Assembly (NCBI GenBank): GCA_964035545.1
Contig: OZ037773.1
Location: forward strand, 2,323,751 to 2,387,750
Direction: 5' to 3'
Length of the DNA stretch: 64,000 nucleotides
Source of the DNA: Bugula neritina
Taxonomy: Eukaryota; Animalia; Bryozoa
In this document: positions 1 through 64,000 of the stretch, one piece after another
Position numbering within the stretch: position 1 is the stretch's first letter
How the letters are laid out: each line of letters begins with the position of its first letter
The notes under the pieces: model-generated
Told to the model about the DNA's origin: nothing
The model's input: the letters and a program-made list of their open reading frames with translations, nothing else
Database searches by the model: none
Position numbers and translations under genes: made by a program

Positions 1-512
1 ATATAGCCATTTCTGATATTTCTGTAAAATATCAAAGACATCACGGTAAGACTACAAAACTACAAGTTGAAGCTTCCCTAATATATACATCTGATGAGGT
101 TAAAGCTTTGCCATTTTATACATAATACAAAACACTCTGCTGTTGCTACTAGTAGATAGTCATGATAATCATTATATATTACACCACTGAGGGAATATAC
201 ATGTATTTGACTGAAATAAATTGTGATTTGCTCATTTGCTCCCCCCTCTCCCTTCCGTACTCCAGTCACAAACCTGATCAGCCATGCATGCATCTTAGCT
301 ACAGTTCATAGAAAAAAGTTCACTCGAAATGTTGTAGTAAATGTTACTAAAGTTATTTTTTAGTAAAAGTTCCTCTGAAGTGAAAATAACAGAATATTTT
401 TAGTTCTAAACAGTAATGATAATGGCACTGCAGAACTAAGAGACGTGCGTTTGATTTTGCCTTCCTCTGCTATCCGTAGTTGCACAAACTGTACAACTAA
501 AACATGAATTTT
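1..512 (+). mobile_element. Internal fragment of the non-autonomous TIR DNA transposon seen complete at 49782-51084
   Basis: Aligns by eye with about 50244-50750 (atatagccatttct...aaaacatgaatttt). Similarity stops where the Penelope-like fragment begins. Confidence 0.8.
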
Positions 513-519
513 ATATATA

Positions 520-1160
520 ATATACCAAACGACAAGCTCCCTGGCAACCACCAGTAACACTATGAAAACATGCAATTGCAAGTGTCTACTCTCTAATATC
601 ATATACCAGGCCACCATAACATCACTAAACAGCTCAAACACATACATCGGACTATGTGAAACTAACTTTAAAAAGCGCCTATACAATCACTCCTGCTCTT
701 TCAAGCATAAAAGATACAGAAATGCCACAGAGTTGAGTAAGCATATATGGACAAAGGCACCAGCTACACAATCAACTGGAAGATTATTAGTCATGCGCCC
801 AGCTATAACCCCAACTCTAAACGTTGCATGCTATGCACTTTAGAAAAATATTATATTATATGCAAACCCAGCCTATGTACATTAAATAAAAGATCTGCGT
901 TAAAATCAACATGCAGGCATAGCTCTAAGTTTTACTTAAACCGGTTCAAATATATAAGCTTTGTTTAATAATAATGCCTATTTTTCCTTTTAATACTTTA
1001 GCTATATTTTAAATCCATACAATTTTTACATTCCAATTCTGTTGTTTCACTATTTTATACATCACCCTGACGAGTGGCAGTAATTTCATGCTACGAAACA
1101 AATTTGTAGGTGATATAATTGATTTTAAATAAAAGATCTTAGTCAATTACAACCTTCATA
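520..1160 (+). mobile_element. 5'-truncated Penelope-like retroelement: frameshifted GIY-YIG endonuclease C-terminus plus 3' terminal region
   Basis: ORFs 562-843 and 747-968 join near 750 into [12 protein letters not shown]...[16 protein letters not shown]...TELSKHIW / WKII...[13 protein letters not shown]...LNKRS. This has the IIY/YIG, R, H, E and N motifs of a GIY-YIG nuclease. It is followed by a hammerhead motif, AATAAA and a (TA)n tract. Confidence 0.85.
1061..1114 (+). ncRNA. Type I minimal hammerhead ribozyme
   Basis: ATCACC (stem I) - CTGACGA core (1067-1073) - GTGGCA/TGCTAC stem II - GAAA (1095-1098) - palindromic stem III ACAAATTTGT - GTA cleavage triplet ending at 1108 - GGTGAT (stem I complement). 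Confidence 0.9.
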
Positions 1161-1161
1161 C

Positions 1162-2013
<852 letters not shown>

Positions 2014-2822
2014 ATTTATTTTAAATATAACTTCAACTATAACACTACAATTTAATAATAGATACATTGATGACAAGAAAAATGAAACATAAAACATTAC
2101 AAAATTGTTGCATAACAATGTTCAACATACCTCTATTACCCTTCCTGGTGAGAGTTAGAATTAAATATATAAAGTTGTGATAGTGGAAGTTTAAATATTT
2201 ACATGTATCATGTACAAAATCAAAAATGACTCGTGAGAACTACACTAGTCAGTGGAGAAAAGCATCAGACTGGCATGAAGGCATAAAACAAATCAGCTAC
2301 TATAATTCCTGGCTACAAGCTATAAAAAGCTGACAGCTATTCTGGTAGCAAAATCATTGCATTGTAATAGTGAAAACAAAGCTATCTGTGGTTTAAAAAG
2401 CTGTGGCTAAGTGAGTAGCTAAGTGAGTATATGAGTGAATGGTGATAAATTGTCCTGCGTCACTGCAAGTGATGATTTGAATAAATTGAGCAAAAGTTAA
2501 GACAATGTAGTAGTGTTATAATTTCCAGAATTGTGGGTTGGTGTGCAATCAAGTGACTCTTATTCAGTATGCTAGAGAAACTTCGCCAGTGTAATCCGAG
2601 TAATACTAATAAATTTTATACACAATGATACATCACGAAAACTACAGTTATACAAATAAATTCAGCTAATCGATATGGTCTATACTCTATACAGTTCACC
2701 AGCCTAACTCATTAACTACAACGCGGGAAGCTATCACTACAAAAACTGTCAGTCATTCCGATTGGTTGTCTGCTGTCTCGGGTCATCCCAACGACCCCGT
2801 GCTGCACTCATGGGGAAATAAC

Positions 2823-3342
2823 CACGGGCTTTCCATGTACCGATCTAAGATCGATCTCAAAAATGTGCTCAGTTTTTCTATGAGAGTGTCAGATCGATCT
2901 CGCGAAGTTGCCTCCTCTTAAGTGAAGGGTACTTTAAAAATATAATTTGTTTACCTAATTGAGTGATTAAAGCTACTACTGTTGAAAACAAGACGGTCGT
3001 AGTCTAAAATTTAATCCCAGCTATAAACTGTACGCAGCAAAGCTTTCAGTGTATGGTAATTTGGCCAATTTAACATAAAAATTTTTAATTTTTTAGCTTG
3101 ACAGGTTATATAAAATTAATGGCTGTCTTGCAGATTAATAATAAACTTACGGGACTGTTGGGCTTAAAATTACAAAGAAAATAGCTTATGAAACTAAGTT
3201 TTAATAGTCATTTAAATTCAATTTAAATTCTCCCATTTCTTACCTTCTGCTGCATATAATTGAGTTTTCTTAATCATTGTACTGAAAGTCAAAGTTTTGG
3301 CATCTGAAAAGGTAGCTATCATAATCATTTAATACTTTGCTT
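2823..3342 (+). mobile_element. Diverged, 3'-truncated copy of the CAC..GTG MITE family
   Basis: Starts CACGGGCTTTCCATG and follows the 11662-12402 element for about 520 bp. The flanks differ, so this is an independent insertion. Confidence 0.75.
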
Positions 3343-3439
3343 AGTAATTTACTTATTGCGCTAGTAGCTCTACGGGCCACCACAATACTACTGTATCCAT
3401 CTTCAAATCATAGGATATAGCCGCATAGTACGTGTATTA

Positions 3440-3660
3440 TAATACTCACTCACGCAAGTTTATAGTTGCTATCCCTGTGAGAAACCCCTGATGGAAAGGG
3501 GTTTTAGCAAAATCTGGCTAAATACTTTTTCAGATGAGGCACAGGAGCAATTATGACTGGATGCTCTTCCTAGTATCACTAATGGCTTTTGTCGGTTTGA
3601 ACCCATGACTTGGTGTTCACTAAGCAAACGATCCAACCTCTAAACCACGACTGCTCTCTA
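3440..3660 (-). mobile_element. tRNA-derived SINE
   Basis: Minus strand reads gcagtcgTGGTTTAGAGGttgg (A-box-like) ... GGTTCAAACC (B-box), then a body ggaagagcatccagtc and a short (GAGT)n-like tail. Confidence 0.6.
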
Positions 3661-3862
3661 GTACATATTATATTTTAGTACATTAATATTTTTAAATGTT
3701 CAGTAAGAGTTGTATGCCCTCACTACTTGTTGTCGGCTATTATGACTGAGCTAGAAATAACAATTTTCTAGTTCATTGGTTATCAATAATGTTATAGTTA
3801 ATTTACGATGTTTTCAGGTCGATCAATTTACTAAAATTATGTAAACAACTCTTAACATCAAT

Positions 3863-5118
3863 CAGTGTGGTATATTTAAGAGTGTTGACTTTAAACCATG
3901 AAAAATCATTATGTCGCTAATGGTACCGCAAGTTTATATAAGTTATAAGGAAAAATTTTGCCACTTTTGTGATTTTATTTTTCTTTTTATATTATTTGTT
4001 CATTTTTTTTAGTTTTGTTTGTTGGTAAAGTTTTTAAACATATTTTCAATACATATAAAATTTTAAAAAAAATTAAAACTTAATCATGCACGTAAATACA
4101 AAGCTATAAAGTTTAAGCTTCGCTGTGATTACAATGTGAATAATGCTTGCAATAACCATTTTACACAAAATACGTTACAGTTGCTATAAATGTAAGACTA
4201 GTAAATTGGATGCAAATAGGCACGGTAATACTATTTAATTTATGCTATTTTTGAAATTTGTAGTAAATATTCGGCATGTATTATATATATATATATATAC
4301 ATATATACATATATATATATTATAATAATATATTATATATTTTTATATTATGTATTGTTATATTATATATATATTATATAAGTATAAGAATATTATATAT
4401 AATATATATATATATATATATTATAATAATATATTATATAATATAATAATATAATATATTATTATATTATATATTATATTATATATATATTATATATATA
4501 TATATAATATCATATAAAATATATTATTATATTATATTATTTACAAAATATATATATATATTATAATAATATATTATATATTATTATATATTATATATTA
4601 TATTATTATATATATATTATACAAGTATAATAATATTATATATAATATATATATATATTATAATAATATATATATATATATTAGAATAATATATTATATA
4701 TTATTATATTATATATTACAATATATATATAATATATATAATATCATATAAAATATATTATTATATTATATTATTTATAATATATATATATATATATATT
4801 ATAATAATATATTATATATTATTATATATTATATATTATATTATATTATATATATTATACAAGTATAATAATATTATATATAATATATATATATATATTA
4901 TAATAATATATATATATATATATATTAGAATAATATATTATATATTATTATATTATATATTATATTATATATTATATTATATATTATATTATATATATAA
5001 TATCATATATAATGTATTATTATATTATATATTATATTATATATGATATATATATATATATATTATAATAATATATTATACATTAATATATTATATATTA
5101 TATATATATAATAATATC

Positions 5119-5163
<45 letters not shown>

Positions 5164-5320
5164 ATATCATTATATATATAATGTATATAATTTAATATAT
5201 AATATAATAATATATTATATATGATATTATATATATATATAATATAATATATAATATAATAATATATTATATATATTATATATGATATTATTATATATAT
5301 AATATAATATATAATATAAT

Positions 5321-5382
<62 letters not shown>

Positions 5383-5821
5383 GCCAAATATTTACTACAA
5401 AATTCAAAAATAGCATAAATTAAGTAGTATTGCCGTGTCTATTTGCATCCAATTAACTAGTCTTACATTTATAGCAACTGTAACGTATTTTGTGTATAAT
5501 GGTTATTGCAAGCATTATTCAATTCATATTCACAATAAAATCACAGCGAAACTTTAACTTTATAGCTTTGTATTTATGTGCATGATTGAGTTTTAATTTT
5601 TCTTTTAATTTTATGTGCATTAAAAATGTGTTTCAAAATTTTACCAATAAAAAAAATTTAAAAAAATGGACACATAAAATAGAAAAAAAAATAAAATAAC
5701 AAAAGTGGCAAAATTTTTCCTTTATAACTTATAAAAACTCGCGGTACCAATCTCGGCATAATGGCGCCCATATGATTCCGTAAGATTTGCTAATGGCAAC
5801 ACTCTTAAATATACCACACTG
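3863..5821. mobile_element. Non-autonomous foldback-type hAT-like DNA transposon with about 420-bp inverted arms and an AT-microsatellite core
   Basis: Termini CAGTGTGGTATATTTAAGAGTGTTG / CAACACTCTTAAATATACCACACTG. Perfect 8-bp TSD ACATCAAT at 3855-3862 and 5822-5829. Arms about 3863-4280 and 5380-5821. Confidence 0.9.
4281..5379. repeat. Degenerate (TA)n/(TATAT)n low-complexity tract
   Basis: Almost pure A/T, directly visible. Confidence 0.97.
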
Positions 5822-6231
5822 ACATCAATAAGGATTCCACTTCAGTCACAAGCAGGTGACATGCCTAATGCCTATATATATATAGCTCTAAGTTTTGTTT
5901 GTATTCCTCACTTAGAACTATGACAGTGTTGAACTTCAGCTAATATGCTATCTCATGTAACCCATCACCTTGCTGCAATACTATAGTCATCAGTTGATTT
6001 GATATCTTATTTGTTTAGTTTTATTTGATATCCTTCATTAGGTTTTGGCAAAGGCAGATATAATATTAGCAGCTAGAATGTTATAAAATAGGCAAGTAAC
6101 ATATCAGTCATTGTATGTGTTGTGTTTCGCTTAACAAATGTTTAACTTAAAGTTTCTGTAGTAGCTAAAACACTTTTGTGATGAAACAAAAGACAGTTCA
6201 GGCATATAATACATGTTGCTGTGGACTTTAG

Positions 6232-7181
6232 ATGAAATACTTCATGGAGGACATGTTGTATGATGCTGGTGTAGACGTGTTTATTGCTGGACATGAGCAT
6301 TTCTATGAAAGATCTTGGCCTATTTACGACACAAAGGTTGGTTGAACTTCTTCTTTATCTGCAGGGTGATGCTTATATTGTTTCTATCAACGTTGGGAGT
6401 GCACTCTTTTGATCATTTAAAATACTAAATGAAATTTATAGTATTTAATTTTGTGTGTTAGTCGTGCTGATTTATTCTAATGTTTGTGTGGTCTTGAGCA
6501 TTTAGGAATTGTCTTTACTTACTTTGCATACTTTTATGATTTCTCAGGTGTGTAATGAGCGCTTACAGAACACAGAATTATGGGTATAGTAGGTTTCACT
6601 TTGTCAATGGGACGCATCTGCTTGTGGAATGGGTGAGTGGAGAAAGACCAATGCATCGTGAATCGAATGCGTGTCAATATGGTCATAGTTTCCTATTGCA
6701 ATTGATTTCAAGAATACCTCTGAAACAAGCTATAGATTGTACCTACCACTCTTATTTATCTTAAATAATTAGAGAAACCAGTTTTAAGTTCTCATGCACT
6801 TTATAATTTTATTTATTTGCAAAATCTTCTGTTTAATTATATAGGCCAAAGTTTAGTAAGCAAATTAATTCTCAGTTTTATACTTCAGTTGTAGTGTATT
6901 TTATTCGCTTAGATATTTAGCAAAAGTGGTTTACGGAGTTAGCAGTAAAATTGAAAATCTTTGCATCCTATATTTTTATCTATATGTAGAGTTTTTTAAC
7001 CTATTTCCATTAGCATCTGTATTCGACCTTCAGGTTAGCAGGGGCAGATAATTCTACTGTTTATGCTCTGTAGGTTGACGATGAGCAGGATGGTAAAGTA
7101 ACAGATTCCAACTGGATTATTAAACATAAGCATGGAGCTGGCACTTACGACTGTCACCTCAGAGAAGGGAAACGCTGGTAG
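6232..7181 (+). pseudogene. ACP7: Purple acid phosphatase (ACP7-like) 3' exons, diverged paralogue with an internal deletion
   Basis: Exon 6232-6336 MKYFMEDMLYDAGVDVFIAGHEHFYERSWPIYDTK (GHxH metal motif). Exon 6548-6632 joins VCN directly and out of frame to SAYRTQNYGYSRF. Last exon 7074-7181 VDDEQDGKVTDSNWIIKHKHG...RW*. Confidence 0.8.
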
Positions 7182-7962
7182 GCATCATATAGTTGACAAA
7201 GCAACTGCTTTATGCCAAGTGTTGGCGGTAACTGACTCACTGCTAATTTTTATGTTTTAAAAGTTGAATTTCCTTGACCAGCTTATCCAAGGGCTCTCTG
7301 CTTTTATATCATCATCATGTTTAAAATGCAATTAATTTATGAATAGTTATATATGTTTACATTGGTATTTAACTAAATTTCATAACATAGGAGGGCAAAA
7401 GCGTCTTATGTTTTGATAGATTTTGTATTTCTACAATCCGGAACATTCATGTGCAAAACATTCTCTAGTTTTTTTATTGATATTACTATTAAATGGTGGA
7501 ATACTTTTAAATATTCTGTATTTTTTTCAATCATTGATATTTGAAATGTAAGTTAACCCATTATTTTTTCACATGGATTAAAGACAGAGTTTTACACTAT
7601 AACTTTGCAATGCAAAGAAAAAAATTTATTTTCACAAATGCACCAGTTTTTTTAACAATCTCATATCTTGTGACACTAAGGTAAATGATATTTATATTTA
7701 CTTCAGTACATATTTATTTAGCCAAAATATAGACTGCATAATCCATCTTTAATGATGAAAGCATTGTGATGCACTGTTTCACAAATATAGATTTATTGTA
7801 CTTGTTTGCGGAGACTATTGATAAATATTTCAACAACTTATATCTGCATTTACAGTTGACATCTACAGTAAACGCTGTAATCAATGAATTTACAAGAGAG
7901 TTATCTCCCCTCTGTACAATTTTTCCATGAAATAGTCGGACTAGGAGTCACAGTGTGGATAT

Positions 7963-8529
7963 AAAAATTGACAGGTGGGTGGAGCCTATGGCACAATATC
8001 ATATTGCTTTCCTGGATGTATCTGTAATTCTCTCAGTACAGCCACAATCTTTTGTTGTAGCATCTAGAATGTCAACTTTTAGTATGCAGACATTCTATAG
8101 TATCCTTATGAGTCACACCACTTTCTAATTTATTCTGACCAACAGAACGTTTTCCCCCCAGCTTTGAAAACTACAAACTCAGAGTTATCTTCCCCTAGTT
8201 TAGGAAGTTTCCTTTTTACTCAATATTAATGCTTTTTATCAATTTGGTTGACATTGCTCTAGTATAAATTGAAGTTTAACTTGGTTTTATTAGCTGATAG
8301 CTCATTTGTAATAGATAAAGGAAATACTGCTTCAAACACAGGAACATGGAACTTTTCATCTTTGAAATAGCTATATTAGCATTTAATACGTTTTATTGTT
8401 GTTTGATACCAAAATATATGTACTCTGCCAGTTACACACAATAACAAAATGCAACTTTATAGCCTTCAGATAAAGAATATTTTAGAATAATGAGAGCAGA
8501 AATGAGTGAACGGGAATATTTGTTTACTT
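7963..8529 (-). repeat. Left arm of a long inverted repeat flanking the H2B cassette (partner about 10950-11535)
   Basis: 8221 caatattaatgctttttatcaatttggttgacattgctctag is the reverse complement of about 11235-11277. The match extends over about 570 bp. Confidence 0.85.
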
Positions 8530-9789
8530 AGTAGGCTATATGCATGTTACCAACTGTTGCTAGACATCAAGCTACCTAGCCTGCTGCATAATAATTATAA
8601 TACTTTTAATATCTAGGCTATTTCTACAATGATACATGGCTATGCTAAAACTTCTTTTGTATAAAACTAGCAGAATAATACTACAATAATAACAATGATA
8701 ATGATAATGCTTTTTCATGTTTATAAATACATGGCACACCTGTCTAAAGCATACATGTTATAAATTCCTCAATAGAATCTCAGAATGAAAATGCTTCATC
8801 AAGTAGGAAACAACAACATCAACTTCACACTGAGCTGTATAAAGAAATGTTTGAAATACAATTTATTAAACTCTGTGTGTATAATTGCTATTTAATTTTA
8901 ATTACTGAAATATTAAGTTTGAGAGTTGGAGCCAAAATTTAAAGAAGGCTAATTAAAAAGACAGTATAACCTACATCAAATTGAAATTACCTAACCATCT
9001 TCAAAATTGTATTCCTCAAATTACTCCAAGTTGTTAATTTTGCTCCCAACAACTAGTTGATGTAGAATATAAAAATTTTATAGCAAAAATACTGAACACA
9101 TGTATAATTAATGTTTTCATGAACATATGCATTTTGCACTTAGCTCCTTTGACCTGTACAATTATAGCTTAATTCCCAAAATATTTCTTTTTTTCGTCAG
9201 AAAATATTTTGTTTATATAGCCTATTTTGAATATCTGCTTAATATGTGTATATTGTATTATTTGTAGGCTAACAATATTAATTTTTCTTATAGGCCATTC
9301 TCACACCTGTGATTTCTTGATAAGAAAAATATCCAGGCTCTGCATCAAGAAGAACCTATCTATACCTTGAATGGTAGGAGTTCAGCTATTCCCATGTACT
9401 TGGTTATTTAGGTAGGTTATCTGCAATTTACACACTGTATATGAGTAAATGCACAAGTGCCGCTATGTGAACTTATGAATAGATTGGTGAGCACAATACT
9501 GATTATTTGGAGTGAGTAATGTTTTTTTTTTGAAAGAAATATTTAATAATTCTCATTTTGCCTTACAAAAGTGACCAAACTTTTTAAAAAGTTTAAAGTT
9601 CTGGTTAAATAAAAATAAATAAGCTATGCACTAATGATGATATATACAAAGTTAGGTCAAAATCTACATTATATCAATAATTGTTGAAAAGTACAATATT
9701 ATTTTGAAGTTTAAAGTAATTTATTGGAATTCAACTCAAAGTTGCCTATACCAATTTCCCCAACAGTTTGACGTGGCTATATTGTATAA

Positions 9790-9940
9790 GATATGCAAAT
9801 TAGATTGTTCTACGAGTTTCATTGGTCTAGGACAAATAATTGTTTTCAATGTAAACATTAGGGCACACTAAGGCGTCAGTTTAAGCTACCGCCATCTGAT
9901 TGGATAATTTCTAACTACTGTTGATACATATAAATACAGA
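9790..9940 (+). promoter_or_regulatory. H2B-type promoter: octamer, two inverted CCAAT boxes, TATA
   Basis: ATGCAAAT 9793-9800, ATTGG 9821-9825 and 9899-9903, TATAAATA 9929-9936. The same layout precedes 24284, 47605 and 56398. Confidence 0.75.
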
Positions 9941-10035
9941 GTGCTCTAAGATCTGAACATCATTTAGCATCAAACTACTGTTGCAGTCACTACATCGAGA
10001 ACAAGCATTCAACATTATCACTATAACTGAACAGC

Positions 10036-10410
10036 ATGCCTCTTAAAGTTAGCTACAAAGGTGCCAAGAAAGCAGCAAAGGCTAAAGCAGCTCCAATGTC
10101 TGGAGACAAGAGAAAACAAATAAAAGGCAATGGAAGTTACAGCACATACATTACTTACAACGTGTTGAAGCAAGTCCACCAAGACACTGGTGTATCTAGC
10201 AGCGCCATGAGGATCATGGAGAGCTTTGTCAATGATATGTTCCATATAGTAGTGAATGAAGCATCTAGATTGGCAGACTACAACAGGAAGTCCATGATAA
10301 CAAGCCGAGAGGTAGAGACTGTCCTGAAGCTGATTCTGCCAGGAGAGTTAGCTAAGCATGCCTAGGCTGAGGGTACAAAGGCTGTAACTAAATACGCCAG
10401 CTCCAAGTAA
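10036..10410 (+). pseudogene. H2B: Divergent histone H2B copy with a premature stop
   Basis: GAG>TAG at 10363-10365 removes the alphaC helix ([14 protein letters not shown]). The frame continues to the normal TAA at 10408-10410. Confidence 0.9.
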
Positions 10411-10439
10411 TCTCTCCAAGCTCCATCACTAACCCCAAC

Positions 10440-10455
10440 GGCCCTTTTCAGGGCC
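10440..10455 (+). terminator. Histone mRNA 3' stem-loop
   Basis: GGCCCT-TTTC-AGGGCC preceded by CCAAC, with purine-rich GAAGAG about 15 nt downstream (HDE-like). Confidence 0.95.
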
Positions 10456-11661
10456 ACTAATGTTTACTTGAAGAGTTGTTCAAACTTATGAATAATAAAT
10501 TATTGATAAAACTTCTAGATATATATTGGGCTATATAAAGTTTGCAATGCACTCACTTATCAACATGTTCTATTTAAAATCTAAAATATGTAAAATAGTT
10601 TATACATAAACAACTGAATAAAAAGTATAATCTTATATCAGGCATAACCTACATCCCAGTAATTGTCCATCCCAGACTTCACAAATCAAAATAGTTATGT
10701 TGAAGTAGACTCCTGGTGCAACTTGTTCAGGTGCTGTTGTGTATAATAAACACGAATGGGTAGGTGGCCCATACTATAACTTATCGAAATCAAATCTTGC
10801 ATCACTTATAACATTGAAGAGAAGTCAGATATTATCACAATATTCTAATAGTGTAATTCCCTCTATTGTTTAATAGCAGGTTCTATTCAATTATGATATA
10901 TTGAGCTCTCTCTACAGTAGTAGTAACATGTGAAGACTTTGAGTATACAAGTAAGCAAATATTCTTGTTTACTTATTTCTGCATTGTTTAATAGGGTAGT
11001 TCTTATTATTTTAAAATATTTTTTATCTGAAGGCTATAAAGTTGCATTTTGTTATTGTGTGTAACTGGCAGAGTACACATATTCCGGTATCAAACAACAA
11101 TAAAACGTATTAAATGCTAATATAACTATTTCAAAGATGAAAAGTTCCATGTTCCTGTGTTTGAAGCGGTATTTCCTCTATCTATTACAAATGAGCTATC
11201 AGCTAATAAAACCAAGTTAAACTTCAATTTATACTAGAGCAATGTCAACCAAATTGATAAGAAGCATTAATATTGAGTAAAAAGGAAACTTCCTAAACTA
11301 GGGGAAGATAACTCTGAGTTTGCAGTTTTCAAAGCTGCGGAAAACGTTCTGTTGGTCAGAATAAATTAGAAAGTGGTGTGACTCATAAGGATACTATAGA
11401 ATGTCTGCATACTAAAAGTTGACATTCTAGATGCTACAACAAAAGAGTGGCTACTGAGAGAATTACAGATAGGCTACATCCAGGAAAGCAATATGATATT
11501 GTGCCATGCATAGGCTCCACCCACCTGTCAATTTTTTGTCACAAGTTTTTTGAGATACAGTTTTACAGGTTTACAATACTTCTAAAAAATATGCTAAAAG
11601 TATTACATTACACAAACAATACTCACAGTATATGATGTAGCATATGCTCTCAGTTTATCAT

Positions 11662-12402
11662 CACGGGCTTTCCATGGATCCATCTCAGCTAGATCGATCT
11701 GAAAAATGTGCTCAGATCAATCTATTTTTCATGACGATGTAAAATCGATCTGGCGTAGTTGCCTTCTCTTGAGTTAATACATTTTTCGAAGATAATTTGA
11801 TTACCCACCTGAGTCTAGAAATTAACGCCAGCCAAAATAAACTATATGCAGCCAAGCTTTTTCAGTAAAGTAATTTGGTCAATTTATAATAATTAATTTT
11901 AATCTTTTAGCTTGACAGCTTGTATAATAACATTAATAGCTGTCTTGCAGACTATTTATAAACTTACAGGTTTGTTAGGTTTGAAATTACACGGCAATAA
12001 CTTTAATGAAAGTAAGATTTACCAGCCACTTGAATTTAATTTAAATGCTTCCATTTTTTGTATACCTTCTATCATCTATACTTTAATATAATTTAGTTTT
12101 CTTAGTCATTGTACTGAAAATTAAAGTTTTGGCATCTGAAAAAGTGGTTTTCGTAATTATCAAGTACTTTGCTTTATACCAATTAGCAGTAAGTTATCAT
12201 TTTTATTAGAGGACAAAATTTTAGCAAACAGTCTTTTTCTACTTCTCATATCGATCTATCTTCCTTCTTTTCATGGTCTTATTGCCTTGAGATTGATCTG
12301 AGTTCAAGCTCCACAGACTGACCAGCTCAGATCTATGGAGATTGATCTTCCCAAATTTTCCATGGATTGATCTCACTGAGATCGATCCATGGAAAGCCGG
12401 TG
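11662..12402. mobile_element. About 740-bp MITE with CAC..GTG termini (CMC/Chapaev-like ends), inserted in a 25-bp minisatellite
   Basis: TIR CACGGGCTTTCCATGGATCCATCTCAG / CTGAGATCGATCCATGGAAAGCCGGTG with subterminal GATCGATCT repeats. No clean TSD is readable. Confidence 0.85.
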
Positions 12403-13172
12403 TATGTAGCATAATTATGCTCTCAGTTTATTAGGTAGCATGAACTCTTAGTCTATGATGTAGCATAATATACTCTCAGTCTATAATGTAACATATACTC
12501 TCAGTCTATAATGTAACATATGCTCTCAGTTAATAAAGGAGTGTATGCTCTCATGTATATAATTTAGCATACTTTCAGCCTATGATGTAGCATGCTCTCA
12601 GTCTATGCTGTAGCATACTTTCTGTCTATATGATATAGATTGCTATCAGTCTATGATGTAGTGTATGTTCTCAGTCTATATACTCTCAGTATACTGCAAT
12701 CATACATACATACATACATACATACACACATACATACACACATCCACGTATACATACACACAACCATACTCAATTCTCACTTAGATCTACCCGGTGAAAC
12801 ATCGTATATCTACTGTATCCACAAGTGATTTAGTAACTCTGTGTTGCAGCTGAGATATGCCTTAGAAGACACTCTGTATGAGGCCGGAGTGGACATGTAT
12901 ATTTCTGCCCATGAGCACTCCTATGAGCGGGCCTGGCCTATCTATGACAGAAAGGTATTCCCTGTCTGTTGTGCTTATATGTTGGGAAAGGGAGTTTTCT
13001 CCTCATGTAGATATGTACGTAGTCTATAATGTAGCATGCACTCTCAGTCTATGATGTAGCATATACTCTCAGTCTATGATGTAGTGTAAGCTCTCAGTCT
13101 ATGATGTAGCATATACTCTCAGTCTATGATGTAGCATATGCTCTCAGTCTATGATGTAGCATATACTCTCAG
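12403..13172 (+). repeat. 25-bp minisatellite (CTCTCAGTCTATGATGTAGCATATA) arrays on both sides of the first phosphatase exon
   Basis: Head-to-tail units without spacers at about 12403-12690 and 13020-13172. Confidence 0.9.
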
Positions 13173-14923
13173 TACTACAATCAGTATGTTTCAAGCTTCT
13201 AAATTTGAGTTTGAAAGTTCTCTGTCTCTCAGCTGCCGATTGCTGTCCAACAGACATAATAGACACAATATCGGATATATGAGGTGCATCCAGAATTGCA
13301 AATTTTTAATATTATGTCAATTTGTCCCCTCTCTAAAAAAGCAACATGTTTTAAATCATGTAAAATCCTCATTTTATGCTATTTATTGATAGAAATAGAT
13401 TGTATAAATTTGTACTCACATTGTAGATATGTAATGGGAGTTATGACCACCCGTACACTGAACCAAAATAATGCACCTGTTCATATTATAACTGGATCAG
13501 CTGTAAGTCAACCACTTGCTAGCACTTGACCTCTCTGTGTATTAATTTCTGTTATATTTATGACTTTTCATATCTACAATGCAGTGTATTGTTTGTTGCT
13601 AAGGGCATGCAAAGCGGCCATGATGCATTTGAACCGGAAGTGCCATTTTGGAGTGCGTACCGCACACAGAACTATGGGTACAGTCGTCTGCATCTAACCA
13701 ACGCTACACATATGCTTGTGGAATGGGTAAGTGTTGCGATTGTACATGTTCAGGGGAGAGTAACTCCTGGCCAATTCTCTCTTTCAATGCAAAGTTGTAA
13801 ACAATAAGTGAAGTATAATTACTTCTTTAATAATTAGTTATAGATTGGTCCATTCTAGTGGAAAGCTCCATTTTGGTTTTTTAAATCGGGATTCTGTTTT
13901 TTTATGAGTTTAGTTTTATGAGAGACTAAAACTAAAATAATCTTTCATATTTCCCCAAGTTAGAGTAATATTAAACCATTAAAATGTAGCTCATTCAGAA
14001 AAATTGTAGTTTGACTTTCGTGTTTAGGCTCAAAGACACATCTTTCATATGGCATTAGCTTGTGTCAATACTCATTTTTCATTTGACCATTTTGCATTTA
14101 ATGCTGTATTACATTGCATGATTATATAATAAGTTTTTGTCTTTATTAAAAACTAAAATAACCTGGTATCCCAGCTGTGATGCTCACTTTAGTCAAGCCC
14201 CCTACCTCCTCCCCTAACAACTAAGTTAGGTATCTTGAAAATGTTTCATTTTATTTTAGCTCTTTAGACAATTTTGGTTATTAAAGTCACTGCGACCTAA
14301 TTTATTAGTATATATTAAACATAATCAAACTGTTTGAACAAGAAATCATAAATATAAAGATAGAAACCACAAAAGCCATTAAAACACTCCCAAGAGTTAT
14401 CTATTCTCTGTTTTCACGATGATTTGACTGTCTAGTTAACTATAGCTGTCTAAAAAGCTAAACAAAGGTCAACAATTTTTTCTGTTTCCCACATCAGTCA
14501 TACTCAGTCGCAGAAGGTAGGGCTGTAACTGAACCTAACATCTTGCACATGTACGTATGTATGTTGCTAATTACAAAGCTCACTAGAACCTTCTCAACAA
14601 TTTCTCATCTTTTCTCAGCTGATACTATTTGAATAAGCAGCAGGTATTGGATGTTATAGCTGTCAGGACTATATATATAACAAGTCACAGACATGCAGAA
14701 TATTATTTCCAGTTACAATATGAACAGTTTACACATAAACTTGTATGAGTGAGTGATGACAACAGCTCTCTTCAACATGAGCAAATCATTCTAGTGTAGG
14801 CTCTCCTCCTTTCAAGTTGACGATGAACAGGATGGTAAAGTAACAGACTCAATCTGGGTTATAAAAAATAAACACGGAGCTGGCACTTATGATTGTCACC
14901 TCAAAGAGGAGAAACGCTGGTAA
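12850..14923 (+). pseudogene. ACP7: ACP7-like purple acid phosphatase, last four exons, disabled
   Basis: Exons 12850-12954, 13427-13502 (insertion giving TAA and a frameshift), 13604-13726 and 14816-14923 (acceptor CAG>CAA). No 5' exons found in the window. Confidence 0.85.
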
Positions 14924-15991
14924 TCTCCCCCAACTACTGCTGTTACATATTGAGCTAAGATGGTGCTTGTAATTCATAGAAGAAACTTTTAACTTAATAT
15001 TGTCATTATGAAACTGGGCTCAATCATTTAGTCTATTAGTAATAGTCAAAAGTCAAACTGCAATAAATTAGTGTCAGTACAGTTATAATTCTCAAGTGTC
15101 AACTATAATATAGTGCGCGTATATAGTATGTGTGTAGAATATAATATATAATAATATATATTATAATATAGTTGCATACTTCATATTACTATTTTATTTC
15201 ACTAATGAACATCTAGTATCTTGTTTTATGTGCTTATCAAAACTTAAAATTTTACAAGTCTTCATAAGCCGTAAACCAAGCTGCTTCCACATTATATATT
15301 TTTGCTGATGTGCGTTATATAAAATGAATTATCTGTTGATATTTTATGCAAGAGGTGGCTTCTTTATTTTATATACATATATCTCATTTGTGTTTATAAT
15401 ATGTATGATTTTGATATGGGTTTCTAAATAATAAATATGCTGTTTATATCATGTACAACTTGCGCTGTACTATAGTATATTATATTATATATTACTATAA
15501 TATTATGTCGTACTATTTTATACAGTGTTGTATAATATTACTGAGCTATGCTATATACTATAATATATTACTTAACTATAATACATAATATTACTGTGTC
15601 ATAATATGATAGTAACTCTGCTATATATACTGTATTATATGATATTACTGCACTGATCAGAGCATACTATATTGGTGCTACATACTATATACTATCAGTA
15701 CTGTTAGTATAGTAGTTAGTAGCTTGTCATAATATAGATCTAATTTCCTGCTGGATGGTCAGTAGCATTTGCTCTGTAATTAATATGCACTTGAAATCTG
15801 CCAGCATTTCGATACCCAGTCCGTTTTGTTGCTTGACCTTGACACTTGTAACGGAATCAATATTGAACATTTCTGTAAGATGTAAAATTTTAATTAAACG
15901 AGTTAGGTACATAAATTTAAAGTATTTCATCAGTAAAAGCAGTCAGCTTGTTTGTGTTTTGGAGTGAGGCAGTCTATGAGAAACTAGTCTG

Positions 15992-16927
15992 ATGGAGAAT
16001 AGCAGCGTTCTGTGCGGTGACATCACTGACTTTTGTGTAGACTCTACTAGATCCGCAGCGTTTTCATCTTTCAACATTTTCAGTGTTATATTCAACATCA
16101 TCAATTTGGTTTTCCTGAAGAAGTTAGACAAATCCAAAAGAAACGCATCATTTTGGATAATAGTGAACATCGGTATCTGTGACGTTGTGACTTGCTCCTC
16201 CTTTTCTCTGGCAGTCAGCTGTGAATTGAACAGACAAATCATAACTTTACCAGCAGTTGGTGCTCGAACCTTTCAAGTTATAGTGATTACATTTGGCTTT
16301 GTCTCAATTGTTGCTAGAAATTTTGTATTGGAGACTGGCGGCTATGAGCGATACGTCTCCATCTGTCAGCCTTATCAAGTGAGCTATAACAAAGTGGTTA
16401 GCAATATGAAACTCTTCTTGGCCATTGTTTGGATATTTACCTTTGCTCTTATGACTATCACTATTGCCACTGATACCACCAAGTATTGCTTTGGTGAGTT
16501 CGGAGCTATCCCAAATGACTCCAATCCACAGACTAGTGTTGCGTTTGTTGGATCCATTACAACAGCTTTTGTCATCTCTGTCATCTGCTTATCTAAGACT
16601 TGGAGAGAGTTGAAGAGAATGCAGTCCAGAAGTACAGTTCCAGGAAAAGATGATCTGATAGTGAAGAGATCTGCCCAGTATATTATAATAATCTTCATCA
16701 CTCTTTACTTGTCCTACATTCCAACAGCCATATCCTTAGTTTGTAATAACCTTAATGATAGTTTAAAGGGCTTAGGATATTTGGCCAGATGGATTTCTTT
16801 CTATTACATTACAATTTTTAGCATTCTTAATGTTGTAATATATTTCATCATGACCCCAGGCTACCGTATTCATGTGATGAATTTACTCATGTTGAAGACT
16901 CCAACAGTTGGTCAAATTAAATCTTAG
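15992..16927 (+). CDS. Intronless 7TM rhodopsin-like GPCR (orphan/chemoreceptor-like), 311 aa
   Basis: Seven hydrophobic segments, TM2 NIGICD, TM3 YERYVSICQP (E/DRY motif), TM4 W, TM6 SYIP, TM7 NVVIY. Confidence 0.88.
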   Translation: MENSSVLCGDITDFCVDSTRSAAFSSFNIFSVIFNIINLVFLKKLDKSKRNASFWIIVNIGICDVVTCSSFSLAVSCELNRQIITLPAVGARTFQVIVITFGFVSIVARNFVLETGGYERYVSICQPYQVSYNKVVSNMKLFLAIVWIFTFALMTITIATDTTKYCFGEFGAIPNDSNPQTSVAFVGSITTAFVISVICLSKTWRELKRMQSRSTVPGKDDLIVKRSAQYIIIIFITLYLSYIPTAISLVCNNLNDSLKGLGYLARWISFYYITIFSILNVVIYFIMTPGYRIHVMNLLMLKTPTVGQIKS

Positions 16928-18791
16928 ACCATTACTATGATACAAGTTGTTGTAGTAGTTTTGTTAAACAATGTTCATGCTTGCTACATATTGTAACCAT
17001 AATTGTTTGATGTTGCTATGACAACATGAGAAATAATATATTTTGTTATGATATTTAAAAAACCCGCCATGAAAAAGATATGTTGTGTAGAGTAATGCTT
17101 TGAATAAATGTTAAATGTATTCTGTATTCCTATTAAATTGTGAACAAAATTTACAAAGGAAAGAAGTGTAGGAGTTGGCGGAACAGGAAGTTAGTGGTCT
17201 GAGTCCCGTCACATGATATGTTTGAAAGAGTATCCACTCATAGTTTCTCCTGCATGTGCAGCGTTTAAAAAATTTCTCAGCAGGCTTTAAATTAAAACCT
17301 TTTCATTAGATGTTCTCACGATAAACACTATAAACTTATATAATTATGAGCTTTTCGAGGCTTCGAATACACTTGCATATATGTTAATATAATATGGAAG
17401 CAATCGGTATATTATCAGCTCTGTGTAATGCCTAGATAGCTTTCCAACCAGAATGCACTGTTTTCAAAACAAAAAATGAATATGCAATTGATAACTCTAT
17501 AGTCTATACTCCGTACCAATAATTTCCGCGTGTGTAGCCCCTCTACGCCTCATAAAGAGGATAACTTGTAAAAGGTTGATAATAATAATATGTTCTTTAC
17601 GCTACCAGTCTATGCAACGCAGACACTCTTGAAATATTCAACAGCTACTAAAATTTAGGTTGCAGGCAAATTGGCGATCAACAATATTGAGGGGGGGGGA
17701 ATAAAGCTATTTGATTAGCAAGTCTCATGAGTATTTTGTAAGTCTCAAATAATTATTTATATTTCATCTTTATATATACTGGAACTTATTTATTTAACAT
17801 GATAGCTCATTTTTTCACTTTATTATTTTATTTAATAAAAGTGAAGTTTATTTTGTATCAAACATAATATTATATAACAGCTTCCAAGTGGGTTCAAGTC
17901 ATAATGATCACTTTGTTTTCACCTAGACCATGTAGTTAAGCAAATGGTTAGTTTGAAACACCCTGCTGGGTGAGTATGGAGATAACAGAGCTTAATCTAG
18001 CCAAGAAATGTAAAGCATAGCTATAGCATTAAATACAGTTGTTACGCACTAGCTTGGTACATCATACTTCACTATAATTATACTAATAGTAAGCAGCAGC
18101 TTTGGAACTCAAATTCTTAGGGTTGAATAGTAGATGTGGTGAGATCCATAACTAAAGCTGCACAGAAAAGCTAAATGTATTAGGAGTTCTACAGTTGATA
18201 TAATATTTGTGCGCATACTACATAATTTAATTTTTGTTAGGAGAAGGCTGATTCTAGCTTTCAACTGGTCCACTACTCCAGTCTAGCCAAGGTTCACCAA
18301 GGTTTAAGCTTTGAATTTTCTAGAGTCTAGACAAGCATTATCTGTGGATTATTGGTGTAAGTTATGAATCCTATCATAAATCTACTATACAGCTCACTGC
18401 AGCTCTAATAACTCTACTTCTGTAATGGTGTGACTGCAGGTAAAATCTGAACAGTAGCTATGAGTTGCTAAGGTGCCACCCATTAATGTTTATTATAGAC
18501 AACAGCAACTAAACAAATTGCACCAGGAGTCTGCTTCAACATAACTATTTTGATTTGTGAAGTCTGGGATGGACAATTCCTGGAATGCAGGTTAAGCCTG
18601 ATAGAAGATTATACTTTTTACTCAGTTGTTTATGTATACACTATACTTTACATAGTTTATATAAATTTAAATAGAACATGTTGATGAGTGAGTGCATTGC
18701 AAACTTTATAGAGCCCAATATATATCTAGAAGGTGTATCAATAATTTATTATTCAAAGGTTTGAACAACTCTACAAGTAAACATTTAAAGT

Positions 18792-18807
18792 GGCCCTGAA
18801 AAGGGCC
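18792..18807 (-). terminator. Histone 3' stem-loop of chimeric gene copy 1
   Basis: Reverse complement is GGCCCTTTTCAGGGCC, a perfect stem, about 44 nt after the TGA at 18851-18853 and embedded in H2B 3' flank sequence. Confidence 0.93.
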
Positions 18808-18850
18808 GTTGGGGTTAGTAGCGGAGCTTGGAGAGATTACTAACAGGTTG

Positions 18851-20301
18851 TCATAGACTAGAATGCGAGATTTCTTCGTCCACATGTCGACTGAGAAGTA
18901 GTTGCAGCAAAGTATTTTGTCTTTGCTTTACCTGTATAAAAAAATATTATACGTTAACAAATGGAACTGTTGTTAACATGGGTTTTTTAATAAATTGTAG
19001 TAGCTACAGATTAGAAATAAGTTTGCTTATTTTGCAATCAAGAAACAAAATTATCTTTCATAATTGTTGCCTACCTCATGAGTTGCTCGGCTTTGTAACT
19101 GTGAAGCCAGTTGGGTTAATATTTTGTCACTAAGGGTAAACCTTTCGCCACACTCCAAAGCTGCAGTCTTCAATGCTCTTAGAAGTATCTTGTCCTCAGC
19201 TCTAAAAGTATACCATCCCCATATTGCATGATTTATATTCTTCAACTTCAACAATGCATTTAAATGTAAAGTGCCACTGAAAGTACTGTGATAAAACTGT
19301 GGGTTTGAATGTAGCTAGTTGCCCTGCATGCTATAGTTATGAAGAACAGGTCGAAAAATTGTGTATAAATTATGGTAGCTTTATTGTGTAGAATAATATA
19401 ATAGGTCTGCATCCAGCGAGCTCCAGTAGTAGACTGAACTACACTGGAACTCGCTGGCTTTTATATACAAGCAGAACAAAGACATTCCTTTGTTGCAGAA
19501 ATGCCAACGATTCAAATTTCAACAGAGTAAAATATCTTAGTTCTCTTCCAAAGCTCTTTTCTAGTGGCCTATAGGTTCATTTTAAGTTACAAACGAAGAT
19601 TAGGTGAGTCAGATTTCACTTTTAGAAAGTAAGCTTCTGCACCAATATGCAATTTCAACGATTTTCAGTTTGACTATTAAAAGGGGTACTTTTTTCAGCA
19701 AAGGTATAAACAAAACTTCAGTACAGGGCGTCAACTTTATAACATTAAGTTTATACAATAGAGGAATTACCTTGTCCACGGTGCTATGACTGGTTGACCT
19801 GGGAGAGGTAAAGCTGGTGTGAGCTCCTTGGGGTCTGTACGGAGAGTAATGACCTCTGCAAATAACATCAGAAAGTAAAGATTATGCACAATTTACAAGT
19901 TGAAAAGAGAAATTTAGCAGCATAGGCTGAAGAAGTGCAATCTGAAACTTGCATTTACAGGAGTACAGCCGGTCACACATTACACTTCATCGGCCAATGT
20001 TATAGAGTTGAGTTTGAGCCAACATGATACACTCTACTTAAACAAACATTGGCTTGGGTATATTACAATACAGAAAAAAAATTTCTACACTCAAAACTCT
20101 ATAAAACTTACCATTACTGAGAGATAAATGACAGCCTTTAGTGTCATCATCACCTTCCTCATTCAGCTGACTCGGTGGGGGATCCAAGTGACGGTAATAG
20201 GCAGGTCTCAGGCCCCTGCGAGGTCCAGTACGTCCAGACATTCGAGCTGCTTTAGCTTTTCCTGCTTTCTTGGCACCTTTGTAGCTAACTTTAAGAGGCA
20301 T
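18851..20301 (-). CDS. Chimeric spliced gene, copy 1: H2B N-tail fused to a FLASH/GON4L-like SANT/Myb domain, 160 aa
   Basis: Exons 20301-20112, 19855-19771, 19201-19075 and 18931-18851. All introns are GT-AG with compatible phases 1, 2, 0. Protein [160 protein letters not shown]. Confidence 0.8.
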
Positions 20302-20560
20302 GCTATTCAGTTAGTGATAATGTTGAATTCTTGTTCTTGATGTAATGACTGCAACAATAGTTTGATGCTAAATGATGTTCAGATCTTAGGGCACTCTGTA
20401 TTTATATGTATCAACAGTAGTTAGAAATTATCCAATCAGATGGCGGTAGCTTAAACTGCCGCCTTAGTGTGCCCTAATGTTTACATTGAAAACAATTATT
20501 TGTCATAGACCAATGAAACTCGTAGAGCAATCTAATTTGCATATCTTATACAATATAGCC
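20302..20560 (-). promoter_or_regulatory. H2B promoter upstream of chimeric gene copy 1
   Basis: TATA (tatttata 20399-20406 on +), CCAAT 20432-20436, octamer ATTTGCAT 20535-20542. Inverted copy of 9790-10035. Confidence 0.8.
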
Positions 20561-21940
20561 AAGACAAACTGTTGGGGAAATAGGTAGGCAACTTCGAGTT
20601 GAATTCCAATAAGTTACTCTAAACTTTGAAATAATATTGTACTTTTCAACAATTATTGATATAATGTAAATTTTGACTTAAGTTTGTATATAACATCATT
20701 ATAGTGCATAGCTTATTTATTTTTATTTAGCCAGAACTTTAAACTTTTTAAAAAGTTTGGTCACTTTTAAAAGGCAAAACGTGAATTATTAAATATCTCT
20801 TTAAAAAAAAACATTACTCACTCCAAATAATCAGTATTGTGCTCACCAATCTATCCATAAGTTCACATAGTGGCACTTGTGTATTTACTCATATACAGTG
20901 TGAAAACTGCAGATAACTTCATTACTAGTATGACTATAAAATTACCTAAATAACCATGGGAATAGCTGAACTCCTATCATTCAATACAAGCAAGGTATAG
21001 ATAGTTTCTTCTTGATGCACAGCCTGGATATTTTTCTTATTAAGAAATCACAGGTGTGAGAATGGCTAAGGAAATTATTATTTTTAGCCTACAATTAATA
21101 AACTATACACAGATTAAATAAATAATTAAAATAGGCTATAGCAAACTATAGATATGTAGCTATACTTAACTAAAACTTCAGGTTAATTATAATATTGTGT
21201 TTATTAGAAATAATGTAATGTCATATATTTACGAACTCAATCATACTCTTTCTAATGAAATGGCTTCCAATATGATTACCCAGCCAACAGTTTATACTAG
21301 CATTGGGTAGAGAGTAGACAACTCTAGATAAAAACAATTTGTAAAAAGTATAGGGTGTGGTGCGGGCAGGAATTGTGTGGTTGTAGATACTATGATCTGT
21401 TTGACTAGATTGTTTAAAGTAGAGACAGGGGAATACATGTGTTAGAAATAAACATGTCCTACGTTTGTTTAATAATTGTTTAGGAATTTTTATGAGTAGT
21501 AATTTGTATTTTAAATATACATGCATAGATCCCACTGTCAGTTATAATGCATTATAAATATTTGTAAAGATTTTGGTTGTTCCCCATAATAAATGTATTT
21601 TTATAGAGAATCTAAGCTTATGCAGCCTAATAGCTTGCATATATTGCTTACTTCAGTTAAAACCATTATAAAATATAATTATGTATAATAAATCTGTATG
21701 TTTATAGTTTCTTACATGTAGTTAAACATTTGTATATTGTTGAGGTTTTAATAAACTTGGGAAAAATTGCCCTATAAACCAATACTATATTAAAGTGCCA
21801 TGCAAACAAAATTTTAAAAAAATTACAACCCAAAGTTGAAATCATTTTAAGGTTGAATGTTTTACCTTGCTTACTCCTAAAAGTAAGCTTTTTATGTAGT
21901 TGAATTAGATTTTTATTTATAGTATGCTATCTAGCTAAAA

Positions 21941-22090
21941 TTGCGATCCACCATAACAAGTCAGGAAATACAGGCTGCTGTGAAGCTCATTTTGCTGTCA
22001 CAGCCTAGTTCTTTCTGCATGGAGAAAGAGCTAACTTTGCTGTAAGTGAAGGTGGCCAAAGGTGTCAGAAAATACACCAGTGAAAAATAG
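21941..22090 (+). pseudogene. H2B: H2B 3' remnant (YTSEK* class)
   Basis: RSTITSQEIQAAVKLIL...KGVRKYTSEK*. Paralogous to the 3' half of 51593-51973. Confidence 0.75.
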
Positions 22091-22164
22091 TTGCCCCACC
22101 AGGATTCGAACCTGGGTGCTCTGGTTTGCTAACAAACGTGCTAACCATCGACCACAGAGGCAAC
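22091..22164 (-). mobile_element. tRNA-like/SINE head abutting the H2B remnant stop codon
   Basis: Minus strand gcctctgTGGTCGATGGttagc...ccaGGTTCGAATCCtgg, with A and B boxes and a T-arm. The acceptor stem is imperfect. Confidence 0.65.
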
Positions 22165-23630
22165 TAGAATACAGCAACACTATACACTTTAGGAACAGTG
22201 TTTTTTTGAATAAACTCTTGTGGAGCTTATTAGTTTATATTATTGCAATGTAAATAAAACACCATCATTGAACTCTGCCATGAAATGTTTCATTGAATGT
22301 TATAAAGTATTGCAGCAGCTTTGGGGCTCTTTGCAAATATGTTCAAATTTTACCTGCACTCACACCATTGCAAAAAATAGGGTTATGAGAACTGTGAGTT
22401 GAATAGTAGATATGATAGGATTCATAACTTACACCAATAATCTGTAGATAATACTTGTCTAGAGTCTAGAAAATTCCAAACCTAAACAAATATTTTTTTT
22501 ATTAAGGATTACCCACCCTGAACCTCCGCTAGACTGGAGTAGCCATACTCACCTAGCATGGTGTTTCAAACTAACCATTTACTTGACTATACGTGGTCTA
22601 GGTCAGAACTCAAGTGATCATTGGCTTGAACCTACATGGAAGCTGTTATAGAATATGTTTGATACAAAATAAACTTGGTGTTTATTAAATAAAAAGTGAA
22701 GGGAAAAAAATTAGCTATCTGTTAAATAAATGAGTTCCAGCTAGTATATATAAAGATGAAACATAAATAATTATTTGAGACTTACAAAATACTCATGAGA
22801 CTTGCTATTCAAATAGCTTTATTCCGCCCCCCCCCCCTCGAATATTGCTGATCGCCAATTTGCCTGCAACCTAAATTTTAGTAGCTGTTGAATATTTCAA
22901 GAGTGTCTGCATTGCATAGACTAGTAGCGTAAAGAACATATTATCAACCTTTTACAAGTTATCCTCTTTATGAGGCGTAGAGGGGCTACACACACACAGG
23001 GATTATTGGTATAGACTACAGAGTTATCCATTGCATATTCATTTTTTGTTTTGAAAACAGTGCATTTTGGTTGGAAAGTAATTTATGCATTACACAGAGC
23101 TGATAATATTATACTGATTGCTTTCATATTATGTCAATATATTATATGCAAGTGTATTCGTAGCACCAAAAAGTTCATATGAGTTTAGAGTGTCTATTGT
23201 GAGAACCTCTGATGAAAAGTTTTTAATTTAAAGCCTGCTAAGAAAATATTTACATGTGGCACATGAGAAGTTATGAGTGGATACTCTTTTGAACATAGCA
23301 GGTGTGTGGACTAAAACCACTAACTTAGTGTCAATTCACTAACTCCTGCGCCAAGACTGATTTCCTTTGTAACCTTTCTTTTCAATTTAATACTAATTAA
23401 CATAAAAATTAACTTTAAAACATTTATTAAGAGCATTACTTAACACAACATGTCTTTTTCATGACTGACTTTTAAATATCATAACATAATATACGATTTC
23501 ATAATTTAATTCATGTTGCCATGTCAACTTCATACAATTATGGTTACAATATATAATCATTCTTCCACATTAAAACTACAGCAAGCATGAACGTTTAACA
23601 AAAATACAGTTATTTTATTATAGTAATGAT

Positions 23631-23735
23631 TTAAGATTCAATTTGGCCTGACTGTTGGAGTCTTCAACATGAGTAAATTCATCACATGAGTACGGTAGCC
23701 TGGGGTCATGATGAAATATATTATTACATTAAAAA
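23631..23735 (-). pseudogene. GPCR C-terminal fragment
   Basis: Reverse complement encodes NVIIYFIMTPGYRTHVMNLLMLKTPTVRPN-like sequence and joins directly to H2B upstream flank. Confidence 0.8.
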
Positions 23736-24283
23736 AAAAATGCCCACAATTATGATTATTTGGAGTGCGTAATGTTTTTTTTTGAAAGAAATATTTAATA
23801 ATTCTCATTTTGCCTTACAAAAGTGACCAAACTTTTTAAAAAGTTTAAAGTTCTGGTTAAATAAAAATAAATAAGCTATGCACTAATGATGTTATATACA
23901 AAGTTAGGTCAAAATCTACATTATATCAATAATTGTTGAAAAGTACAATATTATTTTGAAGTTTAAAGTAATTTATTGGAATTCAACTCAAAGTTGCCTA
24001 TACCAATTTCCCCAACAGTTTGACGTGGCTATATTGTATAAGATATGCAAATTAGATTGTTCTCCGAGTTTCATTGGTCTATGACAAATAATTGTTTTCA
24101 ATGTAAACATTAGGGCACACTAAGGCTTCAGTTTACGCACGCCATCTGATTGGATAATTTCTAACTACTGTTGATACATATAAATACAGCGTGCCCTAAG
24201 ATCTGAACATCATTTAGCATCAAACTACTGTTGCAGTCCCTACATCGAGAACAAGCATTCAACATTATCACTAACTGAACAGC

Positions 24284-24658
24284 ATGCCTCTTAAAGTTAG
24301 CTCCAAAGGTGCCAAGAAAGCAGCAAAGGCTAAAGGAGCTCCAATGTCTGGAGACAAGAGAGAACAAAGAAAAGGCAAAGGAAGTCCCAGCACATACATT
24401 ACTTACAATGTGTTGAAGCAAGTCCACCAAAACACTGGTGTATCTAGCAGCGCCATGAGGATCATGGAGAGCTTTGTCAATGATATGTTCCATATAGTAG
24501 TGAATGAAGCATCTAGATTGGCAGACTACAACAGGAAGTCCATGATAACAAGCCGAGAGGTAGAGACTGTCCTGAAGCTGATTCTGCCAGGAGAGTTGGC
24601 TAAGCATGCCGAGGCTGAGGGTACAAAGGCTGTAACTAAATACGCCAGCTCCAAGTAA
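24284..24658 (+). CDS. H2B: Divergent histone H2B variant, 124 aa, intact
   Basis: [32 protein letters not shown] and GTKAVTKY motifs. Promoter upstream, stem-loop downstream. Confidence 0.92.
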
Positions 24659-24685
24659 TCTCCAATCTCCATCACTAACCCCAAC

Positions 24686-24701
24686 GGCCCTTTTCAGGGC
24701 C
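24686..24701 (+). terminator. Histone 3' stem-loop
   Basis: GGCCCTTTTCAGGGCC. Confidence 0.95.
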
Positions 24702-25911
24702 ACTAATGTTTACTAGAAGAGTTGTTCAAACTTATGAATAATAAATTATTGATAAACCTTCTAGATATATATTGGGCTATATAAAGTTTGCAATGCACTC
24801 ACTTATCAACATATTCTATTTAAAATCTAAAATATGTAAAAAAGTGTATACATAAACAACTGAATAAAAAGTATACTCTTCTATCACGCGTGACCTGCAT
24901 TCCAGGAATTGTCCATCCCAGACTTCACAAATCAAAATAGTTATGTTGAAGCAGACTCCTGGTGCAACTTGTTCAGGTGCTGTTGTGTATAATAAACACG
25001 AATGGGTGGGTGGCCCATACTATAACTTATCAAAATCAAATCTCGCATCACTTATAACATTGAAGAGAAGTCAGATATTATCACAATATTCTAATAGTGT
25101 AATTCTCTCTATTGTTTAATAGCAGGTTCTATTCAATTATGATATATTGGGCTCTCTCTACAGTAGTAGTAACATGTGAAGACTTTGAGTATACAAGTAA
25201 GCAAATATTCTTGTTTACTTATCTCTGCATTGTTTAATAGGGTAGTTCTTATTATTCTAAAATACTTTTTATCTGAAGGCTATAAAGTTGCATTTTGTTA
25301 TTGTGTGTAACTGGCAGAGTACATATATTTTGGTATCAAACAGCAATAAAACGTATTAAATGCTAATATAACTATTTCAAAGATAAAAAGTTTCATGTTC
25401 CTGTGTTTGAAGCGGTATTTCCTCTATCTATTACAAATGAGCTATCAGCTAATAAAACCAAGTTAAACTTCAATTTATAATAGAGCAATGTCAACCAAAT
25501 TGATAAAAAGCATTAATATTGAGTAAAAAGGAAACTTCCTAAACTAAGGGAAGATAACTCTGAGTTTGTAGTTTTCAAAGCTGCGGGGAGGGGGGAAACG
25601 TTCTGTTGGTCAGAATAAATTAGAAAGTGGTGTGACTCATAAGGATACTATAGAATGTCTGCATACTAAAAGTTGACATTCTAGATGCTACAACAAAAGA
25701 GTGGCTACTGAGAGAATTACAGATACATCCAGGAAAGCAATATGATATTGTGCCATAGGCTCCACCCACCTGTCAATTTTTAGTCACAAATTTATTGAGA
25801 GATAGTTTTATAGGTTTACAATACTTCTAAAAAATATTCTAAAAGTATTACATTACACAAACAATTGCATACTCACAGTATACGATGTAGCATATGCTCT
25901 CAGTCTATAAT

Positions 25912-26653
25912 CACGGGCTTTCCATGGATCCATCTCAGCTAGATCGATCTGAAAAATGTGCTCAGATCAATCAATTTTTCATGACGATGTAAAATCGATC
26001 TGGCGTAGTTGCCTCCTCTTGAGTTAATACACTTTTTGGAGATAATTTGACTACCCACCTAAGTCTAGAAATTATCGCCAGCCAAAATAAACTATATGCA
26101 GCCAAGGTTTTTCAGTAAAGTAATTTGGTCAGTTTATAATAATTAGTTTTAATTTTTTAGCTTGACAGCTCGTATAATAACATTAATAGCTGTCTTGCAG
26201 ACCATTTATAAACTTACAGGATTGTTAGGTTTGAAATTACACGGCAAATAACTCTAATGAAAGTAAGATTTACTAGCCACTTGAATTTAATTTAAATGCT
26301 TCCATTTTTTGTATACCTTCTATCATCTATACTTTAATATAATTTAGTTTTCTTAGTCATTGTACTGAAAATTAAAGTTTTGGCATCTGAAAAAGTGGCT
26401 TTCGTAATTATCAAGTACTTTGCTTTATACCAATTAGCAATAAGATATTATTTTTATTAGAGGACGAAATTTTAGCAAACAGTCTTTTTCTACTTCTCAT
26501 ATCGATCTATCTTCCTTCTTCCCATGGTCTTGTTGCCTTGAGATTGATCTGAGTTCAAGCTCTACAGACCGACCAGCTCAGATCTATGGAGATTGATCTT
26601 CCCCGTTTTTCCATGGATTGATCTCAGTGAGATCGATCCATGGAAAGCCGGTG
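25912..26653. mobile_element. CAC..GTG MITE, co-duplicated copy
   Basis: Same TIRs and same flanks as 11662-12402. Confidence 0.85.
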
Positions 26654-26948
26654 TATGTAGCATAATTATGCTCTCAGTTTATTAGGTAGCATGAACTCTT
26701 AGTCTATGATGTAGCATATACTCTCAGTCTATGATGTAGCATATACTCTCAGTCTGTAATGTAGCATATGCTCTCAGTTAGTAAAGGAGTGTATGCTCTC
26801 ATGTATATAATGTAGCATACTTTCAGCCTATGATGTAGCATGCTCTCAGTCTATGCTGTAACATACTTTCTGTCTATATGGTATAGTTTGCTATCAGTCT
26901 ATGATGTAGTGTATGTTCTCAGTCTGTATACTCTCAGTATACTGCAAT

Positions 26949-27258
26949 CATACATACATACATACATACATACATACATACATACATACATACATACATA
27001 CATACATACATACATACATACATACATACATACATACATACATACATACATACATACATACATACATACATACATACATACATACATACATACATACATA
27101 CATACATACATACATACATACATACATACATACATACATACATACATACATACATACATACATACATACATACATACATACATACATACATACATACATA
27201 CATACATACATACATACATACATACATACATACATACATACATACATACATACATACA

Positions 27259-27292
<34 letters not shown>

Positions 27293-27305
27293 CATACATA
27301 CATAC
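26949..27305. repeat. (TACA)n microsatellite, expanded
   Basis: About 350 bp here versus a few units at the paralogous sites near 12700 and 59170. Confidence 0.98.
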
Positions 27306-27596
27306 ACACATACACACATCCACATATACATACACACAACCATACTCAATTCTCACTTAGATCTACCTGGTGAAACATCGTGTATCTACTGTATCCACAA
27401 GTGAGTTAGTAACTCTGTGTTGCAGCTGAGATATGTCTTAGAAGACACGCTGTACGAGGCCGGAGTGGACATGTATATTTCTGCCCATGAGCACTCCTAT
27501 GAGCGGGCCTGGCCTATCTATGACAGAAAGGTATTCCCTGTCTGCTGTGTTTATATGTTAGGAAAGGGAGTTTTCTCCTCATGTAGATATGTACGT

Positions 27597-27873
27597 AGTC
27601 TATGATGTAGCATGCACTCTCAGTCTATGATGTAGCATGTGTTCTCAGTCTATGATGTAGCATATACTCTCAGTCTATGATGTAGCATGTGCTCTCAGTC
27701 TATGATGTAGCATATACTCTCAGTCTATGATGTAGCATATACTCTCAGTCTATGATGTAGCATGTGCTCTCAGTCTATGATGTAACATATACTCTCAGTC
27801 TATGATGTAGCATATACTCTCAGTCTATCATGTAGCATAAACTCTCAGTCTATGATGTAGCATATACTCTCAG
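27597..27873 (+). repeat. 25-bp minisatellite array (another at about 26654-26940)
   Basis: Tandem CTCTCAGTCTATGATGTAGCATATA units. Confidence 0.92.
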
Positions 27874-29414
27874 TACTACAATCAGTATGTTTCAAGCTTC
27901 TGAATTTGAGTTTGAAAGTTCTTTGTCTCCCGGCTGCCGATTGCTGTCCAACAGACATAATAGACACAATATCGGATATATGAGGTGCATCCAGAATTGC
28001 AATTTTTAATATTATGTCAATTTGTCCCCTCTCTAAAAAAGCAACATGTTTTATATGGTGTAAAATCCTTATTTTAGCTATTTATTTATAGAAATAGAAT
28101 GTATAAAAATTTGTACTCGCATTGTAGATATGTAATGGGAGTTATGACCACCCGTATACGGACCCCAGTGCACCTGTTCATATTATAACTGGATCAGCTG
28201 TAAGTCAACCACTTGCTAGCACTTGACCTCTCTGTGTATCACTTTCTGTTATATTTATTACTTTCCATATCTAAAATGTAGTGTATTGTTTGTTGCAAAG
28301 GGCATGCAAAGCGGCCATGATGCATTTGAACCGGAGGTGCCATTTTGGAGCGCGTACCGCACACAGAACTATGGGTACAGTCGTCTGCATCTAACCAACG
28401 CTACACATATGCTTGTGGAATGGGTAAGTGTTGCGATTGTACACGTTCAGGGAAGAGTAACTCCTAGCCAATTCTCTCTTTCAATGCAAAGTTGTAAACA
28501 ATAAGTAAAGTATAATTACTTCTCTAATAATTAGTTATAGATTGGTCCATTCTAGCGAAAAGCTCCATTTGGGCTTTTTTAAACAGTGGTTCTGTTTTTT
28601 TTATGAGTTTAGTTTTATGAGAGACTAAAACTAAAATAATTTTTCTTTTTTCTCCCTAGTTAGAGTATTATTATGTTAAATCATTCAACTGTAGCTCATT
28701 TAGAATGAATGGTGTATGTATTATTGCAGTATATTCACATAAGAAAGATTTTAGTTTGACTCTCTTTCAGGCTCAAAGGTGCATTTTTCATATGCCATTA
28801 GTTTGTGTCCATACTCATTTTTCATCGAACCATTTTGCATTTAATACTGTATTACATTGCATGATTATATAATAAGTTTTCTTCTTTAATTAATTACAAA
28901 ATAACTGGTCACCTTGTATCGCTGCTATGATGCTCATTTAAGTCAAGCCCCCTACCTCTTCCCTAACAACTAAGTTAGGTAACTTGAAAATTTTTCATTT
29001 AATTTTTAGCTCTTTAGACAATTTTGGTTATTAAAGTCACTGCGACCTAATTTATTAGTATATATTTAACATAATGAAACTGTTTGAACCAAAAATCATA
29101 AATATAAAGATAGAAACCACAAAAGCCATTAAAACACTCCCAAGAGTTATATATCCTCTGTTTTCACAATGATTTGACTGTCTAGTTAACTATAGCTGTC
29201 TAAAAAGCTAAACAGAGGTCAACAAATTTTTCTGCTTCCCACATCAGTCATATACTCAGTCGCAGAAGGTAGGGCTGTAACTGAACCTAACATCTTGCAC
29301 ATGTACGTATGTTGCTGATTAAAAACTCTACTAGAACCTTCTCAACAATTTCTCACCATTTCTCAGCTGATACTATTTAGATGAGAAGCAGGTATTGGAT
29401 GTTATAGCTGTCAG

Positions 29415-29417
<3 letters not shown>

Positions 29418-29482
<65 letters not shown>
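29418..29482. repeat. (TA)n microsatellite
   Basis: Directly visible. Only a few units at the paralogous sites near 14670 and 61270. Confidence 0.97.
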
Positions 29483-29484
<2 letters not shown>

Positions 29485-30805
29485 CAAGTCACAGACATGC
29501 AGAATATTGTTTCCAGTTACAATATGAACAGTTTACACATAAACTTGTATGACTGGGTGATGACAACAGCTCTCTTCAACATGAGCAGATCATTCTAGTG
29601 TAAGCTGTCCTCCTTTCAGGTTGACGATGAACAGGATGGTAAAGTAACAGACTCACTCTGGGTTATAAAGAATAAACATGGAGCTGGCACTTATGATTGT
29701 CACCTCAAAGAGGAGAAACGCTGGTAATCTTCCCCAACTACTGCCGTTTCATATTGAGCTAAGATGGTGCTTATAATTCATTGAAGAAACTTTTAACTTA
29801 ATATTGTCATTATGAAGCTGGGCTCAATCATTTAGTCTATTAGTAATAGTCAAAAGTCAAACTGCAATAAATTAGTGTCAGTACAGTTATAATTCTCAAG
29901 TGTCAACTATAATATAGTACGCGTATATAGTATCTGTGTAGAATATAATATATAATTATATATTATATAATATATTAAATAAAGTTGCATACTTTATATT
30001 ACTATTTTATTTCACTAATGAGCATCTAGTATTTTGTTTTATGTGCTTATCAAAACTTAAAAGTTTACAAGTCTTCATAAGACGTAACCCACACGTACTC
30101 GTGCTGCTTCCCAATTATATATTTTTACTGATGCGCGCTACATAAAATAAATTATCTGTTGATATTTTATGCAAGAGGTGGCTTCTTTATTTTATATACA
30201 TATATCTCATTTGTGTTTATAATATTTATGATTTTGATATGAATTTCTAAATAATAAATATGTTTTTTATATCATGTACAACTTGAGCTGTACTATAGTA
30301 TATTATATTCTATATTATTATGTCGTACTATATTATACAGTGTTGTATAATATTACTGAGCTATGCTATACTATAATATATTACTTAACTATGATACATA
30401 ATGTTACTGTGTTATAATATGATAGTCACTCTGCTATATAATGCACTGTATTATATGATATTGCTGCACCTATCAGAGCATACTATATTGGTGCTACATA
30501 CTATACTATCAGTACTGTTAGTATAGTAGTTAGTAGCTTGTCATAATATAGATCTAATTTCCTGCTGGATGGTCAGTAGCACTTGCTCTGTAATTAATAT
30601 GCACTTGAAATCTGCCAGCATTTCGATACCCAGTTTGTTTTGTTGCTTGACCTTGACACTTGTAACAGAATCAATATTGAAAATTTCTGTAAGATGTAAA
30701 ATTTTAATTAAACGAGTTAGGTACATAAATTTAAAGTATTTCATCAGTAAAAGCAGTCAGCTTGTTGGTGTTCTGGAGTGAGGCTGTATGTGAGAAACTA
30801 GTCCG

Positions 30806-31060
30806 ATGGAGAATAGCAGCGTTCTGTGCGGTGACATCACTGACTTTTGTGTAGATTCTACTAGATCCGCAGTGTTTTTATCTTTTAACATTTTTAGTGT
30901 TATATTCAACATCATCAATTTGGTTTTCCTGAAGAAGTTAGACAAATCCAAAAGAAACGCATCATTTTGGATAATAGTGAACATCGGTATCTGTGACGTT
31001 GTGACTTGCTCCTCCTTTTCTCTGGCAGTCAGCTGTGAATTGAACAGACAAATCATATAA
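30806..31060 (+). pseudogene. GPCR copy truncated after TM2 by a deletion
   Basis: Same start as 15992. After RQII the sequence jumps to the downstream flank (aaatttcttagcaggct). Confidence 0.88.
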
Positions 31061-32503
31061 CATAAATTTCTTAGCAGGCTTTGAATTAAAACCTTTTTAT
31101 TAGATGTTCTCACGATAAACACTATAAACTTATATAATTATGAGCTTTTCGAGGCTTCGAATACACTTGCATATATGTTAATATAATATGGAAGCAATCA
31201 GTATATTATCAGCTCTGTGTAATGCCTAGATAGCTTTCCAACCAGAATGCACTGTTTTCAAAACAAAAAATGAATATGCAATTGATAACTCTATAGTCTA
31301 TACTCTATACCAATAATCCCCTTGTGTGCTAGAGTAGCCCCCTATACGCCTCATAAAGAGGATAACTTGTAAAAGGTTGATAATATGTTCTTTACGCTAC
31401 CAGTCTATGCAACGCAGACACTCTTGAAATATTAAACAGCTACTAAAATTTAGGTTGCAGGCAAATTGGCGATCAACAATATTGAGGGGGGGGGAATAAA
31501 GCTACTTGAATAGCAAGTCTCATGAGTATTTTTTAAGTCTCAAATAATTATTTATGTTTCATCTTTATATATACTGGGACTTATTTATTTAACTGATAGC
31601 TAATTTTTTCCCTTCATTTTTTATTTAATAAAAGCCAAGTTTATTTTGTATCAAACATATTATATAACAGCTTCCAAGTGTGTTCAAGTCATTATGATCA
31701 CTTTGTTTTCACCTAGACCATGTAGTTAAGCAAATGGTTAGTTTGAAACACCGTGCTGGGTGAGTATGGAGATAACAGAGCTTACTGTCTACATAAACAT
31801 GTATAAATATATATTTACTATAGACCTAATCTAGTCAAGAAATGTGAAAAGAGCAACAGCTAGCAATAAATACAGTTGTTACTCACTACCTTGGTACATC
31901 ATACTTCACTATATTATACTATTAGTAAGCAGCAGCTTTGGAACTCAAATTCTTTGAGTTGAATAGTAGATGTGGTGTAGTATATTATATTCTATATTAC
32001 TATATTATGTCGTACTATTTTATACAGTGTTGTATAATATTACTGAGCTATGCTATACTATAATATATTACTTAACTATAATACATAATGTTACTGTGTC
32101 ACAATATGATAGTAACTCTGCTATATACTGTATTATATGATATTACTGCACTGATCAGAGCATACTATATTGGTGCTCCATACTATATATATACTATCAG
32201 CACTGTTAATTAGTATAGTAGTTAGTAGCTTGTCATAATATAGATCTAATTTCCTGCTGGATGGTCAGTAGCATTTGCTCTGTAATTATTATGCACTTGA
32301 ATTCTGCCAGCATTTCGATACCCAGTCCGTTTTGTTGCTTGACCTTGACCTTGACACTTGTAACGGAATCAATATTGAACATTTCTGTAAGATGTAAAAT
32401 TTTAATTAAACGAGTTAGGTACTTAAATTTAAAGCATTTCATCAGTAAAAGCAGTCAGCTTGTTGGTGTTTTGGAGTGAGGCAGTATGTGAGAAACTAGT
32501 CTG

Positions 32504-33439
32504 ATGGAGAATAGCAGCGTTCTGTGCGGTGACATCACTGACTTTTGTGTAGACTCTACTAGATCCGCAGTGTTTTCAACTTTCAACATTTTCAGTGTTA
32601 TATTCAACATCATCAATTTGGTTTTCCTGAAGAAGTTAGACAAATCCAAAAGAAACGCATCATTTTGGATAATAGTGAACATCGGTATCTGTGACGTCGT
32701 GACTTGCTCCTCCTTTTTTCTGGCAGTCAGCTGTGAATTGAACAGACAAATCATAACTTTACCAGCCGTTGGTGATCGAACCTTTCAAGTTATAGTGATT
32801 ACATTTGGCTTTGTCTCAATTGTTGCTAGAAATTTTGTAGTGGCGACTGGCAGCTATGAGCGATACGTCTCCACCTGTCAGCCTTATCAAGTGAGCTATA
32901 ACAAAGTGGTTAGCAATATGAAACTCTTCTTGGCCATTGTTTGGATATTTACTTTTGCCCTTATTACTATCACTATTGCCACTGATACCACTAAGTATTG
33001 CTTTGGTGAGTTCGGAGCTATCCCAAATGACTCCAATCCACAGACTAGTGTTGCGTTTGTTGGATCCATTACAACAGCTTTTGTCATCTCTGTCATCTGC
33101 TTATCTAAGGCTTGGAGAGAGTTGAAGAGAATGCAGTCTAGAAGTACAGTTCCAGGACAAGATGATCTGATAGTGAAGAGATCTGCCCGGTATATTATAA
33201 CAATCTTCATCACTCTTTACTTGTCCTACATTCCAACAGCCATATCCTTAGTTTGTAATAACCTTAATGATATTTTAAAAGGCTTAGGATATTTGGCCAG
33301 ATGGATTTCTTTCTATTACATTACAATTTTTAGAATTTTTAATGTAATAATATATTTCATCATGACCCCAGGCTACCGTATTCATGTGATGAATTTACTC
33401 ATGTTGAAGACTCCAACAGTCGGTCAAATTGAATCTTAG
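32504..33439 (+). CDS. Intronless 7TM GPCR, 311 aa, intact paralogue
   Basis: Near-identical to 15992-16927, YERY motif retained. Differences include VVATG for VLETG and S>R in TM7. Confidence 0.88.
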   Translation: MENSSVLCGDITDFCVDSTRSAVFSTFNIFSVIFNIINLVFLKKLDKSKRNASFWIIVNIGICDVVTCSSFFLAVSCELNRQIITLPAVGDRTFQVIVITFGFVSIVARNFVVATGSYERYVSTCQPYQVSYNKVVSNMKLFLAIVWIFTFALITITIATDTTKYCFGEFGAIPNDSNPQTSVAFVGSITTAFVISVICLSKAWRELKRMQSRSTVPGQDDLIVKRSARYIITIFITLYLSYIPTAISLVCNNLNDILKGLGYLARWISFYYITIFRIFNVIIYFIMTPGYRIHVMNLLMLKTPTVGQIES

Positions 33440-35197
33440 ATCATCACTATAATACAAGTTGTTGTAGTAGTTTTGTTAAACAATGTTCATGTTTGCTATA
33501 TAAATTGTAACCATAATTGTTTGATGTTGCTATGACAACATGATAAATAATATATTTTGTTATGATATTTAAAAAACCTGCCATGAAAAAGATATGTTGT
33601 GTAGAGTAATGCTTTGAATAAATGTTAAATGTATTCTGTATTCTTATTAAATTGTGAACAAAGTTTACAAAGGAAAGAAGTGTAGGAGTTAGCGGAACAG
33701 GAAGTTAGTGGTCTGAGTCCCCACACCTGATATGTTTAAAAGAGTATCCACTTATAGTTTCTCCTGCATGTGCAGCGTTTAAAAAAATTTCTTAGCGAGC
33801 TTTAAATTAAAACCTTTTCATTAGATGTTTTCACGATGAACACTATAAACATATATAATTATGAGCTTTTCCAGGCTTCGTATACACTTGCATATATGTT
33901 AATATAATATGGAAGCAATCAGTATATTATTATCAGCTCTGTGTAATGCCTAGATAGCTTTCCAACCAAAATGCACTGTTTTCAAAACAAAAAATGACTA
34001 TGCAATTGATAACTCTATAGTCTATACCAATAATCCCTGTGTGCTAGAGTAGCCCCCTATACGCCTCATAAAAAGGATAACTTGTAAAAGTTTGATAATG
34101 ATCTTTACACTACCAATCTATGCAACTAAGACACTCTTTAAATATTCAACAGCTATACCAAGGTTTAAGTTGCAAGCAAATTGGCAATCAACAACATTGG
34201 GAAAATAAAACTACTTGAATAGCAAGTCTCGCATGAGTACTTTGTAAGATTCAAATAATTATTTATGTTTCATCTTTATATTATATATACTGGTACTTAC
34301 TAGCTAATTAGCTAATTTTTTCACTTCATTTTTTATTCAAAAAAAGCCAAGTTTATTTGGTATCAAACAGATTATATAACAGCTTCCATGTGGGTTCAAG
34401 CCATCATGATCACTTTGTTCTGACCTAGACCACGTATAGTCAAGCAAGTGGTTAGTTTGAAACACCATGCCGGTTGAGTATGGAGATAACAGAGCTTACT
34501 GTCTACATAAACATGTATAAATATATATTTACTATAGACCTAATCTAGTCAAGAAATGTGAAAAGAGCAACAGCTAGCAATAAATACAGTTGTTACTCAC
34601 TAGCTTGGTACATCATACTTCACTATATTATACTATTAGTAAGCAGCAGCTTTGGAACTCAAATTCTTTGAGTTGAATAGTAGATGTACTGGTGAGATTT
34701 ATAACTAAAGCTGCACAGAAAAGCTAAATGTTTTAGGAGTTCTACAATGAATATAATATTTGTGCGCATATTACATATTTTAATTTTTGTTAGGAGAAGG
34801 CTGATGCTAGCTTTCAACTGGTCCACTACTCCAGTCTAGCCAAGGTTCACGGTGTGGGTAATCCTTAATAAACAAACTTGTTTAGGTTTAGAATTTTCTA
34901 GACTCCAGACAAGTATTATCTGTGGATTATTGGTGTAAGTTATGAATCCTATCATTACTATTCAACTTACAGTTCTTATAACTCTATTTTTTGCAATGGT
35001 GTGACTGCAGATAAAATTTGAACATAATTGCAATGAGCTCCAAAGCTGCTGCATTACTTTATATCATTCAATGAAACATTTGGCAGAGTTCAATGATGGT
35101 GTTTTCTTTACATTGCAATAATATAAACTAATAGCTCAACACGAGTTTATTCAAAAGACCACTGTTTATAAAGTTTGTATAGTGTTACTATTTTCTA

Positions 35198-35258
35198 GTT
35201 GCCCTTGTAGTCTAATGGTTTGCTCACTTGTTTGCAAACCAGAAGCCCAGGTTCGAAT
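35198..35258 (+). mobile_element. tRNA-like/SINE head (inverted copy)
   Basis: gcccttgTAGTCTAATGGtttgc...ttGCAaa...ccaGGTTCGAAT. Confidence 0.6.
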
Positions 35259-35262
35259 GGAA

Positions 35263-35511
35263 CTATTTTTCACTGGTGTATCTTCTGACACCTTTGGTCA
35301 CCTTCACTTTCAGCAAGGTTAGCTAAATATCCAGGTAGAATCAGCTGCACAGCAGTCTGCACTCTCTACTATCACTGCTAGTGATAATACTTTAGTGAGG
35401 GGTCTGGATGCCTCCCAGCTACTTTTTTCAAATACTTCATTAATGAAGCTGTCTACGGTTGTCCAGCACGTAGCTTTCCTCTTTTTTGTCTGCGCACTTT
35501 TTTCGCTGGGC
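35263..35511 (-). pseudogene. H2B: Highly degenerate H2B pseudogene (YTSEK* class), absent from the ORF track
   Basis: Minus strand gives, across frameshifts, KKVRRQK..ESY, DSFINEVFEK, EASR, VQTAVQLILPGYLANLAESEG and KGVRRYTSEK*. Confidence 0.78.
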
Positions 35512-37546
35512 TATATCTATACTTGTGTTTATACATGCAAATTAGATAGTTCTACTAATTTTATTGGTCAATAATGAAGAAGTGTTTTGTTGTTATTTTT
35601 TTATAGTGATAATAATATTATGGATCGAAATTTTCAGATCATATCTAAGAATTTAAAATTCTATAATTCTACAAAAATAGTTTGTAAAAGTATGAAATAT
35701 CAACCTATACAAAAGTAAAGAATAATAGCGTATTATAACGCAGTACGGTATACCAAGCTATAGTGAAACAACTGCATTTAATGGTTATAGCTGTTGCTCT
35801 TATGCCATTTCTCAACCATAAGATTAGGTTTAGTAAATATATATGTATATAATATGGTAAGCTCTGTTCTCATGCAAGTCCTCAATTCATATAGATGCAA
35901 TAAAGAGACTAGACTAGTCGTTGTATTTTCTTGGAGGTGCAACAGTAAATGCAACCAGTGATAAATGTCTTACACCAATGTTCCACTATATAATATCCTG
36001 ATTATTGAAATGCTTGTTTACAGCGAGCTGTTAGATTCTACCCAAGAATTGATGTCTTCTGGATAACCCAATTAATTTACCAATTATCCATTAGGTACCA
36101 TTTGGTGGTTTTTTTAAAGCTACTGCTCATAAAAAATCTTTGTGTTTTTTCTCTGTTGAGATCAGAAATTTTGTACGTAACTGTATTAGTGTACGGTACT
36201 TAAGCACTATTTTAGCCCAGTGAGGTGTGCATCCTTTTTCAAAAGTTTTTTGTAAGTAATTCTATTGTTGTCTCTAGCTTTTAGATTTATTTATTCAGCA
36301 TCACCCATGATGACCTTTCACTAAACTAGCAAAGTGGACCAGTTGAAAGCTAGCATCAGCTTTTTCATTACAGAAATTAAAATATATATTATGTAATATG
36401 GGCTGATATTAATTGCAGGGCTCATAGTATATTTAGCTATACTGTGCAGCTTTAGTTTAATAGAGTTGCTGTGGGTTGCTTTACAATAATCATACAATAA
36501 TTTTGCTTTATCTAATTTGTATGGTAATATTTCTTTTTAGCTGAAACAACTTATTGCTTCAAAACCACTGTTCTTAGAGTTGTCTTCTATATTAATAGAT
36601 AAGTGTGACTTTAATATCTGAAGCTATGTAGAGCATCTGCCACCCAATGACCTGCAAAAGATATTATTTATTGATTATTAATATTATTAATAATATTTAT
36701 ATTATTATTATATAATAATTATTAATAATCATTAAGATATTAATAATTATTATTATTATAGTACACTATATTCTAATGAACTACCACCTTGTGCACATAC
36801 AAAAAGGATGTTTATTTCATATTTCTGAGGTGACAATCCATAAACATGTTAATATTGTAAATTTAGAACAGCTCTGCCATGACGGGTGTAATGTAAAAGA
36901 AAGCAGCCCTGTTAAACTAAAGCTGAGCAGAAAATGAACTGCTGTAGATATATATAATTAGCCCTGCACTCATTGTGTGTGGATATTACATAATATATAT
37001 ATTATTACACTTTTTGTAAGGAAAAAGCTGATGGTACCTTCCAACTGATCCACTACTGGTGTAAAATAATCTAGAGGGTATAATAAACAAGTATTATCTG
37101 TGGATTATTGGTCTTATAAGTTATGAATCCTTTCATATCTACTATTCAACTTACAGTTCTTATAACTCTATTTCTGTAATGGTGTGACTGCAGGTAAAAT
37201 TTGAACAGTAGCTATGAGTTGCTAAGGTGCCACTCATTCGTGTTCATTATAGACAACAGCAACTAAACAAATTGCACCATGAGTCTGCTTCAACATAACT
37301 ATTTTGATTTGTGAAGTCTGGGATGGACAATTCCTGGAATGCAGGTTGAGCATGATAGAAGATTGTACTTTTTATTCAGTTGTTTATGTATACACTATAC
37401 TTTACATAGTTTCTATAAATTTTAAATAGAACATGTTGATGAGTGAGTGCATTGCAAACTTTATAGAGCCCAATATATATCTAGAAGGTTTATCAATAAT
37501 TTATTATTCAAAGGTTTGAACAACTCTACAAGTAAACATTTAAAGT

Positions 37547-37562
37547 GGCCCTGAAAAGGCCC
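37547..37562 (-). terminator. Histone 3' stem-loop of chimeric gene copy 2, with one stem mismatch
   Basis: Reverse complement is GGGCCT-TTTC-AGGGCC. The third base pair is G-G. Confidence 0.88.
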
Positions 37563-37605
37563 GTTGGGGTTAGTAGTGGAGCTTGGAGAGATTACTAACA
37601 GGTTT

Positions 37606-39042
37606 TCATAGACTAGAATGCGAGATTTCTTCGTCCACATATCGACTGAGAAGTAGTTGCAGCAAAATATTTTGTCTTTGCTTTACCTGTATAAAAAAAT
37701 ATTATACGTTAACAAATGGAACTGTTGTTAACATGGGTTTTTTAATTAATTGTAGTAGCTACAGGTTAGAAATAAGTTTGCTTATTTTGCAATCACAAAA
37801 CAAAATTATCTTTCATAATTGTTGCCTACCTCATGAGTTGCTCGACTTTGTAACTGTGAAGCCAGTTGGGTTAATATTTTGTCACTAAGGGTAAACCTTT
37901 TGCCACACTCCATAGCTGCAGTCTTCAATGCCCTTAGAAGTATCTTGTCCTCAGCTCTAAAAGTATACCATCCCCATATTGCATGATTTATATTCTTCAA
38001 CTTCAACAATGCATTTAAATGTAAAGTGCCACTGAAAGTACTTTGATAAAACTGTGGGTTTGAATGTAGCTAGTTGCTTTGCATGCTATAGTTATGAAGA
38101 ACAGGTCGAGAAAATTAGTATAAATTAGGGTAGCTTTATTGTGTAGAATGATATAATAGGTCTGCATCCAGCGAGCTCCAGTAGTAGACTGAACTACGCT
38201 GGAACTCACTGGCTTTTATATACAAGCAGAACAAAGACATTCCTTTGTTGCAGAAATGCCAACGTTTCAAATTTCAACAGAGTAAAATATCTTAGCTCTC
38301 TTCCAAAGCTCTTTTCTAGTAGCCTATAGGTTCATTTTTAGTTACAAAGATTAGGCGAGTCAGATTTCACTTTTAGAAAGTAAGCTTCTGCACCAATATG
38401 CAATTTCAACGATTTTCAGTTTGACTATTAAAAGGGGTACTTTTTTCAGCAAAGGTATAAACAAAACTTTAGTACAGGGCGTCAACTTTATAACATTAGG
38501 TTTATACAATAGAGGAATTACCTTGTCCACGGTGCTATGACTGGTTGACTTGGGAGAGGTAAAGCTGGTGGGAGCTCCTTGGGGTCTGTACGGAGAGTAA
38601 TGACCTCTGTAAATAACGTCAGAAAGTAAAGATTATGCACAGTTTACAAGTTGAAAAGAGAAGTTTAGCAGCATAGGCTGAAGAAGTGCAATCTGAAACG
38701 TGCATTTACAGGAGTACAGCCAGTCACACATTACACTTCATCGGCCAATGTTATAGAGTTGAGTTTGAGCCAACATGATACAATCTACTTAAACAAACAT
38801 TGGCTTGGGTATATTACAATACAGAAAACAATTTTCTACACTCAAAACTTACCAATACTGAGAGATGAATGACAGTCTTTAGTGTCATCATCACCTTCCT
38901 CATTCAGCAGACTCGGAGGGGGATCCAAGTGACGGTAATAGGCAGGTCTCAGACCCTTGCGAGGTCCAGCACGTCCAGACATTCGAGCTGCTTTAGCCTT
39001 TCCTGTTTTCTTGGCGCCTTTGTAGCTAACTTTAAGAGGCAT
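37606..39042 (-). CDS. Chimeric spliced gene, copy 2: H2B N-tail fused to a FLASH/GON4L-like SANT/Myb domain, 160 aa
   Basis: Exons 39042-38853, 38606-38522, 37956-37830 and 37686-37606. Same lengths (190/85/127/81 nt), GT-AG sites and open frame as copy 1. 13 amino-acid differences by hand count. Confidence 0.8.
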
Positions 39043-39300
39043 GCTGTTCAGTTAGCGATATTAATGTTGAATGCTTGCTCCCGATGTAATGACTGCAACA
39101 GTAGTTTGATGCTAAATGATGTTCAGATCTTAGAGCACTCTGTATTTATATGTATAAACAGTAGTTAGAAATGATCCAATCAGATAGCGGTTGCTTAAAC
39201 TGCCGCCTTAGCGTGCCCTAATGTTTACATTGAAAACAATTATTTGTCATAGACCAATGAAACTCGTAGAACAATCTAATTTGCATATCTTATACAATAT
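39043..39300 (-). promoter_or_regulatory. H2B promoter upstream of chimeric gene copy 2
   Basis: tatttata 39143-39150, CCAAT 39176-39180, ATTTGCAT 39279-39286. Confidence 0.8.
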
Positions 39301-41221
39301 AGCCACGCCAAACTGTTGGGGAACTAGGTAGGCAACTTCGAGTTGAATTCCAATAAGTTACTCTAAACTTTGAAATAATATTTTACTTTTCAACAATTAT
39401 TGATATGATGTAGATTTTGACTTAAGTTTGTATATAACATCATTATAGTGCATAGCTTATTTATTTTTATTTAACCAGAACTTTAAACTTTTTCAAAAGT
39501 TTGGTCACTTTTATAAGGCAAAACGTGAATTATTTAATATCTCTTTGAAAAAAAACATTACTCACTCCAAATAATCAGTATTGTGCTCACCAATCTACAC
39601 ATAAGTTCACATAGTGGCACTTGTGCATTTACTCATATACAGTGTGTAAATTGCAGATAACTTCATTACTGACCAGTATGACTATAAAATTATCTAAATA
39701 ACCGTGGGAATAGCTGAACTCCTATCATTCAATACAAGCAAGGTATAGATAGGTTCTTCTTGATACACAGCCTGGATATTTTTCTTATCAAGAAATCACA
39801 GGTGTGAGAATGGCTAAGGAAATTAATATTTTTAGCCTACAAATAATAAACTATACACAGATTAAATAAATAATTAAAATAGGCTATAGCAAACTATTTT
39901 CTGACAAAAAAAAGGAATCTTTTGCAAAAAGCTCTAATTATACAGGTCAAAGGAGCTAGGTGCAAAACGAATATGTTCATGAAAGCATTAATTATACATG
40001 TGTTCAGTATTTGTGCTATAAAATTTTTATATTTTATATCAACTAGTTGTTGGGAGCAAAATTAACAACTTGGAGTAATTTGAGGAATACAATTTCATTG
40101 GAGATGGTTAGGTAATTTCAATTTGATGTAGGTTATACTGTCTTTTTGATTATCCCTCTTTAAATTTTGGCTCCAACTCTCAAATTTAATATTTCAGTAA
40201 TTAAAAATAAATAGCAATTTATATACACACAGAGTTTAATAAATTGTATTTCAAACATTCCCTTATACAGCTCAGTGTGAAGTTGATGTCACTGGTTCCT
40301 ACTTGATGAAGCATTTTCATTCTGAGATTCCATTGAGGAATTTATAACATGTTATATGCTTTAGACAGGTGTGCCATAAACATGGAGAAACTATGACTCT
40401 GTGGTATATATATAAAATGAGGCATTTAAAAGGTGATTCTCCCACTTTTATTCATATTATACATATGCACATAAAGTAATGTTATGTGTTATGTCTTTGA
40501 GGGCCACATAAAAGTTAAGCTGGTGGCCCTTCTTAAATGTAGTTAAACATTTGTATATTGTTGAGGTTTTAATAAACTTGAGAAAAATTGCCCTACATAA
40601 GCAAATACTATATTAGAATGCCATGCAATCGAAATTTTAAAAGAATTACAACCCAAAGTAGAAATCATTTTTAGGTTGAATGTTTTACCTTGCTTACTCC
40701 TAAAAGTAAGCTTTTTATGTAGTTAAATTAGATTTTTATTTATAGTATGCTATCTAGCTAAAAGATTCTTGCTGTTAGTTTTGCTTTAATTGAAGCGCAA
40801 ATAATATACATATAGTATGGGAAAGTTTATAATGATATACCTTTTTGTAGCAGACTATGTAACCTATAATATAGTGTAGATATTTAAACTTATACTGACG
40901 CATTTGAATTAGTATAGGAGCCAATATTACATAATATATATATATATATGTTATACTTTTTGTAATGAATAAGCTGGTCCGCTATACTGGTGTAGAACTT
41001 TCTAGAGAGTCTAGACAAGTATTATCTACAGATTATTGGTGTAATTTAGGAATAATCCTATCATGTCTACTATTCAACTCACAGTTCTTATAACTGTGTT
41101 TTTATAATGGTGTAACCAGGCAAAATTTGAACATATTTGCAATCAGCTCCAAAGCTGCCTCACACTGTCCATGTTTATAGACAACAGCACCTGAACAAGT
41201 TGCATCAGGTGTCTGCTTGGA

Positions 41222-41539
41222 GCAGCCCGTACTGGCGATAAGAAAAAGAAAAGGAAGAGAAAAGAAAGCTATGGAATCTATATTTATAGAGTATTGAAAC
41301 AGGTTCACCCTGACACTGGTGTCTCCGGCAAGGCAATGAGTGTAATGAATAGTTTCATCAATGATGTGTTTGAAAGAATTGCTGGAGAGGCATCGAGACT
41401 TGCTCACTATAATAAAAAATCCACCATTACCAGCCGGGAAGTTCAGACTGCAGTGAGGTTAATCCTTCCGGGAGAATTATTGAAACACGCTGTATCTGAA
41501 GGTACAAAGGCTGTGACTAAATACACCAGCTCCAAGTAA
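41222..41539 (+). pseudogene. H2B: Near-canonical histone H2B, 5'-truncated (no start codon or promoter)
   Basis: [105 protein letters not shown]. In-frame TGA at 41192-41194 upstream with no ATG in between. The upstream DNA is an inverted H2B 3' flank. Confidence 0.88.
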
Positions 41540-41568
41540 TCTCTCCAAGCTCCACTACTAACCCCAAC

Positions 41569-41584
41569 GGCCCTTTTCAGGGCC
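41569..41584 (+). terminator. Histone 3' stem-loop
   Basis: GGCCCTTTTCAGGGCC. Confidence 0.95.
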
Positions 41585-42011
41585 ACTAATGTTTACTTGT
41601 TCAAACCTGTGAATAATAAACTATTGATAAACCTTCTAGATATATATTGGGCTCTATAAAACTTGCAATGCACTCACTTATTAACATGTTCTATTTAAAA
41701 TCTATGTAAAATATGTAAAATAGTGTAGGCTACACATAAACAACTGAATAAAAAGTATAATCTTCTATCATGCTTAGCCTGCATTCCAGGAACTGTCCAT
41801 CCCTGACTTTACAAATTAAAATAGTTATGTTGAAGCAGACTCCTGGTGCAATTTGTTCAGGTGCTGTTGTCTATAATAAACACTTATATAGCTACTGTTC
41901 AGATTTTACCTGCAGTCACACCATTACAGAAGTAGAGTTATAAGAGCTGCAGTGAGCTGTATAATAGATATGATAGGATTCATAACTTACACCAATAATC
42001 TACATATAATA

Positions 42012-42348
42012 GGGGTAAGGGGGGGGGCACAATGGTCATAGGGGTAAAAAAAGCCGGCCAAATTGTGAGAGAACTTATTGACTTAGAGTTGTGATTTTCT
42101 TTCATAAAAAACGTATATGAACATAATTATTCAGCCATTGTAGTTTCAACACTTGCGGAACATACGTGTTGAAAAGGCAAGTAAAAAACTGTTTTTTCCT
42201 ACTTTTTGTAAATTTTTTAAGAGGTCGTTAAAGCTTTATAACTTTTTACACTCAAAGGTAGCAAGCCTAGATTTTACTGATATTGTTGCCATTGCTTGTC
42301 TCTACATTGCTTAACTAGTATAACTGCAAACTCTAAAATGCATTTTCT
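42012..42348 (+). mobile_element. Left-end fragment of the TA-flanked TIR transposon
   Basis: TA|GGGGTAAGGGGGGGGGCACAATGG start. Matches 49782 to about 50118, then breaks into a tRNA-like head remnant. Confidence 0.82.
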
Positions 42349-44148
42349 GGTTTGCAAACTAACGTGCTAAACATTAGACCACAGAGGCAACTAGGAAATA
42401 GCAACACTACAAACTTTAGCAACATTCTTTTTTTTAATAAACTCTTGTGAAGCTATTAGTGTATATTATTGCAATGTAAATAAAACACCATCATTGAACT
42501 CTGCCAAATGTTTTATTGAATGTTATAAAGTAATGCAGCAGCTTTGGGGCTCATTGCAAATGTGTTCAAATTTTATCTGCAGTCACACCATTGCAAAAAA
42601 TTAAGTTATAAGAACTGTAAGTTGAATAGTAATGATAGGATTCATAACTTACACCAATAATCTGTAGATAATACCTGTCTAGAGTCTAGAAAATTCTAAA
42701 CTTAAACAAATATATTTATTAAGGATTACCCACAATGAACCTTGGCTAGACTGGAGTAGTGGACCAGTTGAAAGCTAGCATCAGCCTTCTGACAAAAATT
42801 AAAATATGTAATATGCGCACAAATATTATATTTATTGTAGAACTCCTAATACATTTAGCTTTTCTGTGCAGCTTTAGTTATGAATCTCACCACATCTACT
42901 ATTCAACTCAAAAAATTTGAGTTCCAAAGCTGCTGCTTACTATTAGTATATAGTGAAGTATGATGTACCATGGTAGTGAGTAACAACTGTGTTTATTGCT
43001 AGCTGTTGCTCTTTTCACATTTCTTGACTAGATTAGGTCTATAGTAAATATATATTTATACATGTTTATGTAGACAGTAAGCTCTGTTATCTCCATACTC
43101 ACCCAGCATGGTGTTTCAAACTAACCATTTGCTTAACTACATGGTCTAGGTGAAAACAAAGTGATCATAATGACTTGAACACACTTGGAAGCTGTTATAT
43201 AATATGTTTGATACAAAATAAACTTGGCTTTTATTAAATAAAACAATAAAGTGAAAAAATGAGCTATCATGTTAAATAAATAAGTTCCAGTATATATAAA
43301 GATGAAACATAAATAATTATTTGAGACTTACAAAATACTCATGAGACTTGCTATTCAAATAGCTTTATTTCCCCCCCCCCTCGAATATTGTTGATCGCCA
43401 ATTTGCCTGCAACCTAAATTTTAGTAGCTGTTGAATATTTCAAGAGTGTCTGCGTTGCATAGACTGGTAGCGTAAAGAACATATTATCAACCTTTTACAA
43501 GTTATCCTCTTTATGAGGCGTAGAGGGGCTACACACACACACACACACACAGAGATTATTGGTATAGAGTATAGACTATAGAGTTATCAATTGCATATTC
43601 ATTTTTTGTTTTGAAAACAGTGCATTCTGGTTGGAAAGTTATCTAGGCATTACACAGAGCTGATAATATACTGATTGCTTCCATATTATATTAACATATA
43701 TATGCAAGTGTATTCGAAGCCTCGAAAAGCTCATAATTATATAAGTTTATAGTGTTTATCGTGAGAACATCTAATGAAAAGGTTTTAATTTAAAGCCTGC
43801 TAAGAAATTTTTTACATGCTGCACATGCAGGAGAAATTATGAGTGGATACTCTTTCGAACATAACAGGTGTGGGAACTCAGACCACTAACTTCCTGTTCC
43901 GCTAACTCCTACACTTTTTTCCTTTGTAAATTTTGTTCACAATTTAATAGGAATACAGAATACATTTAACATTTATTCAAAGCATTACTCTACACAACAT
44001 ATTTTTTCATGGCGGGTTTTTTAAATATCATAACAAAATATATTATTTATCATGTTGTCATAGCAACATCAAACAATTATGGTTACAATATGTAGCAAGC
44101 ATGAACATTGTTTAACAAAACTACTACAACTTGTATTATAGTAATGAT

Positions 44149-44428
44149 CTAAGATTCAATTTGACCGACTGTTGGAGTCTTCAACATGAGTAAATTCATC
44201 GCATGAATACGGTAGCCCGGGGTCATGACGAAATATATTACAACATTAAGAATGCTAAAAATTGTAATGTAATAGAAAGAAATCCATCTGGCCAAATATC
44301 CTAAGCCCTTTAAAATATCATTAAGGTTATTACAAACTAAGGATATGGCTGTTGGAATGTAGGACAAGTAAAGAGTGATGAAGATTATTATAATATACTG
44401 GGCAGATCTCTTCACTATCAGATCATCT
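44149..44428 (-). pseudogene. GPCR 3' fragment (TM6-TM7-C-tail)
   Basis: DDLIVKRSAQYIIIIF...KTPTVGQIES*. The 5' part is replaced by downstream-flank sequence. Confidence 0.88.
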
Positions 44429-45393
44429 GTTTGATACAAAATAAACTTGGTTTTTTTCAAATAGAAAATAAAGTGAAAAAATTAGCCATTAGTCAAATAA
44501 ATAAGTTCCAGTATGTATAAAGATTAAACATAAATAATTATTTGAATATTACAAAATACTCGTGAGACTTGCTATTCAAGTAGCTATTTTTCCCCCAATT
44601 ATTGTTGATCACCAATTTGTCTGCAACTTAAACCTTGGTAACTGTTGAATATTTAAAGAGTGTCTCAGTTGCATAGAGTGGAAGTGTAAATATCATTATC
44701 AAACTTTTACAAGTTATCCTCTTTATGAGGCGTATAGGGGGCTACTCTAGCACACACGGATTATTGGTATAGACTATAGAGTTATCAATTGCATATTTAC
44801 TTTTTAATTTTGAAAATTGTGCATTTTAGTTGGAAAGTTATCTATGCATTGCACAGAGCTCATAATATACTAATTACTTTCATATTATGTCAATATATTA
44901 TATGCAAGTGTATTCGTAGCACCAAAAAGTTCATATGAGTTTAGAGTGTCTATTGTGAGAACCTCTGATGAAAAGATTTTAATGTAAAGCCTGCTAAGAA
45001 CATATTTACATGTGGCACATGAGAAATTATGAGTGGATACTCTCTTGAACATAGCAGGTGTGTGGACTAAAACCACTAACTTAGTGTTAATTCACTAACT
45101 CCAGCGCCAAGACTGATTTCCTTTGTAACCTTTCTTTTCAATTTAATACTAATTAATATAAAAATTAACTTTAAGACATTTATTTAGAGCACTATAACTT
45201 AACACGACATATCTTTTTCATGACTGATTTTTTAAATATCGTAGCAAAATATACTATTAATTGATATTTCAATTCATGTTGCCATGGCAACTTCAAACAA
45301 TTGCAGTTACAATGTGGTCATTCTTTGACATTAAAATGAGCAAGTATGAACATTGTTTACCAAAACTACAACAACTTTTATTATAGTAATGAT

Positions 45394-45570
45394 TTAAGAT
45401 TCAATTTGGCCTGACTGTTGGAGTCTTCAACATGAGTAAATCCATCACATGAATACGGTAGCCTGGGGTCATGATGAAATATATTATTACATTAAAAATG
45501 CTAAAATGTGTAATGTAAAAGAAGGAAATCCATCTGACCAAATATCTTAAGTCTTTTGAAATATCATCAA
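45394..45570 (-). pseudogene. GPCR C-terminal fragment, more diverged
   Basis: Reverse complement resembles DDISKDLRYLVRWISF...NVIIYFIMTPGYRIHV. An internal deletion joins it to the GPCR upstream flank. Confidence 0.78.
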
Positions 45571-47604
45571 GACATCAATTATAGTATAGCATAGCTCAGT
45601 AATATTATGTACATTACTGTATATAGTATAGTAAGACATAATATAGTAATATAGAATATAATATACTATAGTACAGCTCAAGTTGTACATGATATAAACA
45701 ACATACTTATTATTTAGAAATTCATATCAAGATGATACATAATATTATAAAAACAGATGACATATATTATTTCTTACTACTTTATATACAACACTGTATA
45801 AAATAGTAAGACATAATATAGTAATATAGAATTTATTAATGCTTTTTATCAATTTGGTTGACACTATTCTAGTATAAATTGAAGTTTAACTTGGTTTTAT
45901 TAACTGATAGCTCATTTCTAATAGATAGAGGAAATACCGCTTCAAACACAGGAACATGAAACTTTTCATCTTTGAAATAGCTATATTAGCATTTAATACG
46001 TTTTATTGTTGTTTGATACCAGAATATGTGTATTCTGCCAGTTACACACAATAATAAAATGCAACTGTATAGCCTTCAGATAAAAAATATTTTAGAATAA
46101 TGAGAGCAGAAATGAGTGATCAGGAATATTTGTTTACTTAGTAGGCTATATGCATGTTACCAAGTATTGCTAGACATCAAGCTACCTAGCCTGCTGCATA
46201 ATAATTATAATACTTTTAATATCTAGGCTATTTCTACAATCATACATGGCTATGCTAAAACTTCTTTTGTATAAAACTAGCAGAATAATACTACAATAAT
46301 AATAATGATAATAATAATGCTTTTTCATGTTTATAAATACATGGCACACCTGTCTAAAGCATACATGTTATAAATTCCTCAATAGAATCTCAGAATGAAA
46401 ATGCTTCATCAAATAGGAAACAACAAGATCAACTTCACACTGAGCTGTACAAGGGAATGTTTGAAATACAATTTATTAAACTCTGTGTGTATAATTGCTA
46501 TTTAATTTTAATTACTGAAATATTAAGTTTGAGAGTTGGAGCCAAAATTTAAAGAAGGCTAATTAAAAAGACAGTATAACCTACATCAAATTGAAATTAC
46601 CTAACCATCTCCAAAATTTTATTCCTCAAATTACTCCAAGTTGTTAATTTTGCTCCCAACAACTAGTTGGTATAGAATATAAAAATTTTATAGCACAAAT
46701 ACTGAACACATGTATAATTAATGTTTTCATGAACATATGCATTTTGCACCTAGCTCCTTTGACCTGTACAATTATAGCTTTTTCCAAAATATTCTTTTTT
46801 TTCGTCAGAAAATATTTTGTTTATATAGCCTATTTTAATTATTTGCTTAATATGTGTATATTGTATTATTTGTAGGCTAACAATATTAATTTTCCTTAGG
46901 CCATTCTCACACCTGTGATTTCTTGATAAAAAAATATCCAAGCTCTGCATCAAGAAGAACCTATCTATACCTTGAATGGTAAGAGTTCAGCTATTCCCAT
47001 GTACTTGGTTATTTAGGTAGGTTGTCTGCAATTTACACGCTGTATATGAGTAAATGCACAAATACCACTATGTGAACTTATTGATAGATTGGTGCCCACA
47101 ATTATGATTATTTGGAGTTCGTAATGTTTTGCCTTATAAAAGTGACCAAACTTTTTAAAAAGTTTAACGTTCTGGTTAAATAAAAACAAATAAGCTATGC
47201 ACTAATGATGTTATATACAAAGTTAGGTCAAAATCTACATTATATCAATAATTGTTGAAAAGTACAATATCATTTTGAAGTTTAAAGTAATTCATCGGAA
47301 TTCAACTCAAAGTTGCCTATACCAATTTCCCTAAAAGTTTGACTTGGCTATATTGTATAAGATATGCAAATTAGATTGTTCTACGAGTTTCATTGGTCTA
47401 TGACAAATAATTGTTTTCAATGTAAACATTAGGGCACACTAAGGCTTCAATTTACGCAACCGCCATCTGATTGGATAATTTCTAACTACTGTTGATACAT
47501 ATAAATACAGAGTGCCCTAAGATCTGAACATCATTTAGCTCCAAACTACTGTTGCAGTCACTACATCGAGAACAAGCATTCAACATTATCACTAACTGAA
47601 CAGC

Positions 47605-47979
47605 ATGCCTCTTAAAGTTAGCTCCAAAGGTGCCAAGAAAACAGAAAAGGCTAAAGCAGCTCCAATGCCTGGAGACAAGAGAAAACAAAGAAGAGGCAAA
47701 GGAAGTTACAGCGCATACATTACTTACAACGTGTTGAAGCAAGTCCACCCAGACACTGGTGTATCTAGCAGCGCCATGAGGATCATGGAGAGCTTTGTCA
47801 ATGATATGTTCCATATAGTAGTGAATGAAGCATCTAGATTGGCAGACTACAACAGGAAGTCCAAGATAACAAGCCGAGAGGTAGAGACTGTCCTGAAGCT
47901 GATTCTGCCAGGAGAGTTAGCTAAGCATGCCGAGGCTGAGGGTACAAAGGCTGTAACTAAATACGCCAGCTCCAAGTAA
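47605..47979 (+). CDS. H2B: Divergent histone H2B variant, 124 aa, intact
   Basis: Histone-fold motifs as at 24284. Retains SYS and HPD. Promoter and stem-loop present. Confidence 0.92.
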
Positions 47980-48008
47980 TCTCTCCAAGCTCCATCACTA
48001 ACCCCAAC

Positions 48009-48024
48009 GGCCCTTTTCAGGGCC
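48009..48024 (+). terminator. Histone 3' stem-loop
   Basis: GGCCCTTTTCAGGGCC. Confidence 0.95.
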
Positions 48025-49234
48025 ACTAATGTTTACTTGAAGAGTTGTTCAAACTTATGAATAATAAATTATTGATAAACCTTCTAGATATATATTGGGC
48101 TATATAAAGTTTGCAATGCACTCACTTATCAACATGTTCTATTTAAAATCTAAAATATGTAAAATAGTTTATACATAAACAACTGAATAAAAAGTATAAT
48201 CTTCTATCACGCTTAACCTGCATTCCAGGAATTGTCCATCCCAGACTTCACAAATCAAAATAGTTATGTTGAAGCAGACTCCTGGTGCAATTTGTTCAGT
48301 TGCTGTTGTCTACAATAAACACCAATGGGTGGGTGGCACCATACTACAACTTATCAAAATCAAATCTTGCATCACTTATAACATTGAAGAAAAGTCAGAT
48401 ATTATCACAATATTCTAATAGTGTAATTCTCTCTATTGTTTAATAGCAGGTTCTATTCAATTATGATATATTGAGCTCTCTCTACAGTAGTAGTAACATG
48501 TAAGGACTTAGAGTATACAAGTAAGCAAATATTCTTGTTTACTTATTTCTGCATTGTTTAATAGGGTAGTTCTTATTATTCTAAAATATTTTTTATCTGA
48601 AGGCTATAAAGTTGCATTTTGTTATTGTGTGTAACTGGCAGAGTACACATATTCCGGTATCAAACAACAATAAAACGTATTAAATGCTAATATAACTATT
48701 TCAAAGATGAAAAGTTTCATGTTCCTGTGTTTGAAGCGGTATTTCCTTTATCTATTACAAATGAGCTATCAGCTAATAAAACCAAGTTAAACTTCAATTT
48801 ATACTAAAGCAATGTCAACCAAATTGATAAAAAGCATTAATATTGAGTAAAAAGGAAACTTCCTAAACTAGGGGAAGATAACTCTGAGTTTGCAGTTTTC
48901 AAAGCTGCGGGGAGGGGGGGGGGAAACGTTCTGTTGGTCAGAATAAATTAGAAAGTGGTGTGACTCATAAGGATACTATAGAATGTCTGCATACTAAAAG
49001 TTGACATTCTAGATGGTACAACAAAAGAGTGGCTACTGAGAGAATTACTGATAAGCAAATATGATATTGTGCCATGCATAGGCTCCACCCACCTGTCAAT
49101 TTTTAGTCACAACTTTATTGAGAGATAGTTTTATAGGTTTAAAATACTTCAAAAAAGTATTCTAAAAGTATTCTAAAAGTATAACAATTGCATACTCTCA
49201 GTCTATGATGTAGCATATGCTCTCAGTCTATAAT

Positions 49235-49781
49235 CACAGGCTTTCCATGGATCCATCTCAGCTAGATTGATCTGAGAAATGTGCTCAGATCAATCAAATT
49301 TCCATGACGATGTAAGATTGATCTTGCGTAGTTGCCTCCTCTTGAGTTAATACATTTTTTAAAGATAATTTGTCCACCCATGCACCTGAGTGATTAAAGC
49401 TACCGCGATTGAAAAACAGGATTGCGGTAGTCTAGAAATTAACGCCATCCAAAATAAACTATATATGCAGCAAAGCTTTCCCAGTAAAGTAATTTGGCTA
49501 ATTTATAAATATTAATTTTAATCTTTTAGCTTGACAGCTTGTATAACATTAATAGCTGTCTTGCAGACTATTTATAAACTTACAGGATTGTTAGGTTTGA
49601 AATTACACAGCAAATAACTAATGAAAGTAAGATTTACTAGCCACTTGAATTTAATTTAAATGCTTCGAATTTTTGTACACCTTCTCTCATCTATACTTCA
49701 ATATAATTTAGTTTTCTTAGTCATTGTACTGAAAATTAAAGTTTTGGCATCGGAAAAAGTGGCTTTCGTAATTATCAAGTA
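49235..49781 (+). mobile_element. CAC..GTG MITE copy cut off by the TA-flanked transposon
   Basis: Left TIR present. The sequence stops at attatcaagTA, where intact copies continue ctttgctttatac. Confidence 0.85.
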
Positions 49782-51084
49782 GGGGTAAGGGGGGGGGGCA
49801 CAACGGTCATAGGGGTACAAAATGCCGGCCAAATTGTGAGAGAACTTATTGACTTAGAGTAGCGATTTTTTTTTTCATAAAAAGATATCGACATAATTAT
49901 TCAGCCATTGTAGTGTCAACACTTGCGGAATATACGTGTTGAAAAGGCGAGTGAAAAACTGTTTTCTCCTACTTTTTGTAAAATCTTTAAGACGTCATTA
50001 AAGCTTTATAACTTTTTACACTCAAAGGTAGCAAGCCTAGATTTTACTGATATTGTTGCCATTGCTTGTCTCTACATTGCTTAACTAGTATAACAGCAAA
50101 CTCTAAAATATATTTTCTTTGAGCTACATTTATTTTCAATTTGGCCACATGGGGCACAATGGGCCACCTGATTATTGCACCCTGATCACTATTATTAGTT
50201 TGTTTGCCCAAAAAGTTGGTTGAAATGTTACTAAAATCTATAGATATAGCCATTTCTAACCTTTTTGTAAAATATCGAAGACATCATGGTAAGACTACAA
50301 AACTACGAGGTGAAGTGCCATTATAAATATATACAGCTTTGCCATTTTATACATAATACAAAACATTCTGCTGTTGCTACTATAGTAGATATAGTCATGA
50401 TGCATATTATATATTATATCATTGAGGGAATATACATGTATTTGACTAAAATAAATTGCGATTTGCTCATTTGCTCCTCCCCCCCCCCCTCTGACTTCCG
50501 TACTTCAGCCACAAACCGAAGCCATGCACCTTAGCTACAGTTCATAGAAAAAAGTCCACTCAGAATTTTGTAGTACATGTTACTAAAGTTTTTTTCTGAT
50601 AAAAGTTCCTCTGAAGTGTAAATAAAAAAAAACATTTTCAGTTCTAAACAGTAATGATAATGGCACAGTAGAATCGAGTGATGTGCAATTGGTTTTGCGT
50701 TCCTCTGCTATCCGCGGTGGCACAAACTGTATAGCCAAAACATGAATTTTGCTTTAGATCTGAAAGAATATTTTTATTTGTTTGTAATATTAAATAAATG
50801 AAGATCAGGTGCAACAAAATCTGCAAAGTTTCAATATATTTGTTGTGCCCCACCCAGTGGCCCATTGTAACCCCGTACAGGGGCACAATGGGCCGATTTT
50901 TTCGTCATAAAAAATTCATTATTCTGAAAGTTGTGAGAGAGATAGAAACAACTAAATGATACCTGTAATAGACAACAGATGCAGCATTTAGACTACAAAT
51001 TATTGAACTAGTAACTCGAAAAACAGACGAATGAGAGCAAGAAATGCAAAATTCAGCCCGTTGTGCCCCCCCCCCTTAAGCCCC
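49782..51084. mobile_element. 1.3-kb non-autonomous TIR DNA transposon, TA-flanked (Tc1/mariner-pogo-like)
   Basis: TA|GGGGTAAGGGGGGGGGGCACAACGG ... CCGTTGTGCCCCCCCCCCTTAAGCCCC|TA, with internal repeats GGGGCACAATGGGCC. No transposase ORF. Confidence 0.87.
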
Positions 51085-51592
51085 TATAATTAATATAATA
51101 TAAAAATTTTATAGCACAAATACTGAACACATGTATAATTAATGTTTTCATGAACATATGCATTTTGCACCTGGCTCCTTTGACCTGTACAATTATAGCT
51201 TAATTCCCAAAATATTTCTTTTTTGTCAGAAAATAGTTTGCTATACAGCCTATTTTAATTATTTATTTAATCTTTGTATAGTTTATTATTTGTAGGCTAA
51301 AAATATTAATTTCCTTATAGGCCATTCTCACACCTGTGATTTCTTGATAAGAAAAATATCCAGGCTGTGCATCAAGAAGAAACTATCTATACCTTGCTTG
51401 TATTGAATGATAGGAGTTCAGCTATTCCCATGCATGCACTTGGTTATTTAGATATTTTTATATAGTCATATACCAGCAATGAAGTTATCTGCAATTTACA
51501 CACTTTGAGATCTGAACATCATTTAGCATCAAACCACTGTTGCAGTCATTACATCAAGAACAAGCATTCAACATTACCACTAACTGAACAGC

Positions 51593-51973
51593 ATGACTCC
51601 TAAAGTTAGCTCCAAAGGTGCCAAGAAAGCAGGAGAGGCTAAAGCAGCTTCTAAGTCTGGAGACAAGAAAAAGAAGAGTAAAAGAAAAGAAAGTTAAAGC
51701 ACATATATTTACAAGGTACTGAAGCAAGTGCACCCAGACACTGGAGTATCTAGCAAAGCCATGAACATTATGAACAGCTTTGTCAATGATATGTGTTCAA
51801 AAAAATTGCGATCCACCATAACAAGGCAAGAAATACAGACTGCTGTGAAGCTCATTTTGCTGTAAGATTTGGCTAAACACCCTGTCACAGCCTAGTTCTT
51901 TCTGGAGAGAGAGCTCACTTTGCTGTAAGTGAAAGTGGCCAAAGGTGTCAGAAAATACACCAGTGAAAAATAG
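51593..51973 (+). pseudogene. H2B: H2B pseudogene, closer to canonical, without a stem-loop
   Basis: [66 protein letters not shown], then a deletion, [23 protein letters not shown], an insertion, KGVRKYTSEK*. The promoter region (TATA, CCAAT, octamer) is deleted. Confidence 0.88.
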
Positions 51974-52048
51974 TTGCCCCACCAGGATTCGAACCTGGGT
52001 GCTCTGGTTTGCTAACAAACGTGCTAACCATCAGACCACAGAGGCAAC
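51974..52048 (-). mobile_element. tRNA-like/SINE head
   Basis: A box TGGTCTGATGG and B box GGTTCGAATCC on the minus strand. Confidence 0.65.
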
Positions 52049-52871
52049 TATAGAAACAACAACACTATAAACTTTAGCAACAGTGTTTTTTGAATAAACT
52101 CTTGTGGAGCTTATTAGTTTATATTATTGCAATGTAAATAAAACACCATCATTGAACTCTGCCATGAAATGTTTCATTGAATGTTATAAAGTATTGCAGC
52201 AGCTTTGGGGCTCTTTGCAAATATGTTCAAATTTTACCTGCAGTCACACCATTGCAAAAAATAGAGTTATGAGAACTGTGAGTTGAATAGTAGATATGAT
52301 AGGATTCATAACTTACACCAATAATCTGTAGATAATACTTGTCTAGAGTCTAGAAAATTTCAAATCTAAACAAATATTTTGTTTATTAAGGATTAACCAC
52401 CCTGAACCTTCGCTAGACTGGAGTAGCCATACTCACCCAGTATGGTGTTTCAAACTAACCATTCACTTGACTATAGGTGGTCTAGGTCAGAACTCAAGTG
52501 ATCATTGGCTTGAACCCACATGGAAGCTGTTATATAATATGTTTGATACAAAATAAACTTGGCTTTTATTAAATAAAAAATGAAGGGAAAAAAATTAGCT
52601 ATCTGTTAAATAAATAAGTTCCAGCTAGTATATATAAAGATGAAACATAAATAATTATTTGAGACTTACAAAATACTCATGAGACTTGCTATTCAAATAG
52701 CTTTATCTCCCTCCCCCCCCCCTTCGAATATTGTTGATCGCCAATTTGCCTGCAACCTAAATTTTAGTAGCTGTTGAATATTTCAAGAGTGTCTGCGTTG
52801 CATAGACTGGTAGCGTAAAGAACATATTATCAAACTTTTGCAAGTTATCCTCTTTATGAGGCGTAGAGGGG

Positions 52872-53520
<649 letters not shown>

Positions 53521-54147
53521 GATTATTGGTATAGACTATAGAGTTATCAATTGCATATTCATTTTTTGTTTTGAAAACAGTGCATTTTAGTTGGAAATTT
53601 ATCTATGCATTGCACAGAGCTCATAATATACTAATTGCTTTCATATTATGTCAATATATTATATGCAAGTGTATTCGTAGCACCAAAAAGTTCATATGAG
53701 TTTATAGTGTCGATTGTGAGAACCTCTGATGAAAAGATTTTAATGTAAAGCCTGCTAAGAAAATATTTACATGTGGCACAGGAGAAATTATGAGTGGATA
53801 CTCTCTTGAACATAGCAGGTGTGTGGACTAAAACCACTAACTCAGTGTTAATTCACTAACTCCTGCACCAAGACTGTTTTCCTTTGTAGCCTTTCTTTTC
53901 AATTTAATACTAATTAATATAAAAATTAACTTTAAAACATTTATTAAGAGCATTACTTAACACAACATATCTTTTTCATGACTGACTTTTAAATATCATA
54001 ACATAATATACGATTTCATATTTTAATTCATGTTGCCATGTCAACTTCATACAATTATGGTTACAATATATAATCATTCTTCCACATTAAAACTATAGCA
54101 AGCATGAACGTTTAACAAAAAGACAGTTATTTTATTATAGTAATGAT

Positions 54148-54337
54148 TTAAGATTCAATTTGGCCTGACTGTTGGAGTCTTCAACATGAGTAAATTCATC
54201 ACATGAATACGGTAGCCTGGGGTCATGATGAAATATATTATTACATTAAAAATGCTAAAATAAATGCTAAAATGTGTAATGTAAAAGAAAGAAATCCATC
54301 TGACTAAATATCCTAAGTCTTTTGAAATATCATCAAG
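54148..54337 (-). pseudogene. GPCR C-terminal fragment
   Basis: Paralogue of 45394-45570 with a small tandem duplication (aaatgctaaaat twice). Confidence 0.78.
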
Positions 54338-56397
54338 ACATCAATTATAGTATAGCCTAGCTCAGTAATATTATATACATTACTGTATATAGTAGTAAGA
54401 CATAATATAGTAATATATAATATAATATACCATAGTACAGCTCAAGTTGTACATGATATAAACAACATACTTATTGTTTAGAAATTCATATCAAGATGAT
54501 ACATAATATTATAAAAACAGATGACATATATTATGTCTTACTACTTTATATACAACACTGTATAAAATAGTAAGACATAATATAGTAATATAGAATTTAT
54601 TAATGCTTTTCATCAATTTGGTTGACATTGCTCTAGTATAAATTGAAGTTTAACTTGGTTTTATTAGCTGATAGCTCATTTGTAATAGATAGAGGAAATA
54701 CCGCTTCAAACACAGGAACATGAAACTTTTTATCTTTGAAATAGTTATATTAGCATTTAATACGTTTTATTGTTGTTTGATACCAGAATATGTGTACTCT
54801 GCCAGTTACACACAATAACAAAATGCAACTTTATAGCCTTCAGATAAAAAATATTTTAGAATAATGAGAGCAGAAATGAGTGAACAGGAATATTTGTTTA
54901 CTTAGTAGGCTATATGCATGTTACCAACTGTTGCTAGACATCAAGCTACCTAGCCTGCTGCATAATAATTATAATACTTTTAAAATCTAGGCTATTTCTA
55001 CAATCATACATGGCTATGCTAAAACTTCTTTTGTATAAAACTAGTAGAATAATACTACAATAATATAAATGATAATAATAATGCTTTTTCATGTTTATAA
55101 ATACATGGCACACCTGTCTAAAGCATACATGTTATAAATTCCTCAATGGAATCTCAGAATGAAAATGCTTCATCAAGTAGGAAACAACAACATCAACTTC
55201 ACACTGAGCTGTACAAGGGAATGTTTGAAATACAATTTATTAAACTCTGTGTGTATAATTGCTATTTATTTTTAATTACTGAAATATTAAATTTGAAACT
55301 TGGAGCCAAAATTTAAAGAAGGCTAATTAAAAAGACAGTATAACCTACATCAAATTGAAATTGCCTAAACATCTCCAAAATTTTATTCCTCAAATTACTC
55401 CAAGTTGTTGATTTTGCTCCCTACTAGTAGTTTATATAATATAAAGATTTTATAGCACAAATACTGAACACATGTATAATTAATGCTTTCATGAACATAT
55501 GCATTTTGCACCTAGCTCCTTTGACCTGTACAATTATAGCTTTTTCCAAAGTATTCTTTTTTTGTCAGAAAATAGTTTGTTTATATAGCCTATTTTAATT
55601 ATTTGCTTAATATGTGTATATTGTAGTATTTGTAGGCTAACAATATTAATTGTCCTTAGGCCATTCTCACACCTGTGATTTCTTGATAAAAAAATATCCA
55701 GGCTGTGCATCAAGAAAAACCTATCTATACCTTGAATGGTAGGAGTTCAGCTCTTCCTATGTACTTGGTAATTAAGGTAGGTTACCTGCAATTTACACAC
55801 TGTATATGAGTAAATGCACAAGTGCCACTATGTGAACTTATTGATAGATTGGTGCCCACAATTATGATTATTTGGAGTGCGTAATGTTTTTTTTTGAAAG
55901 AAATATTTAATAATTCTCATTTTGCCTTACAAAAGTGACCAAACTTTTTAAAAAGTTTAAAGTTCTGGTTAAACAAAAATAAATAAGCTATGCACTAATG
56001 ATGTTATATACAAAGTTAGGTCAAAATCTACATTATATCAATAATTGTTGAAAAGTACAATATTATTTTGAAGTTTAAAGTAATTTATTGGAATTCAACT
56101 CAAAGTTGCCTATACCAATTTCCCCAACAGTTTGACGTGGCTATATTGTATAAGATATGCAAATTAGATTGTTCTCCGAGTTTCATTGGTCTATGACAAA
56201 TAATTGTTTTCAATGTAAACATTAGGGCACACTAAGGCGTCAGTTTACGCAACCGCCATCTGATTGGATAATTTCTAACTACTGTTGATACGTATAAATA
56301 CAGCGTGCCCTAAGATCTGAACATCATTTAGCATCAAACTACTGTTGCAGCCACTACATCGAGAACAAGCATTCAACATTATCACTAACTGAACAGC

Positions 56398-56772
56398 ATG
56401 CCTCTTAAAGTTAGCTCCAAAGGTGCCAAGAAAGCAGCAAAGGCTAAAGGAGCTCCAATGTCTGGAGACAAGAGAGAACAAAGAAAAGGCAAAGGAAGTC
56501 CCAGCACATACATTACTTACAATGTGTTGAAGCAAGTCCACCAAGACACTGGTGTATCTAGCAGCGCCATGAGGATCATGGAGAGCTTTATCAATGATAT
56601 GTTCCATATAGTAGTGAATGAAGCAGCTAGATTGGCAGACTACAACAGGAAGTCCACCATAACAAGCCGAGAGGTAGAGACTGTCCTGAAGCTGATTCTG
56701 CCAGGAGAGTTAGCTAAGCATGCCGAGACTGAAGGCACAAAGGCTGTGACTAAATACGCCAGCTCCAAGTAA
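56398..56772 (+). CDS. H2B: Divergent histone H2B variant, 124 aa, intact
   Basis: Histone-fold motifs. Promoter and stem-loop present. Confidence 0.92.
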
Positions 56773-56799
56773 TCTCCAATCTCCATCACTAACCCCAAC

Positions 56800-56815
56800 G
56801 GCCCTTTTCAGGGCC
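56800..56815 (+). terminator. Histone 3' stem-loop
   Basis: GGCCCTTTTCAGGGCC. Confidence 0.95.
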
Positions 56816-58005
56816 ACTAATGTTTACTTGAAGAGTTGTTCAAACTTATGAATAATAAATTATTGATAAACCTTCTAGATATATATTGGGCTATATAAAG
56901 TTTGCAATGCACTCACTTATCAACATGTTCTATTTAAAATCTAAAATATGTAAAAAAGTTTATACATAAACAACTGAATAAAAAGTATAATCTTCTATCA
57001 CGCGTAACCTGCATTCCAGGAATTGTCCATCCCAGACTTCACAAATCAAAATAGTTATGTTGAAGCAGACTCCTGGTGCAATTGGTTCAGGTGCTGTTGT
57101 GTATAATAAACACGAATGGGTGGGTGGCCCAAATCAAATCTCGCATCACTTATAACATTGAAGAGAAGTCAGATATTATCACAATATTCTAATAGTGTAA
57201 CTCTCTCTATTGTTTAATAGCAGGTTCTATTCAATTATGATATATTGAGCTCTCTCTACAGTAGTAGTAACATGTGAAGACTTTGAGTATACAAGTAAGC
57301 AAATATTCTTGTTTACTTATTTCTGCATTGTTTAATAGGGTAGTTCTTATTATTCTAAAATATTTTTTATCTGAAGGCTGTAAAGTTGTATTTTGTTATT
57401 GTGTGTAACTGGCAGAGTACATATATTTTGGTATCAAACAACAATAAAACGTATTAAATGCTAATATAACTATTTCAAAGATGAAAAGTTTCATGTTCCT
57501 GTGTTTGAAGCAGTATTTCCTTTATCTATTACAAATGAGCTATCAGCTAATAAAACCAAGTTAAACTTCAATTTATAATAGAGCAATGTCAACCAAATTG
57601 ATAAAAAGCATTAATATTGAGTAAAAAGGAAACTTCCTAAACTAAGGGAAGATAACTCTGAGTTTGCAGTTTTCAAAGCTGCGGGGAGGGGGGGAAACGT
57701 TCTGTTGGTCAGAATAAACTAGAAAGTGGTGTGACTCATAAGGATACTATAGAATGTCTGCATACTAAAAGTTGACATTCTAGATGCTACAACAAAAGAG
57801 TGGCTACTGAGAGAATTACAGATACATCCAGGAAAGCAATATGATATTGTGTCATAGGCTCCACCCACCTGTCAATTTTTAGTCACAAGTTTTTTGAGAG
57901 ATAGTTTTATAGGTTTACAATACTTCTAAAAAATATTCTAAAAGTATTACATTACACAAACAATACTCACAGTATATGATGTAGCATATGCTCTCAGTCT
58001 ATCAT

Positions 58006-58750
58006 CACGGGCTTTCCATGGATCCATCTCAGCTAGATCGATCTGAAAAATGTGCTCAGATCAATCAATTTTCCATGACGATGTAAGATTGATGTTGCGT
58101 ATTTGCCTCCTCTTGAGTTAATACATTTTTCGAAGATAATTTGACCACCCACCTGAGTCTAGAAATTAACGCCAGCCAAAATAAACTATATGCAGCCAAG
58201 CTTTTTCAGTAAAGTAATTTGGTCAATTTATAATAATTAATTTTAATCTTTTAGCTTGACAGCTAGTATAATAACAATAATAGCTGTCTTGCAGACTATT
58301 TATAAACTTACAGGATTGTTAGGTTTGAAATTACGCGGCAAATAACTCTAATGAAAGTAAGATTTACTAGCCACTTGAATTTAATTTAAATGCTTCCATT
58401 TTTTGTATACCTTTTATCATCTATACTTCAATATAATTTAGTTTTCTTAGTCATTGCACTGAAAATTAAAGTTTTGGCATCTGAAAAAGTGGCTTTCGTA
58501 ATTATCAAGTACTTTGCTTTATACCAATTAGCAATAAGATATCATTTTTATATTAGAGGACGAAATTTAAACAAAGCAGTCTTTTTCTACTTCTCATATC
58601 GATCTATCTTCCTTCTTTCCATGGTCTTATTGCCTTGAGATTGATCTGAGTTCAAGCTCTACAGACCGACCAGCTCAGATCTATGGAGATTGATCTTCCC
58701 CGTTTTTCCATGGATTGATCTCACTGAGATCGATCCATGGAAAGCCGGTG
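58006..58750. mobile_element. CAC..GTG MITE, co-duplicated copy
   Basis: Same TIRs and flanks as 11662-12402. Confidence 0.85.
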
Positions 58751-59783
58751 TATGTAGCATAATTATGCTCTCAGTTTATTAGGTAGCATGAACTCTTAGT
58801 CTATGATGTAGCATGCTCTCAGTCTATGATGTAGCATATACTCTCAGTCTGTAATGCAGCATATACTCTCAGTCTATGATGTAGCATATACTCTCAGTCT
58901 ATTATGTAGCATATGCTCTCAGTCTATGATGTAGCATTTACTCTCAGTCTATAATGTAACATATACTCTCAGTCTATAATGTAGCATATACTCTCAGTTA
59001 ATAAAGGAGTGTATGCTCTCATGTTTATAATTGAGCATACTTTCAGCCTATGATGTAGCATGCTCTCAGTCTATGCTGTAGCATACTTTCTGTCTATATG
59101 ATATAGTTTGCTATCAGTCTATGATGTAGTGTATGTTCTCAGTCTGTATACTCTCAATATACTGCAATCATACATACATACATACACACATACACACATC
59201 CACGTATACACACACACTTGAACCATACTCAATTCTCACTTAGATTTACCTGGTGAAACATCGTGTATCTACTGTATCCACAAGTGATTTAGTAACTCTG
59301 TGTTGCAGCTGAGATATGCCTTAGAAGACACGCTGTACGAGGCCGGAGTGGACATGTATATTTCTGCCCATGAGCACTCCTATGAGCGGGCCTGGCCTAT
59401 CTATGACAGAAAGGTATTCCATGTCTGTTGTGTTTATATGTTGGGAAAGGGAGTTTTCTCCTCATGTAGATATGTACGTAGTCAATGATGTAGCATGCAC
59501 TCTCAGTCTATGATGTAGCATGTGCTCTCAGTCTATGATGTAGCATATACTCTCCGTCTATGATGTAGCATGTGCTCTCAGTCTATGATGTAGCATATAC
59601 TCTCAGTCTATTGTGTATAGCATATACTCTCAGTCTATTATGTAGCATATACTCTCAGTCTATGATGTAGCATATACGCTCAGTCTATGATGTAGCATAT
59701 ACTCTCAGTCTATGATGTAGCATATACTCTCAGTCTATGATGTAGCATATACTCTCAGTCTATTATGTAGCATATACTCTCAG
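58751..59783 (+). repeat. 25-bp minisatellite arrays flanking a phosphatase exon
   Basis: Arrays at about 58751-59157 and 59480-59783. Confidence 0.9.
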
Positions 59784-61522
59784 TACTACAATCAGTATGT
59801 TTCAAGCTTCTAAATTTGAGTTTGAAAGTTCTTTGTCTCTCGGCTGCCGATTGCTGTCCAACAGACATAATAGACACAATATCGGATAATATGAGGTGCA
59901 TCCAGAATTGCAATTTTTAATATAATGTCAATTTGTCCCCTCTCTAAAAAAGCAACATGTTTTATATCATGTAAAATCCTCATTTTAAGCTATTTATTTA
60001 TAGAAATAGATTGTATAAATTTGTACTCACATTGTAGATATGTAATGGGAGTTATGACCACCCGTACACGAACCCCAGTGCACCTGTTCATATTATAACT
60101 GGACCAGCTGAAAGTCAACCACTTGCTAGCACTTGACCTCTCTGTGTATTACTTTCTGTTATAATTATTTATGACTTTTCATATATACAATGCAGTGTAT
60201 TGTTTGTTGCAAAGGGCATGCAAAGCGGCCATGATGCATTTGAACCAGAAGTGCCATTTTGGAGTGCGTACCGCACACAGAACTATGGGTACAGTCGTCT
60301 GCATATAACCAACGCTACACATATGCTTGTGGAATGAGTAAGTGTTGCGATTGTACACGTTCAGGGGAGAGTAACTCCTGGCCAGTTCTCTCTTTCAATG
60401 CAAAGTTGTAAACAATACATAAAATATTATTACATCTCTAATAACTAATTATAGATTGGTCCATTCTAGTGGAAAGCTCCATTTTTTAAACAGTGATTCT
60501 GTTCTTATGAGTTTAGTTTCATGAGAGACTGAAACGAAAACAATATTTCATTTCCCCAAGTTAGAGTAATATTAAACCATTTAAATATAGCTCATTCAGA
60601 AAAATTGTAGTTTGACTATCGTGTTTAGGCTCAAAGGCACATCTTTCATATGGCATTAGCTTGTGTCAATACTCATTTTTCATTGAACCATTTTGCATTT
60701 AATACTGTATTACATTGCATGATTATATAATAAGTTTTTTTCTTTGTTAAAAACTGAAATAACCTGGTATCCCAGCTGTGATGCTCACTTTAGTCAAGCC
60801 CCCTACCTCCTCCCCTAACAACTAAATTAGGTATCTTGAAAATGTTTCATTTTATTTTAGCTCTTTAGACAATTTTGGTTATTAAAGTCACTGCGACCTA
60901 ATTTATTAGTATATATTTAACACAATCAAACTGTTTGAACCAAAAACAGTAAATATAAAGATAGAAACCACAAAAGCCATTAAAACACTCCCAAGAGTTA
61001 TCTATTCTCTGTTTTCATGATGATTTGATTGTCTAGTTAACTATAGCTGTCTGAAAAGCTAAACAAAGGTCAACAAATTTGTGTGCTTCCCACATCAATC
61101 ATACTCAGTTGCAAAAGGTAGGGCTGTAACTAAACCTCACATCTTGTAAATGTATGTATGTTGCTAATTACAAACTTTACTAGAACCTTCTCAACAATTT
61201 CTCACCCTTTCTGTTAGCTGATACTATTTAGATGAGAAGCAGGTATTGGATGTTATAGCTGTCAGGACTATATATGTAACAAGTCACAGACATGCAGAAT
61301 ATTATTTCCAGTTACAATATGAACAGTTTACACATAAACTTGTATGACTGGGTGATGACAACAGTTCTCTTCAACATGAGCAGATCATTCTAGTGTAGGC
61401 TCTCCTCCTTTCAGGTTGACGATGAACAGGATGGTAAAGTAACAGACTCAATCTGGGTTATAAAGAATAAACACGGAGCTGGCACTTATGATTGTCACCT
61501 CAAAGATGAGAAACGCTGGTAA
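59309..61522 (+). pseudogene. ACP7: ACP7-like phosphatase, last four exons, disabled
   Basis: Exons 59309-59413, 60038-60109 (donor GT>GA), 60215-60337 (TGG>TGA) and 61415-61522. Confidence 0.85.
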
Positions 61523-62598
61523 TCTCCCCCCAACTACTGCTGTTTCATATTGAACTAAGATGGTGCTTGTAATTCATTGAAGAAACTTTTAACTAAAGGC
61601 GCTCAATATTGTCATTATATGAAACTGGGCTCAATCATCTAGTCTATTAGTAATAGTAAAAAGTCAAACTGCAATAAATTAGTGTCAGTACAGTTATAAT
61701 TCTCAAGTGTCAACTATAATATAGTGCGCGTATATAGTATGTGTGTAGAATATAATATATCATAATATATATCATAATATAGTTGCATACTTTATATTAC
61801 TATTTTATTTCACTAATGAACATCTAGTATTTTGTTTTATGTGCTTATCAAAACTTAAAATTTTACAAGTCTTCATAAGCCGTAAACCAAGCTGCTTCCC
61901 ATTTATATATTTTTACTGATGTGCGTTACATAAAATGAATTATCTGTTGATATTTTATGCAAGAGGTGGCTTCTTTATTTTATATACATATATCTCATTT
62001 GTGTTTATAATATGTATGATTTTGATGCAAATTTCTAAATAATAAATATGTTGTTTATATCATGTACAACTTGAGCTGTACTATAGTATAATTATTATAT
62101 TCTATATTATTATGTCGTACTATTTTATACAGTGTTGTGTAATATTACTGAGCTATGCTATACTATAATATATTACTTAACTATAACACATAATGTTACT
62201 GTGTCATAATATGATAGTCAGTCTGCTATATATACTGTATTATATGATATTACTGCACCTATCAGAGCATACTATATATTGGTGCTACATACTATATACT
62301 ATCAGTACTGTTAGTATAGTAGTTAGTAGCTTGTCATAATATAGATCTAATTTCCTGCTGGATGGTCAGTAGCATTTGCTCTGTAATTAATATGCACTTG
62401 AAATCTGCCAGCATTTCCATACCCAGTCTGTTTTGTTGCTTGACCTTGACACTGGTAACAAAATTAATATTGAACATTTCTGTAAGATGTAAAATTTTAA
62501 TTAAACGAGTTAGGTACATAAATTTAAAGTATTTCATCAGTAAAAGCAGTCAGCTTGTTTGTGTTCTGGAGTGAGACTGTATGTGAGAAACTAGTCTG

Positions 62599-63534
62599 AT
62601 GGAGAATAGCAGCGTTCTGTGCGGTGACATCACTGACTTTTGTGTAGACTCTACTAAATCCGCAGCGTTTTCATCTTTCAACATTTTCAGTGTTATATTC
62701 AACATTATCAATTTGGTTTTCCTGAAGAAGTTAGACAAATCCAAAAGAAACGCATCATTTTGGATAATAGTGAACATCGGTATCTGTGACGTTGTGACTT
62801 GCTCCTCCTTTTCTCTGGCAGTCAGCTGCAATTTGAACAGACAAATCATAACTTTACCAGCAGTTGGTGCTCGAACCTTTCAAGTTATAGTGATTACATT
62901 TGGCTTTGTCTCAATTGTTGCTAGAAATTTTGTATTGGAGACTGGCAGCTATGAGCGATACGTCTCCATCTGTCAGCCTTATCAAGTGAGCTATAACAAA
63001 GTGGTTAGCAATATGAAACTCTTCTTGGCCATTGTTTGGATATTTACCTTTGCTCTTATGACTATCACTATTGCCACTGATACCACCAAGTATTGCTTTG
63101 GTGAGTTCGGAGCTATCCCAAATGACTCCAATCCACAGACTAGTGTTGCGTTTGTTGGATCCATTACAACAGCTTTTGTCATCTCTGTCATCTGCTTATC
63201 TAAGACTTGGAGAGAGTTGAAGAGAATGCAGTCCAGAAGTACAGTTCCAGGAAAAGATGATCTGATAGTGAAGAGATCTGCCCAGTATATTATAATAATC
63301 TTCATCACTCTTTACTTGTCCTACATTCCAACAGCCATATCCTTAGTTTGTAATAACCTTAATGATATTTTAAAGGGCTTAGGATATTTGGCCAGATGGA
63401 TTTCTTTCTATTACATTACAATTTTTAGCATTCTTAATGTTGTAATATATTTCATCATGACCCCAGGCTACCGTATTCATGTGATGAATTTACTCATGTT
63501 GAAGACTCCAACAGTTGGTCAAATTAAATCTTAG
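62599..63534 (+). CDS. Intronless 7TM GPCR, 311 aa, intact paralogue
   Basis: Four amino-acid differences from 15992-16927 by eye. YERY motif retained. Confidence 0.88.
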   Translation: MENSSVLCGDITDFCVDSTKSAAFSSFNIFSVIFNIINLVFLKKLDKSKRNASFWIIVNIGICDVVTCSSFSLAVSCNLNRQIITLPAVGARTFQVIVITFGFVSIVARNFVLETGSYERYVSICQPYQVSYNKVVSNMKLFLAIVWIFTFALMTITIATDTTKYCFGEFGAIPNDSNPQTSVAFVGSITTAFVISVICLSKTWRELKRMQSRSTVPGKDDLIVKRSAQYIIIIFITLYLSYIPTAISLVCNNLNDILKGLGYLARWISFYYITIFSILNVVIYFIMTPGYRIHVMNLLMLKTPTVGQIKS

Positions 63535-64000
63535 ACCATTACTATGATACAAGTTGTTGTAGTAGTTTTGTTAAACAATGTTCATGCTTGCTACATATTG
63601 TAACCATAATTGTTTGATGTTGCTATGACAACATGAGAAATAATATATTTTGTTATGATATTTAAAAAACCCGCCATGAAAAAGATATGTTGTGTAGAGT
63701 AATGCTTTGAATAAATGTTAAAAGTATTCTGTATTCCTATTAAATTGTGAACAAAATTTACAAAGGAAAGAAGTGTAGGAGTTGGCGGAACAGGAAGTTA
63801 GTGGTCTGAGTCCCGTCACATGATATGTTTGAAAGAGTATCCACTCATAGTTTCTCCTGCATGTGCAGCGTTTAAAAAATTTCTCAGCAGGCTTTAAATT
63901 AAAACCTTTTCATTAGATGTTCTCACGATAAACACTATAAACTTATATAATTATGAGCTTTTCGAGGCTTCGAATACACTTGCATATATGTTAATATAAT

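Follow-up and report, generated by a model that had tools for sequence, protein, structure and literature searches.

The locus at positions 18792-20560 of the window (the whole stretch of 64,000 nucleotides that was analysed) raised the question of whether a histone gene has captured a domain of one of its own regulators and, if so, what the resulting protein may do. An earlier note, made from the letters of the window, had described an H2B transcription unit with a replaced coding core, and this chimeric architecture (H2B promoter, 23 tail codons, foreign intron-containing core and H2B 3' end) was found as claimed. On the basis of alignments, the gene is shown to be a lineage-restricted, multi-copy protein-coding gene, in which 1.4 kb of genomic DNA from a GON4L/Mute-like gene of contig C4 were copied into an H2B paralog on contig C9. 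The piece, which begins mid-exon, contains three introns and ends 11 nt beyond the stop codon, is shown by the same alignments to have been swapped exactly, and in frame, for the H2B sequence from codon 24 to the end.

The H2B shell and its junctions

After removal of three GT-AG introns, the minus-strand region 20301-18851 gave an open frame of 160 aa, in agreement with the compatible intron phases read in the earlier note, whose limits for the insert (18841-20232) proved correct within 2 nt when the junctions were aligned. The features of the gene are detailed in Table 1. The 400 bp upstream, the 5'UTR and codons 1-23 were about 93% or more identical to the intact H2B-like genes of the window, and the H2B stop codon, 3'UTR, stem-loop and at least 290 bp beyond also aligned with these genes. 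The octamer, CCAAT and TATA motifs, forming an H2B-type promoter by sequence, were all retained in the five chimera copies of this genome and in the intact H2B-variant genes.

Table 1. Coordinates of the chimeric gene and of its second full copy in the window
Feature	Position	Strand	Remarks
Coding exons	20301-20112, 19855-19771, 19201-19075, 18931-18851	minus	phases 0/1/2/0; all introns GT-AG
Promoter and 5'UTR common to H2B-variant genes	20302..20650	minus	about 93% or more in alignment with four H2B-variant genes in the window
Octamer ATGCAAAT	20542-20535	minus	promoter motif
Inverted CCAAT, two	20515-20510 and 20437-20432	minus	promoter motifs
TATA TATAAATA	20406-20399	minus	promoter motif
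Exon 1, H2B part	20233..20301	minus	ATG and 23 N-terminal tail codons; alignment to H2B-variant genes
5' junction filler CGTACT	20227..20232	minus	codons R-T; inside 9-nt in-frame indel
Exon 1, donor part	20112..20226	minus	begins mid donor exon (GPRRGLRPAYY...); acidic EEGDDD patch; 86% nt identity to donor locus L014:1101-1206
Intron 1 (GTAAGT...CAG)	19856..20111	minus	inherited from donor gene
Exon 2	19771..19855	minus	linker; ends ...QPVIAPWTR, start of SANT/Myb-like domain
Intron 2	19202..19770	minus	contains, at 19284-19502 (query 731-949), a repeat of about 215 bp dispersed in at least 35 genomic copies and absent from donor gene
Exon 3	19075..19201	minus	SANT/Myb-like helix I, long loop, helix II (Pfam Myb families on spliced domain); 82% nt identity to L014:2206-2332
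Intron 3 (GTAGGC...CAG)	18932..19074	minus	inherited from donor
Exon 4, coding	18851..18931	minus	SANT helix III and 12-residue tail; stop TGA 18853-18851
Donor 3'UTR remnant	18840..18850	minus	11 nt past donor stop; alignment to H2B-variant genes
H2B-variant stop codon TAA, 3'UTR and histone stem-loop	18792..18839	minus	
Stem-loop GGCCCT-TTTC-AGGGCC	18807-18792	minus	6-bp stem, UUUC loop, -11.4 kcal/mol
Putative histone downstream element (HDE) and putative poly(A) signal	18745..18774	minus	GTAGAG 18774-18769; AATAAA 18750-18745
Second full copy in window	37547..39394	minus	exons 39042-38853, 38606-38522, 37956-37830, 37686-37606
Stem-loop of second copy	37562-37547	minus	one C>G mismatch

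The 5' junction (20233|20232) reads H2B ...ATGTCTGGA / CGTACT / donor GGACCTCGC, and at the 3' junction (about 18840|18839) the donor TGA plus 11 nt is followed by H2B TAATCTC, with AG microhomology. The 9-nt in-frame indel that contains the filler is missing from one Bugula neritina copy (157 aa). A seamless GGA-microhomology junction was first read from that copy, but a 160-aa copy with the RTG filler is present in the same genome, so that either state may be the ancestral one.

The host is a divergent H2B paralog, with 70% identity to canonical H2B copies, and its array is separate from the canonical histone cluster; the canonical gene was ruled out as host. Only 23 tail residues of H2B remain in the chimeric protein, and the histone fold (Pfam PF00125) was detected in the intact neighbours and in none of the chimera exon pieces nor in P0001, a public homologue. 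Since the open frame requires three GT-AG introns, the gene departs from the intronless state of replication-dependent histone genes. Whole-protein steps were carried out with the public homologues P0001 and P0005, and the spliced 160-aa protein was used as parts of 76-100 residues.

Donor gene, inserted domain and possible action at NPAT

The search for a parental gene proposed in the earlier note led to the C4 locus: the insert was copied, at the DNA level, from the four terminal exons of this gene, with 77-84% nucleotide identity, introns included; the same four exons are present in both, and their introns lie at the same positions and use the same splice sites. Further upstream, on the strand of these exons, the C4 gene encodes PAH1 (32.8 bits) and PAH2 (25.2 bits; Pfam gathering score 21.3), and thus combines two PAH repeats, absent from the chimera, with a C-terminal Myb-like domain. 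Two PAH repeats plus a C-terminal, NPAT/Mxc-binding SANT domain form the layout of GON4L/Mute, as given in PMC12979687, PMC13001340 and PMC7432317. The C4 gene has therefore the GON4L/Mute architecture, which excludes FLASH as donor, and it is very probably a GON4L orthologue. Of the FLASH or GON4L family membership first proposed for the domain, the GON4L side was retained and FLASH was discarded as source, since the DNA homology of the insert leads to the PAH gene and a separate FLASH/GON4L-type SANT exon, ending at a stop codon, is located on contig C1.

In the profile searches anticipated by the earlier note, PF21227 Myb_DNA-binding_7 was the best Pfam match of the spliced domain (E 0.002), at 18.4 and 15.4 bits in two Pfam searches, both below the cut-off of 27; four Myb/SANT families matched with E 0.002-0.14, all below the Pfam threshold. 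Single-exon translations gave no Pfam match, as three exons each encode only a part of the domain. The phmmer searches of the spliced domain and P0001 against the PDB returned chance-level matches only (DNAJC2 SANT 0.16, BQLF2 0.54), connecting neither to 1UG2, the mouse Gon4l domain of solved structure, nor to the vertebrate FLASH SANT, and P0001 against 1.84 billion representatives retrieved only two short genomic ORF fragments of the chimera family and no GON4L or FLASH. ESM Atlas neighbours were generic Myb-like proteins scoring 0.84, a value frequently attained by shuffled proteins as well. AlphaFold2 (P0001 alone; four-row alignment) returned one or two long continuous helices with pLDDT 67-70 and no three-helix bundle.

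The hydrophobic positions of the YARP-NPAT interface, as named in PMC7432317, mostly keep their character in the chimera according to our own mapping. YARP Phe2196 is part of the hydrophobic core and in contact with NPAT; at the equivalent position, the donor has Leu and all chimeras have Gln. The loop between helices I and II is 8 residues longer in the chimera, and the differences from the donor fall mostly in helices I and III.

GON4L is a repressor and FLASH serves 3' processing, both at the NPAT site, and the PAH repeats of GON4L/Mute bind CRAMP1 and resemble Sin3 PAH domains. The SANT/Myb-like domain of GON4L is the module that binds the NPAT/Mxc C-terminus (PMC7432317 and PMC13001340), NPAT/Mxc being the sole documented partner of the GON4L/Mute domain (PMC13001340), and a single stretch of 31 NPAT residues is bound by either GON4L or FLASH, each excluding the other (PMC10730174). 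According to the preferred explanation, with a probability of about 0.4, the fused gene is selected and its product, reduced to the SANT domain, would compete at the NPAT site or modulate it. Transcription from the H2B-type promoter and three splicing events would yield a nuclear protein of 157-160 aa, in which the basic tail of H2B is followed by a linker rich in acidic residues and proline and by a single SANT/Myb-like module of three helices; this module would dock, as in GON4L/Mute, on the NPAT/Mxc C-terminus in the histone locus body and, at the site common to GON4L and FLASH, would tune histone-gene output. Such an action would be the most likely one, given that the chimera lacks the PAH repeats and the YY1-binding region. 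Any action by way of NPAT or the histone locus body is proposed tentatively. The narrower idea of a histone-promoter-driven SANT-only decoy, which is made when histone genes fire, enters the histone locus body, occupies the C-terminal site of NPAT and displaces GON4L (with CRAMP1) and/or FLASH, is plausible in view of the mutual exclusion on NPAT and nonetheless rather unlikely; if true, histone genes would have built their own feedback on histone supply, later amplified in copy number, and no earlier case would be known in which a histone gene took over the targeting module of a protein that regulates it. Pfam NPAT_C and the human C-terminal 31-mer, taken from PMC7432317, found no match to the NPAT C-terminus in this genome.

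Alternatively, a functional gene could have a role outside NPAT and the histone locus body, with the SANT/Myb domain diverged and re-used for histone tails, DNA or another chromatin factor; a chromatin protein specific to the germline or the embryo might thus be expressed from the H2B-variant promoter, and its H2B tail might serve as a tag for nuclear import or for modification. This reading is possible but somewhat doubtful. It agrees with the selection on the reading frame described below, the large distance between the domain and the vertebrate GON4L/FLASH SANT, the change from Leu to Gln at a core/interface position on the chimera branch, the richness of helices I and III in changes and the location of the host array outside the canonical cluster, and SANT domains are versatile binding modules according to PMC7432317. 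The mostly unchanged character of the hydrophobic interface positions and the single partner documented for the domain in GON4L/Mute favour instead the action at NPAT.

Copies, reading frame and transcripts

Five intact 160-aa copies, two of them inside the window, were found in this genome, with 30 out of 30 splice dinucleotides retained, and at least two in the public B. neritina assembly, where they are annotated as hypothetical proteins only. Two models of B. neritina, P0001 with 157 aa and P0005 with 160 aa, were predicted by AUGUSTUS (PMC7576161) and have the same junctions. The earlier note knew of no described gene of this architecture; no paper on an H2B/GON4L chimera was found in a literature search, but these gene models do exist in GenBank. 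Copies grouped by genome with 100% support and differed by 2-5% within a genome. As judged from this comparison, the fusion is shown to be older than the split between the lineage of this genome and the sequenced B. neritina, and the chimera to have undergone amplification or homogenisation independently in the two lineages. The unit sits in an 18-19-kb tandem repeat together with an H2B variant and a GPCR, and a decayed inverted fragment is found near it.

Between lineages, omega was 0.30-0.40 by four methods (bootstrap 95% interval 0.15-0.52), and the differences by codon position were 10/10/27 (p=0.002), or 10/7/21 for those fixed between lineages (p=0.014). No frameshifting exon indel was detected versus about 11 expected from about 22 intron indels of non-3n length (P about 2e-5), the only exon indel being of 9 nt and in frame, and the chance of no premature stop across about 80-90 substitutions was about 0.03-0.04. 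The low omega, the third-position excess and the lack of exon frameshifts indicate an ORF under selection, which has maintained all splice sites as well as the frame, and the chimera is likely to be a real selected coding gene. Variable sites among the five recent copies were spread over codon positions as 11/18/14, so that no constraint is visible within this genome. Identity between lineages was 88% for exons and 90-92% for introns, and dN was 0.074, near the intron divergence; the constraint may thus be modest.

The stem-loop, described as perfect in the earlier note, is so in the 18792-20560 copy and in two B. neritina copies, but it is damaged in the other four of the five copies of this genome, with a mismatched or shifted stem (-8.2 and -5.4 versus -11.4 kcal/mol). 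At the putative HDE, all five copies of this genome have GTAGAG, where the intact H2B-variant genes and the copies of B. neritina read GAAGAG. An intron blocks stem-loop processing, as stated in PMC3661734, citing Pandey et al. 1990. The three introns and the damaged stem in most copies render the proposed histone-gene timing doubtful. Given the introns and, in this genome, the damage to the stem and the putative HDE, most copies probably do not give rise to a classical histone mRNA of the stem-loop type.

Two public runs were used as Logan contig sets, X2, which behaves as DNA, and X1, which bears an RNA-Seq label and has the allele of B. neritina. No spliced joint was observed in the contigs of either run, which show unspliced coverage, X1 also covering the introns. 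An exact scan of JGI metagenome contigs for the exon 1/exon 2 and exon 2/exon 3 spliced junctions, which had no positive control, gave no match. The end of an X1 contig at 18790, two bases past the stem-loop, was rejected as a histone-type 3' end and attributed to a graph artefact, because the 31-mers of the chimera merge there with those of the H2B-variant 3'UTR.

These data also bear on the reading of the chimera as a non-functional by-product, a pseudogene-like unit multiplied within the tandem repeat, whose frame survives by youth and gene conversion. Such an origin would fit the absence of codon-position bias among the copies of one genome, an exon conservation not above that of introns, the changes in the stem-loop (4/5) and putative HDE (5/5), the missing spliced joints in the X1/X2 and JGI contigs and the decayed fragment nearby. 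It is, however, unlikely, as seven copies in two lineages, with about 10% noncoding divergence, show zero frameshifts, stops or lost splice sites, while their introns gained the non-3n indels counted above, and as omega well under 1, the third-position excess and the in-frame nature of the sole exon indel also speak against it. Finally, an artefact, in which an H2B gene and a GON4L fragment were mis-joined in assembly or annotation, is for practical purposes already refuted by identical junctions at five places here and on separate contigs of an independent public assembly, and by the spanning of both junctions in contigs of independent runs (5' in DNA run X2, record 13, 20138-20312; 3' in X1, 18790-18919).

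Comparison with known systems

Human GON4L/YARP, Drosophila Mute and zebrafish Udu are the closest relatives by descent, residues of about 24-160 of the chimera being copied from GON4L-like C-terminal exons. In contrast to them, the chimera lacks the PAH repeats, the YY1-binding region and the long disordered body (160 versus about 2,000 aa), it has an H2B promoter, tail and 3' end, and its domain is far from the vertebrate sequence. The C-terminal SANT of FLASH (CASP8AP2) is probably of the same domain subtype and its NPAT site is that of GON4L (PMC10730174), so a SANT-only protein could compete with FLASH, although the chimera lacks the Lsm11-binding N-terminus and FLASH was not the donor. 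The sharing of one site by GON4L/Mute, FLASH and NPAT, and its effect on histone supply, is the question on which the chimera bears, and according to PMC13001340 it has not been investigated how important the binding of Mute to Mxc is. Here the docking module alone was excised, placed under a histone-type promoter and kept in frame for long in many copies; if expressed and NPAT-binding, it would be a natural competitor for dissecting the NPAT docking site.

With replication-dependent H2B genes that have polyadenylated or spliced transcripts, such as human HIST1H2BD, the chimera shares promoter motifs, tail codons and a stem-loop 3' end, damaged in most copies of this genome, and its downstream AATAAA could likewise give a poly(A)+ mRNA (PMC3661734). 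Unlike these genes, it has no histone fold and contains three internal introns, and its host paralog is only 70% identical to canonical H2B. MacroH2A is also a histone gene joined with a foreign domain; it keeps the histone fold and enters nucleosomes, whereas the chimera protein cannot.

Chimeric new genes of the Drosophila Sdic type arise by DNA-level partial duplication and fusion, and human YY1AP1 is a partial GON4L-related paralog. As expected of such an origin, two parental loci, defined junctions and a kept ORF were found here, and the likeness extends to microhomology/filler junctions, inherited introns and later tandem amplification. If expressed and NPAT-binding, the chimera would be a clean case of new-gene birth, with a coding core replaced in frame within an intact regulatory shell; if not expressed, it would still be a well-resolved microhomology/filler-mediated gene fusion followed by tandem amplification. 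It differs from the Sdic and YY1AP1 type in that the recipient gives only a regulatory shell and tail, and in that the donor regulates the gene class of the recipient.

Structure and genomic setting of the chimeric gene

The chimera locus was aligned with four H2B-like genes of the window (10036, 24284, 47605 and 56398, all on the plus strand). The 400 bp on its 5' side, with an octamer, two inverted CCAAT boxes and a TATA box, were H2B-derived, as were the 5'UTR and codons 1–23. On the 3' side the H2B-derived part comprised the stop codon (TAA), 3'UTR and stem-loop together with 290 bp or more of downstream sequence. The 5' junction read, in order, H2B ...ATGTCTGGA, CGTACT and donor GGACCTCGC; at the 3' junction the donor's own stop codon and 11 nt of its 3'UTR preceded H2B TAATCTC, with AG microhomology. 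Exactly H2B codons 24 to the end were therefore replaced by the insert, in frame. The three introns, all GT-AG and with good polypyrimidine tracts, had compatible phases and gave an open frame of 160 codons ending in TGA. Splicing and alignment thus bore out the coordinates and description of the earlier note.

Intact neighbouring H2B-like genes encoded a 124-aa protein with the Pfam Histone domain. All divergent H2B genes of the window had a promoter with octamer, CCAAT and TATA as well as a perfect stem-loop; the latter was kept in all intact copies of the variant. These variants were only 70% identical to mutually similar H2B copies elsewhere on the same contig (C9) and on C5, which were taken as canonical. 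The proposed H2B transcription unit accordingly holds as an H2B-type shell but not as canonical H2B, and the host gene is a divergent H2B variant.

The window belonged to an array at C9:2.2–2.45 Mb with units of about 18–19 kb. In each unit an H2B variant and a GPCR ORF of rhodopsin type were accompanied by a chimera on the opposite strand; the GPCR ORF (311 aa, 7TM) occurred once per unit, between the other two. The H2B copy at 10036 had a premature TAG, 15 codons early. Short C-terminal-half fragments of H2B lay 5' of the window, and this divergent H2B seems prone to repeated breakage and recombination. Long microsatellites of the window gave rise to spurious long ORFs.

Features of the window and of related loci in its genome (G000)
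Feature	Location	Strand	Remarks
Chimera exons	window 20301-20112, 19855-19771, 19201-19075, 18931-18851	-	spliced open frame
Repeat in chimera intron 2	window 19284-19502		~215 bp, dispersed
Divergent H2B genes	window 24284-24658, 47605-47979, 56398-56772, 10036-10365	+	Pfam Histone, 124 aa
Still more divergent H2B-like ORF	window ~41219-41536	+	65% to variant over residues 18-124; perfect stem-loop kept, 41569-41584
Intronless 311-aa rhodopsin-type 7TM ORFs	window 15992-16927, 32504-33439, 62599-63534	+	Pfam 7tm_1
7TM ORF fragment	window 44149-44460	-	
Long microsatellites	window 1416-2118, 26840-27404, 52757-53590		TATG/TACA-type and 0.7-kb (CA)n run
Short H2B C-terminal-half fragments, 5' of window	G000:C9:2304274-2304399, 2309068-2309220, 2314710-2314835		with stop codons
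Inverted decayed chimera fragment	L006:1501-1971 (G000:C9:2301305-2301775)	+	86-89% identical; part of exon 1, intron 1, exon 2; without H2B part
Antisense GPCR gene in C4 donor	L015:4536-5573	-	345 aa, rhodopsin-type
Minisatellite in C4 donor	L015:1939-3920		VRVDVVS in frame
Second GON4L/FLASH-type SANT exon	L024:1465-1590 (G000:C1:20830865-20830990)	+	PF21227, 20.2 bits

Donor gene and copies of the fusion

The 1,392-bp insert was searched against the 216-Mb genome to which the window belongs. It matched five full-length copies on C9 (93–100%) and an inverted fragment; the only other match, a more distant one, was at C4:17.595–17.597 Mb (77–84%). This C4 locus, the postulated parental gene, had the same four exon pieces and splice sites as the chimera, partly alignable introns and its own intact stop codon; the insert was therefore copied from DNA, not mRNA, and the donor still exists. 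Two PAH repeats lay upstream on the same strand (32.8 bits, spliced, and 25.2 bits; gathering score 21.3), with acidic exons farther upstream. The first repeat, of 32.8 bits, was interrupted by an intron holding the antisense GPCR gene; the preceding intron contained the long minisatellite.

A different SANT exon of the GON4L/FLASH subtype, on C1, ran straight to its stop codon, as in FLASH, and is a candidate last exon of a FLASH orthologue. Its only PDB neighbour was 1UG2 (weak, E 0.66), a mouse Gon4l domain by its clone name. The residues aligned with 1UG2 agreed with those that PMC7432317 gives for human YARP. With this separate exon on C1 and the PAH repeats at C4, the donor is the GON4L-like gene; of the FLASH/GON4L-like origin proposed earlier, the GON4L side was retained and the FLASH side was not.

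Start, stop, 160-codon frame and all splice dinucleotides were kept in 5/5 copies of the window's genome. Used as query in a word-based search, the last 100 residues of the chimera brought up a single cluster of six GenBank models. Each is annotated as "hypothetical protein" of Bugula neritina (assembly GCA_010799875.2), and among them are full models of 157 aa (P0001) and 160 aa (P0005) with the same exon junctions. They were predicted by AUGUSTUS with hints from transcriptome data (PMC7576161) and are thus no proof of expression. The loci of that assembly matched the window's genome at only 83–89%, and chimera copies grouped by genome with 100% support; the window's genome therefore represents a sibling lineage. 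The fusion is older than the lineage split, with amplification or homogenisation separate in each lineage. The intron 2 repeat, missing from the donor, occurred in at least 35 copies over all large contigs (80–94% identity); at the matching place, B. neritina copies had another repeat, about 400 bp long.

Transcript type and expression data

Among chimeras, the stem-loop was perfect only in the copy at 20301-18851 and the two B. neritina copies; the perfect stem-loop reported earlier stands for the former and fails for the other four copies of this genome. These carried C>G, which broke the third pair or forced the stem to shift around a loop of 3 nt, and one of the four had a further change. 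GAAGAG, 12–20 nt downstream, was changed to GTAGAG in 5/5 copies and was unchanged in intact H2B variants; this site is where the histone downstream element would lie. An AATAAA was located at 18750-18745. According to PMC3661734, citing Pandey et al. 1990, introns prevent stem-loop-dependent processing, and most copies are therefore expected to give a spliced and probably polyadenylated mRNA. The suggested histone-gene timing is thereby weakened at the level of RNA stability, but not at that of the promoter.

Expression was looked at in two public sequencing runs, both as contig sets. X2 spanned the 5' junction and appears to be DNA, either from the same organism or from a close one. X1 (labelled RNA-Seq, 2016) held B. 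neritina alleles, with very deep H2B-tail coverage running on as canonical H2B; it covered the chimera introns, and the spliced joint was not found in this contig-level run. A contig end at 18790 was rejected as an RNA end, being a k-mer merge with H2B-variant 3'UTRs. Two spliced-junction patterns had no match in JGI contigs.

SANT domain, selection and proposed function

The spliced C-terminal 82 residues matched four Myb/SANT Pfam families, all under threshold. The best was PF21227 (E 0.002), also the single match of P0001. Vertebrate GON4L and FLASH were not reached by single-sequence searches with the domain or P0001, and AlphaFold models were not usable, so the tie to the NPAT-binding subtype comes from a GON4L-like ancestry and not from direct sequence similarity.

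GON4L/Mute represses histone genes and docks through its SANT domain on the final 31 residues of NPAT, where FLASH also binds, each excluding the other (PMC7432317, PMC10730174); CRAMP1 is recruited by the PAH repeats of GON4L/Mute (PMC12979687). For a protein with a basic tail and only the SANT module, the simplest role would be competition at this shared site, a reading we hold tentatively (probability about 0.35). The NPAT C-terminus was not found in the window's genome. Mapping by hand alignment, not tool output, the human YARP residues of PMC7432317 onto the chimera, R..D(K/R) at the helix I start, the hydrophobic pattern of helix II and T-x-E-V / K-Q-R / L-L-x-L-L of helix III were kept. 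In the same alignment the helix I–II loop was eight residues longer than in YARP, and the Phe2196 position held Leu in the donor but Gln in all chimeras. A selected protein with another partner, our second reading, is nearly as likely as the competitor.

It is unlikely that the chimera lacks a function and is simply carried along in the tandem array. Omega between lineages was 0.30–0.40 (NG86, LWL85, YN00, ML; bootstrap interval 0.15–0.52), with differences by codon position of 10/10/27 (p=0.002), or 10/7/21 for those fixed (p=0.014). In the seven copies compared, 26 distinct indels were counted in the introns (968 bp), 22 of them not multiples of three, and a single one, of 9 nt, in the exons (483 bp); from the intron indels about 11 exon frameshifts were expected (P ~2e-5). 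The chance of zero premature stops over ~80–90 substitutions was ~0.03–0.04. Three results speak against strong constraint: the five recent copies showed no bias by codon position (11/18/14), overall exon identity was not higher than intron identity, and dN was close to intron divergence. We read the whole as genuine purifying selection of moderate strength on the frame, and as relaxed or diversifying evolution among the recent duplicates.

The literature search found no paper describing the gene, and the GenBank models are unnamed. Chimeric genes formed by partial duplication are already known; one in which the shell of a histone gene encloses the docking module of a regulator of histone genes is a new form of them.

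Follow-up and report, generated by a model that had tools for sequence, protein, structure and literature searches.

A gene on the minus strand of a Bugula neritina contig carries introns and foreign exons between the two flanks of a histone H2B gene, and it raises the question of where its transcripts would end: at the histone stem-loop that follows the stop codon or at a poly(A) signal farther downstream. The gene lies in a 64,000-nucleotide stretch of contig OZ037773.1 (positions 2,323,751 to 2,387,750; the window), whose numbering is used below. The initial annotation proposed a spliced non-histone mRNA that ends in the stem-loop and named read-through to a downstream poly(A) signal as the alternative. 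From comparison of the sequences, we favour with moderate confidence a family of coding chimeras in which the histone 3′ signals are a relic, and whose transcripts would be spliced and then polyadenylated at or beyond 18750-18745.

Architecture and origin of the chimeric gene

The gene (copy c1) contains an open reading frame of 160 codons in four exons on the minus strand (ATG at 20301, TGA at 18853-18851). It is flanked by an H2B promoter and 23 H2B codons on the 5′ side and by an H2B 3′ UTR on the 3′ side. All exon borders are those of GT..AG introns, of which there are three. The features of c1 are as follows.

20302-20800, minus strand: promoter and 5′ UTR, H2B-derived according to identity to H2B upstream regions and motifs
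20542-20535, minus strand: octamer ATGCAAAT, a promoter motif
near 20514-20510 and 20436-20432, minus strand: inverted CCAAT boxes, promoter motifs
20406-20399, minus strand: promoter motif TATAAATA, from motif reading
20112-20301, minus strand: exon 1, ending in phase 1 with the GT donor next to it
19856-20111, minus strand: intron 1, GT..AG, from the parent gene according to comparison with that gene
19771-19855, minus strand: exon 2, 85 nt, with the end ...PWT(R), from the copy alignment
19202-19770, minus strand: intron 2 with an interspersed repeat of ~215 bp, from comparison with the genome and the parent
19075-19201, minus strand: exon 3, 127 nt, AEDKILL... helices of a putative SANT/Myb-like C-terminal domain
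18932-19074, minus strand: intron 3, GT..AG
18851-18931, minus strand: exon 4 with the stop codon TGA at 18853-18851
18808-18850, minus strand: 3′ UTR ahead of the stem, parent-derived at 18850-18842 and H2B-derived from 18841
18792-18807, minus strand: histone stem-loop with a perfect 6-bp stem and a UUUC loop, from pattern, Rfam and RNAfold
18763-18773, minus strand: HDE-like element TAGAGTTGTTC, separated from the stem by 19 nt, with gtagag at 18774-18769
18745-18750, minus strand: AATAAA poly(A) signal, 41 nt beyond the stem

c1 departs from a replication-dependent histone gene in its three introns and in the replacement of the H2B fold codons from codon 24 on. Two blocks of H2B homology enclose the foreign sequence in a BLAST comparison against the window. 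The upstream block (20800-20233) comprises the promoter, the 5′ UTR and 23 codons, and its promoter contains the H2B octamer, CCAAT and TATA elements of the histone type. The ~570 bp of upstream sequence in c1 are 92.4-93.7% identical to the corresponding regions of four H2B variant genes that lie intact in the window. The downstream block (18841-18500) is an H2B 3′ flank with 88.7-93.3% identity to five H2B 3′ flanks. Within exon 1, codons 1-23 (20301-20233) encode the H2B N-terminal tail, and the sequence is parent-derived and in frame from 20232.

The 3′ anatomy described in the initial annotation is confirmed. The TGA codon is followed by 9-10 parent-derived nucleotides (18850-18842) before H2B homology begins at 18841, the exact stem-loop 16-mer GGCCCTTTTCAGGGCC follows the foreign exon at 18807-18792, an HDE-like gtagag lies past the stem at 18774-18769 and the 43 nt between stop and stem are free of AATAAA. 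The AATAAA at 18750-18745, 41 nt past the stem, was not part of that annotation.

The 1391-bp interior of c1 matches one other place in the genome (G000:C4:17595101-17596563) in three blocks at 79-86% identity. At that locus, which is on a different contig from c1, the matching sequence constitutes the final four exons of the parent gene, with identical intron positions, phases, stop and reading frame. The 5′ breakpoint falls within a parental exon, and the frame is kept. Since the introns came along, the coding replacement is placed at the DNA level. An H2B variant gene thus retained the promoter and 5′ UTR together with its initial 23 codons and the 3′ flank, and its histone-fold coding part was swapped at the DNA level for the last four exons of the parent together with three introns. 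The stem-loop and the HDE were brought along with the H2B 3′ flank.

The identity of the donor is read from the architecture of the parent. Open reading frames 1.5-2.3 kb upstream of the donated exons contain two PAH matches in Pfam, one at 25.6 bits (cut-off 21.3) and one just under the cut-off at 19.5 bits. The foreign part of c1 is the extreme C-terminus of the parent, which starts with W-T-R-x-E-D-x-I-L-L and continues into two more predicted helices. PAH repeats combined with a C-terminal helical domain of this start form what we take to be the GON4L/YARP/Mute architecture. From this parental architecture and the motif, we infer that the donor is a PAH-repeat, GON4L/YARP/Mute-like gene. 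Pfam and PDB searches with single-exon queries and an exon 3 profile returned nothing relevant to a SANT/Myb fold, the domain being split across exons 2-4, and an ESM Atlas look-up with the parent N-terminal ORF gave no usable match. The predicted product is a protein of 160 residues that consists of the H2B tail and the C-terminal 137 residues of the parent, including the putative SANT/Myb-like end. Human MiniFLASH, reportedly described by Yang and colleagues in 2014, is said to be another short protein bearing this SANT/Myb domain.

The interspersed repeat of ~215 bp in intron 2 (about 19502-19284) is absent from the parent gene and appears to be a later gain. It is also missing from one allele or copy in public run X1, where a joint connects 19287 to 19511. 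The repeat has at least 35 other genomic copies at 79-94% identity among the matches listed and has a SINE- or MITE-like appearance.

Copy family and coding status

Five full chimeric copies are located within ~145 kb of one contig: c1, c2 and three copies outside the window. The second copy in the window has the following features.

37254-39544, minus strand: chimeric copy c2, with the gene at 37500-39042 and exons at 39042-38853, 38606-38522, 37956-37830 and 37686-37606
37562-37547, minus strand: stem-loop of c2 with a G.G mismatch
37505-37500, minus strand: AATAAA of c2

Both chimeric junctions of c1 are present in the four further genomic copies. Two public runs also cover the stretch, both as contigs compared at 90% likeness; run X1 is labelled metagenomic RNA-Seq and comprises ~260 Mb of contigs, and run X2 is of unstated kind. 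A contig of run X1 spans the 3′ junction (18790-18919), and a contig of run X2 spans the 5′ junction (20138-20312). A third source is a metagenome contig of 2230 bp from another sample (L029; JGI metagenome 3300003318), in which the exon 1 junction and the donor recur, with identities of 79% for amino acids and 86% for nucleotides. This contig stops 7 nt past the called ORF, at 38 nt beyond the exon 1 donor. Further chimeric loci were not found by an exact-pattern scan or a peptide-pattern scan of metagenome contigs.

Mis-joining of H2B and GON4L-like reads during assembly was considered since the region is repetitive, and no support for it was found. The two junctions recur in five diverged copies, each of them is spanned by an independent contig and the 5′ junction is shared by the metagenome contig. 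On these grounds an assembly artefact is extremely improbable and was rejected.

A partial duplicate in inverted orientation (L006; G000:C9:2301305-2301775, plus strand), with 86% identity to chimeric exon 1 and intron 1, adjoins the promoter of copy c5.

The coding sequence is intact throughout the family. All five copies have an open frame of 160 codons and keep all six splice sites. In the five-copy alignment, no indel event is observed in 483 exon columns, compared with eight in 917 intron columns; a Poisson estimate gives ~4 expected exon indels and P ~0.015. The dN/dS ratio, added up over the single exons and leaving out split codons, is 0.29-0.39 between the chimeras and the parent and 0.38 between the chimera and the metagenome contig over exon 1, at a dS of ~0.28. 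Among the five copies, dN/dS is ~0.7, and variable columns make up 8.9% of exons and 6.2% of introns. Taken together, the comparisons suggest a reading frame that is protected, yet a protein that is fast-evolving or weakly constrained.

Several of these observations would also suit a family of silent or decaying chimeric pseudogenes that was passively amplified with the H2B/GPCR segmental repeats and yields no stable mRNA. The ratio of ~0.7 among copies, with exons no more conserved than introns, speaks for this reading, and the 3′ signals are decaying. Spliced contigs are missing from both public runs: the contigs of X1 and X2 cover introns and flanks as well as exons, and no exon-exon joint occurs in them at any exon junction. 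The sole joint longer than 100 nt in the two runs is 19287 to 19511, the form without the intron 2 repeat, and three other listed joints skip 18-86 nt inside introns. The 160-residue product has no annotated record either; with exon 1 as query, phmmer retrieved from 1.84 billion representatives just one 66-residue unspliced ORF, which belongs to the metagenome contig and forms a singleton cluster. The pseudogene explanation is nevertheless opposed by the frame and six splice sites in five of five copies, by the excess of intron over exon indels, by the dN/dS of 0.3-0.4 against both the parent and the metagenome copy and by the persistence of the junction across a dS of ~0.28, and we regard it as unlikely.

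Histone 3′ signals and the predicted transcript end

The exact stem-loop 16-mer has seven matches in the window, compared with 0.01 expected. In c1, the stem is preceded by a CCAAC 5′ flank, and the features of the class (G/C-rich 6-bp stem, U-rich 4-nt loop and A/C-rich 5′ flank) are present in c1 and absent as a set from c2-c5. A local search with the Rfam Histone3 model (RF00032) scores c1 at 30.7 bits (E 4.9e-07), below the gathering score of 34 bits, because of an insertion of 2-3 nt after the stem. For the intact H2B genes in the window, the scores are 34.1-38.1 bits.

The 3′ flanks were aligned for the five chimeras and five H2B copies, seven of the ten being in the window, and were compared with 27 canonical histone genes drawn from seven stretches of the histone clusters of this genome. 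The exact 16-mer is found in all five H2B variant copies and in 26 of the 27 canonical genes. Among the chimeras, the stem is perfect in c1 alone, and the other four copies contain one or two stem mismatches. The stems of c2, c4 and c5 read GGGCC..., with a G.G mismatch at the third pair, and c3 has a second change. c1 differs from the other copies by the stem C at 18805, a G in c2-c5, and by a C at 18886. RNAfold assigns the canonical fold to c1 and the H2B genes at -11.4 kcal/mol, whereas the broken stems adopt a shifted register and a 3-nt loop, at -8.2 and -5.4 kcal/mol.

The spacing downstream of the stem is altered in the entire family. Common to all chimeras are a 3-nt spacer insertion that follows the stem and, at the 5′ edge of the HDE, a change from A to T; c4 lost 5 nt subsequent to the shared insertion. 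The stem-to-HDE distance is 19 nt in the chimeras, compared with 16 nt in the H2B variant genes and 13-16 nt in the 25 canonical genes with a readable AGAG/AGTG core, so that c1 lies outside the spacing of the histone genes of this genome. The HDE core of c1 (TAGAGTTGTTC) is itself acceptable, and a canonical H2A gene has the TAGAG variant as well.

An AATAAA is located 41 nt beyond the stem in all ten aligned copies, five chimeric and five H2B, and one canonical H2B gene whose flank is related has the signal too. This gene, in a canonical cluster on the minus strand (L017; G000:C9:4376400-4379700), has the 3′ flank '...gttgttcaaacc.g.aaataataaattatt' in common with the H2B variants, and the AATAAA after the HDE therefore predates the variant genes. 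Of the 27 canonical histone genes, 8 have an A(A/T)TAAA hexamer no more than 120 nt away, and the genome is AT-rich. The hexamer alone is weak evidence, because these 8 canonical genes have one at such a distance as well.

Several features speak for SLBP/U7 cleavage of spliced c1 transcripts just past the stem-loop, which would produce a non-histone, intron-derived mRNA whose 3′ end is of the histone type and whose expression is coupled to S phase. The stem and loop of c1 are perfect, the 5′ flank is correct and the stem is 43 nt past the stop. The HDE core is inside the variation of the canonical genes, and the H2B promoter is kept. The genome encodes an SLBP RNA-binding domain and contains at least 45 histone stem-loops. 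A genome search for U7 snRNA with Rfam RF00066 gave nothing, as did the search controls, and none of the candidates from two pattern searches for an anti-HDE sequence with an Sm site had a convincing 3′ hairpin.

Cleavage at the stem-loop is opposed by the rest of the family. Four of five paralogues lack a canonical stem yet have open frames, which indicates that the family does not depend on the stem. The stem-loop end is disfavoured because four of five stems are broken, the 19-nt spacing is outside 13-16 nt and AATAAA is kept in every copy; the Rfam score of c1 is also under the gathering threshold. In addition, PMC3661734 reports, in a passage citing Pandey (1990), that stem-loop-dependent processing does not proceed properly once a histone gene is given an intron. 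A spliced non-histone mRNA terminating in the stem-loop is disfavoured at the level of the family on this sequence evidence, and for c1 itself we consider such an end improbable.

The intact stem of c1 can be explained in another way. The tree of the five copies has no resolved topology and contains conflicting shared sites, which point to gene conversion. Over the 5′ part that stems from H2B, c1 shares 93% identity with the H2B variant genes of this genome but only 85-87% with the metagenome contig, and the H2B-derived part of that contig is equally distant from the chimeras and the H2B genes of this genome. This pattern points to H2B-derived flanks that evolve in concert with neighbouring H2B genes within each genome. 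The intact c1 stem needs no selection, because gene conversion from H2B could keep or restore it, and it could have been refreshed in this manner. The summed branch length of the copies is ~0.076, which corresponds to an estimated ~1.2 changes in 16 nt under neutrality, and at least two changes are seen; the stem changes in the chimeras may represent only two mutational events, near the neutral expectation. Overall, the stem-loop and HDE of the chimeras appear to behave as an unselected relic.

Polyadenylation downstream of the stem-loop is the preferred reading. Splicing of the pre-mRNA would be followed by cleavage and polyadenylation, mostly at the AATAAA at 18750-18745 or further downstream, and the c1 stem-loop would thereby be left inside the 3′ UTR. 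The read-through that the initial annotation had offered as its alternative is accordingly judged likelier, on the sequence, than an end at the stem-loop. Polyadenylation agrees with the literature, because the intron block is reported in the cited passage of PMC3661734 and because spliced, polyadenylated transcripts are documented for human replication-dependent histone genes, some of which retain the stem-loop (PMC5100578).

One contig of run X1 ends at 18790, 2 nt after the stem, at a depth of 172. This end was examined as a histone-type RNA end and rejected, since a de Bruijn branch point at which the chimeric and H2B flanks diverge (ACT|TTAAATG and ACT|AATG) accounts for it better. The depth of the contig is inflated because its k-mers are shared with H2B.

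Relation to known systems and genomic neighbourhood

The c1 family combines two known kinds of event, the birth of a chimeric gene and histone genes with dual 3′ signals. It is an unusual variant of them, in that the histone fold gave way to part of a histone-gene regulator, introns included, and the resulting unit was amplified to five copies. A close likeness is to human HIST1H2BC/D/K, HIST1H2AC and HIST2H2AA3, in which one unit combines splicing with a stem-loop and a poly(A) signal downstream, and some isoforms retain the stem-loop inside a polyadenylated 3′ UTR (PMC5100578, PMC3661734). The human genes encode a histone and have their introns after the ORF, whereas c1 has foreign exons in place of the histone fold and introns within the ORF. 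H2A.X likewise has two alternative 3′ end signals in tandem with the stem-loop first, but it is intronless and encodes a histone.

The intron-insertion constructs of Pandey et al. (1990), as described where PMC3661734 and PMC9756948 cite them, resemble c1 in that a single transcription unit contains an intron and, downstream of it, a histone stem-loop. As presented in those citing passages, they were engineered and assayed in mammalian cells, whereas c1 is a natural multi-copy gene. The locus had been presented as a natural test of whether splicing and U7-type processing are compatible. That test is less new than claimed: the general compatibility question has already been addressed by experiment, the intron effect being reported in the passage of PMC3661734 citing Pandey (1990), and spliced polyadenylated histone mRNAs are described in PMC5100578. 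The locus is informative in other respects. It is best read as displaying the fate of histone 3′ signals after loss of the histone: the stem-loop and spacing drift, and the poly(A) signal stays, in genes whose open frame and splice sites are preserved. The family also provides a built-in comparison between one copy with an intact stem and four copies with broken stems.

A likeness to FLASH, YARP (GON4L) and Mute concerns the protein. Through its C-terminal SANT/Myb domain, YARP binds the C-terminus of NPAT and is directed to histone locus bodies (PMC7432317), and the foreign part of c1 sits where YARP has this domain. NPAT binding is known for the human proteins, whereas the domain of c1 is putative and read from its sequence. 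If c1 transcripts end at the stem-loop, c1 would be a rare natural spliced non-histone mRNA that uses the histone 3′ end machinery, and a probable histone-locus-body targeting domain would be under histone-type cell-cycle control. A bolder extension is that c1 and the ancestral chimera produced a spliced mRNA cleaved by SLBP/U7, which would place a GON4L/YARP-type targeting domain under S-phase control; the domain could compete with FLASH and GON4L for NPAT, with a self-limiting feedback on histone expression as the outcome, and the gene would be a natural instance in which splicing and U7 processing occur together. This proposal is speculative, and we give it little credence.

The surroundings of the chimeras are rich in H2B variant copies. 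Solitary, divergent H2B variant genes encoding 124 residues are located on the plus strand at 24284-24658, 47605-47979 and 56398-56772, each with a perfect stem-loop, an HDE and a downstream AATAAA. A further plus-strand copy (10036-10365), also with a perfect stem-loop, HDE and AATAAA, stops 15 codons early (109 residues). The stem-loop at 41569-41584 on the plus strand has lost its HDE by an 8-nt deletion and has no intact H2B ORF of at least 90 residues upstream; it is probably a dead H2B copy.

Three near-identical intronless ORFs of 311 residues that resemble 7-transmembrane receptors are present on the plus strand (15992-16927, 32504-33439 and 62599-63534), and fragments of further receptor-like copies are found at 23638-23808 and 44149-44460. 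The receptor-like ORFs are part of segmental repeats that also bear the H2B variant and chimeric genes. Long microsatellites occupy 1416-2118, 26840-27404 and 52757-53590; they are TA/CA-rich, with a 4-nt ATAC-type unit and a (TG)n tract of ~700 bp.
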